Shown here: in pieces, positions 1 to 64,000 of the stretch
Layout of the letters: each line of letters opens with the position of its first letter
Numbering within the stretch: the stretch's first letter is position 1
Assembly: GCA_039090665.1 (NCBI GenBank)
Contig: JAWCSL010000001.1
Location: 1 to 64,000 of the forward strand
Origin: Candidatus Aenigmatarchaeota archaeon
GTDB lineage: Archaea > Aenigmatarchaeota > Aenigmatarchaeia > CG10238-14 > SCSR01
Length of the DNA stretch: 64,000 nucleotides
Reading direction: 5' to 3'
Program-made: the position numbers and the translations under genes
Notes under the pieces: model-generated
What the model was told of the DNA's origin: nothing
Databases searched by the model: none
The model's input: the letters and a program-made list of their open reading frames with translations, nothing else

Positions 1-143
1 CAAGAGCTTATTCACCAGTTAACGTTTTCGGAAAGATAACAAGTAAAAATTTTGTGGAAATTTTGAAAAAAGTTAAAAGTGGTGAAAAAATAAGAGTTGA
101 AAAAGCTTAAAAACTATTAATTCAAAATTAAGAGAGTGATAAA

Positions 144-506
144 ATGAAGCCAACAGGCCCAACAAACCCTTACTTAAAGCAGCTAATAGAAGAGTTAAAA
201 CAAAAATCTAAAGAGCTGAAAGCTCCTATTTGGAAAGCTTTAGCCGAAAAGCTAGCAAGGCCTAGAAGGAGAAAGGTTGAAGTGAATGTTTATGAGATAG
301 AGAGGCATGCTAAAGAGAATGAAACAGTGGTAATACCTGGTGTGGTTTTGGGAAATGGTGATATAACAAAGCCTGTTAAAGTTGCTGCTTGGAGATTCTC
401 ACAAAAAGCAGAAGAAAAGATAAAAAAGGCTGGTGGCAAAGTGATGAAAATAGAAGAGCTTCTGAAAGAAAATCCAAAAGGAAGTGGGGTTAAGATTTTG
501 GTGTAA
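144..506 (+). CDS. rpl18e: 50S ribosomal protein L18e
   Basis: MKPTGPTNP...LARPRRRKVEVN...PGVVLGNG motifs; lies upstream of L13. Confidence 0.95.
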   Translation: MKPTGPTNPYLKQLIEELKQKSKELKAPIWKALAEKLARPRRRKVEVNVYEIERHAKENETVVIPGVVLGNGDITKPVKVAAWRFSQKAEEKIKKAGGKVMKIEELLKENPKGSGVKILV

Positions 507-509
507 GCT

Positions 510-932
510 ATGATAGTTTACGATGCTGAAAACCAAATCTTAGGAAGACTTTGCTCAAGGATAGCAAAAGATTTGTTGAATGGTGAAAAGGTATTTGTTG
601 TGAATTGTGAGAAAGCTGTGGTTTCAGGAAACCCACAGTACATTCAAAAAAGATATTTGGAGAAAATTTGGCGTGGTGATGTGAAGCATGGGCCTTTTTT
701 CCCAAAGACCCCAGATGGAATTTTCAGAAGAACTGTTCGCGGCATGCTTCCATGGCACAAAGCTAAAGGAAGAAAAGCTTACAAGAACCTAAAAGTTTTT
801 ATTGGTTTACCAGAAGAATTTAAGGGCAAAGAATTAAAGAAAGTGAAAGAAGCTGACGCTTCCAAGCTAAAAACAAAATTCATGAGTTTGGAAGAAATTT
901 CCCTTGCGATCGGAGCAAAGAAAAGATGGTAG
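510..932 (+). CDS. rpl13: 50S ribosomal protein L13
   Basis: DAENQILGRL, RRTVRGMLP motifs. Confidence 0.96.
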   Translation: MIVYDAENQILGRLCSRIAKDLLNGEKVFVVNCEKAVVSGNPQYIQKRYLEKIWRGDVKHGPFFPKTPDGIFRRTVRGMLPWHKAKGRKAYKNLKVFIGLPEEFKGKELKKVKEADASKLKTKFMSLEEISLAIGAKKRW

Positions 933-1321
933 AAGAAATTGAACTAGAAAAATATTTTGTAATAACATTTTATTCTCCAGATTTCGATTTACGCACACAA
1001 AGAGTTTTTTACAAAAGGAATGGAAAGATCTTTAGACTGCATTATGTGTTGAATGAAGATGCTAAAAGAGAAAATTTTCTTGATATATTGGGAGAGTTTT
1101 TTATGCAACTAGGTATTCTAGGTGAAGAGCATTATTCCCCACGAATAATCAAAGGTGTAATTTGTGAAAGAAGTGGGAAAGAAATAAGCGTGAAAAGTGG
1201 AAGAAAAGTATACCACTTTGAAGAAAGCTGTAAAGAAGAAATTGAAGAGAATAAAAAATTTTCGGAAAAGTTTCCAGAAATTATGAGAAGTTTAAAAACA
1301 TCTTATTTTTTCTTGCGCTAA
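926..1321 (+). CDS. hypothetical protein
   Basis: 131-aa ORF overlapping the L13 stop; genome-typical composition. Confidence 0.55.
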   Translation: MVEEIELEKYFVITFYSPDFDLRTQRVFYKRNGKIFRLHYVLNEDAKRENFLDILGEFFMQLGILGEEHYSPRIIKGVICERSGKEISVKSGRKVYHFEESCKEEIEENKKFSEKFPEIMRSLKTSYFFLR

Positions 1322-1330
1322 AATAGAATT

Positions 1331-2011
1331 ATGGAGTTACCTTTAATTTTAGTCAATTTCAAGTGTTATGTTGCTGGAAAAAAAGCTTTTGAGCTTGCAA
1401 AAAAATGCGAAAAAATAGCAAGAAAATACAAGATTAGAATAGCAGTTGCCCCTCAGTTTGTTGACATCAAGGAAATAGCTAATCTCAAAATACAAACTTT
1501 TGCTCAACATATGGATGCAATAGAAGAAGGAGCTTTCACTGGTCACATAAGTGCAAAAGCTTTGAAAGAAGCAGGCGCAAAAGGCGTCATCATAAACCAT
1601 TCTGAAAGAAAGCTCAGCTTGAAAGAAATTGAAAGTTGCGTAAAAATTGCTAAGAAATTTAAGCTTATAACAGTTTGCTGTGCTGAAAGTTTGGAAGAAG
1701 GGAAAAGAATAGCAAAGCTTGAGCCAGATTTCTTGGCTTATGAAGATCCTTTCTTGATTGGAAGCGGGAGAGCAATTTCCAGAGTTAAGCCAGAAAGCGT
1801 GAAAAAATTTGTTGAAGATATAGGAAAACTAGAGCCGAAAGTTAAAGTTTTGTGTGGAGCAGGAATTTCTTCTGGTTTGGATGTGAAAAAAGCTTTAGAG
1901 CTTGGAACTGTGGGTGTGCTAGTTTCTTCAAGTGTTGTGAAAGCAAAAGATCCAAAGAAAATATTGGAAGAATTTGCTAAAGCTATTGAAATAGAAACAA
2001 AATTTATATAG
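1331..2011 (+). CDS. tpiA: triosephosphate isomerase (archaeal type)
   Basis: VNFKCY, NHSER, AYEDPFLIG, LCGAGI motifs. Confidence 0.95.
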   Translation: MELPLILVNFKCYVAGKKAFELAKKCEKIARKYKIRIAVAPQFVDIKEIANLKIQTFAQHMDAIEEGAFTGHISAKALKEAGAKGVIINHSERKLSLKEIESCVKIAKKFKLITVCCAESLEEGKRIAKLEPDFLAYEDPFLIGSGRAISRVKPESVKKFVEDIGKLEPKVKVLCGAGISSGLDVKKALELGTVGVLVSSSVVKAKDPKKILEEFAKAIEIETKFI

Positions 2012-2034
2012 GATAGAAATTTCAATTTAATTGT

Positions 2035-2778
2035 ATGAAGCTTGAAGGAAAAGTTGCCATAGTTACTGGAGCAGGTCAGGGTATAGGAAGAGAAATTGCT
2101 TTGGCTTTTGCAAAAGAAGGAGCAAAAGTTGTAGTCACAGACATAACAGGAAAAGAGAAAGAAGTGGCAAAAGAAATAGAAAGCTTAGGAGGAGAAGCTC
2201 TAGCTTTGAAAGTTGATGTTTCTAGCAATAAAGATGCTAAGAAGATGGCACAAGAAGTTTTGAAGAAATTTGGAAGGATTGACATTCTAGTTAACAATGC
2301 TGGGATATTTCCTTTTAAGCCCTTTGCTGAAATGGAAGAAAAAGATTGGGACAAGGTTTTGAATGTCAACTTGAAAGGAACTTACAATTGCACGAAAGCT
2401 GTTGTAGGGACTATGATTCAACAGAGGTACGGAAAAATAATAAACATCTCTTCAATCGCAGGAAGTGTAGTCGGCTTTCAACAACTTGTTCACTATTCAG
2501 CAAGCAAAGCTGGTATAGTAGGTTTCACACGTGCTTTAGCTTTAGAGCTTGCCCCTTTTGGAATAAATGTCAATGCCATAGCTCCTGGGCCGATAGAGAC
2601 TCCTGGAACACAAGCTATAGGAACAGAAATGTATGAACAATTGAAGAAAGCAATCCCAATAGGAAGATGGGGTAAGCCAATAGACATAGCAAACATAGCA
2701 GTTTTTCTTGCTAGCGATGATTCAAGCTTGATAACTGGCCAATGCATAGTTGCAGATGGTGGCTACACTTTACAGTAA
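2035..2778 (+). CDS. SDR-family (FabG-like) oxidoreductase
   Basis: TGAGQGIG, NNAG and YSASK motifs. Confidence 0.92.
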   Translation: MKLEGKVAIVTGAGQGIGREIALAFAKEGAKVVVTDITGKEKEVAKEIESLGGEALALKVDVSSNKDAKKMAQEVLKKFGRIDILVNNAGIFPFKPFAEMEEKDWDKVLNVNLKGTYNCTKAVVGTMIQQRYGKIINISSIAGSVVGFQQLVHYSASKAGIVGFTRALALELAPFGINVNAIAPGPIETPGTQAIGTEMYEQLKKAIPIGRWGKPIDIANIAVFLASDDSSLITGQCIVADGGYTLQ

Positions 2779-2823
2779 AAATTTATGCTAAAAAGAAAAA
2801 CAAATTTAATTAGCTGTGATAGC

Positions 2824-3861
2824 ATGGCAATAAGAGTTGTTGTTAATGGTGTAGGTACAATTGGAAAAAGAGTTGCTCATGCTATCAAGCTTCAAGATGA
2901 TATGAAGCTTGTTGGTATAGCAGATGTTGCACCAACAAGCTGGTTAAGAACTGTGCTTGAACCAAAAGGACCTTTGTACAAAACCGATTTGTACGCTTCT
3001 AATCAAGATGGGATGAAAGCTTTGACTGAAGGAGGAATGTATGTTAAAGGTTTGTTGGAAGATCTTCTAGCTTCTGGGGAAGTGGATGTGGTTTGCGATT
3101 GCACGCCAGCAAAAATTGGAGAAAAGAATAAGCCTTTGTATCAAAAGTATAAAGTGAAGATGGTCTTCCAAGGTGGAGAAAAGGCTGAAGTTGCTGATGT
3201 GAGTTTTGTGGCAATAGCAAATTATGAAAAAGCTTTGAACAAAAATTCTGTTAGAGTCGTAAGCTGTAACACCACTTCTTTGGCAAGAACGATTTTCACG
3301 GTTGACCAAAAATTTGGGGTAGAGGAAGTTTTTGCAGCTTTAGTAAGAAGGGCAACAGATCCTTGGGATGAAAAGTCTGGACCAATAAATGCCGTTGTTC
3401 CTGAGACTCACGTTCCTTCCCATCAGGGCCCCGACTTGCAAACTGTTTTGCCACATATAAACATAAAAACAATGGCAGTGAAAGTTCCTTCCACTTTAGC
3501 TCACTTGCACATGATAACTGGAAAGATCAAAAAACAAGCTAGCAGTGAAGAATTCAAGAAAGCTTTTGAAGAAGGTTCAAGGATGATTTTGCTGAAAGCT
3601 TCTCACGGCTATGCTGCAACTTCTGAGATAATAGAAAGATTCAGAGATCTTTGCAGGCCAAGGTATGACATGTATGAAGTTGCAATCTGGGACGAATCTA
3701 TAACAGTGGAAAAAAATAGGTTTTATTGGATACATGCTGTACATTCAGAAGCAATTGTGATTCCTGAAACAATAGACGCAATAAGAGCAATAACCGGAAT
3801 TGAAAGCGATAAATTCAAATCAATAGAAAAAACTAATAAGGCTTTAGGAATCGAAAAGTGA
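2824..3861 (+). CDS. gap: type II (archaeal) glyceraldehyde-3-phosphate dehydrogenase
   Basis: NGVGTIGKRVA, FQGGEK, VVSCNTT; start taken at ATG 2824. Confidence 0.95.
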   Translation: MAIRVVVNGVGTIGKRVAHAIKLQDDMKLVGIADVAPTSWLRTVLEPKGPLYKTDLYASNQDGMKALTEGGMYVKGLLEDLLASGEVDVVCDCTPAKIGEKNKPLYQKYKVKMVFQGGEKAEVADVSFVAIANYEKALNKNSVRVVSCNTTSLARTIFTVDQKFGVEEVFAALVRRATDPWDEKSGPINAVVPETHVPSHQGPDLQTVLPHINIKTMAVKVPSTLAHLHMITGKIKKQASSEEFKKAFEEGSRMILLKASHGYAATSEIIERFRDLCRPRYDMYEVAIWDESITVEKNRFYWIHAVHSEAIVIPETIDAIRAITGIESDKFKSIEKTNKALGIEK

Positions 3862-3865
3862 ATTC

Positions 3866-5098
3866 ATGAAAGAGTATTTTACTCTGGAAGATTTTGAACT
3901 TGAAGGAAAAACTGTTATTTTGAGAGCTGACTTGAATGCCCCTTACAACAAAGAAGAAAAAAGGATAGAAGATTGTGAAAGAATAAGAGAGCATGCAAAA
4001 ACAATTCAATTTCTTCTTGAGAAAAAAGCAAGAGTTGTTGTTCTGGCTCATCAAGGAAGGAAAGGAGACGAAGATTTCACGAGCTTAGAGCAACATGCAA
4101 AGTTTTTGAGTAAGCATTTGGTTAAAGAAGTGAAATTTGTTGGTGATGTTATTGGTGAAAGAGCTTTGAATGAAATAAAAAATTTGAAAGAAGGAGAAGT
4201 TTTGCTTTTGGATAATGTAAGGATTTTAGATGAAGAGACTCAAGAGAAGAGCATAGAAGAACATGCAAAAAGCAAGCTTGTTCAAACTTTAGCACCGCTT
4301 GCTGATTTTTTTGTTCAAGATGCTTTTTCTGCTTCTCATCGTTCTCATGCTTCAATTGTGGGTTTTGCACCAGTTTTACCAACATTAGCAGGAAAGGTTA
4401 TGGAAAAAGAATTAAGCTCAATAGAGAAGGCTATGCAATCTTTAGGAATAAATGTGTTCATCTTTGGTGGAGCAAAACCTGATGATTGTTTGAATATAAT
4501 GGAGTATTTTCTCGAAAATAAACCAGAATGTATAGAAAAAGTTTTAACTTGTGGTACAGTTGGTGAAATTTTCTTGATGGCAAAAGGTTATAAACTTGGT
4601 CAACCAACGCTCAAATTCTTTGAACAAAAAGGATTTTTGAGTTTAATATCACAAGCAAGAAAGCTTTTGGAAAAATATGAAATGGAAATTGAAGTTCCAA
4701 TTGATGTGGCTGTGGAAGAAAATGGAGAAAGAAAAGAAATCAATGTGAAAGAACTTCCTTTTGATTCTTTAATTCTTGACATAGGATGTGAAACTATCAG
4801 GAATTATGTGGAAATAATAAGAAATGCTAGAACCATAGTGATGAAAGGGCCAGCTGGAGTTTATGAGAAGAAAGGATTCGAAATTGGAACAAAAGAAATT
4901 CTTGAAGCTGTAGCTGACTCAAAAGCTTTCAGTTTAATTGGTGGTGGAGACACAGGCTTGGCAATAGAAAAGCTTGGAATTGAAAAAGAGAAATTTTCTT
5001 ACATAAGCTTGGGTGGTGGAGCTCTGATAACTTATCTTTCTGGAAAACCGATGCCAGGGATAGAAGCTTTAAAACTCTCTTACCAAAAATTCAAATGA
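3866..5098 (+). CDS. pgk: phosphoglycerate kinase
   Basis: RADLNAP, AHQGR, DAFSASHR, SLGGGA. Confidence 0.96.
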   Translation: MKEYFTLEDFELEGKTVILRADLNAPYNKEEKRIEDCERIREHAKTIQFLLEKKARVVVLAHQGRKGDEDFTSLEQHAKFLSKHLVKEVKFVGDVIGERALNEIKNLKEGEVLLLDNVRILDEETQEKSIEEHAKSKLVQTLAPLADFFVQDAFSASHRSHASIVGFAPVLPTLAGKVMEKELSSIEKAMQSLGINVFIFGGAKPDDCLNIMEYFLENKPECIEKVLTCGTVGEIFLMAKGYKLGQPTLKFFEQKGFLSLISQARKLLEKYEMEIEVPIDVAVEENGERKEINVKELPFDSLILDIGCETIRNYVEIIRNARTIVMKGPAGVYEKKGFEIGTKEILEAVADSKAFSLIGGGDTGLAIEKLGIEKEKFSYISLGGGALITYLSGKPMPGIEALKLSYQKFK

Positions 5099-5130
5099 AA
5101 AATAAAAAGGAAAAATTTCAAATAATTATT

Positions 5131-6075
5131 ATGTTTGATGCTGTTTGCATTGGTCATATTCTCTACGACACAAGGTCTTTCGTGGAAGAATTTCCAAAAC
5201 CAGACAAGATGACTTTTGTTAAAGGCACAATAACTCACAGCATAGGCGGCTCAGCCACAAATGTTGCTTGCAATTTATCCAAGCTTGGAATGAAAACTGC
5301 TTTGATAGGAAAAATAGGGTTTGATGATCATGGTCAATACTTGTTGGACCAATTGAAATTCTATGGTGTTGAATCAAAGTATGTGAAAATAACAACTGAA
5401 AAACCTACTGGAGTTTCAATGATAGTTATAGATAAAAGCGGTGAGCCTTTGCTGTTTGAAATGGTTGGTGCGAATGAACCTTTGTATAAAAACGATATTT
5501 CTAAAGAAGCTATAGAAAATTCTTCTCATTTGCACATGAGTGGAACTACACTCGAAACTCTAGCTTATGCCGCCAAGCTTGCCAAAAAGATGAAGAAAAG
5601 TGTTTCTTTTGATCCAGGAAGAAGCAAATCTCAAGCTGGCTTTAAGAAGCTTTATCCAATCTTAAAAAATGTTGATGTCTTGATAACCACAAAAGTTGAA
5701 GTTGTGAGGATTGTGGGCCATCCGGAATATGATTTCCAAAAAGCTTTGGAATTTTTAAGAAAGAAGATGAAAGGGAAAATGATTATAGTCAAAAGCGGGA
5801 AAGACAAGACTTTAGCTTACTTGGACAATAAGGCTTTTTCTGTTTCTACAGTTCCAGTGAAAATTGTTGACACGATAGGAGCAGGAGATGCTTTTGCTGC
5901 AGGCTTTTTGCACAAGTTTTTGCAAAAAGAAAAAATTGAAGAGTGTGTGAAGTTTGCAAATGCTTGTGGTGCTTTGAAAGTTACAAGAGAAGGAGCAGCT
6001 GGATTGCCTTTCAAAGATGAAGTTTATGCTTTTTACAAAAAGGTTGAGAAAAAAATGAAAGTAGAGGTAATTTGA
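5131..6075 (+). CDS. PfkB/ribokinase-family carbohydrate kinase
   Basis: GGSATNVA, DTIGAGDAF signatures; start at ATG 5131. Confidence 0.92.
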   Translation: MFDAVCIGHILYDTRSFVEEFPKPDKMTFVKGTITHSIGGSATNVACNLSKLGMKTALIGKIGFDDHGQYLLDQLKFYGVESKYVKITTEKPTGVSMIVIDKSGEPLLFEMVGANEPLYKNDISKEAIENSSHLHMSGTTLETLAYAAKLAKKMKKSVSFDPGRSKSQAGFKKLYPILKNVDVLITTKVEVVRIVGHPEYDFQKALEFLRKKMKGKMIIVKSGKDKTLAYLDNKAFSVSTVPVKIVDTIGAGDAFAAGFLHKFLQKEKIEECVKFANACGALKVTREGAAGLPFKDEVYAFYKKVEKKMKVEVI

Positions 6076-6900
6076 TTGAGCTTGGAGAAAATTTCTTCCA
6101 AAGGCTTTTTCCACATAGTTGCTTTAGATCACAGACAATCTCTCAAGAAGATGATAAATCCAGGAAATCCTGAAAAAGTTTCGAAAAAAACTTTAGAACA
6201 AATAAAGTTAAAATTCTCAAAAGTTTTTTCATCTCAAGCTTCAGGGATTTTGCTCGATCCTATATATGGAAGACCTGTCATGAATGCGATAAAAAATAAG
6301 TGTGGTCTGTTGATTTCTCTTGAAGAATCTGGCTATCAAGAAACAAAGGAAGGAAGAATAACTTCTTTGATAAAAAATTTTGGTCCAGAAAATGTGAAGA
6401 AGATGGGAGGAGATGCTGCAAAACTTTTGATTTACTTCAATCCAAAAGCAAAAACAGCGAAGCAACAAAAAAAGCTTGTGAAAGAAGTTGCAGAAAGATG
6501 TAGAGAAATAGATTTGCCTTTTGTTTGTGAATTTCTGGTCTATCCTTACAAAGAAAAAAATTTTGAAAAAGAAAAAAGTAAGCTGATAATTCAATCAGCA
6601 AAAGAAATTTCAAGGCTTGGAATAGATCTTTTGAAAACAGAATTTCCTGGCGAGCTTGAGTGTAAAAAGCTTGCGAAAGTGGGCAAAGTGCCTTGGGTCT
6701 TGTTGAGCAGAGGAATAGATTTTGAAAAGTTTAAAGAGCAATTAAAAATTTCTATGAAATTTGGATGCTCAGGTTTTATGGTTGGAAGAGCACTCTGGCA
6801 AGATTACTTTCAAGTAAAAAATAAAGAAGAATTTTTGAAGAAAATTTGTCTGAATAGACTGAAAGAATTGAAAGAAATAGCCAGCAAAAAATTCATTTAA
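6076..6900 (+). CDS. class I aldolase, LacD/tagatose-bisphosphate aldolase-like
   Basis: ALDHRQSL, LLDPIYG, LKTEFP, WVLLSRG, GRALWQ; TTG start. Confidence 0.85.
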   Translation: MSLEKISSKGFFHIVALDHRQSLKKMINPGNPEKVSKKTLEQIKLKFSKVFSSQASGILLDPIYGRPVMNAIKNKCGLLISLEESGYQETKEGRITSLIKNFGPENVKKMGGDAAKLLIYFNPKAKTAKQQKKLVKEVAERCREIDLPFVCEFLVYPYKEKNFEKEKSKLIIQSAKEISRLGIDLLKTEFPGELECKKLAKVGKVPWVLLSRGIDFEKFKEQLKISMKFGCSGFMVGRALWQDYFQVKNKEEFLKKICLNRLKELKEIASKKFI

Positions 6901-8146
6901 TTTCTTTTTCCCCCGAGGACAAAGTGTTAATGAAAATCTTTGTTTTCAAATCAGCAACAATCTTCATGAAATTTGCAAAACTTTCTTCTGGACTTGAAAA
7001 GCAGCTAAAGTATTTATGCACATCACCATCTGCCCACATCTTGTTGCACATGTAGTAATAATGATCGCTTGTTAGTAAATATTTCCAAACTTTTTTAAGT
7101 TCATCATTTTTCACTTCTTTCAAAATCTTTCCCAAGTTCTTCACTTCTTCAAAGCAAATTTGTTGCATCTTGTTTCCAAGCCAAGCAGAAACATCTCTTT
7201 CCATGTCAGCCCAAGAAACCGTGGAAAATTCAAAAACATCTATTTCACCTACTGGCTTAAGCTTTTCTACAACTTCACTTGGTGTAGCAAATTCCAAATT
7301 TTCATACTTCAAAATTTCAAAAGGCAAAGCTCTCAAGAACCAAAAAATTCCAGATTCTGCCCATTGATGCTCGCCAAAAGTTTCGAAGTCCATGAATAGA
7401 TTTATGCATTCACCATGAGTAACACTGAGCCAAGCCGCAAACTTATCAGCAGTTAAAGGCCATTGATCCCAATTCATTGCTGAAAACCTGTAACCAATAT
7501 CATCACTAAGCCTGTAATTTCTTAAGAGAATTCTTATTCTTTCCTCCCAACTCCTATCATCAGGAAAGCAAAATTTCCTCACATAAACATAATTTGGTGA
7601 TCTCCAGCCAAGAATTCTTTCAGCACCTTCTGTGAAGATTGCTTTAAAGCCCAAATCTTCAACTATTCTCCCTATAACATTATTGTATATCATTTCCGTG
7701 TTCACGAAAACTTTCGGCCTAACACCAAAGAAATCTTTCATGGCTTGAGAATGAAGATTTATCTCTTCTATGAATTCTTCTTTTGTGTCAAAAAGGCTTG
7801 CAAGAGAATGATGGTAAGTTTCTCCTATTATTTCTACTTGCTTAGTCTTAACAAGCTGTTTGAAATTCTCAAGAACATCTTTACCATATTTTTCACAAAG
7901 TTCGAGAAAAACTCCAGTAATCGCGAAATTTACTTTAAATTTCTTTTTTTCATGTTTGAACTTATCTATTAGCTCGAGCAAGATGCTTGTGGTGGGTAAA
8001 TAGCATCTATCCCTAACTTTTTCGAAAATCATTTTGTTCAAACCAGAATTGAAATAACAGCTTACATCTCTAGAAATCCCATCTGGTTGAAAATTAGCCA
8101 GTCTTATGGGCTGATGGACCTGGAAATTCAGGGTAATCAGAGGCAT
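6893..8146 (-). CDS. GH57 alpha-amylase
   Basis: FQVHQP, ETYHHSLA, NTEMIY, DFETFGEHQW. Confidence 0.92.
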   Translation of the reverse strand: MPLITLNFQVHQPIRLANFQPDGISRDVSCYFNSGLNKMIFEKVRDRCYLPTTSILLELIDKFKHEKKKFKVNFAITGVFLELCEKYGKDVLENFKQLVKTKQVEIIGETYHHSLASLFDTKEEFIEEINLHSQAMKDFFGVRPKVFVNTEMIYNNVIGRIVEDLGFKAIFTEGAERILGWRSPNYVYVRKFCFPDDRSWEERIRILLRNYRLSDDIGYRFSAMNWDQWPLTADKFAAWLSVTHGECINLFMDFETFGEHQWAESGIFWFLRALPFEILKYENLEFATPSEVVEKLKPVGEIDVFEFSTVSWADMERDVSAWLGNKMQQICFEEVKNLGKILKEVKNDELKKVWKYLLTSDHYYYMCNKMWADGDVHKYFSCFSSPEESFANFMKIVADLKTKIFINTLSSGEKEIK

Positions 8147-8188
8147 ATATTATTTTTATACCACATATAAATTTAATACTGATTAGGT

Positions 8189-10162
8189 ATGAAAACTGAA
8201 AATTTAGCTAATAAATGCTATTTTTTAACAGGTAGGAAAGCTTTTTTCCATAGATTTTGTGATTCAGGTTTCAGGACAAAATGGACTGGCTTTTGGTCCG
8301 GGTCAAAAAAGTTTCTAGATTACTTTGCTTTCAGGATTAATGATGAATGGCTTTCTCCAAAAAATTGTGTTGAAGTTGATCTAGACGATTTCAGCTTCAC
8401 CCATGTTTATTCTCTGAATGGAATTAAGGTCAGTGAAAAATTATCTATTCCTGAAAAAGCGAAAGCTCTTGTTTGCAAACTTTCAATTGAAAATCAAGGA
8501 AAAACAAAAGAACTCGAGATTTTTCCAGAAATTGGAATCAATATAAGAGATAGAGAGGAAAACTGGCATGACAGGAAATACTGGAGCAAAAAACACGAGA
8601 ATATGCTTTTAATTAATTCTGAAAAAGGTTCTCTTGTAATTTGGATATCAATACCATTCGAAATTTCTGGTCAAGAAATTTACAGAGATCATTTTCCAGG
8701 TGAGCTGGAAAGATGCTATATTCCAGGAAAAATATCAATCAAAATGAAATTAGAACCAAATTCAACAGAAAAATTTTTAATAATTTTTGCATGTGGAAAG
8801 AATGAAGCAGAAGCTGTTTTAAACCTTACTCTAGCATGGGATTCTATGAAAGAAGAAAGTGAGAAAAAAGAAAATTTTCAGATTGGTGCTTATCTTAAAA
8901 CTGGAATTAAGGAGATAGATGAAATTTTCAGGAAAAGTGTGAGTGGATTAGAAAAACTTAAATTTGAGACAGAAGCTGGTTTTGGTTTTGTTGCTGGACT
9001 TCCTTGGTTTACTCAGTTCTGGGGAAGAGATTTGGGATGGATGATACCGGCTATTGTGGATTATGGAAATTTTGAAGATGCCAAGAGGAGTTTAGAAACT
9101 TTGATGAAGTTTCAGTCTGAAGAAGGCGAAATTCCAAATTTAATTTCTTTGGACGGAAAGCCAATTTATGGCTCGATAGATGCAACTCCACTCTGGATAA
9201 TAGCTCTGACTCACTACATTCAAAATTCTGGAGACTTAGAATTCTTGAAAGAAAGTAGAAAAAACATTTTAAAAGCATTGGCTTGGTGTATGACCAAGAC
9301 TGATGATAATTTACTTGAAGCTGAAAAGAGATCAACATGGATGGATACTTTAGATAGAGATGGAAAACCAATTGAGGTGCAAGCTATTTGGTATGAAGCT
9401 TTACTATCCCTTAAAAAACTTTCAGAAATCTTAGGAGAGAACTTGATAGACTTTTCCTATCTAGATGAAATGAGAGAAAAAATTGAAGAGTTTTGGAATC
9501 CTTCTACTAATCTTTACTTTGATAGAATTAAATGGAAATTCAAAGATGAGAAAAAAACTGTAAACTCAATTTTTCCGGTGTTTTTCAATATTTCAAAAAA
9601 CCCATTGAAAGTTTTGGAAAAAATCGAAAGTGAAGAATTCACTTCAGAATTTGGTGTAAGAAGCATTTCAAACAAAGATCCTTCTTTCAATCCGGTAGGC
9701 TATCATACAGGCAGTGTTTGGAGCTGGATCACAGGTTTAGTAGCTTCTGCAGAGTTTTCTCAAGGCAGACCAGAAAAAGGTTTTGAATATTTGAAAATAT
9801 TGTGGAAGATGTTTGATAAAAATTGTTTAGGCTCTTTGGATGAAGCTTGGAATTCAGAAAATGGTGATCCTGTGCTTTTGAAAGAAATTGGTTATGAGCC
9901 TTCTGGCTTCTTCCAGGGTTGGGGATTTGCTTCTGTGATAAGATGTATAGATGAACATATGCTAGGTCTTAGGGTTAATGCCTTCAGCAAGACAATATTT
10001 GTTTCACCTTGCTTGTTAGATGGAATGAAAGTTTTTAGAAAAAAGAGAATTGGAAACGATTTAGTCGAAATTTTTATGGAAAGAAAGGAAAATGAATTGA
10101 AAATAAACTTGAGAAGTGGAAAAGGAAAAGGTTACAAACTGATTAAAGTACCAAAAATTTGA
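8189..10162 (+). CDS. amylo-alpha-1,6-glucosidase (glycogen debranching, GH133-like)
   Basis: AGLPWFTQFWGRD, DATPLW, TWMD, YHTGSVW. Confidence 0.88.
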   Translation: MKTENLANKCYFLTGRKAFFHRFCDSGFRTKWTGFWSGSKKFLDYFAFRINDEWLSPKNCVEVDLDDFSFTHVYSLNGIKVSEKLSIPEKAKALVCKLSIENQGKTKELEIFPEIGINIRDREENWHDRKYWSKKHENMLLINSEKGSLVIWISIPFEISGQEIYRDHFPGELERCYIPGKISIKMKLEPNSTEKFLIIFACGKNEAEAVLNLTLAWDSMKEESEKKENFQIGAYLKTGIKEIDEIFRKSVSGLEKLKFETEAGFGFVAGLPWFTQFWGRDLGWMIPAIVDYGNFEDAKRSLETLMKFQSEEGEIPNLISLDGKPIYGSIDATPLWIIALTHYIQNSGDLEFLKESRKNILKALAWCMTKTDDNLLEAEKRSTWMDTLDRDGKPIEVQAIWYEALLSLKKLSEILGENLIDFSYLDEMREKIEEFWNPSTNLYFDRIKWKFKDEKKTVNSIFPVFFNISKNPLKVLEKIESEEFTSEFGVRSISNKDPSFNPVGYHTGSVWSWITGLVASAEFSQGRPEKGFEYLKILWKMFDKNCLGSLDEAWNSENGDPVLLKEIGYEPSGFFQGWGFASVIRCIDEHMLGLRVNAFSKTIFVSPCLLDGMKVFRKKRIGNDLVEIFMERKENELKINLRSGKGKGYKLIKVPKI

Positions 10163-10199
10163 TCACATGAGGAGTAAACTACTGCTCTACTTCTTTTTT

Positions 10200-10940
10200 T
10201 CACAACATTTGAACTTTAGAAATATATTTCGGTTTGTTCAATATTTCTTTCAATTTCTTTGGGTTTTCTTCAGCGAGTTTTAAAACATTCAATTTCTTGA
10301 GTTTTTTTATTAAAACAAGACCAGCTTCAGGATATTTTTTGTTTTCTTTGAATTCAAGGTTTTTATTTTTATCATAGAAGATGTGGAAAGGAAATCCCCT
10401 GTTTTTTACCACATCATAATCATGGCCTGCCTTTTCTGGAACAAAGTTCACGACCACACAATCTTTTTTTCCTGATATCAATCTATGCATGAAGGATGGA
10501 TGAATGAAGAAAGAAAACCCTTCTTTAATTTTAACTAAATAACTGTTGAAAGTCTTCATGTGAGAAAGAAGCACATAACATTCATTCTTCAAAACAATGT
10601 AAACTTCGCCAAAATTTTTTTTATGAGCATGACCATAAGTACAAAAGGCTTCACCACTTCTTCCCAAAGAAAAAACTCCTTGTTTCAGCAAAGTTACATC
10701 AATCCTTAAGCCAAATTTTTTTAGAAAATCTTTTGAAGGATCATAAAACTTCCATAAGTTAAAAACTTCATAAACAGTTAAATCTCCTCTCTTCTGCATA
10801 AGCTCTTTAGCATTTTCCAAGTCAATTATTACTCTATCTCTCAAAAGCTCAGAAATCTTTCTTTCTTTATGGTCAACTTTTTTTCCAAAATCTAAACTCA
10901 ATTCTTTTCCAAACTTTTTTATCGAAAATCCAAAATTCAT
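10200..10940 (-). CDS. cupin-type glucose-6-phosphate isomerase family protein
   Basis: TYGHAH...EVY...H metal ligands; AGHDYDVVKNRG. Confidence 0.75.
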   Translation of the reverse strand: MNFGFSIKKFGKELSLDFGKKVDHKERKISELLRDRVIIDLENAKELMQKRGDLTVYEVFNLWKFYDPSKDFLKKFGLRIDVTLLKQGVFSLGRSGEAFCTYGHAHKKNFGEVYIVLKNECYVLLSHMKTFNSYLVKIKEGFSFFIHPSFMHRLISGKKDCVVVNFVPEKAGHDYDVVKNRGFPFHIFYDKNKNLEFKENKKYPEAGLVLIKKLKKLNVLKLAEENPKKLKEILNKPKYISKVQML

Positions 10941-10971
10941 CTAAATAAATTTACTTTCTCAAATTAAAATT

Positions 10972-12195
10972 ATGGTTGTTTACTATGTTCCTTGGCTTCA
11001 TATGCACCAACCTCTAGTTTGGTTTGACAGCAAAATAGTTTCAAATTTAGAAAAAATGATGAATTCAAAAGATGCACGAGAGAGTTGGGATGCTAAACTA
11101 ATGCTTAGGGCTTACAAAAACCCAGCCAAGTATATTACAATGCTTTGCGAAAAAGGTTTCAAACCAAAACTCATGTTAGATTTTTCTGCAATTCTTTTAG
11201 AATCTCTTTTAGATCTCGATGAGAGAAAAATTTCTGAGAAAATTGAAATTAATGGAGAAAAAATTGGTCCGGTTATAAGCGCTTACCAAAAAGTTTTAAA
11301 AGAATTTCCAGGAAGCATTGAGTTTGTTGGCACTGCTTATTCTCATTGCTACTTTCCCGCAACTCCAGAAGAAGATTGGAAATTGCAAATAGAAGAATGG
11401 AGAGAAACTTTCAAGAAAATTTTTGGGGCAACTGAGCTTAAAAAAGTCAAGGGATTTTGGCTTCCTGAAATGGGTGTGCCTGGAAATGAAGAAGCGTTAA
11501 GCAAACTTATAAAATGTTTGAAAGAATATTACGAGTGGGTGATTTTACCAGTGCAAAGTATACAAAAATACGAGAGCTTAGATTACGAAAAAATTATAGA
11601 AATTGTTTGTAAGCCACATTTGCTTCAAGCAAAAAATGAAGAAATGGTGGCAATTTTCAGAGTTCCTTCTTACTTTATTGATCAACAAGCTGGTTGTTCT
11701 CCAGACCTTTTATATTCGAAATGCTTGGAAGCAGAAAAAATTTTTTCTAAATTTAGCGAAAAGCCTGCCTTGCTTGTTACTGCCAGTGATGGTGAAAATG
11801 GAAATGTGATGATGAATGAGTTTTTCCCCCAAACTTTCATTCCATTTTTCAAGGAGAAAATTGGAAAAAAAGTTTTTTCTTTGACTGTGAGTGAATTCTT
11901 AGAAAAATTCTATAATGGAGAAATAAAGGATAAGATAAAACTGAAAGATACAGGTGCTTCTTGGATAAATGGTCATGAAGCTTGGATGGGAGGGGGAAAA
12001 AGATTGGAAGCAATTAAAAGAATTTTCTCCTTAAGCAAAAAATTTCATGAGCTTAAGCCCGAACAAAAATCAAAAGTGAAAAAATGGCTTCTGATTGCAG
12101 AAACAAGTTGCTATGTTTACTGGGGAATTGACTATTGGTTTGAGCAAGGGAGAAAGTTTGCTGAGTATTTTGAGGATATGATTAGGGAAAAATAA
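10972..12195 (+). CDS. GH57 family glycoside hydrolase
   Basis: LHMHQP, GFWLPEM, SDGENG, AETSCY. Confidence 0.88.
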   Translation: MVVYYVPWLHMHQPLVWFDSKIVSNLEKMMNSKDARESWDAKLMLRAYKNPAKYITMLCEKGFKPKLMLDFSAILLESLLDLDERKISEKIEINGEKIGPVISAYQKVLKEFPGSIEFVGTAYSHCYFPATPEEDWKLQIEEWRETFKKIFGATELKKVKGFWLPEMGVPGNEEALSKLIKCLKEYYEWVILPVQSIQKYESLDYEKIIEIVCKPHLLQAKNEEMVAIFRVPSYFIDQQAGCSPDLLYSKCLEAEKIFSKFSEKPALLVTASDGENGNVMMNEFFPQTFIPFFKEKIGKKVFSLTVSEFLEKFYNGEIKDKIKLKDTGASWINGHEAWMGGGKRLEAIKRIFSLSKKFHELKPEQKSKVKKWLLIAETSCYVYWGIDYWFEQGRKFAEYFEDMIREK

Positions 12196-12277
12196 TTTTC
12201 TATAGAAAAATTTTTTCTAGCAAATGATAAATTTATAAGTCAGCAGTACAAAATCTTAAATAGTTATCGGTGTTGGG

Positions 12278-13450
12278 ATGAGGATAGGTTTTTTTTGCTG
12301 GGAGTCTTTACATTCTATTCCAGTAGGAGGTATGGCTGTAGCTGTAACTGAGCTTGCAGCTGCTCTTGAAAGAAAAGGAAACGAAGTCCATGTTTTCACA
12401 AGAATAGCTCCAAATCAAAAGGTTTATGAAGTTATTGATGGTGTTCATTATCATCGATGTCCTTTTAACTTTTCTCCAAATTTTTTTTATGAAATGACAA
12501 ATAACATGTGCAAATCAATGGCTTACCATTTCTTTGAAACAGAAAATGTTTCTGGAACTTTTGATATAATTCATGGCCATGATTGGCAAGTTGTTAATGC
12601 TTTGGATGAAATAAAGAAAGCAAGAAACAAAAAAATTGTCTTCACACTTCACTCTACTCAATTTGGAAGAGACGGTAACCACTTCCATGATGGTGTAGCA
12701 AAAGACATAACAAATCTTGAATGGTATGGAACTTATATAGCAGAAAGGGTTATAGTTTGTTCCAATGTGATGAAAGAGGAAGTCAAAAGGCTTTACAGGG
12801 TTCCAGAAGACAAGATTAGGGTTATACCAAATGGAATTTGGGCTAGAAATTTCGATGGTTTTGTTGATGCGTGGAAAGATGTTAAATCACATCTTGGCAT
12901 AGGAGTTTATGATCCTATGATAACATTTGTTGGAAGAATGACAATCCAAAAAGGACCTGACTTGTTAGTGGAGGCAATTCCTGATGTCTTAAAAGATTTC
13001 CCTAATGCTAAATTCGTTTTTGTTGGAGATGGTTATATGAAGCCACAAGTGGAAAATAGGGCAAGAGAGCTAGGTGTTTGGCATGCTGTTCGCTTCACAG
13101 GCTATGTACCTGATGAGTGGAAAACTAAAATAATGAAAGCTTCTGAATGTATAGTAGTGCCGAGTAGAAATGAACCTTTTGGAATTGTTGTTCTAGAAGC
13201 ATGGTCTTGCTTTAAGCCAGTCATAGCAACACATGGAACAGGAGCAGGTGAGCTAGTTTGGCATGATGTTACAGGCTATAGAGTTTACCAAGCTCCCAAC
13301 TCAATAGCTTGGGGAATAAAAGAAATTTTGAGAAATCCGGAACATGCAAAATGGATGGGAAAAAACGGAAGGTATGCTGCTGAAACTGCTTTTACTTGGG
13401 ATAAGGCAGCTGAACAACTTTTGAATGTTTACAATGAAATTGTGAGGTGA
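12278..13450 (+). CDS. GT4 glycosyltransferase (glycogen synthase-like)
   Basis: HGHDW, GRMTIQKG, EPFGIVVLEA. Confidence 0.92.
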   Translation: MRIGFFCWESLHSIPVGGMAVAVTELAAALERKGNEVHVFTRIAPNQKVYEVIDGVHYHRCPFNFSPNFFYEMTNNMCKSMAYHFFETENVSGTFDIIHGHDWQVVNALDEIKKARNKKIVFTLHSTQFGRDGNHFHDGVAKDITNLEWYGTYIAERVIVCSNVMKEEVKRLYRVPEDKIRVIPNGIWARNFDGFVDAWKDVKSHLGIGVYDPMITFVGRMTIQKGPDLLVEAIPDVLKDFPNAKFVFVGDGYMKPQVENRARELGVWHAVRFTGYVPDEWKTKIMKASECIVVPSRNEPFGIVVLEAWSCFKPVIATHGTGAGELVWHDVTGYRVYQAPNSIAWGIKEILRNPEHAKWMGKNGRYAAETAFTWDKAAEQLLNVYNEIVR

Positions 13451-13454
13451 GAAA

Positions 13455-13676
13455 ATGAAATGCTGGTTTTGTGAAAAAGATGCACGTGGAGTATGTATAG
13501 TTTGTGGGAGGGCTGTTTGTCACGAGCATGCTGACAAGCTTGACCAATTCACTCATGCAAAATCAGACACTTGCACAGGCTTTGCGAGCTATGAAAAAGG
13601 ATTCAATGTTTTGAAATGTAGGGAATGTAGGCTTGAGTGGGAAAGTTGGGAACAAGGCAAAAGAATAATCAAATAG
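13455..13676 (+). CDS. small Cys/His zinc-finger protein
   Basis: CxxC-CxxC-CxxH-CxxC pattern; SD GAGGTGA upstream. Confidence 0.7.
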   Translation: MKCWFCEKDARGVCIVCGRAVCHEHADKLDQFTHAKSDTCTGFASYEKGFNVLKCRECRLEWESWEQGKRIIK

Positions 13677-13683
13677 TTGATCT

Positions 13684-14847
13684 TCAAAACAAATTCAAGA
13701 ATTTTCCTGCAATGACAAACATAGCATGGCTCCAGGTCAGTGGAATTATTGATGAAGGTTTATTATTTTTGATTTGTTCTGGTATTTTTTCTTCCACTCT
13801 TTCAATTACCCAGTTGAAATATTTCAATGCTTTTTCTTTTTCTCCCTTTAATGAAAAATAGATTGAAGCCCAGAAATTAAGAATAGGCCAACTTCCCCCA
13901 CCACTTAATTTTAAATCACCAAACTCAATTTTTCCACAGTATTTATCACCTTTATATCGGTAGATACCACCATTTACTTCATTCTCACTCAAAATTTTAT
14001 TGACAGTACTCACAATTCTTTCATCATTTGGCGAAAATTGTTGTGTGGGCCAAACTAAACCAAACAAAGAGCTATCAACAGTTTTATCTATTTCTGTTCC
14101 ACTAATCCTGACAAAATGTCCCAAATCTCTTAAGAAAGATTTCTCCAACACATCTTTCATCTCTTTGATAGTTTTTTGCCACCCCTCTCTTTTTCCTAAC
14201 AATGAGGATGCACATTCTAAGCCTTTTATACAAGTAGCTAGAGTGAAAATGTGAACTTGTCTTAAATTAGGGTAAGCAACTCTTTCTTCCCATAAATCAT
14301 GGCTTGGAAGTTTAAAACAATATTTTTTCCAATGATCGCATATACCATTTGCAATTTTTTTTATCATTTCTTTAAATCCACTTACATCTTCAAAATTTGA
14401 GTGTTCATATATAGCCCACAAGACTAAACCTGAATGATCGTATTGAGTTTGAATATAGAACCACTTTAACTTTCTATACTTTTCACTTAATTTTCTGATT
14501 TCAGTTGTCCGTGTTCTTATTTCATTATCTGAATCACCAGCAACTCTTCCGTTTGGGTAATATTTCTGTGCCAGAAATATACCATTTTCCTTTAGACCTT
14601 CAGCATATTCCCAACACCACTTAAAAAATTTCTCTGGAATTTCATGCAAGCCAATCAAATCGCAAGCATAACAAACAAAGCTGGCATCTCTAGGCCAAAC
14701 GTATCCATACCACTTCACATCTTTAGGATAATCTTTATCAAAAACATCAGCAGCAATTATTGCACCATTTTCCAATGAACATTTCTTGAAAATTTCTCTG
14801 CTTTTTTTATAAATTCTTCTGATTTTTGGTTTGTCTATGCATGACAT
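13684..14847 (-). CDS. GH15 glucoamylase-family hydrolase
   Basis: YVWPRDA, DLWEE, PLTWSHA. Confidence 0.9.
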   Translation of the reverse strand: MSCIDKPKIRRIYKKSREIFKKCSLENGAIIAADVFDKDYPKDVKWYGYVWPRDASFVCYACDLIGLHEIPEKFFKWCWEYAEGLKENGIFLAQKYYPNGRVAGDSDNEIRTRTTEIRKLSEKYRKLKWFYIQTQYDHSGLVLWAIYEHSNFEDVSGFKEMIKKIANGICDHWKKYCFKLPSHDLWEERVAYPNLRQVHIFTLATCIKGLECASSLLGKREGWQKTIKEMKDVLEKSFLRDLGHFVRISGTEIDKTVDSSLFGLVWPTQQFSPNDERIVSTVNKILSENEVNGGIYRYKGDKYCGKIEFGDLKLSGGGSWPILNFWASIYFSLKGEKEKALKYFNWVIERVEEKIPEQIKNNKPSSIIPLTWSHAMFVIAGKFLNLF

Positions 14848-15776
14848 TTCGATCCCAATTTTTGAAAGATTTTTATTATCTTATTTTCGCTTGGAAATCT
14901 TTCTATTCCAAATCCCATCGTGTAAAAAGCTCCACATACATTTGCAAACTCAGCACATTCTTTCAAGTTCAGTCCGGACAAAAAAGCTTTGATGAAGCCT
15001 GCATCAAAGGCATCTCCTGCTCCTGTTGTCTGAACAGATTTAACCTTTAAACCCTTAACATAAAATATTTCATCTTTGCTTCCGACAAAACATCCTCTTC
15101 TTCCACATTTGAGAGCAACAACTTTTGATCCCAGCTCGAGAAGCTTTTCAACAATTTTCTTCGGTTCTTCAATTTTTGTTATGGCTTTACCTTCTTCGTA
15201 ATCTGGAAAGAAAAAGTCTGTTGTTTTCAAAATTTTGATTAAATCTTTAATCCTTCCTTTTTTCCATCCTTTTGGATCCCAATTAGGGTCTAGGCTCGTT
15301 TTCATTCCTTTTTCCCTAGCAAAACTGAAAATTTCATAAACATCTTTCCTCAAAGAATCAAGCAAGTTAAAACCACCTATGTGCAAAATTTTACCGTCTA
15401 TATCTTTCAAAGAAAAATCTTTCCTAGACAAGTTAGAATTGCTTCCCCTGAAAGTTATCATAGCCCTTTTCATGTCTTCAAAAGTGAGAGAAATTGTTAT
15501 ACCAGCATTTTCTCCTTTAACTCTCTTTATTTTTGTTTTTACTCCAGTTTTTTGCATTTCTCTTATCAAAAACTTAGAAATTAAATCAAATCCCAAGCGC
15601 CCGATAAACTTTGTTTTAAGCCCAAGTTTTGAGCAAGCACAAGCAAATATGGCAGAAGATCCACCAAGTTGAACCATAAATTTTGGCAATGTTACTTGCC
15701 TATCTTTTTCAGGATAGCTCTTCAATGGTGATGAGATCAAATCAAGATTTATATCTCCAATCACAGTTAAGTCCAT
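14835..15776 (-). CDS. PfkB-family carbohydrate kinase
   Basis: LGGSSAI, TTGAGDAFD; start at MDLTVIG. Confidence 0.9.
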   Translation of the reverse strand: MDLTVIGDINLDLISSPLKSYPEKDRQVTLPKFMVQLGGSSAIFACACSKLGLKTKFIGRLGFDLISKFLIREMQKTGVKTKIKRVKGENAGITISLTFEDMKRAMITFRGSNSNLSRKDFSLKDIDGKILHIGGFNLLDSLRKDVYEIFSFAREKGMKTSLDPNWDPKGWKKGRIKDLIKILKTTDFFFPDYEEGKAITKIEEPKKIVEKLLELGSKVVALKCGRRGCFVGSKDEIFYVKGLKVKSVQTTGAGDAFDAGFIKAFLSGLNLKECAEFANVCGAFYTMGFGIERFPSENKIIKIFQKLGSKCHA

Positions 15777-15810
15777 ATAATTTATTTGGCTTGAAACCAA
15801 AATTAGTTTT

Positions 15811-17313
15811 ATGAACGAAGTTTTAAAACCAAGTGTTTTGCTAGTTTCTGCTGAACTCAAGACTTTCAAATCAAGGGCAGGTGGTCTTGGCCCAGCTGTG
15901 GAAGAGCTTGCTTACTCTTTAGCGAAATTGGGTTGTAAAGTAAGTGTGGTGAGCTTGCTCTATAAATACAGAAGAAACGACAGAGATGAAATTGAAGAAA
16001 TAGATTACAGCGACATCAAGCTGGAAGATTTGGCAACCATAAGCTTTTGGGTCAACAATGAAAAAGTTAGTGCACAAATCAAAAAAGTTGAAAAGAATGG
16101 TGTGACATTCTATTTCTTAGAGAATGAAAGATTTGCGAATATTTTGTATGAAGGAGATGCTCTCCAAAGAGCAATTTTCTTGGCTAGAGGAACTTTAGAT
16201 CTTTTAAAAATTTTGGGTGGAGTAGATATAATCCATCTGAACGATGCTCACACCGGTTTGATACCTCTTTTTTTCAAAGCCGAATACAGATATCATGGTG
16301 ATGCAAATCTCACAAACTTAAAATTTGCTTACACTATTCACAATGCAGGCAAGGCTTATCAACAAATATTTGATAAAGAGAGGTTTAGAGAATTGGGGAT
16401 AGGTGAAGAATGGAGAGAAAAAGTAATTTGGGAAGATAAGATAAACTTAACTTACACTGCTACAATTCTCTCCGACATTTGTAATACAGTTAGTCCCGAT
16501 TATGCTGAAACTTTGTTGAAAAATGGAGAAGGAATGGCTGAAATTTTTAAGATGAAAAAGCTTTTTGGAATAACAAATGGTATTGATGTGGATTATTGGA
16601 GAATGCCTGAATTAAAAGATGTGAAGTCAATAAAAGAATTGAAAGAAAAAAAGAAAAAGGCGAAGATTGAATTGCTAAAGGAAATAGAGAAGATAAAAGG
16701 TGATAAACTTTCTGAAGAAAAACTAACAATAGTTATACCAAGAAGGTTTGCAGACCAAAAAGGATTTGAAATTTTCTTGCCCCATGTTGATGTAATAGTT
16801 AAGGATAGGAAAGAAGGTGGAATAGGAGCACAAATCATAATGCTTGGAAGAGCTGCTTTAGGGGATCCTATAGGAAGAAAATGGATAGAAACGTGTAAAA
16901 GACTTGACGAAGAATTTGGTAGTAATTTTGTTTTCATTTGTGGTTTTAATGAAGAACTTGCTAAAAAAATGTATTGGGGAGGAGATTTATTGCTCTATCC
17001 ATCTTTACCAGGAAAAGAGCCTTGTGGTACTGGCTACATGATGGCTGCTGTCAACGGAACAGTAACTCTCGGAACTGATACTGGTGGAATGGTTGATAAA
17101 ATAGTAGACTTTAAAAATGGTTTTAAAGTTAAGAAAGAAGAGTACAGCTGGGAAGCTTTTTTCGAAAAATTGAAAATAGTATCAACTTTGTTTTATGAGA
17201 ACAAGAAAGAATGGGATAAAATAGTTTGGAACGCTTTTAAAATGAATGTTAGTATGGATGAAACAGCTAAAGAATACTTAACAAAATTATATCTACCAAT
17301 CCTAAAAAATTAA
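15811..17313 (+). CDS. glgA: glycogen/starch synthase (GT5)
   Basis: RAGGLG, HLNDAHT, TIHN, GITNGID, EPCGTG. Confidence 0.88.
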   Translation: MNEVLKPSVLLVSAELKTFKSRAGGLGPAVEELAYSLAKLGCKVSVVSLLYKYRRNDRDEIEEIDYSDIKLEDLATISFWVNNEKVSAQIKKVEKNGVTFYFLENERFANILYEGDALQRAIFLARGTLDLLKILGGVDIIHLNDAHTGLIPLFFKAEYRYHGDANLTNLKFAYTIHNAGKAYQQIFDKERFRELGIGEEWREKVIWEDKINLTYTATILSDICNTVSPDYAETLLKNGEGMAEIFKMKKLFGITNGIDVDYWRMPELKDVKSIKELKEKKKKAKIELLKEIEKIKGDKLSEEKLTIVIPRRFADQKGFEIFLPHVDVIVKDRKEGGIGAQIIMLGRAALGDPIGRKWIETCKRLDEEFGSNFVFICGFNEELAKKMYWGGDLLLYPSLPGKEPCGTGYMMAAVNGTVTLGTDTGGMVDKIVDFKNGFKVKKEEYSWEAFFEKLKIVSTLFYENKKEWDKIVWNAFKMNVSMDETAKEYLTKLYLPILKN

Positions 17314-17314
17314 T

Positions 17315-18532
17315 ATGAAGATTGCCTTCTTTTCTTGGGAGTATCCGCCTTTTTTGGTCGGTGGCCTTGGTATTTATTCTTTGAGCATAGTTAAAAAATT
17401 TGTTGAGAAAGGAAACGAAGTATCAATTTTCACTTTAGGCTTCAAAAATTCAAAAGAATTTGAGAAAAAAGATGGAATAAAAATATACAGATTTACTTCT
17501 TTTGACATTTCAAAAGCAATTTCAATTTTTGCAAACAATGACATACTTGGCTGGGGTGAGGGCTTAAAGCTTTTTTCGGACATCTTCAATTACAATATTT
17601 TTTCAGTCAAAAAATTTCTTGAGGTTCAAAAGAAAGAAAAATTTGATGTGATAGCAATACACGATTGGATTTCTTCTTTTTCTGGCCTAATCCTCAAGCA
17701 AACTAAAATTCCAATAGTTTTTCATTTACATTCTGTTGAAGAAGTTAGGAGCAATCCAGGCTCGGAAACTCTGAAGAGATTGGAGAGAGAAATGGCGAGA
17801 GAAGCTAATAAAATAATCACTGTTTCTGAGGAAATGAAGAATTTTGTTAGTTTGTTGGGATATGAAAAGGAAAAAATTTCTGTCTGTTGGAATGGAACTG
17901 ATCCTGAAGTTCTTAATCCGAAAAAAGTTGATTTAAGGCTAGTGGAGAAATTGAGAGAAAAATACAAGATAAAAAATGAGAAAATAATTTTCTTTATCGG
18001 GAGGCTCGTGTGGTTTAAGGGAATTTACAATTTACTCAAAGCTATGTTGATTGTACAAAAAGAATTTCCTCACACTAAATTGATTATGGTTGGGATTGGT
18101 GAAGATCAAAATGTAAAAGAACAAATCAAATCTCTTGGTCTAGAAAAAAGTGTTATTTTAGTGAATAAATGGCTCAACGATGAAGAAAAGCTTGCACACT
18201 TTGCTTTAGCTGATGTTTGTGTTTTTCCAAGTTTGAATGAACCTTTTGGAATAGTTGCTTCTGAAGCCATGGCTATGGAAAAACCTGTGGTTGTTGGTGC
18301 TTCTGGAGTTTCTGGTTTTAAAGAACAAGTTATTCCTTCCGGTGAAAATAGAACAGGTGTGCATGTGGATGGTAAAAGCCCAGAAGACATAGCTTGGGGC
18401 ATAAAAGAAGTTTTAAAAAACCCTGAAGCTGAAAAATGGGGCAAAAATGGCAGGAAATTAGTTCTAGAAAAATTCAATTTTGACTTAACAGCAAACAAAA
18501 CCTTATCAATTTATGAGAGCTTGATAAAATAA
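17315..18532 (+). CDS. GT4 glycosyltransferase
   Basis: WEYPP..VGGLG, HDW, EPFGIVASEA. Confidence 0.92.
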   Translation: MKIAFFSWEYPPFLVGGLGIYSLSIVKKFVEKGNEVSIFTLGFKNSKEFEKKDGIKIYRFTSFDISKAISIFANNDILGWGEGLKLFSDIFNYNIFSVKKFLEVQKKEKFDVIAIHDWISSFSGLILKQTKIPIVFHLHSVEEVRSNPGSETLKRLEREMAREANKIITVSEEMKNFVSLLGYEKEKISVCWNGTDPEVLNPKKVDLRLVEKLREKYKIKNEKIIFFIGRLVWFKGIYNLLKAMLIVQKEFPHTKLIMVGIGEDQNVKEQIKSLGLEKSVILVNKWLNDEEKLAHFALADVCVFPSLNEPFGIVASEAMAMEKPVVVGASGVSGFKEQVIPSGENRTGVHVDGKSPEDIAWGIKEVLKNPEAEKWGKNGRKLVLEKFNFDLTANKTLSIYESLIK

Positions 18533-18538
18533 TAATTG

Positions 18539-19348
18539 ATGGCAAGGATAATTGGAATTGTTTCTGGAAAAGGTGGCGTTGGTAAAACCACATTAGTAGC
18601 AAATCTTGCCCTTGCTTTAAGCAAGCTTGGTAAAAAAGTAACTGTAGTTGATTGTAACATAACAACCTCCCATTTAGGCTTCTTATTTGATTTTCATTTT
18701 TATCCAAAAAGCTTGAATGATGTGCTTGCAGGAAGAAGCTCAATAGAAGAAGCAACTTTTTTCAAAGAAGGGATAAATATAATTCCAGCTAGCTTGAAAG
18801 TTGAAGATTTGGTTGGGGTTGAAATTGAAAATTTGAAAGAAGTGATTAGAAGAATAGATGCCGATTTCATCTTACTTGATTCTGCTCCTGGTCTTGGTAA
18901 AGAGGCTGTTAGCGTGTTAACAGCTGCCCAAGAAATAATTTTTGTAGCTACGCCTTACTTGAATTCAGTAATAGATGTTGCTAAATGTGAAAAAGTTGCA
19001 AGAAGTTTTGGTTTAAAACCTTTAGGTATGGTCTTGAATATGGTCAAGGGTTATTCTCATGAACTTAAAAAGGATGAAATAGAAGAAATAGTTAACCTGC
19101 CTGTGATTGCCGAAATACCTTACGATGAAGAAGTTGGTATAGCTTTGTCTTTTGGTAAACCAGTTTTATATTTTAATCCTTATTCACCTTCTAGTATTCA
19201 ATTCATGAAACTTGCCGGAAAGCTAGTTGGAGAAGAAATAGAGGAGAAAAAACCAAACTTATTTTCAAAACTGCTCTTAAGTTTAAGAAATATATTTTTG
19301 TTGAAGAGACCAAAACCCAAAGTAGAGCTTTATATAGGAAAGATTTAA
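18539..19348 (+). CDS. minD: MinD/ParA-family ATPase (archaeal MinD)
   Basis: deviant Walker A SGKGGVGKTT; DSAPG. Confidence 0.85.
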   Translation: MARIIGIVSGKGGVGKTTLVANLALALSKLGKKVTVVDCNITTSHLGFLFDFHFYPKSLNDVLAGRSSIEEATFFKEGINIIPASLKVEDLVGVEIENLKEVIRRIDADFILLDSAPGLGKEAVSVLTAAQEIIFVATPYLNSVIDVAKCEKVARSFGLKPLGMVLNMVKGYSHELKKDEIEEIVNLPVIAEIPYDEEVGIALSFGKPVLYFNPYSPSSIQFMKLAGKLVGEEIEEKKPNLFSKLLLSLRNIFLLKRPKPKVELYIGKI

Positions 19349-19380
19349 AAAGTGTGAAGACAAATTGAGATTCTGAGAAA

Positions 19381-19809
19381 ATGAAGAAAGAAAAAGCAAA
19401 AGTTATTTTAACAGTAGGAAAAAGGAAGAAGGCAATAGCTAGGGCAAAAGTTGTACCTGGTACAGGTAAAGTTATAATCAATTCAAAGCCCCTTGAGATT
19501 TGGGGAAATGAATTTTTAAGACTCAGGATAAAAGAGCCTTTGATTTTGGCTGAAGATTTGGGCGCTAAGCTTGATTTTTATGTTAATGTTAAAGGTGGAG
19601 GCACAACAGGCCAGACAGAAGCTGTGAGGATGGCTATAGCAAGAGGTTTGGTAGAATTTTCAAAAGATAAGAAGCTTGTTGAAAAATTTTTGAATTACGA
19701 TAGGAATTTGCTCGTTTTTGATTTCAGGAGAACTGAGCCTCATCATGGTAGTGGTAGGGGAGCAAGCAAGCGTGGAAGTCGTCGCCACAAACAGCGCAGC
19801 AAGCGATGA
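19381..19809 (+). CDS. rps9: 30S ribosomal protein S9
   Basis: GKRKKAIARA, GGGTTGQ, C-terminal QRSKR. Confidence 0.96.
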   Translation: MKKEKAKVILTVGKRKKAIARAKVVPGTGKVIINSKPLEIWGNEFLRLRIKEPLILAEDLGAKLDFYVNVKGGGTTGQTEAVRMAIARGLVEFSKDKKLVEKFLNYDRNLLVFDFRRTEPHHGSGRGASKRGSRRHKQRSKR

Positions 19810-19879
19810 ATTTTTCATAAAAATTTACTGAAAAAGTGGTTAGAAAATTTTATATAAGTTTGAAATTGTAAGAATTGAC

Positions 19880-20803
19880 ATGAACATAGACGTGTTTGAA
19901 ATTATAGAAGGAAGCTTACTTGGAGACGGAAGCATAAATATTGATAATTATAAATATGGAAGATATTTTTGCTATAAACTAACAGCCAAAGATAGAAAGT
20001 TTGTAGAATGGGTTAAATTAATTTTCCAAAAATTTGGAATTACCAATTGTTGGATAACATGTGATAACAAAATTTTAAATACAAGCTCATTGTACTTCTA
20101 TATTAACAATTCTCCATATTCTGAAAAACTAATTTCTTTCAGAGAAAAATGGTATAAAAAGATTAACGATAAAACAATTAAAATCATTCCAAGAGACTTG
20201 AAATTGACCCCAACAACTTTACTTTTTTGGTATTTAGGAGATGGAAGTCTAATTAGGAGAAAAAGCGACAAAAATAGAGTTCCATTCATAGTCCTAGCAA
20301 CTAATTCATTTTCAAAAGAAGATGTTGAACTCTTAATCAAAAAATTAAAACAACTGAATCTCAATTTCTATCCAGTTAGATGCAAAAGTGGTTTTACTGG
20401 TAAAGAATGTGGTTATTGTTTATACCCCAATACACAAGATGGTACACCTTTTAGATTTTTCAAATTGATTGGCTTTGAATGTCCAAAAGAAATTGCAAAT
20501 TGTTCAACAGGAAGAAAAGGAAGATATGGAAAAGAAAAATTTTTTAAAGACAAGTGGCCAGCTGAGGAAGATTGGATAAAAATTTTATCGAATGTAAAAG
20601 AAATAGGACCAATCTTAAGGAGAAGAAGATTAAAGCTTGGTTTATCTCAAAATCAATTGGCTAAGAAAATTGGAATTAGAAGGGAAAATATAAGAGATGT
20701 AGAGTTAAGCAAAAGATGCTTTAGTGTCAAAAATTTCATAAAAGTTTTAAAATCTTTAAATTTAAGTGTAGTTGAATTACTTAAAGGATTAAATACAATT
20801 TAA
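19880..20803 (+). CDS. free-standing LAGLIDADG endonuclease-like protein with C-terminal XRE HTH
   Basis: IIEGSLLGDGSI and LLFWYLGDGSL motifs; C-terminal LRRRRLKLGLSQNQLAKKIGIRRENIRDVE. Confidence 0.8.
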   Translation: MNIDVFEIIEGSLLGDGSINIDNYKYGRYFCYKLTAKDRKFVEWVKLIFQKFGITNCWITCDNKILNTSSLYFYINNSPYSEKLISFREKWYKKINDKTIKIIPRDLKLTPTTLLFWYLGDGSLIRRKSDKNRVPFIVLATNSFSKEDVELLIKKLKQLNLNFYPVRCKSGFTGKECGYCLYPNTQDGTPFRFFKLIGFECPKEIANCSTGRKGRYGKEKFFKDKWPAEEDWIKILSNVKEIGPILRRRRLKLGLSQNQLAKKIGIRRENIRDVELSKRCFSVKNFIKVLKSLNLSVVELLKGLNTI

Positions 20804-22002
20804 TATTGCAACCTGAATTGAATAAAAACAAAAATCACAATAGCAGCCACTTGCACAAAAACAACAAAAGCTACTAGCCAGCAAAAAACATGCTCATATA
20901 AAAACCCAACAATTGAGCTACCTAAAAAAGCTGAAAATCCATAAGCAGCGTTGAAAATTCCGTAAGCAGTTCCTCTCTTGTTACCAGGAGTTATATCGGC
21001 TATAACAGCCCTCATTACAGTTTCATGAGCCCCTAAAACTGCCCCCCATGTTAACACTCCAATTAAAACTGAATAAAAATTTGGCAAAAACACAAGCAAA
21101 GGAATTGCTAAGCTCAATAAAGGAATTGTTGCCAACATCAACAAACCAGCCTTTTTGTCCCCCCTTTTAGTTTTCAAAACATCATACATTTTCCCAACAA
21201 ACAAAGCAAAAAATGCATCGACAATCATAGCTCCTGCATAAAACAATGGTATTTGTGAATCTGGAAGAATGTTAGCAACCTTAAAATGATAGCCTAAAAA
21301 CACAAAGTTTAGGAAGCCCAAAGTCGTTAAGAAAGTAAAAAGCAAATAATACCAGAAAATGGCAGGAAGTTTACCTTTCTCTTTTCTTGTCTTCTTCTCA
21401 AATTTTTGATTTCTATTCAAAAAGTAAGCTGCAAACAAGAAAACCATGAGAAAAATGAAAGGTAGCCAAAGCACAGAATAGGCATGCTGGTATTCTGCAG
21501 TAGTTTTTGAACTAACGCTTAAACCAAGAATGAATGCAATCAAAACTGGTCCTAAAAGAGCTCCTATTTGATCAAGAAATTCGTGAACAGCAAATCCCCA
21601 ACCCGTGCCAACTTTCTTTGCAGCTTGAGACATCAAAGTATCTCTTGCAGGATTTCTTATGGCCTTGCCTATTCTTTCAACGATAATTAAAAGCGTTGCT
21701 AACTGCCAAAATTTCGATAAAGCTAAGAGTGGCACGCTTGCAAGTAGAGCATAGCCTAAAATCGTGAAAAGCCAATAGGCTTTTGTTTTATCAGAAAAGT
21801 ATCCTGAAAGCAGCCTTAAACCATAACCAAAAAATTCCCCCAAGCCAGCTATCAAACCAACAATAAAAGCACTTGCCCCAAGCATTTGCAAATATTGGCC
21901 GTTAATGCTTCTTGCAGCCTCATAAATCATGTCTCCAAAAAAACTAACAATTCCAAATAGAATTATAAGCTTCAACGCTTTTAACTTCAAGCTTTTAGAC
22001 AT
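20800..22002 (-). CDS. MFS transporter
   Basis: ~12 hydrophobic segments; GYFSDKT, ERIGKAIRNPARD. Confidence 0.9.
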   Translation of the reverse strand: MSKSLKLKALKLIILFGIVSFFGDMIYEAARSINGQYLQMLGASAFIVGLIAGLGEFFGYGLRLLSGYFSDKTKAYWLFTILGYALLASVPLLALSKFWQLATLLIIVERIGKAIRNPARDTLMSQAAKKVGTGWGFAVHEFLDQIGALLGPVLIAFILGLSVSSKTTAEYQHAYSVLWLPFIFLMVFLFAAYFLNRNQKFEKKTRKEKGKLPAIFWYYLLFTFLTTLGFLNFVFLGYHFKVANILPDSQIPLFYAGAMIVDAFFALFVGKMYDVLKTKRGDKKAGLLMLATIPLLSLAIPLLVFLPNFYSVLIGVLTWGAVLGAHETVMRAVIADITPGNKRGTAYGIFNAAYGFSAFLGSSIVGFLYEHVFCWLVAFVVFVQVAAIVIFVFIQFRLQY

Positions 22003-22070
22003 TGGCTCTTATGTTAAATTATTCTCTTTTATCATTTTAATAAAAAACTTCAAATAATTTATTGAAGAAG

Positions 22071-23447
22071 ATGGCAAAGCTCAATGAGAACATTTTCAGG
22101 CCAAATGACATTAGAGGCATTTACGGTAAAGACCTTACAGAAGAAATAGCAGAAAAAATCGGCAAAGCTTTCGGAACTATGTTAGGAGAAAGAAAGAGAG
22201 TTGTTGTTGGAAGAGATGTAAGGCTGAGCAGCAAAAGCTTGAGAGATTCTTTGGTCAAAGGTCTGGTTTCTACTGGTTGCAATGTTGTGGATATAGGTGT
22301 AGTAACCACACCTGCTTTCTATTTTGCTCTCTATTTTCACAAATTTGATGGTGGTATAATGATAACAGCTTCTCATAACCCTCCTGAGTGGAACGGCTTT
22401 CACATTTATAAAGGAATGAAATCTTTAATTGCTGAAGAAAAAATCGAAAAATTGAAAAGAATCATAGAAAAAGAAAAATTCAGAGAGGCTAAAGTCAAGG
22501 GAAAAGTCAAGAAGTATGGTAAAATCTTACACGAGTATATGGACTTCCTTTTTTCAAAAGTGAAAATCAAGAGAAAACTTAAAATAGTTGTTGATTGTTC
22601 AAATGGTTGTGCTGCTTTGATTGTACCAAAACTTCTCAAAAAACTTGGTCAAGAAGTTGTTGTACTTAATGATAAAATCGACGGGAATTTTCCTGCTCAT
22701 GGTCCTGGAGTTGAGGAAGAAAACTTAAAAGAATTGATAAGAGAAGTGAAAAGGAGTGAAGCAGATTTTGGTGTTGCTTATGATGGAGATGCTGACAGGG
22801 CTGTTTTCGTTGATGATAAAGGTAGGGTTGTTTTGGGTGACAAAACGGCTTTAGTTATTTTAGAAGAAATATTTAAGAAGAAAAAATCACCGAAAATTTT
22901 GAATGAAGTTAGCTGTTCTTCTGCAGTGGAAGAATACATAAGAAGTAAATCTGCCGTTCTAATAACAAATAAAAGAGGTCATGCTTTCATTCAAGAGAAG
23001 ATGAGGGAGAAAAAGATTGATTTTGGATTCGAAAAAAGCTCTCACTTTTACTTTTCAGAGATCAAAGGTTTTGATGATGCCGCTTTAGCAACTCTGAAAG
23101 TAGCAGAAACTCTCTCAAGAAGTGGAAGAAAATTTTCCCAGATAGTTGATTCTATTGTTTGGTATCCAAGCAAAGAAGAAGCCTTTCCTTGTAAGGATGA
23201 AATTAAGCTTAAAGTTGTGGAAAATATAAAAAAAGAAATTCTCAAGCTTGGTTTGAAGACAAGCGAGCTAGATGGAATAAAAGCTTACACAGATCAAGGT
23301 TGGTTTTTGATAAGAGCTTCGATAACAGAACCTGTGGTAAGAATTACGGCAGAAGCAAAAGATGAAAAAAGCTTGGAAAAAATTTTAAATCTTGCCAGAA
23401 ATCTTTTAAAGAAAGAAATAAATATATGTTCAGCTAAGGTAAAATGA
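22071..23447 (+). CDS. phosphomannomutase/phosphoglucomutase
   Basis: [20 protein letters not shown]. Confidence 0.93.
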
Positions 23448-23457
23448 AGGGAAGCTT

Positions 23458-23652
23458 ATGATAATCCCAGTTCGGTGTTTCACTTGTGGCAAGCCAATTG
23501 GTCACTTGTGGGAAGAATTCAAAAAAAGGAGAGAAGCAGGAGAAGATTGTGGCAAAATCTTGGATGAACTTGGAGTGAAAAGATATTGTTGCAGACAAGT
23601 GTTTTTAGGTACTGTAGAGCTTTTAGGAGAAGTTGATAAGTTCAAACCATAA
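23458..23652 (+). CDS. rpoN: RNA polymerase subunit N (Rpo10)
   Basis: [11 protein letters not shown]...RYCCR. Confidence 0.97.
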
Positions 23653-23721
23653 TGTTTTTAACAGTGAAGTGTTAAAAAATATTTACATATAGGTGGTGAA
23701 ACAATTCTAAAAGATGAGAGG

Positions 23722-23979
23722 ATGATATGGCCAGTTGACAGATTGACAAGATTTGAATTCGCAAGAATACTTGGTGCAAGAGCCTTGCAAATTTCTTTAG
23801 GCGCGCCTATCTTGGTGAAGACAGAGGCTACAGAACCTATAGAAATTGCAAAAGCAGAATTCAGGGAGAAAATGGTTCCTATTACGGTAAAAAGGAGGTT
23901 GCCGAGTGGGGATGAAATGGTAATTGACATTAAAAAAGCAATAGAAAATTGGATTGAAGAGCATGGTGGGAAGATCTAA
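23722..23979 (+). CDS. rpoK: RNA polymerase subunit K (Rpo6)
   Basis: LTRFEFARILGARALQI. Confidence 0.96.
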   Translation: MIWPVDRLTRFEFARILGARALQISLGAPILVKTEATEPIEIAKAEFREKMVPITVKRRLPSGDEMVIDIKKAIENWIEEHGGKI

Positions 23980-24062
23980 AAAGTAAGTTTTTGGTTGAAG
24001 TTATAATTTTTTCATTCTAACATTAACCTACTCTTGAAAACCCTTCTTGATTTCAAATCTTT

Positions 24063-26396
24063 CTATTTCATATAGTAGGTCAATCTATTGTTTTTTTCTG
24101 AAATTTCTGTTTTGAAAAATGGTAGCAAAGGCTTTAGCCTTTCTCTTAAATATTCTCCATAAAACCTTCCCTCGATTTTGGTTCCAGAATTCTCTGAAAA
24201 ATCTATCTTTTCACCTTCAATCACATAAAAGTCAATAAAACCTGCCGGATATTTCTGATAAATTTTTCTATATTCCTCGTAGGCCTTTTTAATTATCTCT
24301 AGTTTAAAGATTTTTTTCCTGTATTCTTCTGGCTTCTTGCTTAACTTGCCACTAATTTTGTAATGTTCTCTTGGATATTCCAAGTTTTCTATTTTCTTCA
24401 ATTCCTCTTTAAATGTCAAAAAGGCTTTATTCAAACCATACTTTACAAAATCTTCAATTATTTTTTCTTCAGCTTTTCTCACAACTATTGGATCTGACTT
24501 ACTTGCTCCCCTCCAACCTATTTTTATTATTCTTCCACTTTCTGTAGCCAACGCATGTTTTTTATCCAGGGGAATAAAAACATCTGTATGCTTATTATAG
24601 CCGGCCAATAAAGTCTTGTATTTTTCATTTAAATCTTTTGAAAAATTTCCTTGAATTTCAGAAATGAACATTCTTGACTTAAAAGGCGAAGAATAAATTA
24701 CTTTGCAGCCATCAAATTCTCTATTCAAATTTTTGTAAATTTCAGAAAAAATTTTTAAAAGTTTATCAGAAATATTTTCATCCGTATAAGTTTTTTTTCC
24801 AAAATAAAGACAAGCGCTCACACAGTTTATAGAAAAAGAATATGGATCGAATATAATATTTTTTCCATCTTCGTCCACACCGTAAACTTCTATTTCTTCT
24901 TTAAATTTAATCATTTTTTCGAAAACAGAAGAAATATATGGCCCAAAGAATTCTTGATTTTCTAAGATTACTTTGGGTGCAAAACCAACAAATGGATAAA
25001 CCCACTTTCCTTCTATTCTTTCTCCATAATTTTTTGTGAAAATTTTTTCATACGCTCTTATAATCCTTTCCTTTTCTTTTTTTAAACTAGTGTAAGATTT
25101 AGTTATTTTGGGAAAGATTTTGTTCTGAACAAACTCAGAATTGAGAATAGCTTCACCTATATCTTCCATGACTTTTGAAAAAACGTTTTTAATGTCAATT
25201 GAATACAAAATTGGTAGAGCCAAAAAACCCAAATCAAACAATAAAAATTTACTAAGCTTCAAGTGAGCTTCGGCATCTTGAGAATTGTGAATTATTGTTT
25301 CAACAATTTCTTCTTTAAAATTATGCACATCTAAAGAATCTCTTATTTTATTGTAAATCTCGAAGTTTTTATAATCAGTTTTTTTAAGGGTTTTTTTATC
25401 TCCTAAGAAAAATTCTAACATATCCTCAAGGCTTCTTATTTCTGGATGCAAAAACTTGCAAGTGTAAAGAGAATCTTCAGAAGGAATTATACCTTCAGAT
25501 GTCACAATTTGTATCGTTGGTATAAATCTGTAATAAACTCTAATATCAAACTTATCTGTTGGTCTTTCTTTTATTGATGGAAATGCTTCGCGATCTTTAT
25601 GTTTTTCGAGAATTGAAGAACCATGAATAATTTCTATATCTGCTTTCTTTCTGTATTCATAAATTTTTCTAATCAATGTCTTTTCATCAGGAACTATTTC
25701 GATATCAATTCCATAAGGTTTTAAAACTTTCTTGAAATCATCCAAGAGTTTTTGATTCTCATTTACTACAAGTGTTTTTGAAAAACCGTCACTACTTTTG
25801 ACAGTAGCAATTACTATCTTTCCATTGGAAGTTTCATAATCGACTGTGAATAAAACCAACTCCTTTTCCAATTCTTTAAGTTGTTTAATTACATCTTTCC
25901 TATTTTCTGGAAAATCTTGAGAAAATTTAATTAGCTTTCTATCTTTTCCACATTCCTCATAACATAAGCGTGTTTTTAGATAATAACCAATTTTTTTAGA
26001 AAAAACTTCTTTTTCTAATTTTGAAAGGAAATGTTCTTGTTTTCTTGAATCCGAGACCCTATCTTCTATCCCAATTATTCCTTGAATCGAGTTAAGTTTA
26101 AGTTTCAACTCTTCCATTTCTCTTCTTTTCCCTTCAAAATAAAAAGATATCAGAGAAGCTTTCTTTGGGTTCATCATGTTGTAAATTACATCATCAATAA
26201 CTAGCAAATCCTCAAAATCTCCTAACTTTCTTATTTTTTCCAAAATTTCCTCCTTTTTTTCAGGATCAACAAAAACTCTAATTCTTTTCTTAAATTCTTC
26301 TTTGACCAAAAGAGGTTCTTTGTTTTTGAAATAAAAACAAACTTCATTTTTTCTTATGGCTATGCCTATCGGCCCATAAACATCAATTTCTTTCAT
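24063..26396 (-). CDS. divergent family-B DNA polymerase-like protein, polymerase motifs degenerate
   Basis: ExoI-like VDYET, ExoIII-like HNSQDA, thumb-like KLSKKPEEY; no DxxSLYP or YGDTDS; start taken at MKEIDV. Confidence 0.55.
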   Translation of the reverse strand: MKEIDVYGPIGIAIRKNEVCFYFKNKEPLLVKEEFKKRIRVFVDPEKKEEILEKIRKLGDFEDLLVIDDVIYNMMNPKKASLISFYFEGKRREMEELKLKLNSIQGIIGIEDRVSDSRKQEHFLSKLEKEVFSKKIGYYLKTRLCYEECGKDRKLIKFSQDFPENRKDVIKQLKELEKELVLFTVDYETSNGKIVIATVKSSDGFSKTLVVNENQKLLDDFKKVLKPYGIDIEIVPDEKTLIRKIYEYRKKADIEIIHGSSILEKHKDREAFPSIKERPTDKFDIRVYYRFIPTIQIVTSEGIIPSEDSLYTCKFLHPEIRSLEDMLEFFLGDKKTLKKTDYKNFEIYNKIRDSLDVHNFKEEIVETIIHNSQDAEAHLKLSKFLLFDLGFLALPILYSIDIKNVFSKVMEDIGEAILNSEFVQNKIFPKITKSYTSLKKEKERIIRAYEKIFTKNYGERIEGKWVYPFVGFAPKVILENQEFFGPYISSVFEKMIKFKEEIEVYGVDEDGKNIIFDPYSFSINCVSACLYFGKKTYTDENISDKLLKIFSEIYKNLNREFDGCKVIYSSPFKSRMFISEIQGNFSKDLNEKYKTLLAGYNKHTDVFIPLDKKHALATESGRIIKIGWRGASKSDPIVVRKAEEKIIEDFVKYGLNKAFLTFKEELKKIENLEYPREHYKISGKLSKKPEEYRKKIFKLEIIKKAYEEYRKIYQKYPAGFIDFYVIEGEKIDFSENSGTKIEGRFYGEYLRERLKPLLPFFKTEISEKNNRLTYYMK

Positions 26397-26442
26397 AAAA
26401 TCTACAAAATGACTTAAATATTTAAATTCTATTTGAATTTTT

Positions 26443-28533
26443 ATGCTGAAAATTAGTTTTACTTCGAGCAAAAGAGTGATAAGAAATCTTTTGGAAGTCG
26501 AAGGTCCACGCTTATATTGTCTTGCAGTTGACACTTTCAAAGGAGAATATGATAAAAATCTTGCTTTATCTACGTTGGAATTCTTAGAAAAAGAGTTATA
26601 CTCGAGAAAAGAAAAAGTTGAATTCTTGAGAAATTTGAATGAAGAAATAAAAAAATTTGAACTTAAATCACCAATTGTCTTATACACTGAAAATTCTTAT
26701 CCTTATTCATATTACTTTAGAAGAGAAAAAGAAAGAATAGTTCCAATAAAAAACATAAGAGGTGTTCCACTTGAAAATACAGAATGGATACCCAAGACTT
26801 ATGAAGACTTGAGCTCTAGAATTAATCCTTCTCTAGACATTCTTTACAAAATAATAAACTCTTACAGAAAGGGCAATAAGCCACTGAATTCGATCATGAC
26901 TATAGTCCTAGTTACACCTATAGGTCTAATTCCATTCAGTTGCAAAAATTTTGAACCATTGATAAAAATTCAACCGTTTTCAATTATTGATGTAACTAAT
27001 TACGAGGCTGTAGAAAAATGGAGCAGAAAAATAAGATTAAGATCAGAATTAATGGGTGAAATTCCTCCTAAAGATTCTAATTTAGAGGCCACAGCATTTG
27101 AGTTATATTATAACGGAAAAACCAAACCAATAACCTGGGGAAAAATTGAAAAAATTTGTAGCAAGATTCTACTTCGATATTTTATAAATCAGGCAGAAGA
27201 TTTTATACAAAAAAATACACAACAAACAGCAATTCTATTTTTCACAGGCAAAAAATATTTGAATGAGTTTAGAAGAGTTCTTGAGGAGTACAGACTTTAT
27301 AATCCGAAATTGGACATAACAAAAGAGTTTTTAAAAAAGCATGCTGGAGATAAAGAATATATGTCATGGGGATTAGGCAGTTCAAATTTAATTGGATATT
27401 ATTCTACAGATGTATGTGGTGTGAGAAAATTTTATCCAGGAAAACTAGAAAGAACTATCAGGGATATTGAAGGAATAGAAAGGGGTGAAATTGTTTACAA
27501 TTCTTCATTGCTAGGTACTCCACCAAGAGATAGAAAATTGCTAAGGTTTTTCGAAATTTGGTTTGATGAAGATTTCAACAAAGAAGAAGTTTATGCCAAG
27601 CCTGTGGAATGTAAAAGAGGCAGTATTTTTTTTGATTTCAATGATAAAAATCTTTGCAGTTCTGAAAAATATTTAGAATGGAAAAAAAGACAAAAAGAAG
27701 AAGATGTGCAAGAATTAGAAAGATTCGTAAGAATTACAAATCCTCTGCAGCAATGGACAGGAATTGTCCAATTAATTCAAGAAAAAATAAAAAAAGAAAT
27801 TTATCCTCTTGATTTAAATAGTAAAGTAAGAGAAGATGGATCTTATGATTACTCTTTCAGTAAATTTAACAAAACTCCTCTGGAGAATGCTTTAGAAGAT
27901 TTGGGTTTAACAAGAGAGAAAGAAACGGAAGAAGTGGTAACAGCCTTAGGAATAAAATCCACACTACAAAAACTCGCCAAAATTGGAAAACTAATCCACG
28001 ATGCCAGAAGATTTTGTACGATAAGTAAACAAAACTTAATTAACTCCACAGAAGTACCACTCCTCTTAAGCATTGGAAATTATACCTATGGTGATTTCAA
28101 AATATTTGGGATTGTGGATTTTTTAGGAAGAACAGAAGATGGTAAATGTCATATTTGTGATACAAAATTGGAAGCGTCTTTTTCACCTACTAGAGGTCAA
28201 AGATACCAAGTATTAGCAGCAGGTATGGCAATCGAACAGAATTACAATATACGCTTCGATAGCGGAAGCAATTATTATCATACTAGTGTTTTTAGAGAAG
28301 GCATTCTTTTTACTTATTCCTATTTCCCACAAAAAATTCCGGATATTGTGAATGATATGATAGAACAAGTTTACGACTATCATAGAATCATGGATTGTAT
28401 AAATTCAAACAATCTAAATCGTATACCGGAATACTTTAAAAAATATTTTATGAGCAAAAAGAGGATGGTAAAGACAGAAAGGTTAGAAAATGTGAGAAAA
28501 ATTATAGAAGAGAAACTTTGTGTCCAAGTTTAA
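26443..28533 (+). CDS. large protein with C-terminal PD-(D/E)XK (Cas4/RecB-like) nuclease domain
   Basis: EVPL...GIVDFL...ICDTK...YQVLAA motif spacing. Confidence 0.65.
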   Translation: MLKISFTSSKRVIRNLLEVEGPRLYCLAVDTFKGEYDKNLALSTLEFLEKELYSRKEKVEFLRNLNEEIKKFELKSPIVLYTENSYPYSYYFRREKERIVPIKNIRGVPLENTEWIPKTYEDLSSRINPSLDILYKIINSYRKGNKPLNSIMTIVLVTPIGLIPFSCKNFEPLIKIQPFSIIDVTNYEAVEKWSRKIRLRSELMGEIPPKDSNLEATAFELYYNGKTKPITWGKIEKICSKILLRYFINQAEDFIQKNTQQTAILFFTGKKYLNEFRRVLEEYRLYNPKLDITKEFLKKHAGDKEYMSWGLGSSNLIGYYSTDVCGVRKFYPGKLERTIRDIEGIERGEIVYNSSLLGTPPRDRKLLRFFEIWFDEDFNKEEVYAKPVECKRGSIFFDFNDKNLCSSEKYLEWKKRQKEEDVQELERFVRITNPLQQWTGIVQLIQEKIKKEIYPLDLNSKVREDGSYDYSFSKFNKTPLENALEDLGLTREKETEEVVTALGIKSTLQKLAKIGKLIHDARRFCTISKQNLINSTEVPLLLSIGNYTYGDFKIFGIVDFLGRTEDGKCHICDTKLEASFSPTRGQRYQVLAAGMAIEQNYNIRFDSGSNYYHTSVFREGILFTYSYFPQKIPDIVNDMIEQVYDYHRIMDCINSNNLNRIPEYFKKYFMSKKRMVKTERLENVRKIIEEKLCVQV

Positions 28534-28537
28534 AAAT

Positions 28538-30214
28538 TCACATTTTTTCCAAAGGCTTAATTCCAAGCAATTCAAGAGCTTGACCCAAAACAATTTTTGT
28601 TGCTTTCACTAGAGTGAGCCTGAAATTTCTCTTCTCTTCACTTTCAGCTTTAAGCACAGGATTTGTTTCATAAAACCTGTCAAAAACATTGGCAAGTTCA
28701 TAAACATAATTGCAAATATAATGTGGTTTTAAATCTCTTCCAGCATCTCCCACTACTTTTTCAAATTTCATCAAAGTTTTTATTAACTCTTTTTCACTTT
28801 CACTAAATTCCCTTACTTTGAACTTCAGTTTGAATTTCCCAGCTTTCCTCAATATTCCAGCACACCTTGTGTGAGCATATTGTAAGTAGGGGCCAGTGTC
28901 TCCTTCAAGCTTGAGCATTTGTTCCCAATCAAAAGTTATTGTTTTTTCTGGTTCAATTCTCACAATAGCATATTTCAAAGCCCCAATTCCTATAGCTTCA
29001 GCAATTTCTCTCTTTTCCTTTTCCGAAAACTTTCCTTTTCTTTTTTCAATTTCCATGTAAGCCATTTCTACAAGCTTATTGACAACTTCATCCAGCATCA
29101 CAGCTCTACCTTCTCTAGAAGACATTTTTCCTTCAGGCAAGCGAACAAGATCAAAAGAGAAGTGTTTGCAGTTTTTTACCCACTTATAACCGAGTAATTC
29201 CAAAATCTTGAAGAGCTGTTTGAAGTGCAATGTTTGTTCATTTGAAACAACCCACACATGCTTGTCAAGTTTATACTTTTCAAATCTATGAACAGTCATA
29301 CCTAAATCGCTTGTTATATATAGGCCAGTGCCGTCAGATCTCAACAAAATTGTGTCGGGCAATCCAAATTTTTCTAGTCTTGAAACAACAGCACCATCTT
29401 CTGTTTTTCTCATGATCTCTTTCTTTAAACCTTCTTGAATTATTTTCTTTCCTAGATCTCTGAAATCGCTCTCATAAAAGTAAACATCAAAATTTATCCC
29501 AAGTCTACGATAAGTTTCTTCAAAACCTTTGACACACCAATTCACAATCTCCTTCCATATCTTTTTCAATTTTTTGTCTTTTTCTATTTCAAATTTTCTC
29601 AAGTTTTCCCTTGCTTTTTCTTCTAGGCTTGGATCATTTTTTGCTTCTTCATGGAACTTGACATAAAGATTCCATAACCAAACATCAGGCTTTCCGTTTG
29701 GTTTTTCTCCTTTTGCCCAAGTTAAGTAAGCCGTGACAAGCTTTGCAACTTGAAGACCAACATCATTCATCAAATTAGCTCTTATCACATCATAACCCAA
29801 AAATTCTAGAATTCTTGCAAGCGAATCTCCAAGAAAAGTTCCTCTTGCGTGTCCTATATGCATCGAGTGCACAGGATTGGGTTGTGAAAACTCTATCATT
29901 ACCCTTTCTTTTTTCTTTGCTAACTTCTTCTTCTTCATCACTTTCTTCAAAACAAGCTCGGAAATTTTTTGATAATCAAAAAAGAAATTAAGGTATCCAG
30001 CTTTAGCCTCAACTTTTTCAATAAATGAACCTTTCGGGATTTTTATTCTTTTAGCAAGCTCTTCTGCAATTTCGTTTGGATTTCTCCTTTCTTTCTTAGC
30101 CAAATCAAAACAAGGAAAAGCTATGTCACCAAATTCTTTTACTTTTGGTACCTCAAGTCTTATTTCTTTGATTCCTACTTTTTTCAAAATTCTTTCTATC
30201 TCTTTTTCAATCAT
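28538..30214 (-). CDS. argS: arginine--tRNA ligase
   Basis: SQPNPVHSMHIGH, KMSSREG, GPYLQYAHTR. Confidence 0.97.
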   Translation of the reverse strand: MIEKEIERILKKVGIKEIRLEVPKVKEFGDIAFPCFDLAKKERRNPNEIAEELAKRIKIPKGSFIEKVEAKAGYLNFFFDYQKISELVLKKVMKKKKLAKKKERVMIEFSQPNPVHSMHIGHARGTFLGDSLARILEFLGYDVIRANLMNDVGLQVAKLVTAYLTWAKGEKPNGKPDVWLWNLYVKFHEEAKNDPSLEEKARENLRKFEIEKDKKLKKIWKEIVNWCVKGFEETYRRLGINFDVYFYESDFRDLGKKIIQEGLKKEIMRKTEDGAVVSRLEKFGLPDTILLRSDGTGLYITSDLGMTVHRFEKYKLDKHVWVVSNEQTLHFKQLFKILELLGYKWVKNCKHFSFDLVRLPEGKMSSREGRAVMLDEVVNKLVEMAYMEIEKRKGKFSEKEKREIAEAIGIGALKYAIVRIEPEKTITFDWEQMLKLEGDTGPYLQYAHTRCAGILRKAGKFKLKFKVREFSESEKELIKTLMKFEKVVGDAGRDLKPHYICNYVYELANVFDRFYETNPVLKAESEEKRNFRLTLVKATKIVLGQALELLGIKPLEKM

Positions 30215-30243
30215 ATAATCAAATTGTTCAAACAAAAATAAAA

Positions 30244-31158
30244 TCATTCCAGAAATTCAACATCATCAATTATACCGTCAGCATCTCTATCTATGCCTTT
30301 AACAACTCTAGCAAAGCCACCATTAAGCTTGTTACCTTCAGCAACTTTTTTTGAATATTTGACCATGGCAACTATTGCTGCTCTCGTTCCTTTGAACCTT
30401 CTTCCTGACAAGACCAATACTTTCTTTCCTTTTGCAAAAGGACTTTCAGTTTTGACTATTATGCCAACATCATCTTCAGTGTAAATGTTTTTTGAAAAAG
30501 ATGAAACTATGTTAAAATCGTGTTTTGTGTCAAAATATATTGGCAACTTATCGTTAATTCTATCTATCAAAATGTTAGCTTTTGGTCCACCAATCAAGAT
30601 TAAATTTTTTTGAAGATCTTCTTCCCTGACTTGAGTATCTATCTTGTAATTTAGAGTTGAAGATTCCAAAAAAGTACCCAAGAAAAGAGCCAAGTCTATA
30701 GCAGCACTACCATCAGAAGCTTGAGCTCCATATTTTCCATGTGGGTCTGGCGAACCAACAACAATAAGAGCATTTAACTTGCCTTTTTGAAGGAAAGGAG
30801 TCAAGAATTCCAACTCTTTTACCCTTGTTTTCATCTCCAGAGCTTCTGAATCAAACAACTTTACTGCAACATAAGGACAAGGAACAGAATAAATTTTTGC
30901 CACTGCTCCTACCCTTTCAACTCTTTTTTCCAATTTCACTATCCCGGCTTTCTCCAACTTTCTCAAATGATAGTATATTTTTTGCTCATGCTGCTTAAGC
31001 TTCCTTGCTATATCCATCGCACAACTAGGCTTTTTTGAAAGTTCTTGTAAAATCTTCATGGAAAGCTCATTGCTCAAAACTTTCAAATTTTTTGGCTCTA
31101 CAACTAAGCTCTTAAAAACCTTTTCTCCCTCTTTTCCTTCCTCCACAAAGTAAGGCAT
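30244..31158 (-). CDS. ArsR-type wHTH regulator with C-terminal extra domain
   Basis: N-terminal HTH (QKIYYHLRKLEKAGIV); C-terminal NLILIGGPKAN domain; divergent from glmS. Confidence 0.7.
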   Translation of the reverse strand: MPYFVEEGKEGEKVFKSLVVEPKNLKVLSNELSMKILQELSKKPSCAMDIARKLKQHEQKIYYHLRKLEKAGIVKLEKRVERVGAVAKIYSVPCPYVAVKLFDSEALEMKTRVKELEFLTPFLQKGKLNALIVVGSPDPHGKYGAQASDGSAAIDLALFLGTFLESSTLNYKIDTQVREEDLQKNLILIGGPKANILIDRINDKLPIYFDTKHDFNIVSSFSKNIYTEDDVGIIVKTESPFAKGKKVLVLSGRRFKGTRAAIVAMVKYSKKVAEGNKLNGGFARVVKGIDRDADGIIDDVEFLE

Positions 31159-31321
31159 ATTTTTTAATAATTTTTTAATGTTATAAAGTTTTTTATAATG
31201 GTTTAAAGTTTTTAAACCCTTTTTTTCTTCTCGAATTCAAACCATTCAACAAAAAATTTTAGGTTTGTTTTTTATGCTATGCTCTCAATTTATTTTATTG
31301 GTTTTTGAGAGGAGCGAGAAG

Positions 31322-31651
31322 ATGAGAATTCAAGAAATTTTCAAGAAGTACGACATAAGGGGCTTATTTCCAGAAGAAATCAATTCAAGAGTTGCTTTCA
31401 AGCTTGGAAGAGCTTTTGGAAGTTTTCTTGGCAAAGGTAAAAAAATTGTGGTTGGAAGAGACAACAGGAAAAGCAGCGCGCTACTGAAAAATTCTCTTGT
31501 TGATGGTTTGATTTTAAGTGGTTGTGATGTTATTGACATAGGTCTTTCAACACCAGATATGGTCGATTGGGGTACAAAGAGCTTGAAAGCTGACGAGAGA
31601 GCTGATTTTGAAATCAATAAATTCGACGAGATTATTACATTACTTTTTTGA
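31322..31651 (+). pseudogene. truncated phosphomannomutase N-terminal fragment
   Basis: IFKKYDIRG, VVGRDNR, DIGLSTP, then diverges before TASHNP. Confidence 0.75.
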
Positions 31652-31662
31652 TGGTAGATTTT

Positions 31663-33432
31663 ATGTGTGGAATTATTGGATACTTTGGTAAAAAAGAGGC
31701 CTCACCCATTTTATTCAAGGGGCTAAAAATGCTTGAGTATAGAGGCTATGATTCTGCTGGTATGGCCATTTTGGGTCCTAGTGGAATAAAAATAAAAAAA
31801 GGTGTTGGAAAAGTAGATGAAGTGTTTTTTAATTTTAACTTCAAAGATTTTCCTGGAAATATAGGCATAGCTCATACTAGATGGGCAACACACGGAAAAG
31901 TTACAATAGAGAATGCACATCCACACTTATCAAATAACAGAAAAATTGCTGTAGTTCACAATGGTATAATTGAGAATTATCAAGAACTTAAAAAATTCCT
32001 TGAAATAAATGGTTTTACTTTTTACAGTGAAACTGATACAGAAGTTATCCCAAACCTCATAGAATATGAAATGAGAAAAAATAAAAATTTTGAAGAAGCA
32101 TGTAAAGATGCTTTCAAAGTTTTGGAAGGGAATTATGCAATTATTGCCATTCATGAAGACGAAAATAAAATCATAGCAGCAAGAAGCGGCTCCCCTTTAG
32201 TTATAGGCGTGGGAAATAATGAATACTTTGTTGCAAGCGATATTCCATCTTTTTTAGAATTCACACCAAATGTTATCTATTTGCATGATAAAGATTTTGT
32301 TGTAATTGGTGAAGAACTCAAATTCTTTAATCTTGTTGAAGGAAAAGAGGTAAAGAGAGAGATCAAAAGTGTTGAATGGAGTATAGAAGAAGTAAAAAAA
32401 GGAAATTTTGAACATTACATGCTTAAGGAAATTTCAGAACAAGTTGAAACTATCCAAAGAGCCATAAATCAAGATGAAAAAATTTTAAGAGAAGTTGCTA
32501 AGAAAATTAAAGAAGCTGACAGAGTTTTTTTAATTGGGTGTGGAACTTCTTACCATGCATGCCTTACAGGAAGTTACCTTTTTTCTAAGATAGCAAAAAT
32601 GCATATAAATCCTGTTTTAGCTTCAGAATTCCCAAATTATGAAAACTTCCTAACAGAAAAAACCCTTGTTATAGCGATTTCACAAAGCGGTGAAACAGCA
32701 GATGTTTTGGAAGCTGTAAAAACTGCGAAGAAGAGGGGAAGCAAAATAATTTCAATTGTCAATGTTATTAATTCTTCATTGCATAGAGATTCGGATCAAG
32801 CTCTGTTGATGAATGCAGGCCCAGAAATTTGTGTTTTATCAACGAAAACTTATACATCTCAACTAGCCATTCTAACACTTCTAGCTTATACCTTAGCCGA
32901 AAAATATGAAGAAGGTAAGAAAAAACTAAGGTATTTATGGAATTTGATTTATAATCTAACTTCCGAAAGCACAAGAGAACATATAAAGAAGCTTGCTGAA
33001 AAATTAAAAGACAAAGAACATTTGTTTTTGATAGGAAGAGGCTTGCAATATCCCACTGCCTTGGAAGCTGCCTTAAAAATAAAGGAAGTTTCTTACATTC
33101 ATGCAGAAGCTTTTTCTGGTGGTGAACTCAAGCATGGAAACATTGCTTTGATAGAAGAAAACACTCCTTGCATAGTTTTTGTTTCAGAAGAAAATGAGAA
33201 AGAAATTCTTTTAAATGCTCACGAAATTAAAGCAAGAGGAGGATATATAATTGGTGTTTCCCCTAAAAACAATGAAATTTTTGATTTTTGGATAAAAGTT
33301 CCTGAGGTAGGAGAAACCAATCCCATATGTCAAATAATACCGATTCAAATCCTTGCTTATCAGTTGGCTGTTTTAAGAGGTTACGATCCTGACCATCCTC
33401 GCAACTTGGCAAAATCTGTGACTGTAAAATGA
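31663..33432 (+). CDS. glmS: glutamine--fructose-6-phosphate aminotransferase
   Basis: MCGIIG, HTRWATHG, PRNLAKSVTV. Confidence 0.97.
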   Translation: MCGIIGYFGKKEASPILFKGLKMLEYRGYDSAGMAILGPSGIKIKKGVGKVDEVFFNFNFKDFPGNIGIAHTRWATHGKVTIENAHPHLSNNRKIAVVHNGIIENYQELKKFLEINGFTFYSETDTEVIPNLIEYEMRKNKNFEEACKDAFKVLEGNYAIIAIHEDENKIIAARSGSPLVIGVGNNEYFVASDIPSFLEFTPNVIYLHDKDFVVIGEELKFFNLVEGKEVKREIKSVEWSIEEVKKGNFEHYMLKEISEQVETIQRAINQDEKILREVAKKIKEADRVFLIGCGTSYHACLTGSYLFSKIAKMHINPVLASEFPNYENFLTEKTLVIAISQSGETADVLEAVKTAKKRGSKIISIVNVINSSLHRDSDQALLMNAGPEICVLSTKTYTSQLAILTLLAYTLAEKYEEGKKKLRYLWNLIYNLTSESTREHIKKLAEKLKDKEHLFLIGRGLQYPTALEAALKIKEVSYIHAEAFSGGELKHGNIALIEENTPCIVFVSEENEKEILLNAHEIKARGGYIIGVSPKNNEIFDFWIKVPEVGETNPICQIIPIQILAYQLAVLRGYDPDHPRNLAKSVTVK

Positions 33433-33501
33433 GCCAATTTTAAAAGAACAGCAAAACATTCCATTATTTAAACATAAATCAAAAATAATTAAGTGGTTAG
33501 T

Positions 33502-34428
33502 ATGAGGCCTGTGAAAGATTTTTCAATTGATAGAAAAACTTCTCTGAATGAATTATTCAAACAAATGAAAAGCTCAGGAGGCTTTAGTGCCAAAAATCTT
33601 TCAATTTCAGTAGAAATATTGGAAAGAATGATTAAAGATGAGAAATGTTTAAAATTTCTTTCTTTTCCTGCATGTATAATTGCAACAGGCACAAGAGGAA
33701 TAATAAAAGATTTTGTTAAGAGAAAATGGTTTGATGTTGTTATAACAACTTGTGGAACTTTAGATCATGATTTGGCAAGAAGCTACAAAGACTATTACCA
33801 TGGAACTTTTTTTGTTGACGACTCTGAGCTACACAAAAAAGGAATTCACAGGCTAGGAAATGTTTTCGTACCAAAAGAATCTTACGGCATGATAATTGAA
33901 GAGAAGATGAGAGAATTCTTGAAAGAAATCTATTCTCAAAAAAAAGAATTCTCAACACATGAGCTTATTTGGGAATTGGGCAAAAGAATAAACAACAAAA
34001 ATTCAATACTTTTCTGGGCCTGGAAAAACAAAATTCCTGTCATCGTGCCTGGAATAACAGATGGTGCGGTTGGATACCAGCTTTGGCAATTTTGGCAAGA
34101 TCACAAAGATTTTAAGATAAATGAATTGTTTGATGAACAGCTTTTAAGCGATATTGTGTGGAAAGCAAAGAAAACAGGAGCTTTGGTTATAGGAGGAGGA
34201 ATTTCTAAGCATCATGTAATTTGGTGGAATCAATTCAAAGAAGGTTTGGATTATGCAGTTTACATCACAACAGCAGTTGAGTGGGACGGAAGCTTAAGTG
34301 GAGCAAGAACAAGAGAAGCAATATCTTGGGGGAAAATTAAAGAGAGAGCAAAACATGTTACTGTAGAAGGAGATGCAACTGTTTACTTGCCTTTAATTTA
34401 TTCAGCTCTATTAGAAAGAATTAAATGA
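33502..34428 (+). CDS. dys: deoxyhypusine synthase
   Basis: GGGISKH, DGSLSGA..EAISWGK. Confidence 0.95.
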   Translation: MRPVKDFSIDRKTSLNELFKQMKSSGGFSAKNLSISVEILERMIKDEKCLKFLSFPACIIATGTRGIIKDFVKRKWFDVVITTCGTLDHDLARSYKDYYHGTFFVDDSELHKKGIHRLGNVFVPKESYGMIIEEKMREFLKEIYSQKKEFSTHELIWELGKRINNKNSILFWAWKNKIPVIVPGITDGAVGYQLWQFWQDHKDFKINELFDEQLLSDIVWKAKKTGALVIGGGISKHHVIWWNQFKEGLDYAVYITTAVEWDGSLSGARTREAISWGKIKERAKHVTVEGDATVYLPLIYSALLERIK

Positions 34429-35104
34429 GGCCAAGATTTTTTAGCTTGTTAACAATTTCTTCAACAATTTCATCAACTGCCTTGTTCATCCAAACTTCTA
34501 TGAAAGGAATTTTCTCTTTCTTGTAATATTCTATCAGTGGGAAAGTTTGTTGGTTGTAAATTTTGAGCCTCTCTCTCACAATTTCCGGCTTATCATCATC
34601 TCTTTGAACAAGAGGAGAGCCACACTTATCGCAAACCATATCATTCTTCGGCAAAAGTGGTGGTAATTTGTATTCTATACCACCTATAACTTTTTGAATG
34701 TTTGCTATGTTGTAATTTCCATCACATTTAGGGTTTGAACAGATTCTCCTAGCACAAATTTTTTCTACAAGAATTTCTTCATGACAATTGATTAAAATTA
34801 TGGCATCTATTTTTACCATTTCTTTCAAGGCTTCAGCTTGTTTTATTGTTCTAGGAAAGCCATCTAAAATGAAATTTTCCTTACCTTCAATTTCTTTTTT
34901 AACCACTTCTATCACAATTTCATCCGGAACTATTTCACCTTTTTTCACATAATTTTCAACCATTTTCCCAAGCAAGCTGCCTTCTTTCATGGCAGCCCTG
35001 AAAATTTCTCCTGTAGAAATTCTTTCTATACCATACCTTTCTTTCAGTCTTGAAGAGTAAGTTCCTTTACCAGAGCCCGGTGGTCCAAAAATTATAAGCT
35101 TCAT
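34421..35104 (-). CDS. adk: adenylate kinase, bacterial/long type with Zn lid
   Basis: GPPGSGKGT, LDGFPRT, Cys-rich lid, QRDDD. Confidence 0.92.
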   Translation of the reverse strand: MKLIIFGPPGSGKGTYSSRLKERYGIERISTGEIFRAAMKEGSLLGKMVENYVKKGEIVPDEIVIEVVKKEIEGKENFILDGFPRTIKQAEALKEMVKIDAIILINCHEEILVEKICARRICSNPKCDGNYNIANIQKVIGGIEYKLPPLLPKNDMVCDKCGSPLVQRDDDKPEIVRERLKIYNQQTFPLIEYYKKEKIPFIEVWMNKAVDEIVEEIVNKLKNLGLI

Positions 35105-35685
35105 TTCATCAATCCCACTAACTTAACTATTTCTTCAGCTCCTTTAATTGCTTGTTCAAATGGTTTTTTCTCTTTAAACCTTAAATCAATTATCTTTACA
35201 GGACATTCAAAAACACTGGCAACATCAAGAGCAACAGTTCTGTTCACAGTTTGATGCTCTTCTATTTCTTGCAAAGTTTCTATGTCTCTTTTTCTGTTTT
35301 TATCTTTTATTCTCCTTTTCAAAACATCTTTTGGATCAAATTCTAACAATATTATCATGTCGGGCTTCATGAGCTTCATAGTCTTTTCAGACAAAGCATG
35401 AAAATAACCATAAGGAGTTTTAATTGTGACATGTGTGTTTATGAACAAAACCTTATCTTTCATCTTACCAATTTTCTTAGCAACTTTTTCTTGAATTTCT
35501 CTTTGTTGCTCCAAGGTCAATTTTTTTCTAAGCTCGTCTCTATCCCTTATTCCATATTTTTTAGAAGCGATTTCAAGATATAAATCACCAGCCGTTACAA
35601 TTTTTGCTTTTGGTAACATTTTCTTAACATATTCTAAAACAGTACTTTTTCCACCACCAGGCACTGCAGTTACAAGTATCTTCAT
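35101..35685 (-). CDS. adkA: adenylate kinase, archaeal type
   Basis: VPGGGKST, RDELRK, TH..IKTP.GY. Confidence 0.85.
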   Translation of the reverse strand: MKILVTAVPGGGKSTVLEYVKKMLPKAKIVTAGDLYLEIASKKYGIRDRDELRKKLTLEQQREIQEKVAKKIGKMKDKVLFINTHVTIKTPYGYFHALSEKTMKLMKPDMIILLEFDPKDVLKRRIKDKNRKRDIETLQEIEEHQTVNRTVALDVASVFECPVKIIDLRFKEKKPFEQAIKGAEEIVKLVGLMK

Positions 35686-35744
35686 TAAAATCTTAAAAAT
35701 TATTTTTGTTTTCATTTAGATATAATATAACAGGCTAGTAACAA

Positions 35745-35851
35745 GCTGGCGTGGATTAGCCTGGCTAAATCGCGGCGCTCATAGCATCTATGAGCTTTGA
35801 TAAAGGATGAAAGAAACGCCGAGATCGCGGGTTCAAATCCCGCCGCCAGCA
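35745..35851 (+). tRNA. tRNA-Met(CAT), probably elongator, with 32-nt intron at 37/38 (35784-35815)
   Basis: acceptor GCTGGCG/CGCCAGC; anticodon arm CGGCG-CTCATA^A-CGCCG; GGTTCAAATCC T-arm. Confidence 0.9.
35784..35815 (+). ncRNA. tRNA-Met intron carrying a box D'/C' guide for C34
   Basis: CTATGAGC pairs with GCTCATAG (35777-84); TTGA and ATGAAAG boxes; N+5 = C34. Confidence 0.75.
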
Positions 35852-35920
35852 TTAGTTTTCTAAGTATCTCCCTAGTTTAGTTTAGGAACATATATAATCT
35901 TTCTCAACCAACAGAAAATT

Positions 35921-37066
35921 GTGAAAGAACCTAAAACTAGAATAGGAATATGTGAATACCATTTGTGTAAAAAGAAAACAAAAGTTTTCTTGTGTAAGTA
36001 TTGTGGAAAGTATTTTTGCAAAAAACACATACAACCGAAACCTGTTTTAAGTTTGAGACAAGTTTCCACTGCTAAAGAACCTTTAAGAAGTAAGTTGGAA
36101 AAAATATGGAGAAGTGAAAAAGGACACCCTGATTCTAATTTTACACCAATATTCTGGAGAAGGTTTGAAAAAGAAGAGAAACTCAAACTAGAAATAATGT
36201 GGGACACATTAAACAAGTTAAAAGAATTGAAAAAATTGGAAAGAGTTGATCTTATGGAAACCAAATCAGTCAAAGAAACTCGTACACAAACAAACAGTGA
36301 TATTAAAATCAAAAATACTTTGACAGTCCTAACTTTAATAATTGTTTTCATTATTTTGGCTTTGTTTGTCATAAATTTACCCACAGGAAACCTTTCTGAA
36401 AATCATACGTTCATCTCAGAAAATATAATACAAACTACTTCCACCACATTAAAGATCACATTAGAAAAGGAAGAAAGTAAAAAGTACTTTGTAGATTTAA
36501 ATTTTTCTACCCCTTTCCCCAGGCTTAATAAAACTTTTTTAATCAATAACTTTTATTCCGTTTATATTAACGATTCTCTTTTGAAAATAATAGATCCAAA
36601 TTGTACCGACTTTTGTAACAAGAGCATAGAAGCTGTCAAAAAAGCATTTAAAATATGGGAAGAAGAAATCAAATTAATCGATTTCGAGTTTGTAGGAGTT
36701 GAAAAAAATCATACAATCTATGTCGAGATAACAGCAGAAATGCCTATTGATGTAGTAGAAAAAGAATTTGTTTCTTATGCTGTAGGTTATACTATACCTT
36801 ACGGCTACGAATGTGGAAACTATGTGTTTGTAAAGGGAGGGAAGATTTACCTTTCACCTAAGAAAGAACAACACTTACTCAAAATTGCCATGCACGAGAT
36901 AGGTCATATTTTGAATCTGGCTGATGTTGGGAACAAAGATTCTATAATGTGTAAGTGGAGTGAAGAAGAAATAGTCTCTGAAGAAGAGTTGAGAAAAAGT
37001 ATAAACCAGGAAATAAAAGAAACTTTGAAAATGATTGTCAAACCAGAGTATGATTGTGGAGTTTAA
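35921..37066 (+). CDS. AN1-like zinc finger + TM helix + matrixin-like metallopeptidase
   Basis: CKYCGKYFCKKH; hydrophobic span; HEIGHILNL and SIM Met-turn. Confidence 0.75.
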   Translation: MKEPKTRIGICEYHLCKKKTKVFLCKYCGKYFCKKHIQPKPVLSLRQVSTAKEPLRSKLEKIWRSEKGHPDSNFTPIFWRRFEKEEKLKLEIMWDTLNKLKELKKLERVDLMETKSVKETRTQTNSDIKIKNTLTVLTLIIVFIILALFVINLPTGNLSENHTFISENIIQTTSTTLKITLEKEESKKYFVDLNFSTPFPRLNKTFLINNFYSVYINDSLLKIIDPNCTDFCNKSIEAVKKAFKIWEEEIKLIDFEFVGVEKNHTIYVEITAEMPIDVVEKEFVSYAVGYTIPYGYECGNYVFVKGGKIYLSPKKEQHLLKIAMHEIGHILNLADVGNKDSIMCKWSEEEIVSEEELRKSINQEIKETLKMIVKPEYDCGV

Positions 37067-37136
37067 GGAGTGGATCTTAAAAAACAGTTGATTTTTAAAA
37101 CTTTCAAAATAAAAATAAATTAAACCGGTGTTGAGT

Positions 37137-37355
37137 ATGGTAGAGTTAACACCAGAAGAAACAAAAGTAGTTGAGGCGATGAAATCTTTGAAAGCGATAG
37201 CAGAAGACAAGATAAAAGATGCAGATCAAATAGCAAAAGCCGCGATGATGCCAAAAGGTAAAGTTGCGAACATTCTTTTGAGTTTGGTCAACAAGAAGGT
37301 CGTCAAAAGAGTTGCAAGAGAAAAGGCAGCAGGCTACTATTTACTTCAATCTTGA
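37137..37355 (+). CDS. small winged-helix protein
   Basis: ADQIAKAAMMPKGKVANILLSLVNKKVVKR...YYL. Confidence 0.75.
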   Translation: MVELTPEETKVVEAMKSLKAIAEDKIKDADQIAKAAMMPKGKVANILLSLVNKKVVKRVAREKAAGYYLLQS

Positions 37356-37400
37356 CAAAACTTGATTTTTCAATTGAATTTTGTTTAGTGGTATTTCTAG

Positions 37401-37473
37401 GGCCAAGGTCGGGATTCGAACCCGAACAAAGGGCTCCACAGGCCCTTGTGCTAACCGTTACACCACCTTGGCC
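37401..37473 (-). tRNA. tRNA-His(GTG), genomically encoded G-1
   Basis: minus strand GGCCAAGG...AGGGC-CTGTGGA-GCCCT...GGTTCGAATCC...CCTTGGCC. Confidence 0.95.
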
Positions 37474-37474
37474 A

Positions 37475-38614
37475 TTAATAAAATTCTATCTCAACTTCTT
37501 TTAATGCTTTTTCTATCATTTCCTTAATATTTAACTTTTCTTCAAATTTTTTCACAAGCTTAAAATTTCCGGCAGCGCTGGCATGTTTTGGTGTGAATAA
37601 GGTGCAACAATCTTCTTGCGGTTTAATTGAAATATCATAAGTTCCAATTTTTTTCGCCAAATTAATTATTTCTTCTTTATCCATTCCAATCAAAGGTCTC
37701 AAAATTGGCAAGCTCGTAACCTCTTCTATTATTTTCAAATTTTTCAAAGTTTGTGAACTAACTTGAGCTAGACTCTCACCAGTTACTATTCCTTCACAAT
37801 TTTCTTTTTCTGCAATCCTTTCTGCAATTCTTAACATCATCCTTCGATAAAGTAAAATTCTGTAGTTTGGTTCAGTGCAAGCCTTAATTTTCATTTGGAT
37901 TTCATGAAAAGGAATGAAATAAACTTTAAGTCTAGGTTGATAATTCAAGAAAATTTTTGCCAGCTCTTTAACTTTTTGGATGCTTGAATTTGAAACTAGT
38001 GGAAAGCTGTGGAAATGTAGCCAAATGTTTTCAGAACCACGCTTTGCAATCAAATAGCTTGCTACAGGCGAATCAATTCCACCAGAAATTAAAGCTAGAG
38101 CTTTCCCGCCTGTACCAACAGGCAAACCCCCCTTACCTTTTTTCTTTTTAAAGTAAATAAACCATCCTGTTTTCCTTGCTTCTAAGAACAATTCAACATC
38201 CGGCTTTTCCAAATCAACTTTTCTTTCAATCTTGCTTGCAACTTTTCTGATTATTTCTTCACTACTTTCTTTCAAATTCCCTTTCTTTAGCCTTATTGCA
38301 AAAGTTTGTTTTTTCTCTATCCATTTTTCATAATTTTCTTTAACAAATTCCAAAACCTCTTGTAAATTGCCTTCTAAAAAAATTGCCTTAGCAAACCAAG
38401 AAATCCCAAAAACATTTTTAATGATTTTCTCCGCTTTTTTTGTTTCGCTTGTTTCAACAAAAATTCTCTCTCTTGAAGGAAAAATCTTAAACTTCAATTT
38501 TGCTACTTTAAGTGAAAGGGAAATGTTTTGAATAAGCTTTTGCAGAAAAATGCTCCTAACTCTTTCAGATTTCAAGAAAAGCTCACCAAATGCTATTAGA
38601 ATTCCTTCTTTCAT
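37475..38614 (-). CDS. thiI: tRNA 4-thiouridine synthase
   Basis: GELFLKS THUMP domain; SGGIDS PP-loop; GESLAQVSSQT; EDCC. Confidence 0.95.
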   Translation of the reverse strand: MKEGILIAFGELFLKSERVRSIFLQKLIQNISLSLKVAKLKFKIFPSRERIFVETSETKKAEKIIKNVFGISWFAKAIFLEGNLQEVLEFVKENYEKWIEKKQTFAIRLKKGNLKESSEEIIRKVASKIERKVDLEKPDVELFLEARKTGWFIYFKKKKGKGGLPVGTGGKALALISGGIDSPVASYLIAKRGSENIWLHFHSFPLVSNSSIQKVKELAKIFLNYQPRLKVYFIPFHEIQMKIKACTEPNYRILLYRRMMLRIAERIAEKENCEGIVTGESLAQVSSQTLKNLKIIEEVTSLPILRPLIGMDKEEIINLAKKIGTYDISIKPQEDCCTLFTPKHASAAGNFKLVKKFEEKLNIKEMIEKALKEVEIEFY

Positions 38615-38687
38615 TTTCCCAATTTAGATTAGTTTTTCTTAAATTTTAAGGTAAAGAAACCAGAAAATGAAAATTTCATTTACAAAA

Positions 38688-38703
38688 CAAAAACACTTAA
38701 ATA
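38688..38703 (+). promoter_or_regulatory. BRE/TATA promoter of the 16S unit
   Basis: A-rich BRE followed by CTTAAATA ~170 nt upstream of the 16S. Confidence 0.55.
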
Positions 38704-39603
38704 TACTGAGTTATATTATTTATTTGCTCATGGGTCTTGGCGTTGGGCTTTTGATCAAGTCAAACAAGACATGAGATGAAATAGCCTATTCTGACTCATG
38801 AGATATTGGCCTGAAGTGAAAGAGCTTCAGGTAGGTTGATTGGTGAAACCTAGAGGTAGGGCCCGCCAATTCTGGTTGATCCCGCCAGAGGCCACTGCTA
38901 TCCGGCTTCGACTAAGCCATGCGAGTCGAGAGGGGAAAGCCCTCGGCGCACTGCTCCGTAATACACAGTCAACCTACCCTTAGCTGGGGGATAATCCCGG
39001 GAAACTGGGGCTAATACCCCATAGGTGCTAGGTACTGGAAGGTCCTAGCGCCGAAAGCTCCGGCGGCTAAGGATGGGACTGTGGCCTATCAGCTTGTTGT
39101 GGAGGTAAAGGCTCCACAAGGCGATAACGGGTACGGGCTATGGAAGTAGGAGCCCGGAGATGGACTCTGAGACATGAGTCCAGGTACTACGGTACGCAGC
39201 AGGCGCGAAAACTTCTCAATGCTCGCAAGAGCGAAGAGGGAAGCCGGAGTGCCCTTGCTCTGCAAGGGCTTTTGCGGTCTGAAAACGGGACCGCGAATAA
39301 GGGGTGGGTAAGACGGGTGCCAGCCGCCGCGGTAATACCCGCGCCCCGAGTGGTGGCCACGATTATTGGGCCTAAAGCGTCCGTAGCCGGTCTGGTAAGT
39401 CCTCAGTGAAATCCTCTAGCAAACTAGAGGGCTTGCTGGGGATACTGCCAGACTTGAGACTGGGAGGGGGCAGGGGTACTCCCAGGGTAGGGGTGAAATC
39501 CTGTAATCCTGGGGGGACCACCTGTGGCGAAGGCGCCTGCCTGGAACAGGTCTGACGGTGAGGGACGAAAGCTAGGGGAGCGATCGGGATTAGATACCCC
39601 GGT

Positions 39604-39682
39604 ACACGAGGTTGGGTATCTTCTGATTTAAAGATGAAGAAAAATCCCAACTCAAGCTAGGATTTCCTAACTCGTGCGGGAA
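39604..39682 (+). ncRNA. 16S BHB intron 1 (after Ec U801) with K-loop and antisense elements
   Basis: CCCG/CGGG helix, GTA and AAA bulges; removal restores GATACCCCGGTAGTCC. Confidence 0.9.
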
Positions 39683-40082
39683 AGTCCTAGCCGTAAACGA
39701 TGCCCGCTTGGTGTTGCAAGCTTCTCGGGAGCTTGCAGTGCCGAAGCGTAGGTGTTAAGCGGGCCGCCTGGGGAGTACGCCCGCAAGGGTGAAACTTAAG
39801 GGAATTGGCGGGGGAGCACACAAGGGGTGGGCGTTGCGGTTCAATTGGATTCAACGCCGGAAATCTTACCAGGGCCGACGGCAGGATGAAGGTCAGTCTG
39901 AAGGGCTTACCAGACGAGCCGAGAGGTGGTGCATGGCCATCGTCAGCTCGTACCGTGAGGCGTGCGCTTAAGTGCGTTAACGAGCGAGACCCACACCCCA
40001 TGTTGCTAACTGCTTCTCCGGAAGCAGTGCACTCATGGGGGACCGCTGGCGATAAGCCAGAGGAAGGAGTGGGCGACGGTAG

Positions 40083-40170
40083 ACAGGTAAAAGGCTCAAG
40101 ACCGATTCATGTGAAAAAAAGATGAGCATGAATATCGCCCAGAGCCGTACATGTCTTTTACCTGACCGAA
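40083..40170 (+). ncRNA. 16S BHB intron 2 (after Ec 1197), H/ACA-like hairpin
   Basis: CGGT/ACCG helix, AGA and AAG bulges; removal restores GACGGTAGGTCCGTATG. Confidence 0.9.
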
Positions 40171-40451
40171 GTCCGTATGCCCCGAATGCCCTGGGCCACA
40201 CGCGACGCACAATGCGCGCCACAATGGGATGCGACCCCGAAAGGGGAAGCAAAGCCCCTAAAAGCGCGCTCAGTTCGGATCGAGGGCTGTAACTCGTCCT
40301 CGTGAAGCTGGAATCCCTAGTAAGCGAACGTCATCATCGTTCGCTGAATACGTCCCTGCTCCTTGCACACACTGCCCGTCAAGCCAATCGAGCGGAACTC
40401 CATCGAGGCTTGCGATGAGCAAGTCGAGTTGGAGTTCTGTGAGAGGGGCTA

Positions 40452-40557
40452 ATCTTGGGGGTCCAGAAAAAAATAATATGAAAGAATTGGCTTGACTCTG
40501 ATGTGATGATGAGATGGAGGTGAGTTGATTGCTTGTATGGACCTCCCAAGAGCCTAA
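40452..40557 (+). ncRNA. 16S intron 3 (between Ec A1492/A1493) containing a full box C/D sRNA
   Basis: GGGC/GCCT helix, TAA and AAA bulges; removal restores GGGGCTAAGTCG; C, D', C' and D boxes present. Confidence 0.9.
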
Positions 40558-40832
40558 AGTCGCCACAAGGTAGCCGTACGGGAACGTGCGGCTGGATCAC
40601 CTCCTTACGTGCAACCCTACCTCAGGCACCATAAACAACCCTACCTGAAAGAATTTTCCTTTTTATCAGTACCAAAGTAAAAAAAATTAAGCTCGAATCT
40701 TTACCATTATCCTCAAATTTTTCAATTCTTTTCTTAAACTGTTTTCAAAAAGCTTGTGTTAACTAAAAACTAAAATAAATGAGAGAAAAATAGCTACCGA
40801 GCTTATAAAATAATAAAAATTGGGAAACCATT

Positions 40833-42851
40833 TCAAGCAAGAATAGCATATCTAGCGATCAAAGAAGCAAAGACAGAAGCTGTTAAAGACATGACTGTTA
40901 TCATTGTGTTCAAACTTGGTCCTGCTGTGTCCTTGAAAGGATCACCAACAGTATCACCAACAACAGCAGCCTTATGAGCTTCTGAACCTTTTCCACCAAA
41001 AGCCCCTTCTTCTATCAGCTTCTTAGCATTGTCCCAAGCTCCACCAGAATTTGCCATGAAAAGAGCAAAAATTATTCCTGTGATTATACTTCCTGCTAAA
41101 AAGCCCGCTAAAGCCTCTTTTCCCAAAATGAAGCCAACAAGCAAAGGTGCAGCTATAGCAAGCAAACAAGGAAGCATAAGCTCTCTTAAAGCACCTTTAG
41201 TTGCTATGTCCACGCATTTGGCATAATCAGGTTTAGCTTTTCCTTTCATCAATCCAGGAATTTCTTTAAATTGCCTTCTCACTTCTTCTATCATACGAAA
41301 AGCATTTCTCCCTACTGCCAAAATCAATAAAGCCGAAATCACAGGAGGCATCATGCTACCAATAAAAGTCCCAACTATAACCTTAGGCTCCATCAAGTTT
41401 ATTGAAAACAAACCAGTAGTCAAATCTTTCCTTATTTCAACAACTTCAGCGTAAGCCCCAAGCAAAGCCAAAACTGTTAAAGCTGCAGCACCAATCGCGA
41501 AACCTTTTGTTATTGCTTTTGTTGTATTTCCCAAAGCATCAAGTCTGTCTGTAATTTCCAAGACTTTGCCTTTCAAACCAGCTTGTTCCGCTATTCCTTT
41601 TGCATTATCGACAATTGGACCATAAGCATCAGAAGAAATTATCATTCCAACTATTGCTAACATACCCACTGCTGCTATAGCCACACCATAAAGATTACTT
41701 ACACCGAAAGCCCCTGCAAGATGCCAAGCTGCAAGCATTGCTACACAAATTCCGATGATTGAAGGTACAATGCTCAAGATTCCATAAGAAAAGCCTGAGA
41801 GGATGTTGATAGCAGCTCCTGTTTTTGCAGCTTCTGCTGTTTTTTTCACAGGAGCTTTATCGATTGATGTATAGTAGTTTGTTGTTATTCCTATAATCAT
41901 GCCAGATATAAGTCCAGCTAAAGTTGGTAAGAGAACACCAAAAGTTTGGTTTCCAAGTTCAAGAGCTTGAATCACAAAAAATGTTAAAATTGCAAAAATA
42001 AAACAAGTGGAAAAGGTTCCAACATTCAACGCAAGATTAGGGTTCTTTTTCTTGGCCAAATTGACGAAAATTAAACCAAGAAGAGAGGAAAAAATCCCAG
42101 CAGCTGCTATCAACAAAGGCAAGAAGATAAAGCTTGGAGCAATTGCTTTCCCAATTATCATGGCAGCTATGATGCTTGCTATGTAAGAATCTATCAAGTC
42201 AGCACCCATTCCTGCAACATCACCCACATTATCACCCACATTATCAGCAATAACAGCAGGATTTCTTGGGTCATCTTCAGGAATTTCCATTTCCACTTTT
42301 CCCACCAAATCAGCTCCAATATCTGCTGTTTTAGTGTAAATGCCACCACCAGCTTTTGCAAACAAAGCCAAAGCACTTGCACCAAAGCTGAAACCCAAAA
42401 CAATCTCAGGATCTTGGTAAATTTGGTATAAAATGCTTATGCCAAGCAAAGCTATGCCAACTATCATTAAACCCATGATGGCCCCACCATAAAAACCAAC
42501 AGAAAAAGCTTTTGCTAATCCTTTTCTTGCTGCATTTGTAACCCTAACATTTGTTTTAACTGCTGCCAGCATTCCAAAGTAGCTTGCTATAGCAGTGGAA
42601 AAAGAGCCAAGCAAGTAGGCTAGAGCTATGTCTGGGCTTAAGAAGAGAAAAATAAGAGTTGTCATGATGACAACGAAAATTGCCAAATAAAGATTTTGCC
42701 TCTTCAAGTAAGCTTTTGCTCCCACTTTTATCGCTTCAGAAATTTCTTCCATTTTTTTGGTTCCCGGGCTTTGTTTGCTCACATGGAAATACAAGTAACA
42801 AGCTGTGAAGATCGAAGCTAAGCCTGCGATTGTTGGGATTGAAGCAAACAT
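40833..42851 (-). CDS. hppA: membrane-integral pyrophosphatase (GNTTKA, K+-independent type)
   Basis: [39 protein letters not shown]. Confidence 0.96.
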
Positions 42852-42908
42852 GAAATCACGATATATAAAAATTTTGTTCGATGATAACTTAAATTTTAAA
42901 CCATAAGA

Positions 42909-43320
42909 TTAAGTTAAGTAGTGCCTACATATTTCTAAAACTTTCCTACATTTTTCACACAAAAAATTCTCTATCCTTAAGTTAGAAGGATTGATTGACC
43001 AAAGATATTCGACCAACTCTTCGACCTTACTATAAGGATACATTAAACACTTGTATTTGTAATCTGGCTCATAATGATGAGTCAATCCGAATTTATTTTC
43101 AGCTATTTCATGTAAAAACCCGCAACTCAAAAATCTCTTCTTGATTTCTAAATATTGATTTGAAATAAAGAAAGTAGATAAATAAATTGACAAATAACTT
43201 TCTTTATCGATTTCTAATATGTTAGAAGCTGCCCAGCTCTTAAGGCCTCTCTCAAGAAAGTGATACGGAACTTCAGATCCTTCTGTGTAAAAGAATGGGC
43301 CGTAAAGTAATAATTTTCAT
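42909..43320 (-). pseudogene. hypothetical gene with apparent +1 frameshift just after the ATG
   Basis: ATGAAAATTATTA: removing one A opens a frame (MKLLLYGPFFY...) continuous with ORF 42909-43193. Confidence 0.5.
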
Positions 43321-43347
43321 TCCACACTATTAAGTTATTCTTTTTAT

Positions 43348-43696
43348 TTATGAAAGGTAAAACCAAGTCGAAAATCTCATTAAATTACAGGAGTGTTGAT
43401 CTTCATAAGTTTCTTTTGCCAATTTCAGTATTTTTTCTTTTGAATCTAATCCATATTTTCTAAGGATTTTCCAATTTTCTTCAGTTAGATTTCCAATTGA
43501 ACTTTCTGTAAGCTGAAGAAAAATTTTCTTTCCTTCTTCAGTTTCTTTGCAATTATCGGAAATTCTAATTTCCAATTGGAAAATTATTTTCAAGAAGAGT
43601 TTTCTTCAAAATATCTTCTAGTTCTCCATTTCTTTTTTCCACTAATATATCAAACCTTCTCATATTTTATCTGTAATATTTCTTCTGTCAAATCAT
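43348..43696 (-). pseudogene. hypothetical gene interrupted by single-base insertions
   Basis: frames join as ...YEKV-DILVEKRNGELEDILKK...FPI-EIRISDNCK... after removing single duplicated bases. Confidence 0.45.
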
Positions 43697-43786
43697 TTTT
43701 TTCAAAAAATCTATTTAGAGTAAGAAATTTTAAAAAATATAAAGAATTTAGTTTAAGTTCACAATTATTTAATACCAGCTCAAAAC

Positions 43787-43858
43787 GGGCCGGTAGATCA
43801 ATGGTAGATCGCCTCGCTTGCAACGAGGAGGCTCCGGGTTCAAATCCCGGCCGGTCCA
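43787..43858 (+). tRNA. tRNA-Ala(TGC)
   Basis: GGGCCGG/CCGGTCC acceptor with G3:U70; CCTCG-CTTGCAA-CGAGG. Confidence 0.96.
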
Positions 43859-43885
43859 TCAATGAAATTTTATTAAATTTAAATT

Positions 43886-43900
43886 CGAAATCTTTATAAA
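43886..43900 (+). promoter_or_regulatory. BRE/TATA promoter of the 23S unit
   Basis: CGAAA-TC-TTTATAAA ~25 nt before a GCCGGTG...CATCGGC hairpin. Confidence 0.6.
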
Positions 43901-43973
43901 TACAAAATACAACTTATTTATTTGCCGGTGTCAGTATGTCTGCTTAATTCGAGCATCGGCTTTCTTTATTTTA

Positions 43974-44033
43974 GCGATGAGCTTTGTCTTTCTCTGCTGA
44001 CAAAAAAGATGAAGATGTGGACACCTTGTGAGC
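43974..44033 (+). ncRNA. candidate box C/D sRNA in the 23S leader (A)
   Basis: C ATGAGCT 43977, D' CTGA 43997, C' ATGAAGA 44009, D GTGA 44028; 12-13 nt spacers. Confidence 0.65.
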
Positions 44034-44080
44034 AAGCTGCATGCAACTCCTTATTGAAAGAATAAGGGGTGAAGAGTGGA

Positions 44081-44141
44081 GGTTGATGATAACATTTATT
44101 CGCCTGAAAAAAGATGAAGAGCGAACTGTCTATTTGAAACC
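44081..44141 (+). ncRNA. box C/D sRNA in the 23S leader (B)
   Basis: GGTT/AACC terminal stem; C ATGATAA, D' CTGA, C' ATGAAGA, D TTGA; guides match 16S 39293-301 and 23S 47193-202. Confidence 0.82.
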
Positions 44142-46181
44142 ATAAGATGACACTACCACAGGATCAAGGAGGTCACTAAGGCCTAACAAGCTGACCCCAC
44201 TTGGTGGATAGCTTGGCTTCGGAGCCGAAGAAGTACGTGGCAAGCTGCGATAAGCCTGGGGTAGCCGCATGCAGGCGTAGATCCCAGGATCTATGAATGC
44301 GAATCGCTGGCTTCGGCCAACTCCGAAAGGAGGGGGAACGCGCTGAATTGAAGCATCTTAGTAGGCGCAGGAAAAGAAATCAAATTGAGATGCCGTTAGT
44401 AGGGGCGACCGAAAGCGGCAGAGGGCAAACCGAACTGGTTGGCGAAGAGCCAAACAGGATGTGGAGTTGTAGGACCTGTGTCCTTCCTATCCTAGCCGAC
44501 CTGAAGTCTGCTGGAAAGCAGCGCCAAAGAGGGTGATAGCCCCGTAAGGGAAGGCTAGGAGGAAGATGGCAGGTATCCTGAGTACCATTTCCTGGATGGG
44601 AAGTGGGAAGCTGGGTGAATTAACATCCAACCCTAAATACTCCCGAAGTCCGATAGCGAACTAGTATGGTGACAGAAAGCTGAAAAGCACCGCGAAAGCG
44701 GGGTGAAAAGAGCTTGAAACCAAGTGGGGATAGTCAGACACGGCCCGGAAGGTGCTCCTTCGAATGAAATCCGAAAGGAGAGTAAGAGAAGGAGCTTACA
44801 GGGTCGTGTCGTCCGTGCGGAAACACGGGGCAGGGAGTTTGTCTCAGTGGTGAGGTTAACTTGCTTTCACAAGGTAGCCGGAGCGAAAGCGATTAGCCCG
44901 CAACTGTTCTTTATGGACAGTGAGGGGCAGGGTATGAAAGTGCCTGAAATCACTGGGACAAGACCCGAAGCCAGGCGATCTAACCCTGGGTAAGGCGAAG
45001 TCCCTCGAAAGGGGGATGGAAGCCTGCTACCGGTGCTGAGTTACAAATCGCTCGGGTGACCTGGGGTTAGTGGTGAAAAGCCTAACGAGCCTGGCGATAG
45101 CTGGTTCCTCCCCAAATGCACGTCAGTGCAGCCTGGTCGGAGGTAGGCAATGGGGTAGAGCTACTGATTGGAAGGTCAAGGACCGAAAGGTTCAGCCTTC
45201 CTGTCAAACTCCGAATCCATTGCCACCTGAGAAGACCGGAGTGAGGGTGCTGGGGTAAGCTCGGCACTCGAAAGGGGAACAACCCAGCCTAGGGTTAAGG
45301 TCCCTAAATGCTAGCTAAACGCTGAAGGGTGTCTGAACCCTCAGACAGTAGGGCTGTAGGCTTAGAAGCAGCCATCAGATAATAAGTGCGTAACAGCTTA
45401 CCTACCGAGGGTTCGGGCCCCGAAAATGGAAGGGACTAAGCTAGCTACCGATACCCTAGACCGCGAAAGCGGGGGTAGGGAGGCGTCCTGCATGGGCAGA
45501 AGCCTCTGCGTGAGCAGGGGTGGACCGTGCAGGATTGAAGATCCTGCCGAAAGTAACAGCAAAGTTAGGTGAGAATCCTAACCACCTGAAGCCTAAGGGT
45601 TTGCCAGCAATGTTGGTCAGCTGGCAGTTAGCCGGTCCTAAGGGTGCTCTTAACCGAAGCACTCGAAAGGGAAAGCCGTTAATATTCGGCTGCCATGGGG
45701 ATACGTGCGGCGACGCAAGCCAGTTTTCCGACGCTTCGGGATAGGCAGACGCAAGCTAACTGCCGAAGTGAGCGGAGTCTCTTAATGAGGAGAAGCTCAT
45801 GAAGGCAGGAATGGCTCCTCGTATGAGGAGTTCTGCTGATTCCTGGAGCCCGTGAAAAGGAAAACTGGAAGGATTCCCCATGACCGTACCGAGAACCGAC
45901 ACAGGTAGGCTTGCCGAGAAGGCAAAGGTGTGTTGGGAGAACCCAGCCTAGGGAAATCGGCAAGTTGGCCCCGTATCTTCGGTAGAAGGGGTGCCTGTTC
46001 TCTCGCAAGGGAGAGCAGGTCGCAGTGACAAGGGGGAAGCGACTGTTTAACAAAAACGCTGGAGACCGCAAGTCCGAAAGGATGTGTACGGTCTCTGATG
46101 CCTGCCCAGTGCCGGTGTGTGAAAGCCCGGTTCAACGGGAAGAAGCCCCGGCAAACGGCGGCGGTAACTCTGACCGTCGTA

Positions 46182-46231
46182 ACTCAAGGCGGTCATTTGA
46201 TTTAATGATATTCCGCTGCCTTGGGCGGCAT
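46182..46231 (+). ncRNA. 23S intron (after Ec A1927) with D'/C' guide for H69
   Basis: GTCG/CGGC helix, TAA and ATA bulges; GGCGGTCA antisense to 46171-78. Confidence 0.85.
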
Positions 46232-46360
46232 AAGTAGCGTAATCCCTTGCCGTTTAAATGACGGCCCGTCTGAACGGCTTAACGACTTCCCCACTGTCCT
46301 GGGCTGGGACCCAGTGAACTCGCCTTTCCGGTGAATAGGCCGGAGACCTCCTGTGGGAAA

Positions 46361-46391
<31 letters not shown>

Positions 46392-46545
46392 GTGTTGTGG
46401 TAAGGTTGTGACTGCATAGAGTAGGTAGGACTCGCTATTAGGCTGAGGCTTCGGCCGAAAGCTGAGAGGAAAGTGTAACACTACCCTTTCGCAACCTTAC
46501 CGCTAACTCGAAAGAGGACAGCACCAGATGGGCAGTTCGGCTGGG

Positions 46546-46631
46546 AGTCTAGAAGTCTAAATGAGGAGTCCCTTAAGTTATGATTTTTTATGATTAAGGG
46601 CATACGAACCGAAAGGCTTCTAGACCAGCAA
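46546..46631 (+). ncRNA. 23S P-loop intron (Ec G2252/G2253) containing a full box C/D sRNA targeting 16S
   Basis: GCTG/CAGC helix, GGA and AAG bulges; removal restores GGCTGGGGCGG. Confidence 0.93.
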
Positions 46632-46686
46632 GCGGTACGCCCTCGGTAAAGGATCGAGGGCGCCCAAAGGTCAGCTCATCCGGGTC

Positions 46687-46775
46687 ATGGTAGAGTCTAG
46701 TAAATGATTGGACCGTTCCAGAATGATCTTAATGATTTCTGAGGTAGCTGATGAGAATAGGCTCTACCACCCGCA
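46687..46775 (+). ncRNA. 23S H84 intron (after Ec ~C2306) containing a box C/D sRNA
   Basis: CGGG/CCCG helix, TCA and CAA bulges; removal restores CCGGGTCAGAAATCCGG. Confidence 0.9.
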
Positions 46776-46919
46776 AGAAATCCGGAGTAGAGTGTAAGCG
46801 CAAAAGCTGGCCTGACTGGATTCCGCAAAGCGAGGAATCCAGCCGCGAAAGCGTGGGCTAGCGATACTTCGGTTCCTCTTAATGGGGGCCGGAGGTATCA
46901 GAAAAGCTACCTCGGGGAT

Positions 46920-46973
46920 AAACTAGCTAGGGCTGATTAAATTATTTTTCTTCATATCTAGCTAGTTCCCTAA
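46920..46973 (+). other. 23S hairpin intron after Ec U2449
   Basis: GGGG/CCCT helix, ATA and AAA bulges, 10-bp AACTAGCTAG stem; removal restores GGGGATAA. Confidence 0.88.
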
Positions 46974-47001
46974 AATGGGCCCGTGGCCGGCGAAAGCCCA
47001 C

Positions 47002-47072
47002 TGCTCGAAGGGGTTTTTCGTCCCAAAGATAGCGAGCCTCGGGTTCTGAACTCGAGCCCTTCGCGCGGGTAA
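47002..47072 (+). ncRNA. 23S H89 intron (after Ec ~2477) with antisense elements to the PTC
   Basis: GCCC/GGGT helix, ACT and AAA bulges; removal restores GCCCACATTGACCC. Confidence 0.88.
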
Positions 47073-47628
47073 ATTGACCCGGCGCGTTGGTGCGTCGATG
47101 TTGGCTCCCCCTCTCCTGGCCGTGCAGCAGCGGCCAAGGGTACAGGTGCCCACTGGTTAAAAGGGGACGCTAGCTGAGTTCAGAACGTCGTGAGACAGTT
47201 CGGTCGCTATCTACAGGAGGTGCTGGTCGTCTGACCGGAAGGAAGGGTTAGTACGAAAGGAACACCCTTCCGTGGCCTCTGGTCTACCGGTTGTCCATTT
47301 GGCATCGCCGGGCAGCCAAGCCATACGTGGATAAGAGCTGAATGCATCTAAGCTCGAAACCACCCGGAAAAATAGACGACCACTCTTGCTACTGGTGCGC
47401 AAGCATCGGTGGCAAGACGAAGGCCCCTGTAGACTACAGGTTTGATAGGGGAGAGGTGTAAGCCTCAAGCTTTCGAGCGAGAGGCGAGCCTGCTCCTACT
47501 AAAAGCCTGAGTTGTTAGGCCTTGATAAGCTCCTTGATCCTGTGGTAGTGTGAAAAAATTCTGATTCTCCCAAAAATATATACTAGAGTAGAGAAAACTT
47601 ATTTAATTGTCACTACATAGTAGTTATT

Positions 47629-48350
47629 ATGGAAATGGAAGAAGAATTCAATAAAAAACTTCGGGAAATAGGAAGGGCTTGTGGTAAGATAGCTTATGAT
47701 ATAAAAAACTTATACAAGGGTGAGGTGGAAAAAATTCTTTTTGTTGTTCCTTTGAGAGGAGGCTGGCCAATCTGGGAAGGTGTTTCTTACGGCTTGTATA
47801 AACAGTTAGGCAGTTTTGAAGCAGATGTTGTTTTTCTTCCTGCCACTTCAATAGTGGAAGAAAGAGACAAATTTATAGAAAATAGTTTGACACACTTGTT
47901 CAAAAAATTGTATCCTTGAAAGAAATTATAAGGCAGTAATAATTGTTGATGAAGCTGTAAGTGGATCTTCTTCAAAAATGGTTTTTGATAATGTGAAAAA
48001 TTGTGTGAAAAATTATAAGCCAGAGTGGAAAAGGTTTTTATTGGAAAGATTTGAGTATTGAGCTTTATTTGGTTGCAGCAAATAAAGGAGAAAAACTAAA
48101 TCCAAGAATTCGGAAGATGAGAAATGTTTTGATATACCCAATTGAAGATAAAATCATAACAACAGACAATTCTGAAATTTATCCTATGGAGTATGTAACA
48201 GAAGTTGGAAGAAGGGGTAGTGAAGATGATAAAATTTATAGAGTTGTAAAGCCAGATGTTGTTTTTGAGAAAAATGAAGTTTGGAAGGAGATTGTTAAAG
48301 AAATAGAAAGAGGTGTTGATGAATTTTTTGAAGCTCAAAACAAGAGTTAA
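47629..48350 (+). pseudogene. type I phosphoribosyltransferase-like gene with two +1 frameshifts
   Basis: VPLRGG loop; after a shift at ~47917, AVIIVDEAVSGSS PRPP motif; a second shift at ~48030 joins ORF 48051-48350. Confidence 0.65.
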
Positions 48351-48399
48351 ACAAAAATTCTTCAAAATTTTTATTCTTGGTCATTGAAAGCTATCTCCC

Positions 48400-49113
48400 C
48401 TAAAAAATCGCAACAAAGCAGAATCCAGAAAGGACAAGCAAATCAATGTGAAAAGGAATAAAAGAAGTTTTTATCAAGATTTGTCTTAAAGCATCGACAC
48501 CATAAGTTAGCGGATCTAAAATAGAAGCAGTTTTCAACCAGTTTGGAGCTTGGTCCAAAGGATAGAAAGTAGCACTCAACAACATCAAAGGCATGATCAA
48601 AAAGTTCATTATCAAGCCAAATACTTCCATTGTTTTGAGAAAAGAAGCTATTATCAGGCCTATGCTCACGAGACCAAGGGAAATTAAAACCATGATAAAA
48701 ATTGATGAAAAGAATGTGGGAAAATCAAGATTTATGCCGAAAAAGAAAGACGAACACAAAATCAAAATTCCTTGAATCAAAGCTATTGTACAACCGCCTA
48801 AAGCCTTGCCCAAGAAGATCGAAATCCTGCTCACAGGCGCTACCAAAATTTCTTTCAAAAATCCAAATTCTCTGTCCCAAATCACAGAAATCCCTGTTGC
48901 TATAGAAATCCCAACTAGCGAGATTGCAACTATCCCAGGAAAAAGAAAAGTTTGGTAGTTTAGATTGCTAATTTTCACAAAGCCAAAACCACTTCCAAGA
49001 ACTATGAGAAAAAGAATTGGTTGAAGAAAAGAACTTACCACTCTAACTTTATCTCTTGTATACTTTTTAAGTTCTCTCCACCAAATCCAATAAATCGCTT
49101 CAAGCTCTCTCAT
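48400..49113 (-). CDS. ABC-2 type permease (DrrB-like)
   Basis: WDREFGFLKEILVAPVSR, DPLTYGVDALR; C-terminus possibly clipped by an indel in a T-run. Confidence 0.9.
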   Translation of the reverse strand: MRELEAIYWIWWRELKKYTRDKVRVVSSFLQPILFLIVLGSGFGFVKISNLNYQTFLFPGIVAISLVGISIATGISVIWDREFGFLKEILVAPVSRISIFLGKALGGCTIALIQGILILCSSFFFGINLDFPTFFSSIFIMVLISLGLVSIGLIIASFLKTMEVFGLIMNFLIMPLMLLSATFYPLDQAPNWLKTASILDPLTYGVDALRQILIKTSFIPFHIDLLVLSGFCFVAIF

Positions 49114-50047
49114 AATTTCTTTCCCTGATTTCTTTACCAGTGTAATGCAAGAAAACATCTTCCAATCTTGGTTTTCTTATGTTTATTGAACTGACTTTTA
49201 TTCCTTCCTTTTCGGCAAAGCTGAGAAGTTTGGGAACAAACTTGTCAGCATCTTTAACTGTTATGTGGATTTTTTTCTCGAGAATGTGAAAATTTTTCAC
49301 TTCTTTCAACTCTCTTAATTTTCCCAAATTTTCAGTATTTTCGACTTCAAGAGTTATGACATCACCTTCCAAACTTTTCTTTAAATTTTCAGGAGTATCC
49401 AAAACTTTTATTTCTCCTTTGTCGATTATGGCAACCCTGTTGCAAAGGAAGTCAGCTTCTTCCATGTAATGAGTTGTTAAGAAAATTGTTATGTTTTCCT
49501 TTTCTACAAGCTTCTTTATGTATTCCCAAATATGTTCTCTTGTTTGTGGGTCTAAGCCTAGAGTTGGCTCATCCAAAAATAAAACTTTTGGGTAGTGAAT
49601 CAAACCTCTTGCTATCTCAAGCCTTCTCTTCATTCCTCCTGAAAATTTTTTCACGATTTCATTTTGCTTTTCAGCAAGACCAACAAGCTCTAAGACTTCA
49701 TCTATCCTTTTCTTTCTCTCAGCTTTAGGTACTCCATACAAGCCCGCGTGCATTTCCAGATTTTCTCTTGCAGTAAGTCTATCTTCCAAGCTAGGATCTT
49801 GAAATACTATTCCTATTGATTTTCTAACTTGATCTTTTTCCTTAATGATATCAAAACCATTAACTTTTGCTGTCCCGCTTGTTGGCTTCAATATCGTGCA
49901 AAGCATGGAGATGAAAGTTGTCTTGCCTGCACCATTCGGTCCAAGCAAGCCGAAAATTTCACCTTGATTGATTTGTATGCTCACATTGTTTACAGCTCTC
50001 AAGCCATTGAAATCTTTTGTTAAGTTGAAAGTTTCTATTGCAAACAT
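49100..50047 (-). CDS. ABC transporter ATP-binding protein (DrrA-like)
   Basis: GPNGAGKT, FSGGM, LDEPT. Confidence 0.95.
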   Translation of the reverse strand: MFAIETFNLTKDFNGLRAVNNVSIQINQGEIFGLLGPNGAGKTTFISMLCTILKPTSGTAKVNGFDIIKEKDQVRKSIGIVFQDPSLEDRLTARENLEMHAGLYGVPKAERKKRIDEVLELVGLAEKQNEIVKKFSGGMKRRLEIARGLIHYPKVLFLDEPTLGLDPQTREHIWEYIKKLVEKENITIFLTTHYMEEADFLCNRVAIIDKGEIKVLDTPENLKKSLEGDVITLEVENTENLGKLRELKEVKNFHILEKKIHITVKDADKFVPKLLSFAEKEGIKVSSINIRKPRLEDVFLHYTGKEIRERNYERA

Positions 50048-50117
50048 CTTTCTCACTTTCAATAGGAATGAATTTTTATTTTATTTAAGTTTAAAAATTG
50101 CTTCCCAAATTTATTTT

Positions 50118-50954
50118 ATGAAAATCATTTTCTCTGAAAAATGTTTAGAATATTCTGACTTTCATATAGAAAGCCCTGAAAGGGTGAGAAAAGCTTACGA
50201 AATTTTAAGAGAAGCGGGATATGAATTTCTTGAACCAGAGCCTGCATCTGAAGAAGACATTTTAAGAGTTCATACTAAGGAACATTTGGAAAGAATTAAA
50301 ACTGGAAATTTTTTTGATCCAGACACTCCTGCTTACAATAACATTTATGAGTATGCGAGATTAGCGGCAGGAGGAGCGATTCTTGCTGCAAAAGTAAAAG
50401 GCTTTTCTTTAATGCGTCCTCCAGGACATCATGCTGGCAAGAATGGAAAAGCCCTGGGTGCTTCAACTTTAGGTTTTTGCTATTTCAACAACATTGCAAT
50501 TGCTGTAAGAGCTTTGGGCAAATCAACGCTTATAATTGATATAGATGGCCATCACGGCAATGGTACTCAAGAAATTTTCTTCAAAGACCCAAAAGTTACT
50601 TACATTTCTTTACATTGTTCTCCCCTTTATCCAGGTACAGGTAAATATTCTGAAGAAAATTGCTTTAACTTTCCTTTGTCTGCAGATGTGGGAGAAAAGA
50701 AATATTTACAAACTCTTAAACTGGCTTTATCCAAAGTTGAAAAAAGAAATTTTGAGGTTATAGCAATCTCTGCGGGTTTTGATTGTCATGCTGGAGACAT
50801 AGCTTCTTTGGGTTTGACTTCTAAATCTTTCAGGAAAATTGGAGAAATGATAAAGAAATTGGAGAGACCAGTTTTTGGTGTTTTAGAGGGTGGTTACATA
50901 GGAGAAAATGTGGGAAAAGATTTAAATGAACTTTTAAAGGGATTGGAAGCTTGA
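50118..50954 (+). CDS. histone deacetylase / acetylpolyamine amidohydrolase family
   Basis: RPPGHHA, GFCYFNN, DIDGHHGNG, SAGFD, LEGGY. Confidence 0.93.
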   Translation: MKIIFSEKCLEYSDFHIESPERVRKAYEILREAGYEFLEPEPASEEDILRVHTKEHLERIKTGNFFDPDTPAYNNIYEYARLAAGGAILAAKVKGFSLMRPPGHHAGKNGKALGASTLGFCYFNNIAIAVRALGKSTLIIDIDGHHGNGTQEIFFKDPKVTYISLHCSPLYPGTGKYSEENCFNFPLSADVGEKKYLQTLKLALSKVEKRNFEVIAISAGFDCHAGDIASLGLTSKSFRKIGEMIKKLERPVFGVLEGGYIGENVGKDLNELLKGLEA

Positions 50955-50956
50955 AT

Positions 50957-51346
50957 TCATTTCAATTCCTTTAAAGTTCTTATTCCAACAATTTCAAAAT
51001 AATCCACTTCTTCCCCTTGTTTTATTTTTTCTTTTCTTTCTTCAGGAATCTCGAGCTCAAAAACTTCAAAAGTTGTTAAATCCATGAGCTGAGCCTTTTC
51101 ACCAAGAATTGCAACAACCTGAGCTTTCTTCTTCTCCAGAATTGGAACTTCCACTGTTTCGTCAGCTGGTTTTACTATGCTTCTTCTCTTGTTGTCCAAA
51201 AGACCGATTGCTTCCACTCTAGCTTTGGCTGCCCCATGCTTGCCAGATTTGCTAACATCAACTCTCTCCACTCTACAAGGAACATCATCTATCAAAATGA
51301 AGCCATTTGGTTTAAGATCTTTTATCACGGCTGTGGTTTTTGCCAT
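50957..51346 (-). CDS. eif5a: translation factor aIF5A/eIF5A
   Basis: SKSGKHGAAK hypusine loop. Confidence 0.96.
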   Translation of the reverse strand: MAKTTAVIKDLKPNGFILIDDVPCRVERVDVSKSGKHGAAKARVEAIGLLDNKRRSIVKPADETVEVPILEKKKAQVVAILGEKAQLMDLTTFEVFELEIPEERKEKIKQGEEVDYFEIVGIRTLKELK

Positions 51347-51479
51347 CAAACTTCACCTTCATAATAATTTGAGCAAAGGAATATAAATTTCTAAGGTCTT
51401 AAAAGTTTAATTCATGATTGGAAAATTTATTGTCGCCTGTTGATAAAAGCATAAATATTTTAATGTTTCACAAATTTTT

Positions 51480-51911
51480 ATGTCAAATGAAGATTTGATT
51501 GTTATACCTATTGAGATCAATTTCCCAGATTTTTATAATAAATATTTTAGCAGTGTGCCAGATCCTAAAAAGAATGTAAAAAGAGGCCAACCATATATTG
51601 CTTATCGCGATGAAGAGAGAAATTCTTGCGAAATATCATTTACTTACATCATAAAAAAGGAAATGCGCGTGATCTTTACACTTCAGTTTGAAAAAGAAGA
51701 CAATTCATATAAAGGAAGAATTTCTCAAACAGATGTTGCTCTACTTAAAGTAGAAAGAAATAGCTTGGAAAATAAATGGAGAGGAAGCCTGGAAAAAGCA
51801 AAAAATAATCAAGAGACCAAGGATGCTGTAGAGTCTTTTCTTCATGACATCAATAAAATTAGAGAAGAGTTACAGCGACAATATTCACCTTCAACCAAAC
51901 ATTTATTCTAA
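51480..51911 (+). CDS. hypothetical protein
   Basis: 143-aa ORF with upstream TATA-like CATAAATA. Confidence 0.55.
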   Translation: MSNEDLIVIPIEINFPDFYNKYFSSVPDPKKNVKRGQPYIAYRDEERNSCEISFTYIIKKEMRVIFTLQFEKEDNSYKGRISQTDVALLKVERNSLENKWRGSLEKAKNNQETKDAVESFLHDINKIREELQRQYSPSTKHLF

Positions 51912-51940
51912 AAATTTTTTGTTAAAAGAAGGATTGCCCT

Positions 51941-52153
51941 CTATCTGATAGCCATTTGCACATCTTCTCTCCTTACAGTAACACGCTTGGCATGTCTTGC
52001 TGCAACCAAAGCATCTAAAGCAATTTTTTCAGCCATCTCAAGCATGATGTTCTTGAGCTCTATCACGGCTGACTCAGAGACCCTATCAGCCCCTACCTCT
52101 TTCCCTGCCTTTTTCAAAATCTTCTCTAATGGGAAGAGTGGAAAATCTTTCAT
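51941..52153 (-). CDS. archaeal histone
   Basis: RVSESA...ARHAKRVTVRREDV histone fold. Confidence 0.92.
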   Translation of the reverse strand: MKDFPLFPLEKILKKAGKEVGADRVSESAVIELKNIMLEMAEKIALDALVAARHAKRVTVRREDVQMAIR

Positions 52154-52197
52154 ATTAATTCTGTTTATTTTATTTTGCATTTTTATTATTTATTGTT

Positions 52198-52665
52198 ATG
52201 AGAGCAGTGCTAGATACTTCTGCAATAATTTATCTTCAAGATTTTCGAAAGTTTGATGAAATTTTCATCCCCCCTTCAGTGATAGAAGAAGTTAAAGACA
52301 AGCTTTCCACCATGAAACTTGAAGCTATGGAATCAAAAATAGTCGAGCCTGAAGAAAGTTTTGTTGAAGAAGTAAAAAGAGTAGCCAATAAGACAGGGGA
52401 TTTGGAAAAGCTTTCTAAAACAGACATTCAAGTTTTGGCTTTGGCCAAGCAAGTTGAAGCTGTTTTAGTTTCTGATGACTACAACATTCAAAATGTGGCA
52501 AAAAAGCTTGGAATAAAATACATCACACTCTTCGGCAAAGGAATCAAAAAACTCTATTTTTGGAAAAAATATTGCCCTGCTTGCAAAAAATATTTCAAAA
52601 AAGATTTGAAAGAGTGTCTTGTTTGTGGAACCAAGCTGAAAAGAGTGCCAAAAAAATCAAACTAA
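52198..52665 (+). CDS. nob1: Nob1 PIN + Zn-ribbon rRNA endonuclease
   Basis: VLDTSAII, LSKTD, SDDYNIQN, CPAC...CLVCG. Confidence 0.9.
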   Translation: MRAVLDTSAIIYLQDFRKFDEIFIPPSVIEEVKDKLSTMKLEAMESKIVEPEESFVEEVKRVANKTGDLEKLSKTDIQVLALAKQVEAVLVSDDYNIQNVAKKLGIKYITLFGKGIKKLYFWKKYCPACKKYFKKDLKECLVCGTKLKRVPKKSN

Positions 52666-53114
52666 ATCAACCAAAAAATCAAACCAATCAAACCCAAAAT
52701 TATTAGCAAAATTCCAATAAATTTTGCGAGTTTTGCTACCAGAACCAAAATAATCCCAAAGATTAAAAGCAAAATAGGATTTGGAGCAATGATGCTGAAG
52801 AACACGCTTTTTATTTTATTTATTTTGGGTTGTTCTGCAAAAGCTGTCTTGTTTGAATAACCCCATTGACATTTGTTGTTTATACACTGGCAAGTTAAGT
52901 TGTAGTTCTTTGCTATGTAGCATTCTCTAAATTCACAAGTTGTTATAGTCCCTTCATTTACCCTTTCACAAACTTGTCCGCTACATCCACCCACTTGACA
53001 ATCAGAATCTTTTGAGCAAGAGCTGTAAGTGGACCAGCCGCAAAAAGGTTGAAGAGCTGTGGTTGCTTGAGTTAAAAAAAGTAATGCAATTGTAAGCATT
53101 ATCAACCTTTCCAT
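52662..53114 (-). CDS. secreted eight-cysteine-cluster domain membrane protein
   Basis: signal peptide; FCGWST...GGCSGQVC...TTCE...CQCINNKCQW; two C-terminal TM helices. Confidence 0.8.
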   Translation of the reverse strand: MERLIMLTIALLFLTQATTALQPFCGWSTYSSCSKDSDCQVGGCSGQVCERVNEGTITTCEFRECYIAKNYNLTCQCINNKCQWGYSNKTAFAEQPKINKIKSVFFSIIAPNPILLLIFGIILVLVAKLAKFIGILLIILGLIGLIFWLI

Positions 53115-53217
53115 AATATTGAATTTAATTTTTTTGGATATAAAGATGGGGTAGAAAAGCTTTAAAAATATAACGCCTAGATTTACTCTAAGCACAAAAA
53201 ATAAATAGGTGAAAAGT

Positions 53218-54420
53218 ATGAATGTTCTGGTCTTAGGATGTGGTGCTGTAGGTTCTTCAATAATAAGGCTTTTACTTAAAGAGAAATTTATAGATGAAAT
53301 TTTATGTGTAGCAAAAGACAAAAAAACAGCAAAAGATTTCTTACTTCAAAACTTCAAGGATATAGAGTTTAAAGTCGCTGATGCTCTTGATTTCAGCGAA
53401 ATTAAAAACCTGTTACAAAAGTCAGATTTTGTGATAAATGCTTTACCAAGCTACTTGGAAGTTGCAGGTAAGAACATACTAGTTAACTTGAAAATTTTGG
53501 AATTTTGTTTGAAAGTTGGTGTCAATTACCTTGATTTTGCTTGCTATGGTGATGAAAAGAGAAAAATTGCAGAGCAACTCTTGATGGCCAAGAAATTTGA
53601 AAAAGAGAAGCTTTTTGCTTTGATAAATGCTGGAATATGCCCGGGCTTGTCCAACCTTCTTGCAAAAGAGAGTAGCGAGGAATTTGAGTACTTGGAAAGT
53701 ATAAAGATAAGGACTTTAGAAGATCAGAGAGGACTAGAATTTGTTTTGCCTTGGTCTAAAGAAGGTCTGTTTGATGTGGCTTCCAAAGTTTTGGTCTACA
53801 GAAACTACAAGTTCTTCTTTAAAGAACCTTTCACAGAAAGGGAGAATTATGATTATCCTTCTTTCGGAAAAATTTCTTGCTATTTACTTTCGCATGACGA
53901 GGTTTACACTTTACCACACTTCATCAAAGTGAGAAATGTGGATGTGAAAGGCGGAGGAAGCGATATAGAAATTTTATTTGCTCTCTACAAGCTTGGAATT
54001 TTGGAAGATGAGAAAGTTAGAGTTGGAAAGTTCAGGATTTCACCAAAGAAATTCGTTTATTCCATAGTCAAGGGCACACCAACAACAAAAGAGTTTGTGA
54101 AGATAATTGAAAGTGGAATAATAGAAGATGCTTTTTTTGGTCTATTTGTGGATTGTAAAGGATATAGAAAGAACAACAGAATTTTAGTCAGGAATTATGT
54201 CACTTTTTCTCAAAAGATGATAAACAAAAAGCTTTACGGCACAAACTACATTTCTTATCCTACAGCTCTTTCTTCCGTGATTTTCTTGAAGTCTGTCCAC
54301 AAAAGAAGGCTGTATGGAGTTTTGCCACCAGAAGCTTTGCCAAAAGCAGCGAGAAAGAAATTTTTGAATGAATTGGAGAGAAAAGACATAATACTGAATG
54401 AAGAATACAAGAAATTGTAA
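53218..54420 (+). CDS. saccharopine dehydrogenase family (carboxy(nor)spermidine/homospermidine synthase-like)
   Basis: LGCGAVG Rossmann fold; NYLD; GICPGLSN; HDEV; GVLPPE. Confidence 0.8.
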   Translation: MNVLVLGCGAVGSSIIRLLLKEKFIDEILCVAKDKKTAKDFLLQNFKDIEFKVADALDFSEIKNLLQKSDFVINALPSYLEVAGKNILVNLKILEFCLKVGVNYLDFACYGDEKRKIAEQLLMAKKFEKEKLFALINAGICPGLSNLLAKESSEEFEYLESIKIRTLEDQRGLEFVLPWSKEGLFDVASKVLVYRNYKFFFKEPFTERENYDYPSFGKISCYLLSHDEVYTLPHFIKVRNVDVKGGGSDIEILFALYKLGILEDEKVRVGKFRISPKKFVYSIVKGTPTTKEFVKIIESGIIEDAFFGLFVDCKGYRKNNRILVRNYVTFSQKMINKKLYGTNYISYPTALSSVIFLKSVHKRRLYGVLPPEALPKAARKKFLNELERKDIILNEEYKKL

Positions 54421-54424
54421 AAGA

Positions 54425-54835
54425 TTAAAAGAAGATCTTTGATGATGTTGTTATATCTTTTATTATAGTTGCCGGTTCTCCTTCTTTAATTTTATGTTCT
54501 TCAAATACAGAATAGCTAAGAAATATCGCGTTTTTTTCTTCTTTTAGTAGATCTCGGTAATACTTGATGATCCGTATGTTCATCCCCACAAGCAGACCTT
54601 CAAGCTTAACTTTGTTTTTATGTGTCAATAATTTACAATTGATAACTGGATGTAAGGATTCTGAAGTAGCTAATTTTTTGAAGAAGTAACTATTAGTTAA
54701 CATCAATTTTTCTCCAAATTCTTCATAAAGTTGTTGAATATTTTCATCTTTGAAAGTTTGGATTATTTTTTCTGTCGATTGGAACACGGAAGCAAGATAT
54801 ATTTGTGAATTTATCTTGGTCAAATCAAGTCTCAT
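54425..54835 (-). CDS. hypothetical protein
   Basis: ORF filling the gap between convergent/divergent genes; no motif recognised. Confidence 0.45.
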   Translation of the reverse strand: MRLDLTKINSQIYLASVFQSTEKIIQTFKDENIQQLYEEFGEKLMLTNSYFFKKLATSESLHPVINCKLLTHKNKVKLEGLLVGMNIRIIKYYRDLLKEEKNAIFLSYSVFEEHKIKEGEPATIIKDITTSSKIFF

Positions 54836-54979
54836 CAACAAAAAATTTGTTATTAAAAATTTTATCAATTTATGTTCTTTCCACTTTTAGGCTAATTTCA
54901 AAAACGATAACTTTAAATACTTATTGGTACAACATTTTTATAAGTTTTGAATTAAAGTTTCACCAAAGAGTGATAAAAA

Positions 54980-55912
54980 ATGGTAAAAAAAGCAAGAACA
55001 GGCTCAAGATGTCCTGAATGTGGTAGCCCTAACCTTATAGAAGATCCTAATCGTGGAGAAATGATTTGCAAGGATTGTGGACTTGTTTTGAAAGAAGAGC
55101 TCATAGACACTGGACAAGAATGGAGAGCTTTTGATTCAGAGCAGATGAGCAGGAGAGCAAGAGGTGGGGCTCCTTTAACTTTCACAAAGCATGATAAAGG
55201 AATGACTACAGAAATAGGAAAAGGTGTTGGTGAGCTTTACAAAGTTCCTTCCAAGAAAAGAGCCCAATATTACAGGCTAACAAAGTGGCATAAGCGCTTG
55301 ATAAAATCAAAAGACAGAAACTTGAGCTTTGCTTTGAGCGAATTGCAAAGAATTGTTTCTTTCTTGAATTTGTCCAAAAGCATTCATGAAAGGATAGCAA
55401 GGTATTATGAAGAAGCTGTTAATAAAGGGCTTGTAAGAGGAAGAAGCATAGAATCGGTCATAGCAGCTTTAACTTATGCTGTTTCAAGAGAATTTGGATC
55501 TCCCCGCACGCTTGATGAAATTTCAGAAGCTTCTGGTGTTGAAAAAAGGGAAATTGGAAGAACTTACCGCTACATAGCTAGAGAACTTGATCTCAGGATC
55601 TTACCTGCAGATCCGATAACTTTTGTTCCTCGTTTCTGCTCAATGCTTGGGTTAAGCGATAAAGTGCAAGCAAAAGCAATTGAAATTTTGAAGAAAGCAA
55701 AGAAATCAGAAATAACTTCTGGTAAAGGACCAACTGGAGTGGCAGCAGCTGCGATTTACATTGCTTCTGTTCTTGTTGGGGAAAAGAGGACACAAAGAGA
55801 AGTTGCTGACATTGTGGGTGTGACAGAAGTGACCATAAGAAACAGACAAAAAGAGCTTGTAGAGAAGCTTGGGATTGAAGAGGAAGTGGAAAAGAAAGCT
55901 AGGGAAGAGTAG
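54980..55912 (+). CDS. tfb: transcription initiation factor IIB
   Basis: CPECG...CKDCG Zn ribbon; GQEWRAF; GRSIE; VTEVTIRNR. Confidence 0.97.
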   Translation: MVKKARTGSRCPECGSPNLIEDPNRGEMICKDCGLVLKEELIDTGQEWRAFDSEQMSRRARGGAPLTFTKHDKGMTTEIGKGVGELYKVPSKKRAQYYRLTKWHKRLIKSKDRNLSFALSELQRIVSFLNLSKSIHERIARYYEEAVNKGLVRGRSIESVIAALTYAVSREFGSPRTLDEISEASGVEKREIGRTYRYIARELDLRILPADPITFVPRFCSMLGLSDKVQAKAIEILKKAKKSEITSGKGPTGVAAAAIYIASVLVGEKRTQREVADIVGVTEVTIRNRQKELVEKLGIEEEVEKKAREE

Positions 55913-57014
55913 GCGATTTTGATCTTAGCTTTTCAAGGACATTTTCACCTTTAAGCAAATTCAATCCCTTTTCCGTGATTTTCCATAGTCTTGTTTTGCT
56001 AGTAATTTCTCCCCTTTCTACCAAGCCTTGTTTTTCTAAAATATAAAGAGCTTCTGTTTTTACTGTATCTGGAGATCTATTCAACAATTTGCCCAATTCT
56101 TGCCTTGTTCTAGGCTTTTCAGAGAGAAGTTGCAAAACTTTTAATCTCAATTCACCTTTTCTTGATTGCACAACTTTAAAATTTGAAATACCTTTTTTGA
56201 AATCATTTTGTTTTTCGGGTTGCAAAACACACAAATTCCATTTTTCAATAAGTTTAAAGTTGGACAAGCCTGTGATTAAGACGCATTCTTGTCCAGGTAT
56301 TTCTTTATCTTTATCTGGAATGATTTTTAATTTGAATAATAGTTGTCGAATAAAATCTCTTTTCGATTTTTCTTTTCCAGCTATGGTTATTTCTCTTAGT
56401 TTATTTTGGACTGGTAAAAGACTTACGTTTGCTTCAGAAGCAATTATACCTCTTAATATGCCAGCACAAAAAAGTTCATTTGAAAATAACAGTGGTTGCA
56501 AATTATCAAATAACAAATTCAAAATTAAACCAAGCAACGTGGAATTTATTTTAATATCTATTATCGGTTTATTCCTTCTTTCTAAAATTCTAGTTTTATA
56601 GAAATTTTTCCTAGGAATACTCAATTCTCTTGAGATGTTAGATTCAATTTCTTCCAATTTGCTGGATAAGCTTGGTGGCATTGTTATGGCGACTCTAAAT
56701 TCTTTTGGCTCAATCCCAAAACTTTCTTTAGTAAATTTCAGAAAATACTTTATAAGCTCTAAGTTGGTATTGGAGAATCCATATACTTTGGGTAACCCAG
56801 CTTGCAATTTTATTCCATCCCCAAATCTTAGTCCCAAACCCTCGAAAAGCAATTCATTTATTTCAATAAATCTCTTGATCACAATCGGCTCAGCATTACC
56901 ACCTCTTGCTGAATTTTTGTCCACATAAACTTCAATTCTCTCAGGATCGACTTGCTTCCAAAGAATTTTCTTCCCACTAGGTAAAGCAGGAGGAAGCAAT
57001 TTAACAACATCCAC
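55899..57014 (-). CDS. LAGLIDADG-like protein with C-terminal winged HTH
   Basis: GLGLRFGDG and GILRGIIASEANV motifs; C-terminal TRQELGKLLNRSPDTV...WKITEKG. Confidence 0.7.
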   Translation of the reverse strand: MDVVKLLPPALPSGKKILWKQVDPERIEVYVDKNSARGGNAEPIVIKRFIEINELLFEGLGLRFGDGIKLQAGLPKVYGFSNTNLELIKYFLKFTKESFGIEPKEFRVAITMPPSLSSKLEEIESNISRELSIPRKNFYKTRILERRNKPIIDIKINSTLLGLILNLLFDNLQPLLFSNELFCAGILRGIIASEANVSLLPVQNKLREITIAGKEKSKRDFIRQLLFKLKIIPDKDKEIPGQECVLITGLSNFKLIEKWNLCVLQPEKQNDFKKGISNFKVVQSRKGELRLKVLQLLSEKPRTRQELGKLLNRSPDTVKTEALYILEKQGLVERGEITSKTRLWKITEKGLNLLKGENVLEKLRSKSPTLP

Positions 57015-57153
57015 AAATTTCTTCCCATCTCGAATGAACTATCACACCTTTCACATTTTTTAGAATTGCAAGAAATGTATATGTAGATTTAGAACTCACT
57101 CAGTGAGTGAAAAAATCAAAAAGTTTTTATCTTATCTTTTGTTAAACTTTTTT

Positions 57154-57444
57154 ATGGGATTGTTTGATGTTGTGTCAGCAAATTTCAAATGTCCTTATTG
57201 TGAATACAAAGAAAAAGAGCACGATTGGCAAACAAAATCTTTGCAGCGCGCTCTCAAAACTTATAGGGTTGGTGAAGTTCTTTCTCTTGAAGATTTTGAA
57301 AGCAAGCTGTTGATAAAAGAAGGTTATTTTGAAATTCACACTGTTTGCAAAAATTGTAAAAAGCCCGTAAGCGCAATGATAGAAGTTAAAGATTCTAGAA
57401 TAACTGGAAAGATAAAATATGAAAAGTTAAAACACAAAAGCTAA
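57154..57444 (+). CDS. small zinc-ribbon protein
   Basis: MGLFD...CPYC...QTK...CKNC. Confidence 0.65.
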   Translation: MGLFDVVSANFKCPYCEYKEKEHDWQTKSLQRALKTYRVGEVLSLEDFESKLLIKEGYFEIHTVCKNCKKPVSAMIEVKDSRITGKIKYEKLKHKS

Positions 57445-58158
57445 AGAATAAATTAGCAAAATTCCAAGCAAGAAAACACCAAACTCCACTAAAGATCTTT
57501 TAATACTGGCTTCCTTTCTTATCTCTGGTATCAAATCGCTAGCTGCTATGTAAATGAAGTTGCCAGCAGCAAAGGGAAGCAAAATCTTCAAAAAATATTC
57601 AGAAGGGATGAAATAGCTTATCAAGCCACCAAAAATAGCAATCAAGGCTGAAAGGAAATTGAAAAATAAAGCTTTTCTTTTGCTGAAGCCTGAATAGACT
57701 AAAACACCAAAATCACCAATTTCTTGAGGAATCTCATGCAGAATTACAGCCAAGCTTGTGGTCAAGCCTAGCTTGAAACTTGATATAAAACTTGCAGCTA
57801 TTATTAAACCGTCAATAAAGTTGTGGATTCCATCTCCAATTAAATTGATATAGCCAAAACTGTGAAATTTGCATTTTGCTTCATGACAGTGACGCCAATG
57901 GATTATTTTTTCCAAAAAGAACAAAATTATGAATCCCAACAAAGTGAAAAAAGAAATTTCTCCATAAGATAAAAATTCTGAAGCTTCTGGAAGCAAATGG
58001 AAGAAAGAATTTCCCATCAAAACTCCTGCTGAAAGTGCGATAAGAACCAAAAGAACCTTTTTCACTAATTGCTTTTCCATCAAAAAAGTTAAGATGCCAA
58101 TGAAAGCTATTAAGCTTACAAAAAAAGTTGAAAGCAAGATTAAGAACAAAGTAAACAT
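57427..58158 (-). CDS. ZIP-family metal transporter
   Basis: HLLPEA, HNFIDG, HEIPQEIGD. Confidence 0.93.
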   Translation of the reverse strand: MFTLFLILLSTFFVSLIAFIGILTFLMEKQLVKKVLLVLIALSAGVLMGNSFFHLLPEASEFLSYGEISFFTLLGFIILFFLEKIIHWRHCHEAKCKFHSFGYINLIGDGIHNFIDGLIIAASFISSFKLGLTTSLAVILHEIPQEIGDFGVLVYSGFSKRKALFFNFLSALIAIFGGLISYFIPSEYFLKILLPFAAGNFIYIAASDLIPEIRKEASIKRSLVEFGVFLLGILLIYSLAFVF

Positions 58159-58169
58159 GTTAATATTTT

Positions 58170-58679
58170 TCACTCGTGAGATATATTTTCTTTTAGCTTT
58201 TTTGCCTTTTTATCACACCAAAGCTTGAGTTTCATCTTTTTCTCAATTTCTTCATCTTTAAGTTTGTGGTGTTGAATTCTTTCTTTGTCAAAAATGTGAA
58301 ACACTTCAAAATCATTCTCTGCTAAAACATTTGCTATGTATCTTCTATGACAACGCCACCACAAGAGTTCAGCGCAAAGTATTGCTACTGTCTTTTCTTT
58401 TGCAATTTCTACCAACTTTTCTATTGCTTCAGAAAATTCTTTGCTCTTGCTGAAATTTTCATAACCTTCTTTTCTATATCCACCAAGCTCAGGAAAATGA
58501 ATATATTCTATTTCATTTTTTTCTAATTCTCTTTCCAAATTTTCTTTGTTGAAATGAGGAAATTTTTTACTAGAAGGAAATTTGCGCACATCAACTACAC
58601 ACTTGATCTTGAAGCTCAAGAGGATTTCCAAAAATTCTTCCAAGCTTCTGGTGCTATGACCCAAAGTGAAAATTTTCAT
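58170..58679 (-). CDS. DUF488 family protein
   Basis: FTLGHS, DVRKFP, LCAE..WWRCHR. Confidence 0.88.
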   Translation of the reverse strand: MKIFTLGHSTRSLEEFLEILLSFKIKCVVDVRKFPSSKKFPHFNKENLERELEKNEIEYIHFPELGGYRKEGYENFSKSKEFSEAIEKLVEIAKEKTVAILCAELLWWRCHRRYIANVLAENDFEVFHIFDKERIQHHKLKDEEIEKKMKLKLWCDKKAKKLKENISHE

Positions 58680-58689
58680 GAATAATTTT

Positions 58690-59199
58690 TTAGTTTAGTC
58701 CATAAAATGTGTTGATTATTTCATTTCTATAACTTGGGTCAAAAACTTTATTCCCGAGTTTATGGTAAACACCTTCAAATCTTGCCCTTAAATTGCCGTA
58801 AGCATCTTTAGCATACCCGGTTAATTTTTTTGTTAACCAAGAAACATAACCCTCTTCCACATCTTTTGGAAGATTAAATCTTTCTAAGAATTTGTGCACT
58901 AATTCGTGATAAATAAGCGGAATTCTTTCGCTTCTTTCTCTTATTTTGTCTATGTTTAAGTAAATTCTGTTTTTCAATTTATCAAATGCTCCGCCTATTT
59001 CAGCAACAACTTTATATACAATTCCTCTCAAAGGATCAATGATATAGCTTAAAATTTTTGGAAACTTTGTTAGCTTTATTTCAGGCATGTTTGGAGAATA
59101 TTTGAAAATTTTTGAAAGATTCTCGTGAGCTTCATTCAATTCTTTATTCAAATCAAAAGGGCTTGTATCATAAAGCCTTGATAGCAAACTTTCAAACAT
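58690..59199 (-). CDS. zincin-like putative metallopeptidase
   Basis: HELVH...EEG motif. Confidence 0.55.
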   Translation of the reverse strand: MFESLLSRLYDTSPFDLNKELNEAHENLSKIFKYSPNMPEIKLTKFPKILSYIIDPLRGIVYKVVAEIGGAFDKLKNRIYLNIDKIRERSERIPLIYHELVHKFLERFNLPKDVEEGYVSWLTKKLTGYAKDAYGNLRARFEGVYHKLGNKVFDPSYRNEIINTFYGLN

Positions 59200-59246
59200 T
59201 TGATTGAATTTGAGTTTTTTATAGATTTAAGCTTTATTAAATCAAT

Positions 59247-59807
59247 ATGGAGCTTTCAGCTTGTCCTGTTTGCAAAAACCAAAGTTTAGTGTTTTCAAGC
59301 ACAACAACAGAAATCCCTTACTTTGGAAAGATTTTGATTTTAAGTTTAAAATGCGAAAGTTGTGGTTTCAAGCACAACGATGTTTTAAATTTGGAGATAA
59401 AAGATCCTTTGAGCTATAGAATCGAGATTGAAGAAGAGAAAGATTTAACTGCAAAAGTCGTGAGGGCTTCTTCAGGCACAATCATAATTCCTGAGCTTGG
59501 TGTTAAAATCGAGCCAGGATCCCAAGCAGAGGGCTTTATAACCAATGTTGAAGGAGTTTTGGAAAGAATTGAAAGAGTTTTGAAATCACAAATAGAAGTA
59601 CAAAAAGACAAGAAATTGGAAAAAGTGAAAGAACTTTTAGAGAAAATTGGAAAGATGAGAGAAGGAAAAGAAAAGTTCACTTTGATCTTGAAAGACCCTT
59701 TTGGAAATTCAGCAATAATTTCTCCAAAAGCTAAGAAGAGAAAATTGAGCGAAAAAGAGTTGAAAAAACTTAAAACAGGAATGGTAATTCTCGAGTTGAA
59801 AAAATAG
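59247..59807 (+). CDS. ZPR1 zinc-finger protein
   Basis: CPVC, IPYFG, CESCGF, GFITNVEG, DPFGNS. Confidence 0.93.
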   Translation: MELSACPVCKNQSLVFSSTTTEIPYFGKILILSLKCESCGFKHNDVLNLEIKDPLSYRIEIEEEKDLTAKVVRASSGTIIIPELGVKIEPGSQAEGFITNVEGVLERIERVLKSQIEVQKDKKLEKVKELLEKIGKMREGKEKFTLILKDPFGNSAIISPKAKKRKLSEKELKKLKTGMVILELKK

Positions 59808-59838
59808 CCTTTATTTTTTATTTTTATGAATTTAAATT

Positions 59839-60417
59839 ATGTTGAGCTTAGTTCAAGGAGAAAAACTCGTAAGACTTGCAAGGAAAGCTGTTGAAAAGAG
59901 AAAAGTTGAAAAGGAGTTTGATGAAGATCTAAAAGTCAAGAAAGGAGTTTTTGTGACAATAGAAACTTATCCTGATAAAGAGTTGAGAGGATGTATAGGC
60001 TTTCCTTATCCAATTTATCCTTTAGGCGAAGCAGTGCAAAAAGCTGCAATAGCGGCAGCTTTTGAAGACCCCAGATTTTCACCTCTAGAAAAAGAAGAAT
60101 TGAGCAAAATTGTTTTTGAAGTTTCAATTTTAACTGAACCTGAGCTCATTCAAGTTAAAGAACCGAAAGAATATTTCAAAAAGATTGAAGCTGGTAAAGA
60201 TGGTTTGATTTTGAAGAATGGGCCTTTTTCTGGTTTATTCTTGCCACAAGTTTGGAATTACTTCAAGACAAAACAAGAATTTTTGGAAAACCTTTGCTTT
60301 AAAGCTGGACTTACCCCCGATTATATTTATGATAAGAATACAAAAATTTTCAAGTTTAGAGCGCAAATTTTTGCTGAAGAGAAGCCGAATGGAAAAATTG
60401 TTGAAGTTAAGCTTTAG
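59839..60417 (+). CDS. AMMECR1-family protein
   Basis: GVFVT, LRGCIG, DPRF, LFLPQV. Confidence 0.93.
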   Translation: MLSLVQGEKLVRLARKAVEKRKVEKEFDEDLKVKKGVFVTIETYPDKELRGCIGFPYPIYPLGEAVQKAAIAAAFEDPRFSPLEKEELSKIVFEVSILTEPELIQVKEPKEYFKKIEAGKDGLILKNGPFSGLFLPQVWNYFKTKQEFLENLCFKAGLTPDYIYDKNTKIFKFRAQIFAEEKPNGKIVEVKL

Positions 60418-60438
60418 CTTTCTCTTCTTATCATCAAG

Positions 60439-60918
60439 TTTAAACACTTAATTTCAATCTGTATCTTTTTTCTATTTCTTGAAATCCAAAAGATTCTAGC
60501 ATCTTTTTAGAAATTTCATTAAAAGGTGAGATTACTGTTTCTATGATTTCCACTTTGTTTTTCTTTACCCCATGCAATAAATTTGTTTAGCAACTTCTTA
60601 CCAATTCCTCTATTTCTGTAAGATTCTTCCACGTGGATGAGCCAAATAAAGCCATATTTTTTCTGAGCATAAATTGGGGGATATTTTTCAATTTTTCCGT
60701 TTATAAATCCAACTAATTTACCATCACTCTCTGCACATAATACTTCCATCTCTTACTTCTAAAAGTTCTATCTACAAATCGCCTTCCCCATTCTCTTGCT
60801 TTCTCACTCTTTTCATCAAGTCATCAAATTTGTTTTTTAAATAAAAATTGAAGAACTTCCAATTCATCTCTTTTATTTAGTTTAAGTCTTTTTTAGTAGC
60901 TTCTCTTATTTTGAGCAT
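60439..60918 (-). pseudogene. decayed GNAT acetyltransferase
   Basis: MLKIREATKKDLN* nonsense codon plus several frameshifts; motif A YRNRGIGKKLL retained. Confidence 0.8.
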
Positions 60919-60969
60919 AATTTATTTATTTTCCTATAAATTTTTATTAAAAAGGAAGTGGAACAATTT

Positions 60970-62097
60970 TTATTTTTCTTCTTCCACTCCTTTTTCCTTC
61001 AAAACTCTAGCCAAATCATGAATAAGCCTTCTCACATGCTCCCTCATCTCATAAACATCCTTATCAGGAATTTCCGTTATTTTCTTCTCGTCAGCAAGCT
61101 TCTTCATGTTCACGATTTTAGACCACACTTCAGCATAGTAGGGATCTATTAACTTAGAATCAATAAACTCTCTCTTAAAAGCTAAAGCAACTTCTTCCTC
61201 TTTTTCAGGCATTTTATTCAAACTCTTTAATGCAGTTATTGCAGCTTTGTGCATGACTTCATAAGTTCTTTCCAAAATCTTTTCTCTCTTTCTTATCTCC
61301 AAAGCATTTAATAAGCTAAACATTTTGTTGACAAATTTTTCCGCTTTTTCAATCCACTCGTCCACAAACTTTCCTTCAACATCCATAAGTTCTTTGTGCT
61401 CTATTTTCTTCCTTATTTCAATTATTTCTTTCAGCCATTCAGCATATTCCGGTTCAAGAATCCCAGGTTCAACCAAAAACTTTTTCACATCATCATAAGC
61501 TTTACTTGGTACAGGAGGAGCCAAGCCCATGAACATCAAAACAGCTTGAGCTGTGTTGAGCATAGCATAATAACAATCTTCTGCAAGCATTAGCAACTTT
61601 ACAGTTTTTGCTCTCATTAGCTTCTTGGGGGCACCTTCCATATAACTTTCTATTGCTTCTCTTGTTGCAGGTATTTTTCCCATTTCAAGAAGTCTTTTGA
61701 TTGGCAAGAAGAAACCTGTATCATAAATAGCTATACCTTCTTTAATGAAGTTGTATATTATTGGGTGACAAACTCTTGCATAGTCCCAGAATTCAGTTAA
61801 AGTGTAGCTTGGTTGGATCGAAAGCTTGTCAGAAATCTTTTCAGCAATTTTTTCTAAATCCTCATCAATTTTTTCTTGAAGTTCTGTAGTGATTTCATGA
61901 GTTGTGTCGTCCAAAACAACAAAAATATCAATATCACTTTTTGGCTTGAATTCGTCCCTTGCTACAGAGCCCATCATGACTATGCATTTTATGTATTTTC
62001 CATATTTTTCCAAAACCTGCTTTGCAAATTCTTCCACTTCTTTAAGCCTTTGCTCCCTAGTTTCTGGCTTTTCTTCTTTTTTTGCTTCATCTTCCAT
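60970..62097 (-). CDS. MNT nucleotidyltransferase-HEPN fusion (intact Rx4H)
   Basis: GSVAR...SDID; HEPN RKKIEH. Confidence 0.85.
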   Translation of the reverse strand: MEDEAKKEEKPETREQRLKEVEEFAKQVLEKYGKYIKCIVMMGSVARDEFKPKSDIDIFVVLDDTTHEITTELQEKIDEDLEKIAEKISDKLSIQPSYTLTEFWDYARVCHPIIYNFIKEGIAIYDTGFFLPIKRLLEMGKIPATREAIESYMEGAPKKLMRAKTVKLLMLAEDCYYAMLNTAQAVLMFMGLAPPVPSKAYDDVKKFLVEPGILEPEYAEWLKEIIEIRKKIEHKELMDVEGKFVDEWIEKAEKFVNKMFSLLNALEIRKREKILERTYEVMHKAAITALKSLNKMPEKEEEVALAFKREFIDSKLIDPYYAEVWSKIVNMKKLADEKKITEIPDKDVYEMREHVRRLIHDLARVLKEKGVEEEK

Positions 62098-62572
62098 TTT
62101 TCCCACCATTCTTTTTCTCTTCAACAACTTTAGCAATTTCTTTCTTTATATAATAAAGTGATTCAATGGGTAAGTTGGAAACCAGGGAAGAATAAGATGA
62201 GCTTATTTCGATAAAAATGGCATCGGGATCACGAATACCTCTTTTATAAATTTTTTCTATTTCACTCCTTAAATCCAATGGTTTGTAAGAATCTTTTTTT
62301 TTTGGAGTTTGTAAAAACAACTCAACTAACTTACTTGAATTGTTTGAAGTTGGCAAAGCTTCATACTCTGAAATTTTTTCCAAAAAAATTTCTCTAGCTC
62401 TTTTTTCTTCTTCAGCCAGTTTTTCAACAATTTCTTCCAAATTTAAGTTCTTTGCTTTTTCATTTTCCAACTCTTCTCGTAATTTATTATATCGCTTTTT
62501 TGTATCTTCCAAATCTTTTTGAAATTTTTCAGCAGCTTCAACTTTCTTTAAAAATTCTTCTACTAAACTCAT
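62087..62572 (-). CDS. hypothetical coiled-coil protein
   Basis: sits between the two MNT-HEPN genes with tight spacing/overlap. Confidence 0.55.
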   Translation of the reverse strand: MSLVEEFLKKVEAAEKFQKDLEDTKKRYNKLREELENEKAKNLNLEEIVEKLAEEEKRAREIFLEKISEYEALPTSNNSSKLVELFLQTPKKKDSYKPLDLRSEIEKIYKRGIRDPDAIFIEISSSYSSLVSNLPIESLYYIKKEIAKVVEEKKNGGKNGR

Positions 62573-62573
62573 T

Positions 62574-63428
62574 TCACTCAACCTCTGGCAATTCCTCACT
62601 CTTTAATTCTTCTGGAAGCAACTGCTTAAATCTATCTATTATTTCTTTTGTCAACTTGAGAGCCCTCTCAAGATAAGCAGCATCCACTTCTTTCACAATC
62701 TTGTGATCAATATCTTTCCAAAGCTTGTCAAGCTCTTTGAATTTCTCTATGTATTCTTTCTCCAGTTTTTTCTCTTCCACCAGCTTTTCCAAAAATTCTG
62801 GTATTGCCTTTTGGTCTGGTTGGGCTTTGTAGTAGTGCATGACAACAGCTTGAATGATATCAGTGGCAGCATATCTCAGCTCGAAGATCATGCTCTTCAA
62901 GTCAGCTTTTATTTTTCTATACCTCACTTCTCCTGCTTTTGCTTTCAGTTTTATGGTTTCTTCGCTTGGTGGCAGCAATCCCATTTGAAGCATTCTCTGA
63001 ACAGGTTTGATGAAACCAGTATCGTAAATCGGCAAACCATACCTCAAGAAGTTAACAAGCTCAGGCGAGCCAGCCCTAACCCATTGCCAGAATTCCGTCA
63101 ACAAAGTGATTTGAATGTGAAGATCCTTGAGCTCATGAGCTATCAAATAAAGCTGAGAGCTTACTTTGTCCAAATCTTCTGAGCTTTTTGTTGCTGTGTC
63201 GTCAAGTATAACCCAAACATCAGCATCACTACCCTTTTTCATAGTTCCTTTCACAACAGACCCGAAAATTAGCACTGATTTAATCAAATTACCATACTGT
63301 TTCCTAGCTTCATTAGTGAATTTCACAACTTTTTCTATAACTTTTCTTTGTAATTCTGCCTGTTCTTGGTCTTCTTTCTTTGCTAACTCAACATCTTCCA
63401 ATTCATCTTCCAAATTTTTTATGTCCAT
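62574..63428 (-). CDS. MNT nucleotidyltransferase-HEPN fusion (degenerate HEPN, WKDIDH)
   Basis: FGSVVK...SDAD; paralogous to 60970-62097 (LTEFW, IYDTGF). Confidence 0.85.
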   Translation of the reverse strand: MDIKNLEDELEDVELAKKEDQEQAELQRKVIEKVVKFTNEARKQYGNLIKSVLIFGSVVKGTMKKGSDADVWVILDDTATKSSEDLDKVSSQLYLIAHELKDLHIQITLLTEFWQWVRAGSPELVNFLRYGLPIYDTGFIKPVQRMLQMGLLPPSEETIKLKAKAGEVRYRKIKADLKSMIFELRYAATDIIQAVVMHYYKAQPDQKAIPEFLEKLVEEKKLEKEYIEKFKELDKLWKDIDHKIVKEVDAAYLERALKLTKEIIDRFKQLLPEELKSEELPEVE

Positions 63429-63473
63429 ACTTATTTATCTCCTTACTATAATACTTATATTGTAGTATTCTTT

Positions 63474-63998
63474 CTACCTAAACTTTTCTCTTTTCCACTC
63501 TTCTATTTTTCCCTTCTCCACTGCAGCTCTTCCAAGGAAGCCATGTGTTTCTTCTGGAACCATTAACAATCCTCTTAAAGGATCGTAAGCGTGTTCTTTT
63601 ATCACAGTTCTCTGTCTTTCTTCTGATGCTACTTCCTTTACATCTATACCGAAAAATTCAGGGTATTCAATTAGTTTTTCTGGAGGTATATCTTTTTCCA
63701 AAAACTTGATAATCAATTGCAATGAAATCACTGATTGTTGAAAACTTTCTGGTCCACCTCTTTCAAAAATTATGTAACAATCTTTATCTTTACCAAAACC
63801 TTTTTGCCTTAGTTTGTAGTACATTTCATACAAGTATTTTTGTTGGTCTGAACCAACTTCTATTGGTAAGTGGGCTGGGGCTAAAGTTGAAGGCCAACCT
63901 GCGTGTATTACTCTAACATATTTGCCTCCGTCTTCCGGAAGCAATTCTATAACTTTTCCCGGATCTATTCTTAAGCTAAGCATGTGTTCAAAATCCAT
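63474..63998 (-). CDS. hypothetical protein (5' end probably outside window)
   Basis: open frame running to the window edge. Confidence 0.5.
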   Translation of the reverse strand: MDFEHMLSLRIDPGKVIELLPEDGGKYVRVIHAGWPSTLAPAHLPIEVGSDQQKYLYEMYYKLRQKGFGKDKDCYIIFERGGPESFQQSVISLQLIIKFLEKDIPPEKLIEYPEFFGIDVKEVASEERQRTVIKEHAYDPLRGLLMVPEETHGFLGRAAVEKGKIEEWKREKFR

Positions 63999-64000
63999 AG

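Follow-up and report, generated by a model that had tools for sequence, protein, structure and literature searches.

The 23S rRNA locus and its leader

The window, i.e., the whole 64,000-nucleotide stretch of DNA analysed here, lies on contig C1 of an archaeal assembly (G000; 620,606 bases, completeness 90.6%). The top six taxon-named relatives among the matches listed for its fibrillarin all belong to Candidatus Aenigmatarchaeota, and the host, an archaeon with a small genome, is taken to belong to this DPANN phylum. The 16S (38869-40605) and 23S (44179-47522) rRNA genes are unlinked, with a 672-codon membrane protein gene in between (40833-42851), which by its look we take to be a membrane H+/Na+ pyrophosphatase. 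This gene parts the 16S gene from tRNA-Ala (43787-43858) and the 23S gene, an arrangement resembling the remnant of a linked operon. The tRNA-Ala is located immediately upstream of the 23S promoter, whose TATA box is TTTATAAA at 43893, and transcription would start near 43922-43926. Of the 23 leaders parsed by script, 14 likewise have a TATA-like 8-mer 26-37 nt 5' of their first element; a sigma-70 promoter scan was set aside as unsuited to archaea. The 23S leader spans from about 43925 to the processing stem, and the following features were annotated at the locus and at the proposed target sites:

39293..39301, + strand: 16S site proposed for the sRNA B D' strand, probably incidental
43885..43900, + strand: BRE-like purine run and TATA box of the stand-alone 23S gene, read from the sequence
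43925..43960, + strand: conserved 5' stem element GGTG...TATG...CAT[CT]GG, seen by eye in most relatives
43971..44036, + strand: sRNA A, predicted box C/D unit (covariation, target co-change, sequence)
sRNA A, 5' half, + strand: C ATGAGCT 43977-83; D' strand 43984-96; D' CTGA 43997-44000
sRNA A, 3' half, + strand: C' ATGAAGA 44009-15; D guide 44016-27; D GTGA 44028-31
44041..44079, + strand: conserved ATGCA-hairpin-GAAG element between sRNA A and sRNA B
44081..44141, + strand: sRNA B, predicted box C/D unit (covariation, target pairing, sequence)
sRNA B, 5' half, + strand: C ATGATAA 44086-92; D' strand 44093-103; D' CTGA 44104-07
sRNA B, 3' half, + strand: C' ATGAAGA 44114-20; D guide 44121-33; D TTGA 44134-37; stem GGTT/AACC
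44151..44178, + strand: 5' arm of the 23S processing stem and bulge-helix-bulge (BHB), read from the sequence, cut between 44177 and 44178
47144..47153, + strand: predicted target of the sRNA A D guide, 23S A-loop (helix 92), U47147 = E. coli K-12 U2552
47193..47202, + strand: predicted target of the sRNA B D guide, 23S helix 93 (E. coli 2598-2607), N+5 A47195 = E. coli A2600
47523..47552, + strand: 3' BHB and 3' arm of the 23S processing stem, cut after 47528

The processing stem pairs 44151-71 with 47530-47552 and holds a canonical BHB (44172-78 / 47523-29). The original prediction had placed two box C/D sRNAs between the TATA box (43893) and the processing stem (44151), and all of these features were found at those positions. 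It had further proposed that the sRNAs are co-transcribed with pre-23S rRNA; since only 13 nt lie between the D box of sRNA B and the stem, and no further TATA box was seen in the leader, the anatomy would force such co-transcription. Both additional leader elements (43925-43960 and 44041-44079) recur phylum-wide. When the hairpin at 44041-79 was read as an H/ACA guide, no site of the G000 rRNAs fitted a bipartite pocket around a U with 3+3 and at least nine pairs; Cbf5 gave a match over the cut-off in G000, with one stop within the match.

RNA reads of three runs (X9, X10 and X11; 150-nt random libraries, 3-5% of each run read) were placed on the locus. In X11, where 11,803 of the 417,901 placed reads are at least 99% alike, 438 reads join 47528 to 44178, and the 23S introns are missing from reads that span them. 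This 23S is thus expressed, spliced and circularised, at least in a close relative. A fifth 23S insertion (47001-47076) is skipped by 1,579 X11 reads. Depth is zero over 43834-44101 in all three runs and about 600 at the 23S start in X11. No stable leader RNA with a length of at least 150 nt was seen; RNAs of 60 nt would not be expected in such libraries, and the reads neither show nor refute sRNAs of about 60 nt. Runs with a small share of the lineage gave no evidence on habitat.

Concerning the protein machinery, fibrillarin and Nop5 are encoded side by side in G000. L7Ae was not found in this 90.6% complete assembly, which is taken as an assembly gap because L7Ae is over the cut-off in 59 of 59 relatives; a PF01248 match in G000, a 94-aa protein between the RNA polymerase A'' and NusA-like genes, was rejected as L7Ae and read as L30e. 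The RlmE/RrmJ model TIGR00438 was over its cut-off in none of 60 genomes of the order (best 28 bits), with a model that matched in 11 of 14 controls and exceeded the cut-off in two. A Pfam FtsJ search returned weak generic methyltransferase matches only (best 37.5 bits). Apparently, a leader guide does the job of RlmE/RrmJ, an enzyme not found in the closer relatives searched.

Architecture and predicted targets of the two leader units

Both units share the same anatomy. Under a kink-turn reading each C box is preceded by a GAT bulge, and a terminal kink-turn with stem, 3-nt bulge, tandem G·A and flanking pairs is present in each. The internal boxes D' (CTGA) and C' (ATGAAGA) are canonical and the strands between boxes measure 11-13 nt. 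Four clean boxes had been credited to sRNA A; this is correct for the internal D'/C' pair, while the terminal C and D boxes of the units are degenerate and deviate from consensus in compensating pairs. Terminal kink-turns were aligned for 23 B and 33 A units, long-insert units being excluded. For sRNA B (22 distinct rows), 22 cells are changed on both sides, as high a count being reached by 0 of 500 shuffles, and 91% are paired against 33-59% when the structure is slid; for sRNA A (33 rows) the respective values are 48 cells, 0 of 500 shuffles, and 81% against 29-39%. The slid comparison favours the structure, because the latter was drawn from those very sequences. Judging by this covariation among relatives, both sRNA elements are to be regarded as real box C/D-type units, and it is very likely that they serve as C/D RNP guides.

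Rfam gave no gathering-level match within the leader, and weak sub-cut-off matches of C/D families over both units, which were given no weight. Covariance models built for A and B each gave one strong match in G000. Applied to 151 genomes of the phylum, the A model matched in 31 genomes of the order and in one outside it (G142, E 0.003), and missed most of the leader guides of other orders. The G142 match (L279, G142:C1:160775-160835) is a free-standing four-box C/D sRNA away from the 23S gene, with a D guide that looks aimed at 23S ~2440, and the 23S leader of G142 has no U2552 guide. A metagenome scan gave 119 loci, 37 of which precede a 23S gene, all closest (73-99%) to references of the phylum in a reference set that included no other archaeal phylum. 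A loose pattern scan of genome contigs returned at least 120 loci; the 80 matches listed comprised bacteria and one haloarchaeon and were taken as chance.

The D guide of sRNA A forms 9 of 10 pairs with the A-loop, with an A·C mismatch at guide position 7 against C47149 (2554), two bases from the target. The 23S numbering at 2541-2614 was verified directly, in a spliced 23S model that retained the fifth intron (47002-72). The original prediction had instead offered weaker, adjacent candidate targets for sRNA A at 23S 45916-31; matches do exist there (7 Watson-Crick pairs for the D guide, a broken 5 plus a G·U for the D' strand), but the A-loop outscores 45925-31 for the D guide. Taken alone against the rRNAs of G000, this D guide is equalled by 153 of 400 shuffles. 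A search of G000 for a better guide to the A-loop found none.

Comparison within the order was based on 39 leaders, 30 of them loci from a search of 60 relatives and nine fetched separately; one spurious parse within a 23S gene and L084, the third rRNA operon of a mixed bin (G005), linked and without guides, were excluded. The contigs of this bin were each handled separately; it holds at least four different 23S operons (contigs C3/C14, C26, C29, C50), hence its mixed nature. An A-type unit is present in 38 of the 39 leaders (37 parsed, that of G027 recognised by eye and by the model) and absent from G012. The invariant portion of the guide is GG(A/G)CACC, always two bases 5' of box D, and since the spacing from guide core to D box is identical in 37 of 37 parsed units, N+5 always falls on U2552. 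Guide position 7 and rRNA position 2554 read A/U in 21 of 35 operons of the order, G/C in nine, A/C in five and G/U in none; it is thus Watson-Crick in 30 of 35, and contiguous pairs number only 7-8 in many. The uncompensated A·C cases are G000, its three congeners and genus g38, which is why the guide of G000 falls one short of ten pairs. Mapped onto a 23S tree, the A guide changes five times and the target seven times; with only three independent concordant pairs and no discordant one, the test is not significant (p 0.25). The target of sRNA A, missed by the original prediction, would be U2552 in the A-loop, its most conserved one. That a leader guide makes Um2552 in the lineage is likely, and for G000 itself, given the A·C mismatch, the odds lie slightly in favour.

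The 10/10 pairing of sRNA B with 23S 47193-202, with N+5 at A47195 (A2600), was correctly predicted: all ten pairs are Watson-Crick and only 8-13 of 400 shuffles are as good. Specifically, CGAACTGT is complementary to 2600-2607 and the two bases that follow it extend the duplex over 2598-2599, and this is the only D guide or D' strand of G000 that outscores shuffles when strands are taken singly against its own rRNAs. A helix-93 guide occurs in 37 of the 39 leaders of the order, as 28 stand-alone B units, one unit read by eye (G027) and eight D' guides of an A unit; it is missing from G039 and G044. The latter eight leaders form family f4, in which one dual-guide sRNA couples U2552 and A2600. 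The N+5 site is A2600 in 23 of the 28 stand-alone units and in all eight f4 units, 2601 in three and 2599 in two; the leaders of genus g6, read by eye, also give 2601. As N+5 slides one base either way, the comparison suggests that helix-93 pairing is more conserved, and matters more, than the exact methyl site, and guidance of Am2600 by sRNA B seems an even bet. The seven-species table of PMC4644070 lists no target at alignment positions 2874/2875 (= 2600/2601) and one at 2873, mapped to E. coli by a constant offset of 274 from two anchor positions. In several relatives (loci L067, L068, L069, L070, L072, L073, L082, L083, L059) an intron ends just 5' of A2598 and the helix-93 guide pairs right up to the splice junction.

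For the D' strands of sRNA A and sRNA B no conserved rRNA target was found. The 16S target proposed for that of sRNA B (39293-301) does offer 8 Watson-Crick pairs and one G·U, with N+5 at A39297 (E. coli A495 by alignment; ~496 in the original prediction), but 96 of 400 shuffles are as good. Seven or more contiguous Watson-Crick pairs occur in only 3 of 16 genomes, all belonging to the genus of G000 (three of its four, at 7-8 pairs); the pairing is broken beside the target in the congener G007 and missing in 12 of 12 genomes outside the genus. Guidance of 16S Am495 by this strand is rather doubtful. The sRNA A D' strand is equalled by 204-268 of 400 shuffles. Two functional guides in one unit are seen only in the eight f4 leaders. 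D' strands tend to be complementary to the D guide of their own unit (p≤0.1 in 17 of 28 B units and 11 of 27 non-f4 A units, a moderate signal): the 3' end of the sRNA B D' strand is so in 4 of 4 congeners, and that of sRNA A (43984-96) partly so. In some A units the D' strand looks like a helix-93 guide that has decayed, as might result from duplication of an f4-like dual guide. Single-guide sRNAs are common elsewhere, with 28% orphan guides in Pyrobaculum (PMC6009581). The core idea of the original prediction, that the pre-rRNA supplies guides, holds, although two of its three target calls fail.

The predicted U2552 guide across the phylum

Leaders of other orders (34 read, spread over families, from genomes with a 23S match) were also compared. 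The U2552-guide motif followed by two bases and NNGA is present in 27 of the 34; the reverse strand gives one such match, and 500 shuffles average 0.87 and never exceed 5. The guide usually reads GAACACC, and the A-loop reads GGUGUUC in all 19 genomes for which both could be read, a co-change at 2555; in these 19, N+5 is U2552 with 8-10 paired positions. In linked operons (G081, G100, G131, G136, G116) the guide is located in the spacer 5' of the 23S gene. Seven leaders lack the motif; the A-loop could be read for five of them, and 2552 is A or G in 5 of 5. These represent fewer than five events, since four families are involved and G114 and G115 share one loop. The loci with A or G at the near-universal U2552 are L326, L332, L328, L342 and L334, the G114/G115 loop being strongly divergent.

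Genus g6 keeps U2552 in the four genomes parsed, and a plain hairpin stands in its leader in place of sRNA A. Among the five g6 genomes with an assembled 16S gene, three have an intron after 16S position 1363 that contains the U2552 guide together with boxes C and D, and two do not. This intron guide is a minimal single domain of box C, guide and box D only (L491, G073:C1:173536; L495, ~3930-4010; L494, 1-70). For g6 genomes G012 and G091, where U2552 is kept or maybe kept, no guide was found in the rRNA regions read nor by a strict pattern. The U2552 guide is thus kept in the leader or spacer across most of the relatives sampled in the phylum, and it appears to track the A-loop, changing with the loop and being absent from all five genomes read in which 2552 is not U.

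A proxy scan of 22 leaders of other orders against the rRNA of the window gave mostly single, noise-level matches for further guides. By eye, leaders L282-L321 show recurring antisense-like motifs beside boxes, namely GACGGTCA (23S ~1920), GTTATCC (~2449), ACCGTCCC (P-loop) and GCTGTTCAGAGT.

Proposed mechanism, alternatives and known systems

We propose, with a probability of roughly 0.78, that the 23S precursor hosts its own modification guides in its 5' leader and that these act as single-guide C/D RNPs. The proposal builds on the observed anatomy, covariation, target complementarity and co-change, machinery genes and BHB circularisation. Each unit would fold a terminal kink-turn (C/D) and an internal C'/D' motif and bind L7Ae, Nop5 and fibrillarin. 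sRNA A would direct 2'-O-methylation of the A-loop at U2552, replacing RlmE/RrmJ, while sRNA B would clamp helix 93 (2598-2607) and probably methylate A2600; the D' strands, without a conserved rRNA target, would tend to pair weakly with their own D guides. Because the BHB cut requires the 3' arm, the leader should remain attached until the whole 23S is transcribed, so that guides would be present at one per 23S and could still be tethered at the moment their targets appear. Circularisation of the 23S follows the cut, and the leader would then probably be trimmed to RNPs of about 60 nt. A wider and more tentative reading, to which we give somewhat less than even odds, is that the Aenigmatarchaeota pre-23S leader or spacer is a conserved host of peptidyl-transferase-centre guides: each 23S would come with one U2552 guide, held on the transcript up to BHB cleavage, the precursor would modify and chaperone itself in cis, and guide modules would exchange places between the leader and introns of the rRNA genes, separate from or join into dual-guide units, and be dropped along with the target U.

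The boxes could instead be structural kink-turns of the rRNA leader only, L7Ae sites that aid processing, with incidental complementarities. In favour of this, Tang et al. in 2002 reportedly described box C/D-like motifs that bind L7Ae in the ligated spacers of archaeal pre-rRNA. Those motifs are kink-turns in rRNA flanks freed by BHB cleavage, like the leader units; unlike these, which are complete four-box units with covarying guides, they are reportedly not complete guides with a defined rRNA target. Single-sequence significance is also weak for three of the four strands of G000. Such a role is largely refuted by the co-change of guides with the A-loop at 2554 and 2555, the loss of the guide with the U and its relocation to an intron; moreover, no leader-trailer kink-turn, with box C in the leader and box D in the trailer, can be drawn in relatives, whose trailers show no conserved GA after the stem. 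We consider it very improbable. Conventional dual-guide sRNAs, B also methylating 16S A495 and A methylating near 23S 45916-31, are quite unlikely. The 16S match does stand beside a perfect CTGA and recurs in three of the four genomes of the genus, and the guide may be young and genus-limited; its shuffle score, its break in G007, its absence outside the genus and the self-complementarity of the B D' strand in all congeners speak against it, as does the higher score of the A-loop for guide A.

Finally, the units may be mainly U3-like folding chaperones tethered in cis. They would keep the A-loop and helix 93 open while the 23S assembles, disappear together with the degraded leader, and bring about hardly any methylation or none. 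Such a role is compatible with the guide explanation and most plausible for sRNA B, whose N+5 slides over 2599-2601 around a constant pairing core and whose site has no predicted counterpart at 2600/2601 in the table cited above. It would also agree with two lineages putting up with the A·C mismatch, with the zero leader reads and with both targets pairing within the peptidyl-transferase centre. A pure chaperone, however, needs neither an invariant spacing of guide A to box D nor a loss of the guide that tracks the loss of the U, and from the 16S intron the guide could act only in trans. As the main function of the units we hold it to be rather unlikely, and the guide explanation is preferred.

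Guides for U2552 are already known in archaea. U2552 is a predicted sRNA target in five of seven archaea, with Um2552 guides in Nanoarchaeum equitans (sR10), Sulfolobus acidocaldarius (sR7), Methanopyrus (sR17) and Ignicoccus (sR33) (PMC4644070), and Pyrococcus abyssi has sR25 (PMC2584109). They share the four-box anatomy, the N+5 rule and the target with the leader guide, and the D' guide core of N. equitans sR10, GTGAACACC, is also the core of the leader guides of other orders (PMC4644070). sR10 joins U2552 to a site in helix 93 (2606), and a single sRNA of family f4 likewise combines U2552 and A2600; here, in contrast, the helix-93 site is 2600 and in the family of G000 the guides are split over two single-guide units. 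The known sRNAs are listed as ordinary sRNA genes, whereas the leader guide sits inside the 23S precursor that it would modify. Guides hosted by other transcripts include sR50 in the tRNA-Trp intron, a tRNA-Met intron guide of N. equitans and tRNA-sRNA dicistrons (PMC7994747, PMC3491384). As proposed for the leader guides, these are carried in a stable-RNA precursor, are released by its processing and can target their own host; in our case the host is a pre-rRNA leader or spacer, the unit is not itself a BHB intron and its place is conserved across the phylum. Elsewhere Um2552 is made by RlmE/RrmJ (bacteria, Haloferax), Mrm2, Spb1 and yeast snR52 (PMC2584109), which share the product predicted for the leader guide and are stand-alone enzymes or a nuclear snoRNA. 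Archaeal sRNA contexts described in these and related sources comprise independent genes, ORF overlaps, clusters, tRNA dicistrons and tRNA introns (PMC4644070, PMC7994747, PMC8339473, PMC6009581, PMC3491384, PMC2584109). Across these sources and a term search of PMC3608112, which gave no matches, with subscription literature thinly covered and absence from print thus unproven, no report of guides in rRNA leaders or of Aenigmatarchaeota sRNAs was found. Box C/D guides and Um2552 are already known; what appears to be new is the leader as the home of the guide and its phylum-wide retention.

With a leader-hosted guide, guide and rRNA would be made in a fixed ratio of one to one, and the guide may be able to act in cis during transcription. 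Such a guide is also proposed to explain how DPANN archaea with small genomes retain a near-universal A-loop modification without RlmE. Additionally, the dual guide, the split guides, the intron-relocated guide and the guide lost with its target base constitute a natural series, in which one can ask how guide RNAs arise and move, and whether it is methylation or chaperoning that matters.

Other rRNA segments of the window bear similar motifs. By eye, three rRNA introns (40452-40557, 46546-46631 and 46687-46775) show four-box C/D anatomy and clear rRNA matches, respectively to 16S near 1408 and its 3' end, to 16S near 912 and 1202, and to 23S near 2441. The 16S leader (38727-38860) contains the box-like motifs ATGAAAT, CTGA, ATGAGAT and CTGA at short spacing, as well as a GGCGTT motif that is conserved in family f1 and complementary to 16S CAACGCC near 39851-57.

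Follow-up and report, generated by a model that had tools for sequence, protein, structure and literature searches.

The window, by which we mean the whole stretch of 64,000 nucleotides that was analysed, belongs to a 0.62 Mb assembly that is 90.6% complete, and it carries an archaeal 16S rRNA gene (38869-40605) and an archaeal 23S rRNA gene (44179-47522). The 3.5-kb spacer between them (40606-44178) contains a tRNA-Ala gene and, on the opposite strand, a pyrophosphatase gene (40833-42851), and therefore the 16S and 23S genes are probably transcribed apart. There are five short introns in the 23S gene. Four of these are located at 46546-46631, 46687-46775, 46920-46973 and 47002-47072, and each is skipped by hundreds of RNA reads from run X18. 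The fifth is a 50-nucleotide intron located after A1927 (E. coli numbering), just downstream of helix 69 (H69), and it contains a candidate guide for 2'-O-methylation of this helix. The features at this locus are as follows.

44179..47522, + strand: host gene, an archaeal 23S rRNA with five short introns (Rfam RF02540; five joints in RNA reads)
46157..46164, + strand: 23S positions 1903-1910 (the H69 5' strand and the three bases before it), alternative partner of the 3' arm
46171..46178, + strand: target, 23S positions 1917-1924 (end of the H69 loop and 3' strand), in which C46174 is C1920, the predicted 2'-O-methylation site
46176..46182, + strand: 5' half of the BHB splice motif, comprising the exon strand GTCG (1922-1925) of a 4-bp helix and the bulge TAA
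46182..46231, + strand: 50-nt BHB intron after A1927 (from BHB geometry, intron-less kin and RNA reads)
46183..46187, + strand: 5' strand of the terminal stem in the intron fold, pairing with 46221-46225, at the place of a canonical box C
46188..46195, + strand: antisense guide, 8 bp to 23S 1917-1924, with G46192 at N+5
46197..46200, + strand: D' box TTGA, separated from the guide by one unpaired base (46196)
46205..46211, + strand: C' box ATGATAT, which together with the D' box and the loop 46201-04 gives a predicted kink-loop
46213..46220, + strand: 3' arm, partner of the guide (within the intron) or of exon 1903-1910, with no D box after it
46221..46225, + strand: 3' strand of the terminal stem in the intron fold
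46226..46232, + strand: 3' half of the BHB, comprising CGGC and the bulge ATA, with a predicted cut after 46231

The splice motif has a 3-4-3 architecture, wherein a helix formed by 46176-79 and 46226-29 is flanked by bulges at 46180-82 and 46230-32, and this geometry predicts that the 5' cut is made after 46181. In intron-less relatives the sequence runs through the junction equivalent to 46181/46232 without interruption. The BHB helix is fully paired (4/4 pairs) in 62 of 66 introns examined, and exon position 1925 covaries with its intron partner as G:C in 28 cases, T:G in 26 and T:A in 13 (n = 67). The exon-side stem of the motif is weak, with a C-A mismatch followed by two pairs. Position 46233 of the window is the A at 23S position 1929 that is found, along with mostly G at 1925, in the order-level lineage. 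Elsewhere in the phylum, 1929 is G and 1925 is T; the lineage combination weakens the BHB exon stem. Genes for EndA and RtcB are present in the genome. A group I or homing-endonuclease intron was considered and rejected, since 50 nucleotides leave no room for a catalytic core or an ORF, and at E values up to 10 Rfam gives matches to rRNA alone. We take position 1927 to be a known intron site in Thermoproteota, for which the literature search gave no confirmation.

Reads from RNA run X18, of which about 5% was read, include 2192 that join 46181 to 46232, and depth inside the intron is about 50-fold, on the same strand and with several intron variants represented. Almost no reads from the window are found in runs X16 and X17. 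The joined form is also present in two probable-DNA runs, and the intron-less junction occurs in 96 of 370 genomes of the phylum, so the joined reads are not attributable to intron-bearing strains. Thus, the RNA reads show transcribed intron-bearing precursors and the correct junction, not splicing in this strain. With the BHB motif, the intron-less relatives and the joint at 46181-46232 all in agreement, the 50-nucleotide intron proposed by the initial annotation is real.

Within this intron, GGCGGTCA (46188-95) pairs with TGACCGTC (46171-78) by seven Watson-Crick pairs and one G:U pair. Downstream of the guide there is a single T, followed by TTGA (46197-200), the loop TTTA and ATGATAT (46205-11). 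The fifth base 5' of the D' box, G46192, pairs with C46174, which corresponds to E. coli C1920 in the Rfam alignment and in the E. coli row of the alignment given in the accessible supplement 2 of PMC4644070. The initial annotation was therefore exact in its coordinates for the pairing, for both boxes and for the N+5 base. When the intron is shuffled with its dinucleotides preserved, such a guide motif appears once in 20,000 shuffles. An alternative use of the ATGA at 46205 as a D box, based on a 9-bp match to 44380, was set aside as chance, for its loop varies freely in orthologues.

There are two respects in which the element resembles a canonical bipartite C/D sRNA. An internal C'/D' kink-loop is present, with boxes that covary and a fold that is predicted, and the pair at N+5 (G46192 with C46174) is Watson-Crick. 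In contrast, the terminal C/D motif and a second guide are absent, and neither a box C before the guide nor a box D after the 3' arm is found in the window or in the 51 listed guide introns described below. The guide itself forms 8 bp here and 6-11 bp (mean 8.1) across those 51 introns, whereas a canonical guide has 10-12 nucleotides that form 9-10 bp. Judged from its sequence, the element at 46182-46231 is guide-like but falls outside the canonical bipartite box C/D family on these two features.

To place the motif among its relatives, introns at position 1927 were collected by a pattern that asks for just the two exon ends, which was applied to 370 genomes of the phylum and gave inserts in 39 (35 in rRNA, by our reading); inserts longer than 58 nucleotides were searched within 60 relatives. 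The set was enlarged by 37 genome matches and 80 of 113 metagenome matches to 90 distinct rows, and after removal of five bacterial assembly repeats and one non-rRNA row, 67 introns with the lineage H69 and 17 from other archaea were left. Among the matches listed, a guide, a D' box and a C' box with N+5 on C1920 occur together in 51 of the 67, compared with 0.15 expected from shuffles of the same introns, although the 51 are related, so that these and the covariation figures below overstate independence. Six loci were missed by the extraction pattern, and one of them (L072) is a real box-less intron, which would change the count to 51/68. The 51 natural guide introns among the matches listed measure 43-78 nucleotides. 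By our count, the motif is found in 27 of the 370 genomes searched, representing five families. Among the matches listed, it does not occur in any of the 17 hairpin introns that other archaea carry at 1927.

The GA of the D' box and the G at N+5 are present in 51 of 51 by virtue of the selection rule. The N+5 base is always Watson-Crick-paired in these introns, and two further boxed introns (L097 and L210) are mismatched there. The 5' bases of the guide are variable, with pairing mostly kept through Watson-Crick or G:U pairs. Covariation across orthologous introns, a check that the initial annotation had proposed, is evident in the kink-loop: the first base of D' forms a Watson-Crick pair with position 6 of C' in 37 of the 51 related introns, compared with 15.3 in column shuffles, and does so as T-A, C-G, A-T and G-C combinations. 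There are also two introns in which a U-U pair is changed on both sides to C-G. A full K-turn, with a stem of at least two pairs and a 3-nucleotide bulge, is possible in 16 of the 51 orthologues. An examination of covariation with the U1921 variant of H69 was empty, its pattern matches in G032 and G010 (L045 and L048) being without an upstream box C. The motif is missing in 16 of the 67 introns among the matches listed. Four of these 16 appear decayed (L097, L104, L185 and L210), with an N+5 mismatch or a lost D' box. The sequences compared are kin, but intact guide introns span five families. Additional inserts are present at L024, L027, L073 and L080, at positions around 1912 and 1935 (within H69 or shortly beyond it), and some accompany a 1927 intron.

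The initial annotation cautioned that H69 is itself a hairpin, so that part of the complementarity might reflect self-structure of the intron. Taken to its limit, this reading has the intron arise as a hairpin from a local H69 copy, with boxes that are chance or relic. Any copy of the H69 hairpin would pair with H69, which accounts for most of the 3' arm, and box-less hairpin introns do exist at the same site. However, the invariant GGTCA core of the guide is unlike the H69 5' strand and pairs with 1917-1921. In particular, the invariant TCA at its 3' end pairs with U1917-G1918-A1919 on the 3' side of the H69 loop, where the H69 5' strand has TAA, and the same TCA ends the guide of free-standing C/D sRNAs that have no such hairpin. 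For these reasons self-structure fails to explain the guide. The covariation of the boxes, the shuffle null and the presence of the element outside any H69 context speak against it as well, and with this reading largely refuted by conservation we consider it highly improbable. The caution was well placed for the second antisense element, which is mainly a stem partner.

That second element (46213-20) does pair with 46157-64 as originally described, but the degenerate D box assigned to it is not one: the TTGGG that follows is the 3' strand of the intron stem, and no D box is present. In 23 of 24 introns of the lineage exon type, the 3' arm forms 6-10 bp that begin at position 1903, against exons that are invariant at 1903-1910 in this set. 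In the other exon type (22 introns), the extension is either missing or variable. We also rejected the 3' arm as a box-D guide, as no D box follows it and in distant orthologues it is simply the complement of the guide. From the sequences, the 3' arm is best read as a stem partner with a possible helper role.

A more ambitious role for this arm would add to guiding at C1920 rather than compete with it. The intron could be a natural double guide of the BMG1 type, in which the stem stands in for box D and the 3' arm directs methylation near G1907. According to the accessible text of PMC9670817, a plain stem replaced the terminal C/D motif in the engineered BMG1 RNA and its spacer guided methylation. 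The pairing from 1903 in the lineage introns is in keeping with such a role, and five bases from the stem lies G1907, which the accessible part of PMC4644070 gives as a predicted site in three archaea (alignment position G2173). Against this, both spacers are 9 nucleotides here and 12 in BMG RNAs, six of the eight 3'-arm pairs are explained by pairing with the guide, and the 22 introns with the other exon type do not consistently keep the extension. We regard this additional activity as doubtful.

The same guide is also found in other housings. There are free canonical C/D sRNAs that carry it in G016, G041, G042, G047, G153 and G155, and it forms part of a cluster upstream of the 23S gene in seven genomes. 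It is located in two other 23S introns, one in G054 and G114 and another in G014, where box C is degenerate. C1920 guides were observed inside tRNA introns as well, at L139 (G037) and, by eye, at L298 (G329) and L302 (G262). Outside the 1927 intron, the guide stands behind a box C at canonical spacing and forms 8-12 bp, and its extension mostly follows base 1925 of the host. The intronic guides, with a mean of 8.1 bp, are shorter than most copies elsewhere, as tethering would permit. The many guide-pattern matches in coding-like sequence were left out of this count. As far as sequence comparison goes, this portability is the strongest argument for a guide over hairpin symmetry.

In 14 of the 14 genomes that have the guide elsewhere and in which H69 was found (22 searched), the 1927 intron is missing. 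This either-or pattern fits replacement but is not significant, because 0/14 is to be set against a base rate of about 20% and six of the 14 belong to two families in which guide introns do not occur. No such guide is seen in most of the 96 intron-less genomes, and therefore the Cm1920 mark would be dispensable in many of the kin.

Other introns of the window also hold guide-like sequences. The 16S intron at 39600-39690 seems to be of the one-motif kind too: a guide of 8 bp is followed by CTGA at 39623, a loop, ATGAAGA and a self-complementary arm. At N+5 it would target T39595, a short way upstream in the exon, which we take to be about E. coli U793. A second 16S intron (40450-40560) has an 11-bp guide whose N+5 base is A40381 in the decoding region, and the 23S intron at 46546-46631 has a 10-bp guide to 16S at 39797. 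No guide is seen in the 54-nucleotide 23S intron at 46920-46973, and the insert at the same site in G014 is the one that carries the C1920 guide. The tRNA gene at 35745-35851 has an intron of about 30 nucleotides with the box-like words TTGA and ATGAAAG.

The target base is a familiar one. In the accessible portion of PMC4644070, C1920 is a predicted sRNA target in four of seven archaea, and PMC5389701, again as far as it is accessible, assigns C1920 to N. equitans sR20 and reports Cm1920 as confirmed, with data not shown. The initial annotation called this the TlyA site. It is correct that Cm1920 is the predicted product of TlyA, but the site does not belong to TlyA alone, given the sRNA-guided prediction in four archaea and the report of its confirmation in N. 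equitans. The genome search for tlyA proposed at that stage gave no TlyA (TIGR00478) match over the cut-off in 60 genomes, with 7 of 14 controls positive. There is likewise no FtsJ-family match over the cut-off in the genome of the window, where a weak match is a 220-amino-acid ORF with a SAM-binding-like motif. A second guide for C1920 was sought in the same genome with a strict pattern that matched the intron alone. A relaxed guide core gave 18 further matches in this genome, none of which has a box C at guide distance when inspected by eye. With boxes and N+5 register conserved and TlyA missing from the 60 genomes, the original proposal of a C/D-type guide for Cm1920 appears sound. We consider it very probable that the intron guides Cm1920, whatever the timing.

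Genes for fibrillarin and Nop5 are present in the genome. L7Ae was not found in this 90.6% complete assembly, and it was found in 59 of 59 relatives. A match to PF01248 was rejected as L7Ae, because the ORF is L30e-sized, L30e-like and located beside RNA-polymerase and NusA-like genes. All seven genomes of the genus have a weakly matching neighbour about 1.5 kb away from L7Ae, and this too is missing from the present assembly (G000), which points to an assembly gap as the likely reason for the missing L7Ae.

A kink-loop could also bind L7Ae for another purpose, with the two arms acting to chaperone or delay H69 folding, or to tune splicing, and no methyl group being placed. Mammalian intron K-loop RNAs are reported to regulate their own splicing without guiding (bioRxiv 10.64898/2026.08.03.742641), and the orthologues L097 and L210 keep both boxes with a mismatched N+5. 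On the other hand, the one-base spacer and the N+5 register, which falls on an established methylation site, are fixed in the 51 introns and are identical in the canonical sRNAs of relatives, and a chaperone would have no need of such a register. This argues for guiding, and we judge a purely non-methylating role to be improbable.

There are three folds that compete for positions 1917-1925, namely H69, the BHB and the guide duplex. For the window sequence at 60 C, the guide hairpin, taken together with pairing of the 3' arm to 1903-1910, is calculated at -16.7, H69 at -14.7 and the BHB at -11.7 kcal/mol, in a model without K-turns or proteins in which the gaps are small (median 1.35 kcal/mol relative to H69). 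The cis fold has a pair probability of 0.7 at 65 C. The cis duplex is more stable than the BHB in 38 of 46 introns and than H69 in 35 of 46, and it has no advantage over the BHB in 8 of 46. In the predicted cis fold, the kink-loop is positioned at the junction adjoining the helix formed by guide and target, which is the placement that the enzyme requires. The fold of the free intron sequesters the guide within the intron stem (-17.9 kcal/mol for this intron, compared with -14.0 for the target duplex). Since the guide target overlaps the splice helix, methylation and splicing are expected to be mutually exclusive.

These features suggest an order of events. In the sequence itself there are the intron, its boxes and a predicted N+5 register on C1920. 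The kink-loop would be bound by L7Ae, which would bring in Nop5-fibrillarin, with the plain stem and the BHB replacing the terminal C/D motif. According to the folding prediction, the guide would fold back on 1917-1924 through a 9-nucleotide loop, the 3' arm would pair with the released strand at 1903-1910, and H69 would thereby open. Refolding would have to precede the cut by EndA, because the BHB uses 1920-1925 too, and ligation by RtcB and the formation of H69 would follow. We therefore favour, as the likely overall reading, a half-size box C/D guide that directs methylation of C1920 by fibrillarin, probably on its own precursor before splicing. Because the cis fold is the most stable and the guide of the free intron is hidden, action in cis before refolding and splicing is favoured, and we lean slightly towards the view that the guide acts mainly in this way.

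The same guide might instead act in trans, if splicing comes first and the excised intron, as a linear or circular RNA, then methylates C1920 on spliced 23S rRNA. The accessible text of PMC7994747 describes a precedent in the tRNA-Trp intron guide, which was first thought to act in cis and was later shown to act in trans. The guide and the 3' arm could swap strands with both strands of H69 at low energy cost, and copies of the guide in other housings must act in trans. The burial of the guide in the free intron and its short 8-bp duplex weigh in the other direction, as does the fact that no back-spliced (circular intron) joint is listed in the reads, although circles of 50 nucleotides are poorly sampled by such libraries. 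A mainly trans mode seems to us rather unlikely.

Methylation in cis by a half-size guide would have several relatives among known systems, here compared as far as the accessible parts of the cited papers allow. Archaeal C/D sRNAs for C1920 (N. equitans sR20, S. acidocaldarius sR20, M. maripaludis sR104, M. kandleri sR47 and I. hospitalis sR201) share the target base, the N+5 rule and the H69 strand (PMC4644070, PMC5389701). These sRNAs are bipartite: each has two C/D motifs, and the guides measure about 12 nucleotides, whereas here there are one motif, 8 bp and an intron 10 bases from its target. The euryarchaeal tRNA-Trp intron guide sR50 is likewise a BHB intron that guides its own host RNA, and it raises the same question of cis or trans action (PMC7994747). 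Unlike sR50, which has a tRNA host and two target sites, the present element has a 23S host, a half-size guide and a target that overlaps the splice helix. The guide hosts named in the accessible text of that paper are tRNA introns and not rRNA introns, and the accessible text of PMC6125680 leaves the 1927 site unmentioned. Bacterial TlyA has the same predicted product, Cm1920, but is a stand-alone protein. The 17 box-less BHB mini-introns in the rRNA of other archaea share the site and the BHB ends and are without boxes or an antisense element.

The closest designs are engineered. The MMG5 RNA combines one K-loop with a 5' guide, as does the intron, and with L7Ae it supports efficient and specific methylation of substrates with 8-11 bp; BMG1 has a plain stem in place of the terminal C/D motif (PMC9670817). 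In the accessible text of that paper, a stem can replace the terminal motif, and natural archaeal cases are called an open question. The delta-CD halfmers of PMC7229835 are also engineered half-guides. Such constructs have 12-nucleotide spacers and a free guide, whereas the natural intron RNA has 9-nucleotide spacers and a guide hidden in its own stem. Results with half-guides vary among the accessible portions of the reports: a C'/D' half-guide was inactive, at 0% (PMC3001065), half complexes were non-specific (PMC1635284), and half-guides were active but left an 8-bp substrate unmodified, with C'/D'-only RNAs thought unlikely to assemble in cells (PMC7229835). The literature search found no paper on archaeal rRNA-intron guides or natural one-motif archaeal guides, with subscription journals mostly outside its reach.

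The modified base C1920 is itself ordinary, and its modification and chemistry are already known. What appears to be new is the form: one kink-loop with no terminal C/D motif, located beside its target and coupled to splicing. More tentatively, these introns may constitute a natural family of single-kink-loop guides in which the splice motif serves for the terminal C/D motif, C1920 is methylated in cis and the intron leaves only afterwards. If this is true, they would be self-installing and self-removing modification cassettes that couple H69 methylation to 23S splicing. For two decades, in vitro work has given conflicting views on whether one C/D motif suffices for guided methylation in archaea. 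The 51 introns are natural candidates for this question, and their decayed variants provide built-in controls. Within one phylum, one guide seems to move among a free gene, a 23S leader, tRNA introns and three rRNA introns. Such mobility may help archaeal introns to acquire a function and so be retained, in parallel with the intron-encoded snoRNAs of eukaryotes.

Follow-up and report, generated by a model that had tools for sequence, protein, structure and literature searches.

Box C/D guide RNAs and BHB introns are each textbook features of RNA biology. Intron-encoded box C/D snoRNAs are equally familiar from eukaryotes, in which they reside in spliceosomal pre-mRNA introns and are matured by exonucleolytic trimming. 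They share several traits with the intron described here (intron 1, in a 23S rRNA gene): both lack a promoter, are released by splicing, and have their output linked to that of a host gene that serves translation. The hosts differ, as the eukaryotic host is a pre-mRNA and not the rRNA itself, whereas intron 1 is carried by rRNA. Archaeal pre-tRNA-Trp contains a similar system, represented by sR50 in Pyrococcus and its counterpart in Haloferax volcanii (Clouet d'Orval 2001; Singh 2004, as cited in PMC7994747). Like intron 1, it is a BHB intron with a dual guide that arises from transcription of its host gene, is released by the splicing endonuclease and is capable of acting in trans. However, its host is a tRNA and its targets, C34 and U39, lie in its own exons, while the 23S-borne intron 1 has its targets in the RNA of the other subunit. 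The 66-nt intron of tRNA-Met in Nanoarchaeum equitans is a further parallel, since there, as here, a DPANN archaeon holds a C/D-like stable RNA in a BHB intron, but again the host is a tRNA. Mobile C/D sRNAs have been proposed, in a passage that treats tRNA introns as the only hosts known at that time (Randau 2012, PMC3491384).

Archaeal rRNA genes have BHB introns of their own. The 23S intron of Desulfurococcus mobilis, which encodes I-DmoI, is spliced in the same manner and, like intron 1, interrupts a functionally central rRNA site. The known examples carry either a homing-endonuclease ORF or no cargo, according to the relevant part of a 2013 review (PMC3608112), in contrast to the C/D guide of intron 1. 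The same part of that review leaves open whether rRNA introns yield non-coding RNAs. In its section on guide hosts, a 2021 review names only tRNA introns (PMC7994747), and the target-prediction passages of Lui 2018 mention rRNA introns only as sequences removed ahead of the prediction. In full-text literature searches, no archaeal rRNA intron containing a C/D sRNA came up, and the hosts found there were tRNA introns only. By these searches, what is new in the present case is the host, an rRNA intron; the guide class is already known, and both target sites have been predicted before.

The stretch of DNA analysed (the window, 64,000 nt) belongs to the genome G000 of a hot-spring archaeon. This genome is very small (0.62 Mb in 15 contigs, with an assembly completeness of 90.6%), and the order to which it belongs comprises Aenigmatarchaeota relatives. 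The archaeal Rfam models place a 16S rRNA gene at 38869-40605 and a 23S rRNA gene at 44179-47522, each exceeding the length of its model. In the local Rfam LSU alignment, an insert of 88 nt stands against two model positions, directly after ...GGCUGGG. Relatives without an intron read ...GGCTGGG/GCGGTA... uninterrupted at the exon junction, and the intron limits are therefore set as listed in Table 1. MAFFT alignment with E. coli K-12 rrlH puts the exon junction between G2252 and G2253. Both results bear out the intron, splitting the P-loop at exactly this place, that a sequence-only reading of the window had proposed.

Table 1 Features of intron 1 and its 16S rRNA targets (window positions; Ec, E. 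coli numbering)
Feature	Position	Strand	Remarks
BHB intron 1	46546..46631	+	86 nt, in 23S P-loop, Ec G2252/G2253
BHB 5' half	46537..46546	+	outer helix TCG, central GCTG 46540-43, bulge GGA 46544-46; cut after 46545
Inner helix, 5' strand (also sRNA terminal stem)	46547..46557	+	11 pairs with 46615-46625
Box C ATGAGGA	46561..46567	+	GA core present
D' guide GTCCCTTAAGTT	46568..46579	+	12 nt, for 16S U912; 46569-79 pairs with 16S
Box D' ATGA	46580..46583	+	unchanged among variants
Box C' ATGATTA	46590..46596	+	same variant box in the free-standing sRNA L096
D guide AGGGCATACGAA	46597..46608	+	12 nt, for 16S U1203; 46598-606 pairs with 16S
Box D CCGA	46609..46612	+	from sequence and variant comparison
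BHB 3' half	46615..46632	+	inner helix 46615-25, central CAGC 46626-29, bulge AAG 46630-32; cut after 46631
16S target 1	39793..39803	+	predicted 2'-O-methyl U at 39797 (Ec 912)
16S target 2	40174..40182	+	predicted 2'-O-methyl U at 40176 (Ec 1203)

The ends of the intron fold into a BHB motif with an outer helix TCG/CGG, a 4-bp central helix GCTG/CAGC, the bulges GGA and AAG, and an inner helix of 9-11 bp. Cuts behind the second base of each bulge would leave GGCTGGG joined to GCGGTA, which is the uninterrupted P-loop. The MFE fold also contains two 3-nt bulges on opposite strands, shifted by one pair from the register of the canonical drawing. Sequence comparison supports the structure. When nine distinct variants are compared at the 21 named pairs, every one of the 189 cells is paired and six pairs have changed on both sides, a result matched by none of 500 shuffles. 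The inner helix alone is paired in 99 of 99 cells, with both-sided changes in five pairs, and the 5' half of the motif is unchanged in all nine variants. The features that define a BHB intron are thus found together: homologues are contiguous at the site, 3-nt bulges face each other across a 4-bp helix, and the genome encodes both the splicing endonuclease EndA (PF01974, 94.8 bits) and the RtcB ligase (PF01139, 547.2 bits).

RNA data point in the same direction. In RNA runs from two studies (X1 and X2, neither of them small-RNA libraries), contigs join position 46545 to 46632, with zero depth over the intron. These junctions come from contigs and not from reads, and an intron-less near relative could give the same joint. 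In one X2 contig of 158 nt, neither 23S intron is present, and the two aligned pieces listed, 128 of its 158 nt, depart from the exon sequence of the window by a single base and a single gap. Two further runs searched as raw reads (X12 and X13) matched at 90-95% likeness in a conserved part of 23S only; these matches come from other organisms and carry no information on intron 1. Splicing of intron 1 in RNA is likely.

Between the splice sites, the intron has the layout of an archaeal box C/D sRNA. Terminal C and D boxes enclose internal D' and C' boxes, and both guides have the usual length, with 12 nt from C to D' and 12 nt from C' to D. The gap between D' and C' is 6 nt in the window and 3-5 nt in relatives. 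The box pairs ATGAGGA/CCGA and ATGATTA/ATGA are variants of the consensus (RUGAUGA, CUGA), and both GA dinucleotides are kept. In the window, G-C pairs connect C position 5 to D position 2 and C position 6 to D position 1. The former pair covaries, being A-U in seven of the nine variants, G-C in one and G-U in one, and all nine variants have a U-A pair between C' position 6 and D' position 1. The features of the class that can be read from a genome are present: terminal boxes, internal C'/D', guides of about 12 nt, a paired position 5 and encoded proteins. Fibrillarin (PF01269, 289.8 bits) and Nop5 (PF01798, 215.3 bits) are encoded by adjacent genes on contig 3. An L7Ae-family protein, either L7Ae or a paralogue, is encoded as well (PF01248, 62.4 bits), with one TGA within the match. 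No Rfam C/D family reached its gathering score in the window, and at E<=1 the region 46380-46900 gave only LSU rRNA and a chance DUF805b match. This miss is irrelevant to the class assignment because the C/D families of Rfam are species sets.

Each guide is complementary to 16S rRNA over one contiguous stretch. The D' guide forms 11 of 11 Watson-Crick pairs with target 1 and the D guide nine of nine with target 2, guide position 5 included in both cases. MAFFT alignment with E. coli K-12 rrsH gives 39797 as Ec 912, 39800 as 915 and 40176 as 1203. Chance was assessed with shuffled guides against 4637 nt of spliced 16S and 23S rRNA, scoring the contiguous Watson-Crick run through guide position 5. 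Among 3000 shuffled versions of the D' guide, eight reached a run of 11. For the D guide, 123 of 3000 shuffles reached 9 (a frequency of 0.04), and this match taken alone is no more than suggestive. Targets in the host 23S rRNA or elsewhere in 16S were also considered and rejected, as the remaining matches of the intron-1 guides in the spliced 16S and 23S rRNA have at most 7 Watson-Crick pairs, or 8 with G-U. The target-2 variant CCGTATGCCC was tried as a test too; it is present in 15 of 26 loci and in all four intron-bearing genomes with 16S data, a weak association that depends on kinship. The sequence-only reading had already described this arrangement, and it fared well. Its box and guide coordinates and strings were all correct when re-read, the 11/11 match to 39793-39803 and the 9/9 match to 40174-82 were recovered on recomputing the complementarity, and the alignment confirmed that the N+5 rule falls on U at Ec 912 and U at Ec 1203.

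The best support for the two 16S sites as the genuine targets comes from beyond the clade, since the same two guides have been recorded as free-standing genes in other archaea (Dennis et al. 2015, PMC4644070, Additional file 1). Sac-sR101 of Sulfolobus acidocaldarius (...GTCCTTTAAGTA followed by CTGA) and Mka sR114 of Methanopyrus kandleri (...ATCCTTTAAGTG followed by CCGA) are entered there with the target 16S U894, and Mka sR52 of M. kandleri (...GGGGCATACGGT followed by CTGA) with 16S U1190. The core of the first two differs from that of the intron's D' guide only by a T for C opposite 16S position 915, which is A there and G here. The D guide core of Mka sR52 is identical to that of the intron. 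In all three sRNAs, the distance from guide to box is the same as in the intron, and the same 16S nucleotides are thus addressed. U912 and U1203 are therefore already-predicted archaeal methylation sites. The published sRNAs are separate genes in which each guide has another partner, whereas intron 1 joins the two; judged by these sequences, it is a combination of two old guide modules.

Both guides also recur within the order in other settings. Free-standing dual-guide sRNAs that use the U912 guide as D guide were observed at L081 (G043), L083 (G073) and L096 (G106). The D' guides of L083 and L096 (GTGATGGGC... and ATGATGGGC...) resemble the other guide of Mka sR114. The U1203 guide was observed as the D' guide of a C/D unit in tRNA introns at L100 (G036) and L101 (G045). 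These two introns are homologous, about 55-60 nt long, and located in the anticodon loop of distinct tRNA genes, which inspection by eye assigns to Thr(CGU) for L100 and Arg(CCU) for L101. ARAGORN called no tRNA at either locus.

The distribution of intron 1 was determined by exon homology, which provides an unbiased sample. The search covered 117 genomes of the order, 61 of which have this part of the 23S rRNA gene. Intron 1 is present in five of the 61 (G000, G017, G030, G102 and contig 29 of G005), spread over three genera. G005 is a 1.7-Mb bin with at least three 16S/23S sets (contigs 3, 26/50 and 29); it is probably mixed, and its copy of intron 1 on contig 29 is close to the G030 type. 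In G036, the P-loop of the 23S rRNA gene (L019) is interrupted 2 nt downstream from the position of intron 1 by some 660 nt of inserted sequence that contains a long open frame. A pattern scan with fixed guide cores yielded four genome loci and ten metagenome loci, with the 5' P-loop exon in 14 of 14 and both exons in 13. Because the search pattern fixes the guide cores, these loci say nothing on guide conservation.

The five introns found through their exons are about 76% identical to that of G000, and the variation is unevenly spread. Of the 24 guide columns only four are variable, each of them at the end of a guide, compared with 20 of 34 columns in stem, linker and spacer. Moreover, several guide-end changes improve the pairing with 16S rRNA. 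A G to T change at position 12 of the D' guide extends the pairing to 12/12, an A to G change at position 2 of the D guide gives a 10-bp duplex, and in G102 an A to G change at position 12 of the D guide lengthens the duplex with the 16S rRNA of the same genome to 11 bp. The D guide forms 10-11 pairs in the variants of G030, contig 29 of G005 and G102. The GA core is substituted in two of the five introns (two of the nine variants), namely in the C box of G102 (ATGTAGA) and the D box of G017 (CTAA), and these changes would weaken L7Ae binding.

These patterns bear on the idea of a selfish or decaying element, in which a mobile C/D unit sits in a BHB intron at an insertion hot spot and is harmless but unneeded, or needed only in some lineages. 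The patchy occurrence in 5/61 genomes and three genera fits such an element, as do the core-box substitutions in G102 and G017 and the presence in G036 of an ORF-bearing insert at a distance of 2 nt. A same-genus relative, G007, also speaks for it, since its P-loop lacks intron 1 and it has no other recognisable U912 guide copy. A search for a free-standing U912 guide with up to two mismatches in G007, G006, G014, G023 and G033 gave hits of no better quality than the reversed-pattern control. Nevertheless, the guides have been kept while the rest of the intron diverged, and the changes at their ends strengthen the match to 16S rRNA. In addition, the 90.6%-complete assembly of G000 contains no second copy of either guide in a C/D setting; beyond intron 1, the 9-mer and 8-mer cores are found only where no C/D boxes surround them. 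We consider a purely selfish or decaying element quite unlikely.

A structural role was weighed as well. In this case the motifs and a hairpin would merely help to present the BHB to the endonuclease, the match to 16S rRNA would be incidental, and no methylation would follow. In the naked RNA, the D' guide and D' box do pair with the C' box and D guide, both in the MFE fold and in RNAalifold, and the 7-bp core of this hairpin (CCCTTAA/TTAAGGG) is fully conserved and would compete with the K-loop. The damaged GA core in two of the five exon-found variants is also in line with a structural element. However, the hairpin shows no covariation although the neighbouring stem covaries freely, and conserved guide bases, the CATACG unchanged in 5/5 exon-found introns, reach past it. 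The hairpin is therefore regarded as a competing fold and not as the cause of the conservation. A structural element would also hardly account for the fact that both guides match, register included, the guides of free-standing sRNAs from other phyla and are found again in other hosts of the order. Overall, such a role is very unlikely.

Target 2 begins 3 nt past the 3' splice site of a 16S intron, so that pairing could influence the BHB of that intron, and the two targets lie in the h27 region and h34, which we take to be late-folding, buried parts of 16S rRNA. A function of the guides as a folding or assembly chaperone for pre-16S rRNA, or as a checkpoint linking the subunits, with methylation secondary or absent, is nonetheless hardly credible, given a geometry that is exactly of the methylation-guide type with N+5 on a paired base, the encoded fibrillarin and Nop5, and the methylation role that Dennis et al. 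2015 (PMC4644070) assign to these guides in other archaea.

The reading we prefer, with a probability of roughly 0.8, is that of a canonical BHB intron whose cargo is a dual-guide C/D sRNA that methylates 16S U912 and U1203 in trans. Intron 1 would be transcribed within the pre-23S rRNA, and its C/D and C'/D' K-turn motifs may bind L7Ae, Nop5 and fibrillarin. The splicing endonuclease is expected to cut both 3-nt bulges and RtcB to join the exons, which would restore the P-loop. RtcB probably also circularises the intron, in which case the 9-11-bp inner helix would become the terminal stem of the sRNA. The RNP could then pair in trans with pre-16S rRNA and direct 2'-OH methylation of U912 by the D' guide and of U1203 by the D guide; the guide presumably acts after excision rather than before it. 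Lacking a separate promoter, the guide would be made once per 23S transcript, and its supply would be tied to rRNA synthesis. As far as sequence comparison goes, the guide RNA in intron 1 is genuine and conserved and belongs to a known class; its targets are credible and its action is predicted. Independent comparative evidence thus supports the central proposal of the sequence-only reading, a P-loop intron with a dual C/D guide for two 16S sites in trans.

Two further suggestions made from the window alone stood in part. The first was that guide and target have co-evolved at Ec 915. A comparison across archaea agrees with this, with T opposite position 915 in Sac-sR101 and Mka sR114 and C in Aenigmatarchaeota, where the C is common to the intron and the free-standing guides. 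Comparison within the clade gives no such sign. Among the 25 16S loci of the order, 24 have G915, and the comparison of guide and position 915 reveals no tracking event inside the clade because the only relative with A915, G018, lacks the intron. The second suggestion was that modification of the 30S subunit depends on splicing of the 50S precursor. The sole guide copy and a 16S rRNA that is likely transcribed apart from 23S rRNA agree with this. The 16S-23S gap (40606-44178, 3.5 kb) contains, on the minus strand, a 672-aa ORF and two short ORFs; because the 672-aa ORF lies between the genes on the opposite strand, separate transcripts are very probable. On the other hand, G007 argues against a strict dependence, and the guides are possibly dispensable, because this genome has neither intron 1 nor a recognisable copy of the U912 guide. 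As for the surroundings, a tRNA-Ala gene is located just upstream of the 23S rRNA gene, and the 16S-23S spacing is the same in G030.

Several other units of C/D type were observed in the rRNA genes. The second 23S intron (intron 2, 46687-46775, 89 nt, Ec 2306/2307) is also a dual-guide C/D unit, enclosed in a BHB with the central helix CGGG/CCCG and the bulges UCA and CAA. Its C box ATGATTG starts at 46704, followed by the D' guide (46711-22), the C' box at 46732 and the D guide (46739-50). The D' guide forms 10 bp, two of them G-U, with the spliced P-loop across the junction left by intron 1, with G2251 at N+5. As this duplex spans the intron-1 junction, intron 1 must leave first in G000. The D' guide of intron 2 also tracks P-loop substitutions in L015 and in family f5. 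The D guide addresses 23S 46904-15 (U2438), with nine contiguous Watson-Crick pairs, or 11 bp when ten Watson-Crick pairs and one G-U are counted. At the intron-2 site, 19 of the 30 loci compared have an insertion of comparable length.

The 16S rRNA gene carries a C/D-like intron at 40453-40556 (104 nt), which reads ATGAAAG, a 13-nt guide, CTGA, ATGATGA, a 12-nt guide and TTGA. The D' guide of this unit is complementary to 16S rRNA over 11 Watson-Crick pairs, with N+5 at 40381 (Ec A1408, in the decoding centre), and its D guide is without a good rRNA match. In the 5' leader of the 23S rRNA gene, downstream of tRNA-Ala, there are one or two C/D-like units at 43977-44033 and 44086-44139; the D guide of the latter has 10 Watson-Crick pairs to 23S 47195 (Ec A2600). 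Two 16S inserts absent in relatives, 40083-40170 (88 nt) and 39605-39682 (78 nt), do not have the full C/D layout. The former has a canonical-looking BHB (CGGT/ACCG, with AGA and AAG as bulges), and its end lies 3 nt short of target 2. At 23S 46944-47073, in the loop of helix 89, an insert of 130 nt stands against five model positions; it is either an intron or an expansion, and no C/D boxes were seen in it. A relaxed C/D pattern applied to the whole of G000 gave 141 candidates, 28 of them with a guide run of at least 9, mostly with poor boxes and within coding sequence.

A broader view of these units is that the rRNA transcripts are the main carriers of guides for ribosome methylation in this Aenigmatarchaeota lineage, through the two 23S introns, the 16S intron and the 23S leader, and form an ordered circuit across the subunits. 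We regard it as a tentative proposal with the odds somewhat against it. If true, the intron of the 23S P-loop would be the only guide source for two 16S sites, and the removal of intron 1 would precede the pairing of the intron-2 guide with the restored P-loop and the methylation of G2251. The guide dosage would be one per rRNA transcript, and the cargo would shield the intron from loss, as a form of addiction.

The more limited reading, of intron 1 as a spliced carrier of a dual 16S guide, would by itself have consequences for the biology of these archaea. If true, archaeal rRNA introns would gain a cargo and a function beyond homing endonucleases, and eukaryotic intron-encoded snoRNAs would have a prokaryotic parallel. 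Modification of the small subunit would hinge on transcription of the large subunit, and a route to circular C/D sRNAs via tRNA-splicing enzymes would be added. It would also show how a 0.6-Mb genome can spare promoters and balance the dosage of its guides.

Follow-up and report, generated by a model that had tools for sequence, protein, structure and literature searches.

Introns in archaeal rRNA are usually regarded as selfish or neutral passengers. Those of the bulge-helix-bulge (BHB) type are cleaved after the second nucleotide of each bulge. In the pre-tRNA-Trp intron of Euryarchaeota, a box C/D guide inside the intron forms a complete RNP that methylates two nucleotides, and in the group I introns of rRNA an internal guide sequence (IGS) pairs with exon bases at the splice site as part of catalysis. 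BHB introns have been described in the 16S and 23S rRNA of Thermoproteales and Desulfurococcales (PMC4496867), and in yeast the box A element of snR190 is antisense to helix 73 and serves as a chaperone and not as a methylation guide (PMC8536666). Among the open-access papers searched, no description was found of BHB rRNA introns that are antisense to distant rRNA strands. The small 23S intron analysed here (intron B) has this composition: besides a few bases needed for splicing, it is mainly antisense to strands of the same pre-rRNA.

The intron lies in a 64,000-nucleotide stretch of a Candidatus Aenigmatarchaeota genome (the window), which carries an archaeal rRNA locus (Table 1). The genome comprises 620,606 bases in 15 contigs and is 90.6% complete; its contig C12 encodes the splicing-endonuclease domain PF01974 within a 191-aa open frame (94.8 bits). 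The 16S gene is separated from the tRNA-Ala and 23S genes by an H+-pyrophosphatase gene of opposite orientation (40833-42851; 672 aa; PF03030, 818.8 bits), and the rRNA genes therefore do not form one compact operon. Elsewhere in the window, a tRNA spanning 107 nt at 35745-35851 (+), matched by Rfam with 53.1 bits and unreported by ARAGORN, is probably an intron-containing tRNA gene. The 23S gene is ~300 nt longer than the Rfam model, and according to cmscan its final third contains three insertions, with lengths of 88, 93 and '130' nt; comparison with relatives resolves the '130-nt' insertion into two elements, 46920-46973 and intron B.

Table 1. Features of the rRNA locus, of intron B and of its targets, in window coordinates.
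Feature	Position	Strand	Sequence	Pairing or placement
16S rRNA gene	38869-40605			archaeal rRNA locus in window
tRNA-Ala	43787-43858			archaeal rRNA locus in window
23S rRNA gene	44179-47522			archaeal rRNA locus in window
Target I	46355-46377	+	GGGAAACGAAGACCCCGTAGAGC	23S ~2051-2073 (Rfam alignment)
Exon strand, central 4-bp BHB helix	46996-46999	+	GCCC	pairs with 47067-47070
5' 3-nt bulge	47000-47002	+	ACT	cut after second nt, 47001|47002 (read from sequence)
BHB intron B, 71 nt	47002-47072	+		terminal loop of 23S helix 89; exact insertion relative to intron-less relatives
Helix h' 5' strand	47003-47012	+	GCTCGAAGGG	pairs with 47057-47066 at 9/10 positions
Antisense segment I	47003-47024	+		against 46355-46377: 18 Watson-Crick and 1 G.U pairs, 2 mismatches, 2 gaps
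Antisense arm II	47027-47035	+	AGATAGCGA	9/9, exact reverse complement of 47204-47212
Antisense arm III	47043-47053	+	GTTCTGAACTC	11/11 to 47176-47186; within hairpin 47038-47056
Helix h' 3' strand	47057-47066	+	CCCTTCGCGC	intron-internal helix
Intron strand, central BHB helix	47067-47070	+	GGGT	pairs with 46996-46999
3' 3-nt bulge	47071-47073	+	AAA	cut after second nt, 47072|47073
Target III	47176-47186	+		23S ~2581-2591, PTC ring strand including U2585
Target II	47204-47212	+		23S ~2609-2617, ring strand leading into helix 73 3' strand

The insertion is absent from 16 related loci, which read ..GAAAGCCCAC|ATTGACC.., and is therefore dispensable; it is present in 40 loci with lengths of 28-144 nt. 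In the window it falls between ..GAAAGCCCAC and ATTGACCCGG.. in the terminal loop of helix 89. The central BHB helix is 95.7% paired in an alignment of 35 homologues (A1; columns 7-10 with 98-101), with compensatory C:G to U:A changes at two pairs in 5/35 and 8/35 sequences, and its covariation score of 0.392 (0.199 in shuffles) was reached by none of 500 shuffles. When the pairing was slid by 1-3 columns as a control, it fell to 26-38%. Helix h' is present in the MFE fold of the intron alone, and its first two pairs are 92.9% paired in the same alignment. The MFE fold of 46984-47090 did not recover the BHB motif (z = -1.6), single-sequence folding being uninformative here.

Joined exons (47001>47073) are found in RNA contigs of runs X16 (depth 79) and X17 (depth 1230). 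The joined X17 contig differs from the window at 9 of 130 exon bases and so comes from a relative. The joint is absent from the contigs of DNA run X3, in which one contig is identical to the window over 46363-47094 and contains no intron joints. In the RNA-library run X11, a contig (record 4, 46979-47094, depth 65.7) holds a G005-like insertion unspliced between the exons. All of these RNA and DNA runs consist of assembled contigs, from which levels, ends and the organism's own spliced form are not readable, and zero cover of a part in RNA runs was not taken as evidence. Because the BHB helix covaries, the genome encodes the PF01974 endonuclease and RNA contigs contain the joint, we treat 47002-47072, which the earlier note on this sequence had already called an intron, as a genuine BHB intron, and we infer its excision in its own organism.

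Several other introns lie nearby. The second mini-intron, of 54 nt (46920-46973), is 28 nt upstream of intron B in the peptidyl-transferase centre (PTC) strand GGGGAT|AATGGG. It forms a separate BHB, in which GGGG at 46914-46917 pairs with CCCT at 46968-46971, with bulges ATA and AAA, and its joint (46919>46974) is seen in RNA contigs of three runs and is absent from DNA run X3. At the same site, genome G005 (locus L003) has an intron of ~570 nt with a broken LAGLIDADG_3 gene. G005, a 1.7-Mb bin, contains three different 23S fragments (contigs C14, C29 and C50), and the helix 89 intron differs among them, being genus-like in one, G017-like in another and g46-like in the third; the bin therefore mixes organisms. 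Further upstream in the window, an 86-nt 23S intron (46546-46631) is left out of RNA contigs of all three RNA runs (joint 46545>46632), and a 90-nt intron (46687-46776) out of RNA contigs of X11 and X16 (joint 46686>46777). The latter has box C/D-like motifs, UGAUGA at 46749-46754, CUGA at 46739-46742 and AUGAU(U/C) at 46704-46709, 46723-46728 and 46732-46737, and may be an intron-borne guide RNA. Many relatives carry further introns in the PTC ring strand (~2584, after ..GCTGGGT; L017, L018, L021, L024, L026 and L027) and in the helix 93 loop (~2598, after ..GTCGTGA; L004, L005, L020, L028 and L029), several of which share ..ACGA..T-rich..GGATGA.. motifs resembling k-turn or C/D elements.

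The earlier note had described arms II and III, and both were found to be exact reverse complements of their targets at the coordinates it gave, in the order expected for one single antisense strand. Taken by themselves, the matches in the window are only modestly above chance. Among 2000 dinucleotide shuffles of the 71 nt, compared with the mature LSU and SSU, the probability of a longest run of at least 9 was 0.73 and of at least 11 was 0.083, and two runs of at least 9 within 60 nt of the target occurred in 34. The shuffled controls which the note had proposed thus lend the window itself modest weight, but the relatives carry the signal. A generic gapped antisense alignment of four 23S introns against the mature LSU placed none of them above shuffles (intron B, 39 against a mean of 40.3), so gapped local scoring cannot detect the arms. 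Calculated duplex energies in the window are -29.0 kcal/mol for segment I, -15.3 for arm II and -20.3 for arm III, a sum of about -65, compared with -24.5 for the intron alone and -0.6 for native helix 73 over its 7 PTC-proximal nt. When the entire mature LSU is searched, the best site for arm II (taken as 47025-47037) is 47201-47213, a result matched by 2 of 300 shuffles.

Arm II changes together with lineage-specific substitutions in its target at positions 2611, 2612 and 2613 in several separate lineages, the genomes being related and not independent and the events being counted by genus and family labels rather than on a tree. Covariation at 2611, another check proposed in the earlier note, is thus present and extends to the two following positions. 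The target (~2608-2617) reads GTCGCTATCT in most of the family and varies in a few lineages, where the intron follows. In G008 (g2) the target GTCGTTATCT is matched by AGATAACGACCGA in the intron over 13-14 nt; in G057 and G062 (g6) TCGCAAT is matched by ATTGCGA; in G053 (g31) ACTATC by GATAGT; and in G108, G109 and contig C50 of G005 (family f5, g46) (G)TCACTAT by ATAGTGA(C). G116 (f5, g26) combines the standard target with an intron reading AGATAGTGAC, a G.U intermediate. By duplex energy, 32/38 loci pair best with their own target variant, and exact runs of at least 7 with the own target occur in 22/38, where 200 shuffle sets predict 0.78 with a maximum of 5. The arm is weak or lost in G012, G056, G060, G061, G058 and G024. 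In the contiguous MAFFT alignment (A2) arm II falls in columns that differ between genera; a G.U-tolerant 'best register' table contained spurious registers in ~8 loci and was not used.

The intron has a third and larger arm, overlooked in the earlier note. Whole-intron RNAduplex calculations against the whole LSU kept returning 46308-46384, in duplexes that were unrealistically long and gapped, and this was the lead to segment I. When each intron is aligned with the reverse complement of its own rRNA, about two-thirds of its length, counted from the 5' end, proves complementary to ~2051-2073. This target runs from the PTC-proximal part of the 5' strand of helix 73 through the ring strand G2058-C2063 to where the 5' strand of helix 74 begins. 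Segment I forms 11-20 Watson-Crick pairs with its own 2051-2073 in 25/26 loci, with 0-3 G.U pairs and 0-4 mismatches, and exact runs of at least 7 are found in 19/26 loci (shuffles predict 1.9, with a maximum of 6). Position 2059 is paired with the intron in all 25 aligned genomes, as A:U in 13, as U:A in 11 and as G:C in one (G113), and many introns place a U opposite G2061. The segment follows the change of 2057 from C to U in g46 (G108, G109 and contig C50 of G005) and that of 2056 from A to G in G008. In both g46 and G008 the native partners 2611 and 2612 and arm II also change, so that four positions move together. The own variant is the best among eight target variants in 13/26 loci. In the window the segment is degenerate, with a longest exact run of 5; target I is its best duplex site over the whole mature LSU, and 35 of 300 shuffles reach an equally good site somewhere in the LSU.

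Arm III is confined to the window genus and three other lineages. Its 9-nt core, GTTCTGAAC, which matches ~2583-2591, is kept in all five genus loci that reach the intron, and it recurs at other intron positions in G010, over 8 nt in G053 and over 7 nt in G054. Apart from the genus-specific A2582, its target does not vary within the order and so offers arm III no changes to follow. The full 11/11 match exists only in the window, the one sequence in which G2581 and A2582 face complementary bases; the pairing with lineage-specific A2582 to which the earlier note had drawn attention is not a feature of the genus, the other four members having A or G opposite this position. The arm III core is near-palindromic, in line with the note's remark that this target is semi-palindromic. 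The stem of the hairpin varies with compensation among the five genus sequences, and the conservation of arm III may reflect the hairpin alone. For arm III (taken as 47040-47056), an unrelated site at 45408-45423 gives an equal duplex energy, and 46 of 300 shuffles do as well. A further match, between TTTTCGTCCC and 16S 39562-39571, had also been proposed; it holds at 9/10 positions and is not kept in relatives, which read TTTTCATCCC, 9-mers are expected by chance, and the stretch belongs to segment I, antisense to 23S ~2051-2073.

Two observations on this region stand apart from the antisense pairing. Anticodon loops follow the pattern pyrimidine, U, three bases, purine, A, and the 7-nt loop of the arm III hairpin (TTCTGAA, 47044-47050) has this form, possibly by coincidence. 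At 47177 (A2582) the PTC strand reads GAGTTCAGAAC only in the window genus (7/7 loci: L001-L005, L007 and L014); all other loci showing the strand read GGGTT(C/T)AGAAC, and the genus change adjoins U2584/U2585.

The absence of canonical C/D or ACA boxes, noted earlier, holds throughout the intron. There is no UGAUGA in the 71 nt of 47002-47072; the sole CUGA (47046-47049) is inside arm III, 10 nt past the end of arm II, whereas a C/D guide would stop 5 nt short of D/D'. No ACA trinucleotide occurs in the same interval, and the targets are paired continuously without the 2-nt gap of an H/ACA guide. A search of the intron against Rfam at E<=5 returned no snoRNA or sRNA match, only a chance RNAI match (E=2.1), and inspection by eye for k-turn and C/D patterns was negative, with none conserved among relatives. 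The suggestion of a decayed guide RNA accordingly finds no support in either boxes or Rfam matches.

A pattern scan of 370 genomes of the class revealed further introns at the same insertion point; of ten that were examined, nine had recognisable rRNA context. G224, whose intron resembles the family core, was left out because the stretch analysed did not show its upstream rRNA strand. In G160 (f17), TCTCTTCCC is the exact antisense of the genome's own GGGAAGAGA, and ATAGAC that of its own GTCTAT; in G123 (f8), TCTTCTCT and GAGAGT face its own AGAGAAGA and ACTCTC. G321 (f38) has a partial match, AGAACAA against its own TTGTTCT, and partial arm matches are also seen in G339 and G282. The introns at this site in G315, G327 and G336 have no arms. 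As these introns read, the antisense design is found again with other sequences, and an intron can occupy the site without it.

All three targets are central ring strands of domain V, on its helix 73 side. The earlier note's picture of arms clamping both sides of helix 93 is thus right in that the arms are real, but what they mainly cover is the helix 73 end of the PTC ring. We consider it somewhat likelier to be true than not that this is a box-less antisense intron which acts in cis and keeps hold of the ring, at its helix 73 end, up to the moment of its own excision or displacement; a folding-chaperone type of antisense RNA, as the note had suggested, is still the best reading, and such a function would follow from duplexes presumed to form in vivo. 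The helix 73 5' strand is transcribed ~640 nt before the intron and its 3' partner ~140 nt after. Once transcribed, the intron would bind the waiting 5' strand (~2051-2066) and the ring strand, and ~140 nt later it would capture the emerging 3' strand (~2608-2617). The ring would thereby be held open and protected with its two sides together, the intron serving as a placeholder or splint, and the native helix would form only once the intron had been cut by the splicing endonuclease or displaced. Since the intron would pair with the ring strands until its removal, unspliced 23S would be without an active centre. In 50S structures the tip of helix 89 is far from the ring, and the proposed pairing must therefore precede compaction. 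One counterpoint to this mechanism is that part of target I may already be paired, as transcription reaches the 3' strand of helix 74 ahead of the intron. That there is a family of archaeal rRNA introns which act as built-in, protein-independent assembly chaperones or timers is a more tentative proposal, to which we give rather less than an even chance.

The complementarity and covariation would apply equally if the excised intron acted in trans on other pre-23S molecules, as a snoRNA-type chaperone or as a modification guide near 2058-2062/2609-2617. After splicing it would then persist as a small antisense RNA, probably circularised like other archaeal BHB introns. Action in trans has a precedent in snR190, which works in trans on helix 73 (PMC8536666), yet the lack of C/D or H/ACA boxes and of a k-turn pattern speaks against a guide, no free or circular intron is seen among RNA contigs that could miss such an RNA, and the position in cis makes binding far likelier before excision. 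We regard action in trans as unlikely. Quite unlikely, in our view, is that the arms are the functionless remnant of inverted rDNA copies made by template switching or gene conversion, with the covariation arising from the copying. Near-perfect antisense over 14-24 nt in some arms (14/14 in L029, 18/22 in L024), the dispensability of the intron in the 16 loci without it and the direct repeat CGAGCC (47033-47038 and 47053-47058) flanking the hairpin in the window would all fit such an origin. Copying would be expected to leave long perfect tracts, whereas here fixed bulges and G.U-compatible changes, such as AGATAGTGAC in G116, interrupt tracts that are short (6-14 nt); moreover, two rRNA segments ~550 nt apart lie side by side in an order that fits pairing, and further families show the design again in another sequence.

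With physical pairing no different from that of the chaperone reading, the arms might instead be a self-serving splicing aid, which would keep domain V unfolded and the tip of helix 89 accessible to the endonuclease without benefit to the ribosome. The helix 89-loop intron site becomes buried in the 50S architecture, which suits this idea, as does the relative rarity of arm-less introns at the site. Those that do exist (G315, G327, G336 and G024) show that arms are unneeded for persistence or splicing, and we think a pure splicing aid very unlikely, although sequence data alone do not separate it from a chaperone or timer and give no choice between an aid to folding, a timing role and the intron's own excision. 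It is highly improbable that the insertion is an expansion segment retained in mature 23S. The X11 RNA-library contig with the insertion between its exons would be explained in this way, but it could be a precursor or DNA carry-over, and the BHB geometry with its covarying exon-intron pairs, the junction exactly at the predicted cut sites and the joined form, present among the RNA contigs of X16 and X17 and missing from DNA run X3, all argue for removal. The cis-acting antisense intron remains the reading that we prefer.

To our knowledge, archaea have very few known ribosome assembly factors, and the DPANN lineages, with genomes of 0.6 Mb, have even fewer. If the preferred reading is true, no earlier case would be known of an antisense element encoded in cis and acting on the catalytic core of the large subunit, and the intron would link BHB splicing with chaperoning of the snoRNA type and with rRNA intron evolution. 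The formation of long-range rRNA helices without the eukaryotic snoRNA and helicase machinery would also become testable: arms and targets are known to single-nucleotide precision, and nature already supplies compensatory variants. Under the more tentative proposal of a whole family of such chaperones or timers, these introns would be the cis counterpart of snR190 and other eukaryotic snoRNA chaperones. They would then explain the persistence of introns at the most conserved rRNA sites in genome-reduced archaea and suggest how antisense assembly RNAs acting in trans could plausibly have evolved from introns.

Like the archaeal BHB rRNA introns already described, the window intron is small, has no ORF, interrupts a conserved functional rRNA site and has a 4-bp helix with two 3-nt bulges, of the kind that is cut by the tRNA-splicing endonuclease. 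Those introns are described with a homing-endonuclease gene or with nothing, whereas the window intron is mostly antisense to distant host rRNA, with which it co-evolves. The closest cis example is the pre-tRNA-Trp intron, which likewise pairs with its own host RNA before splicing; in contrast to it, the window intron has no C or D box and no k-turn, and its duplexes of 9-20 bp are aimed at helix-forming strands. The IGS of group I introns resembles it in that an intron pairs with an rRNA exon and that competition with native rRNA folds affects splicing, but the arms here pair 130-640 nt from the splice sites, and splicing would be carried out by protein. In how the window intron would work, its nearest analogue is snR190, which serves to fold the PTC region, not to modify it, and has two antisense elements that join distant parts of the rRNA (PMC8536666). 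snR190 is a trans-acting box C/D snoRNP that is removed by the helicase Dbp7 and directs its second element to domain I (PMC8536666), whereas the window intron is part of the rRNA itself, is box-less and has both of its main arms directed to the two sides of helix 73.
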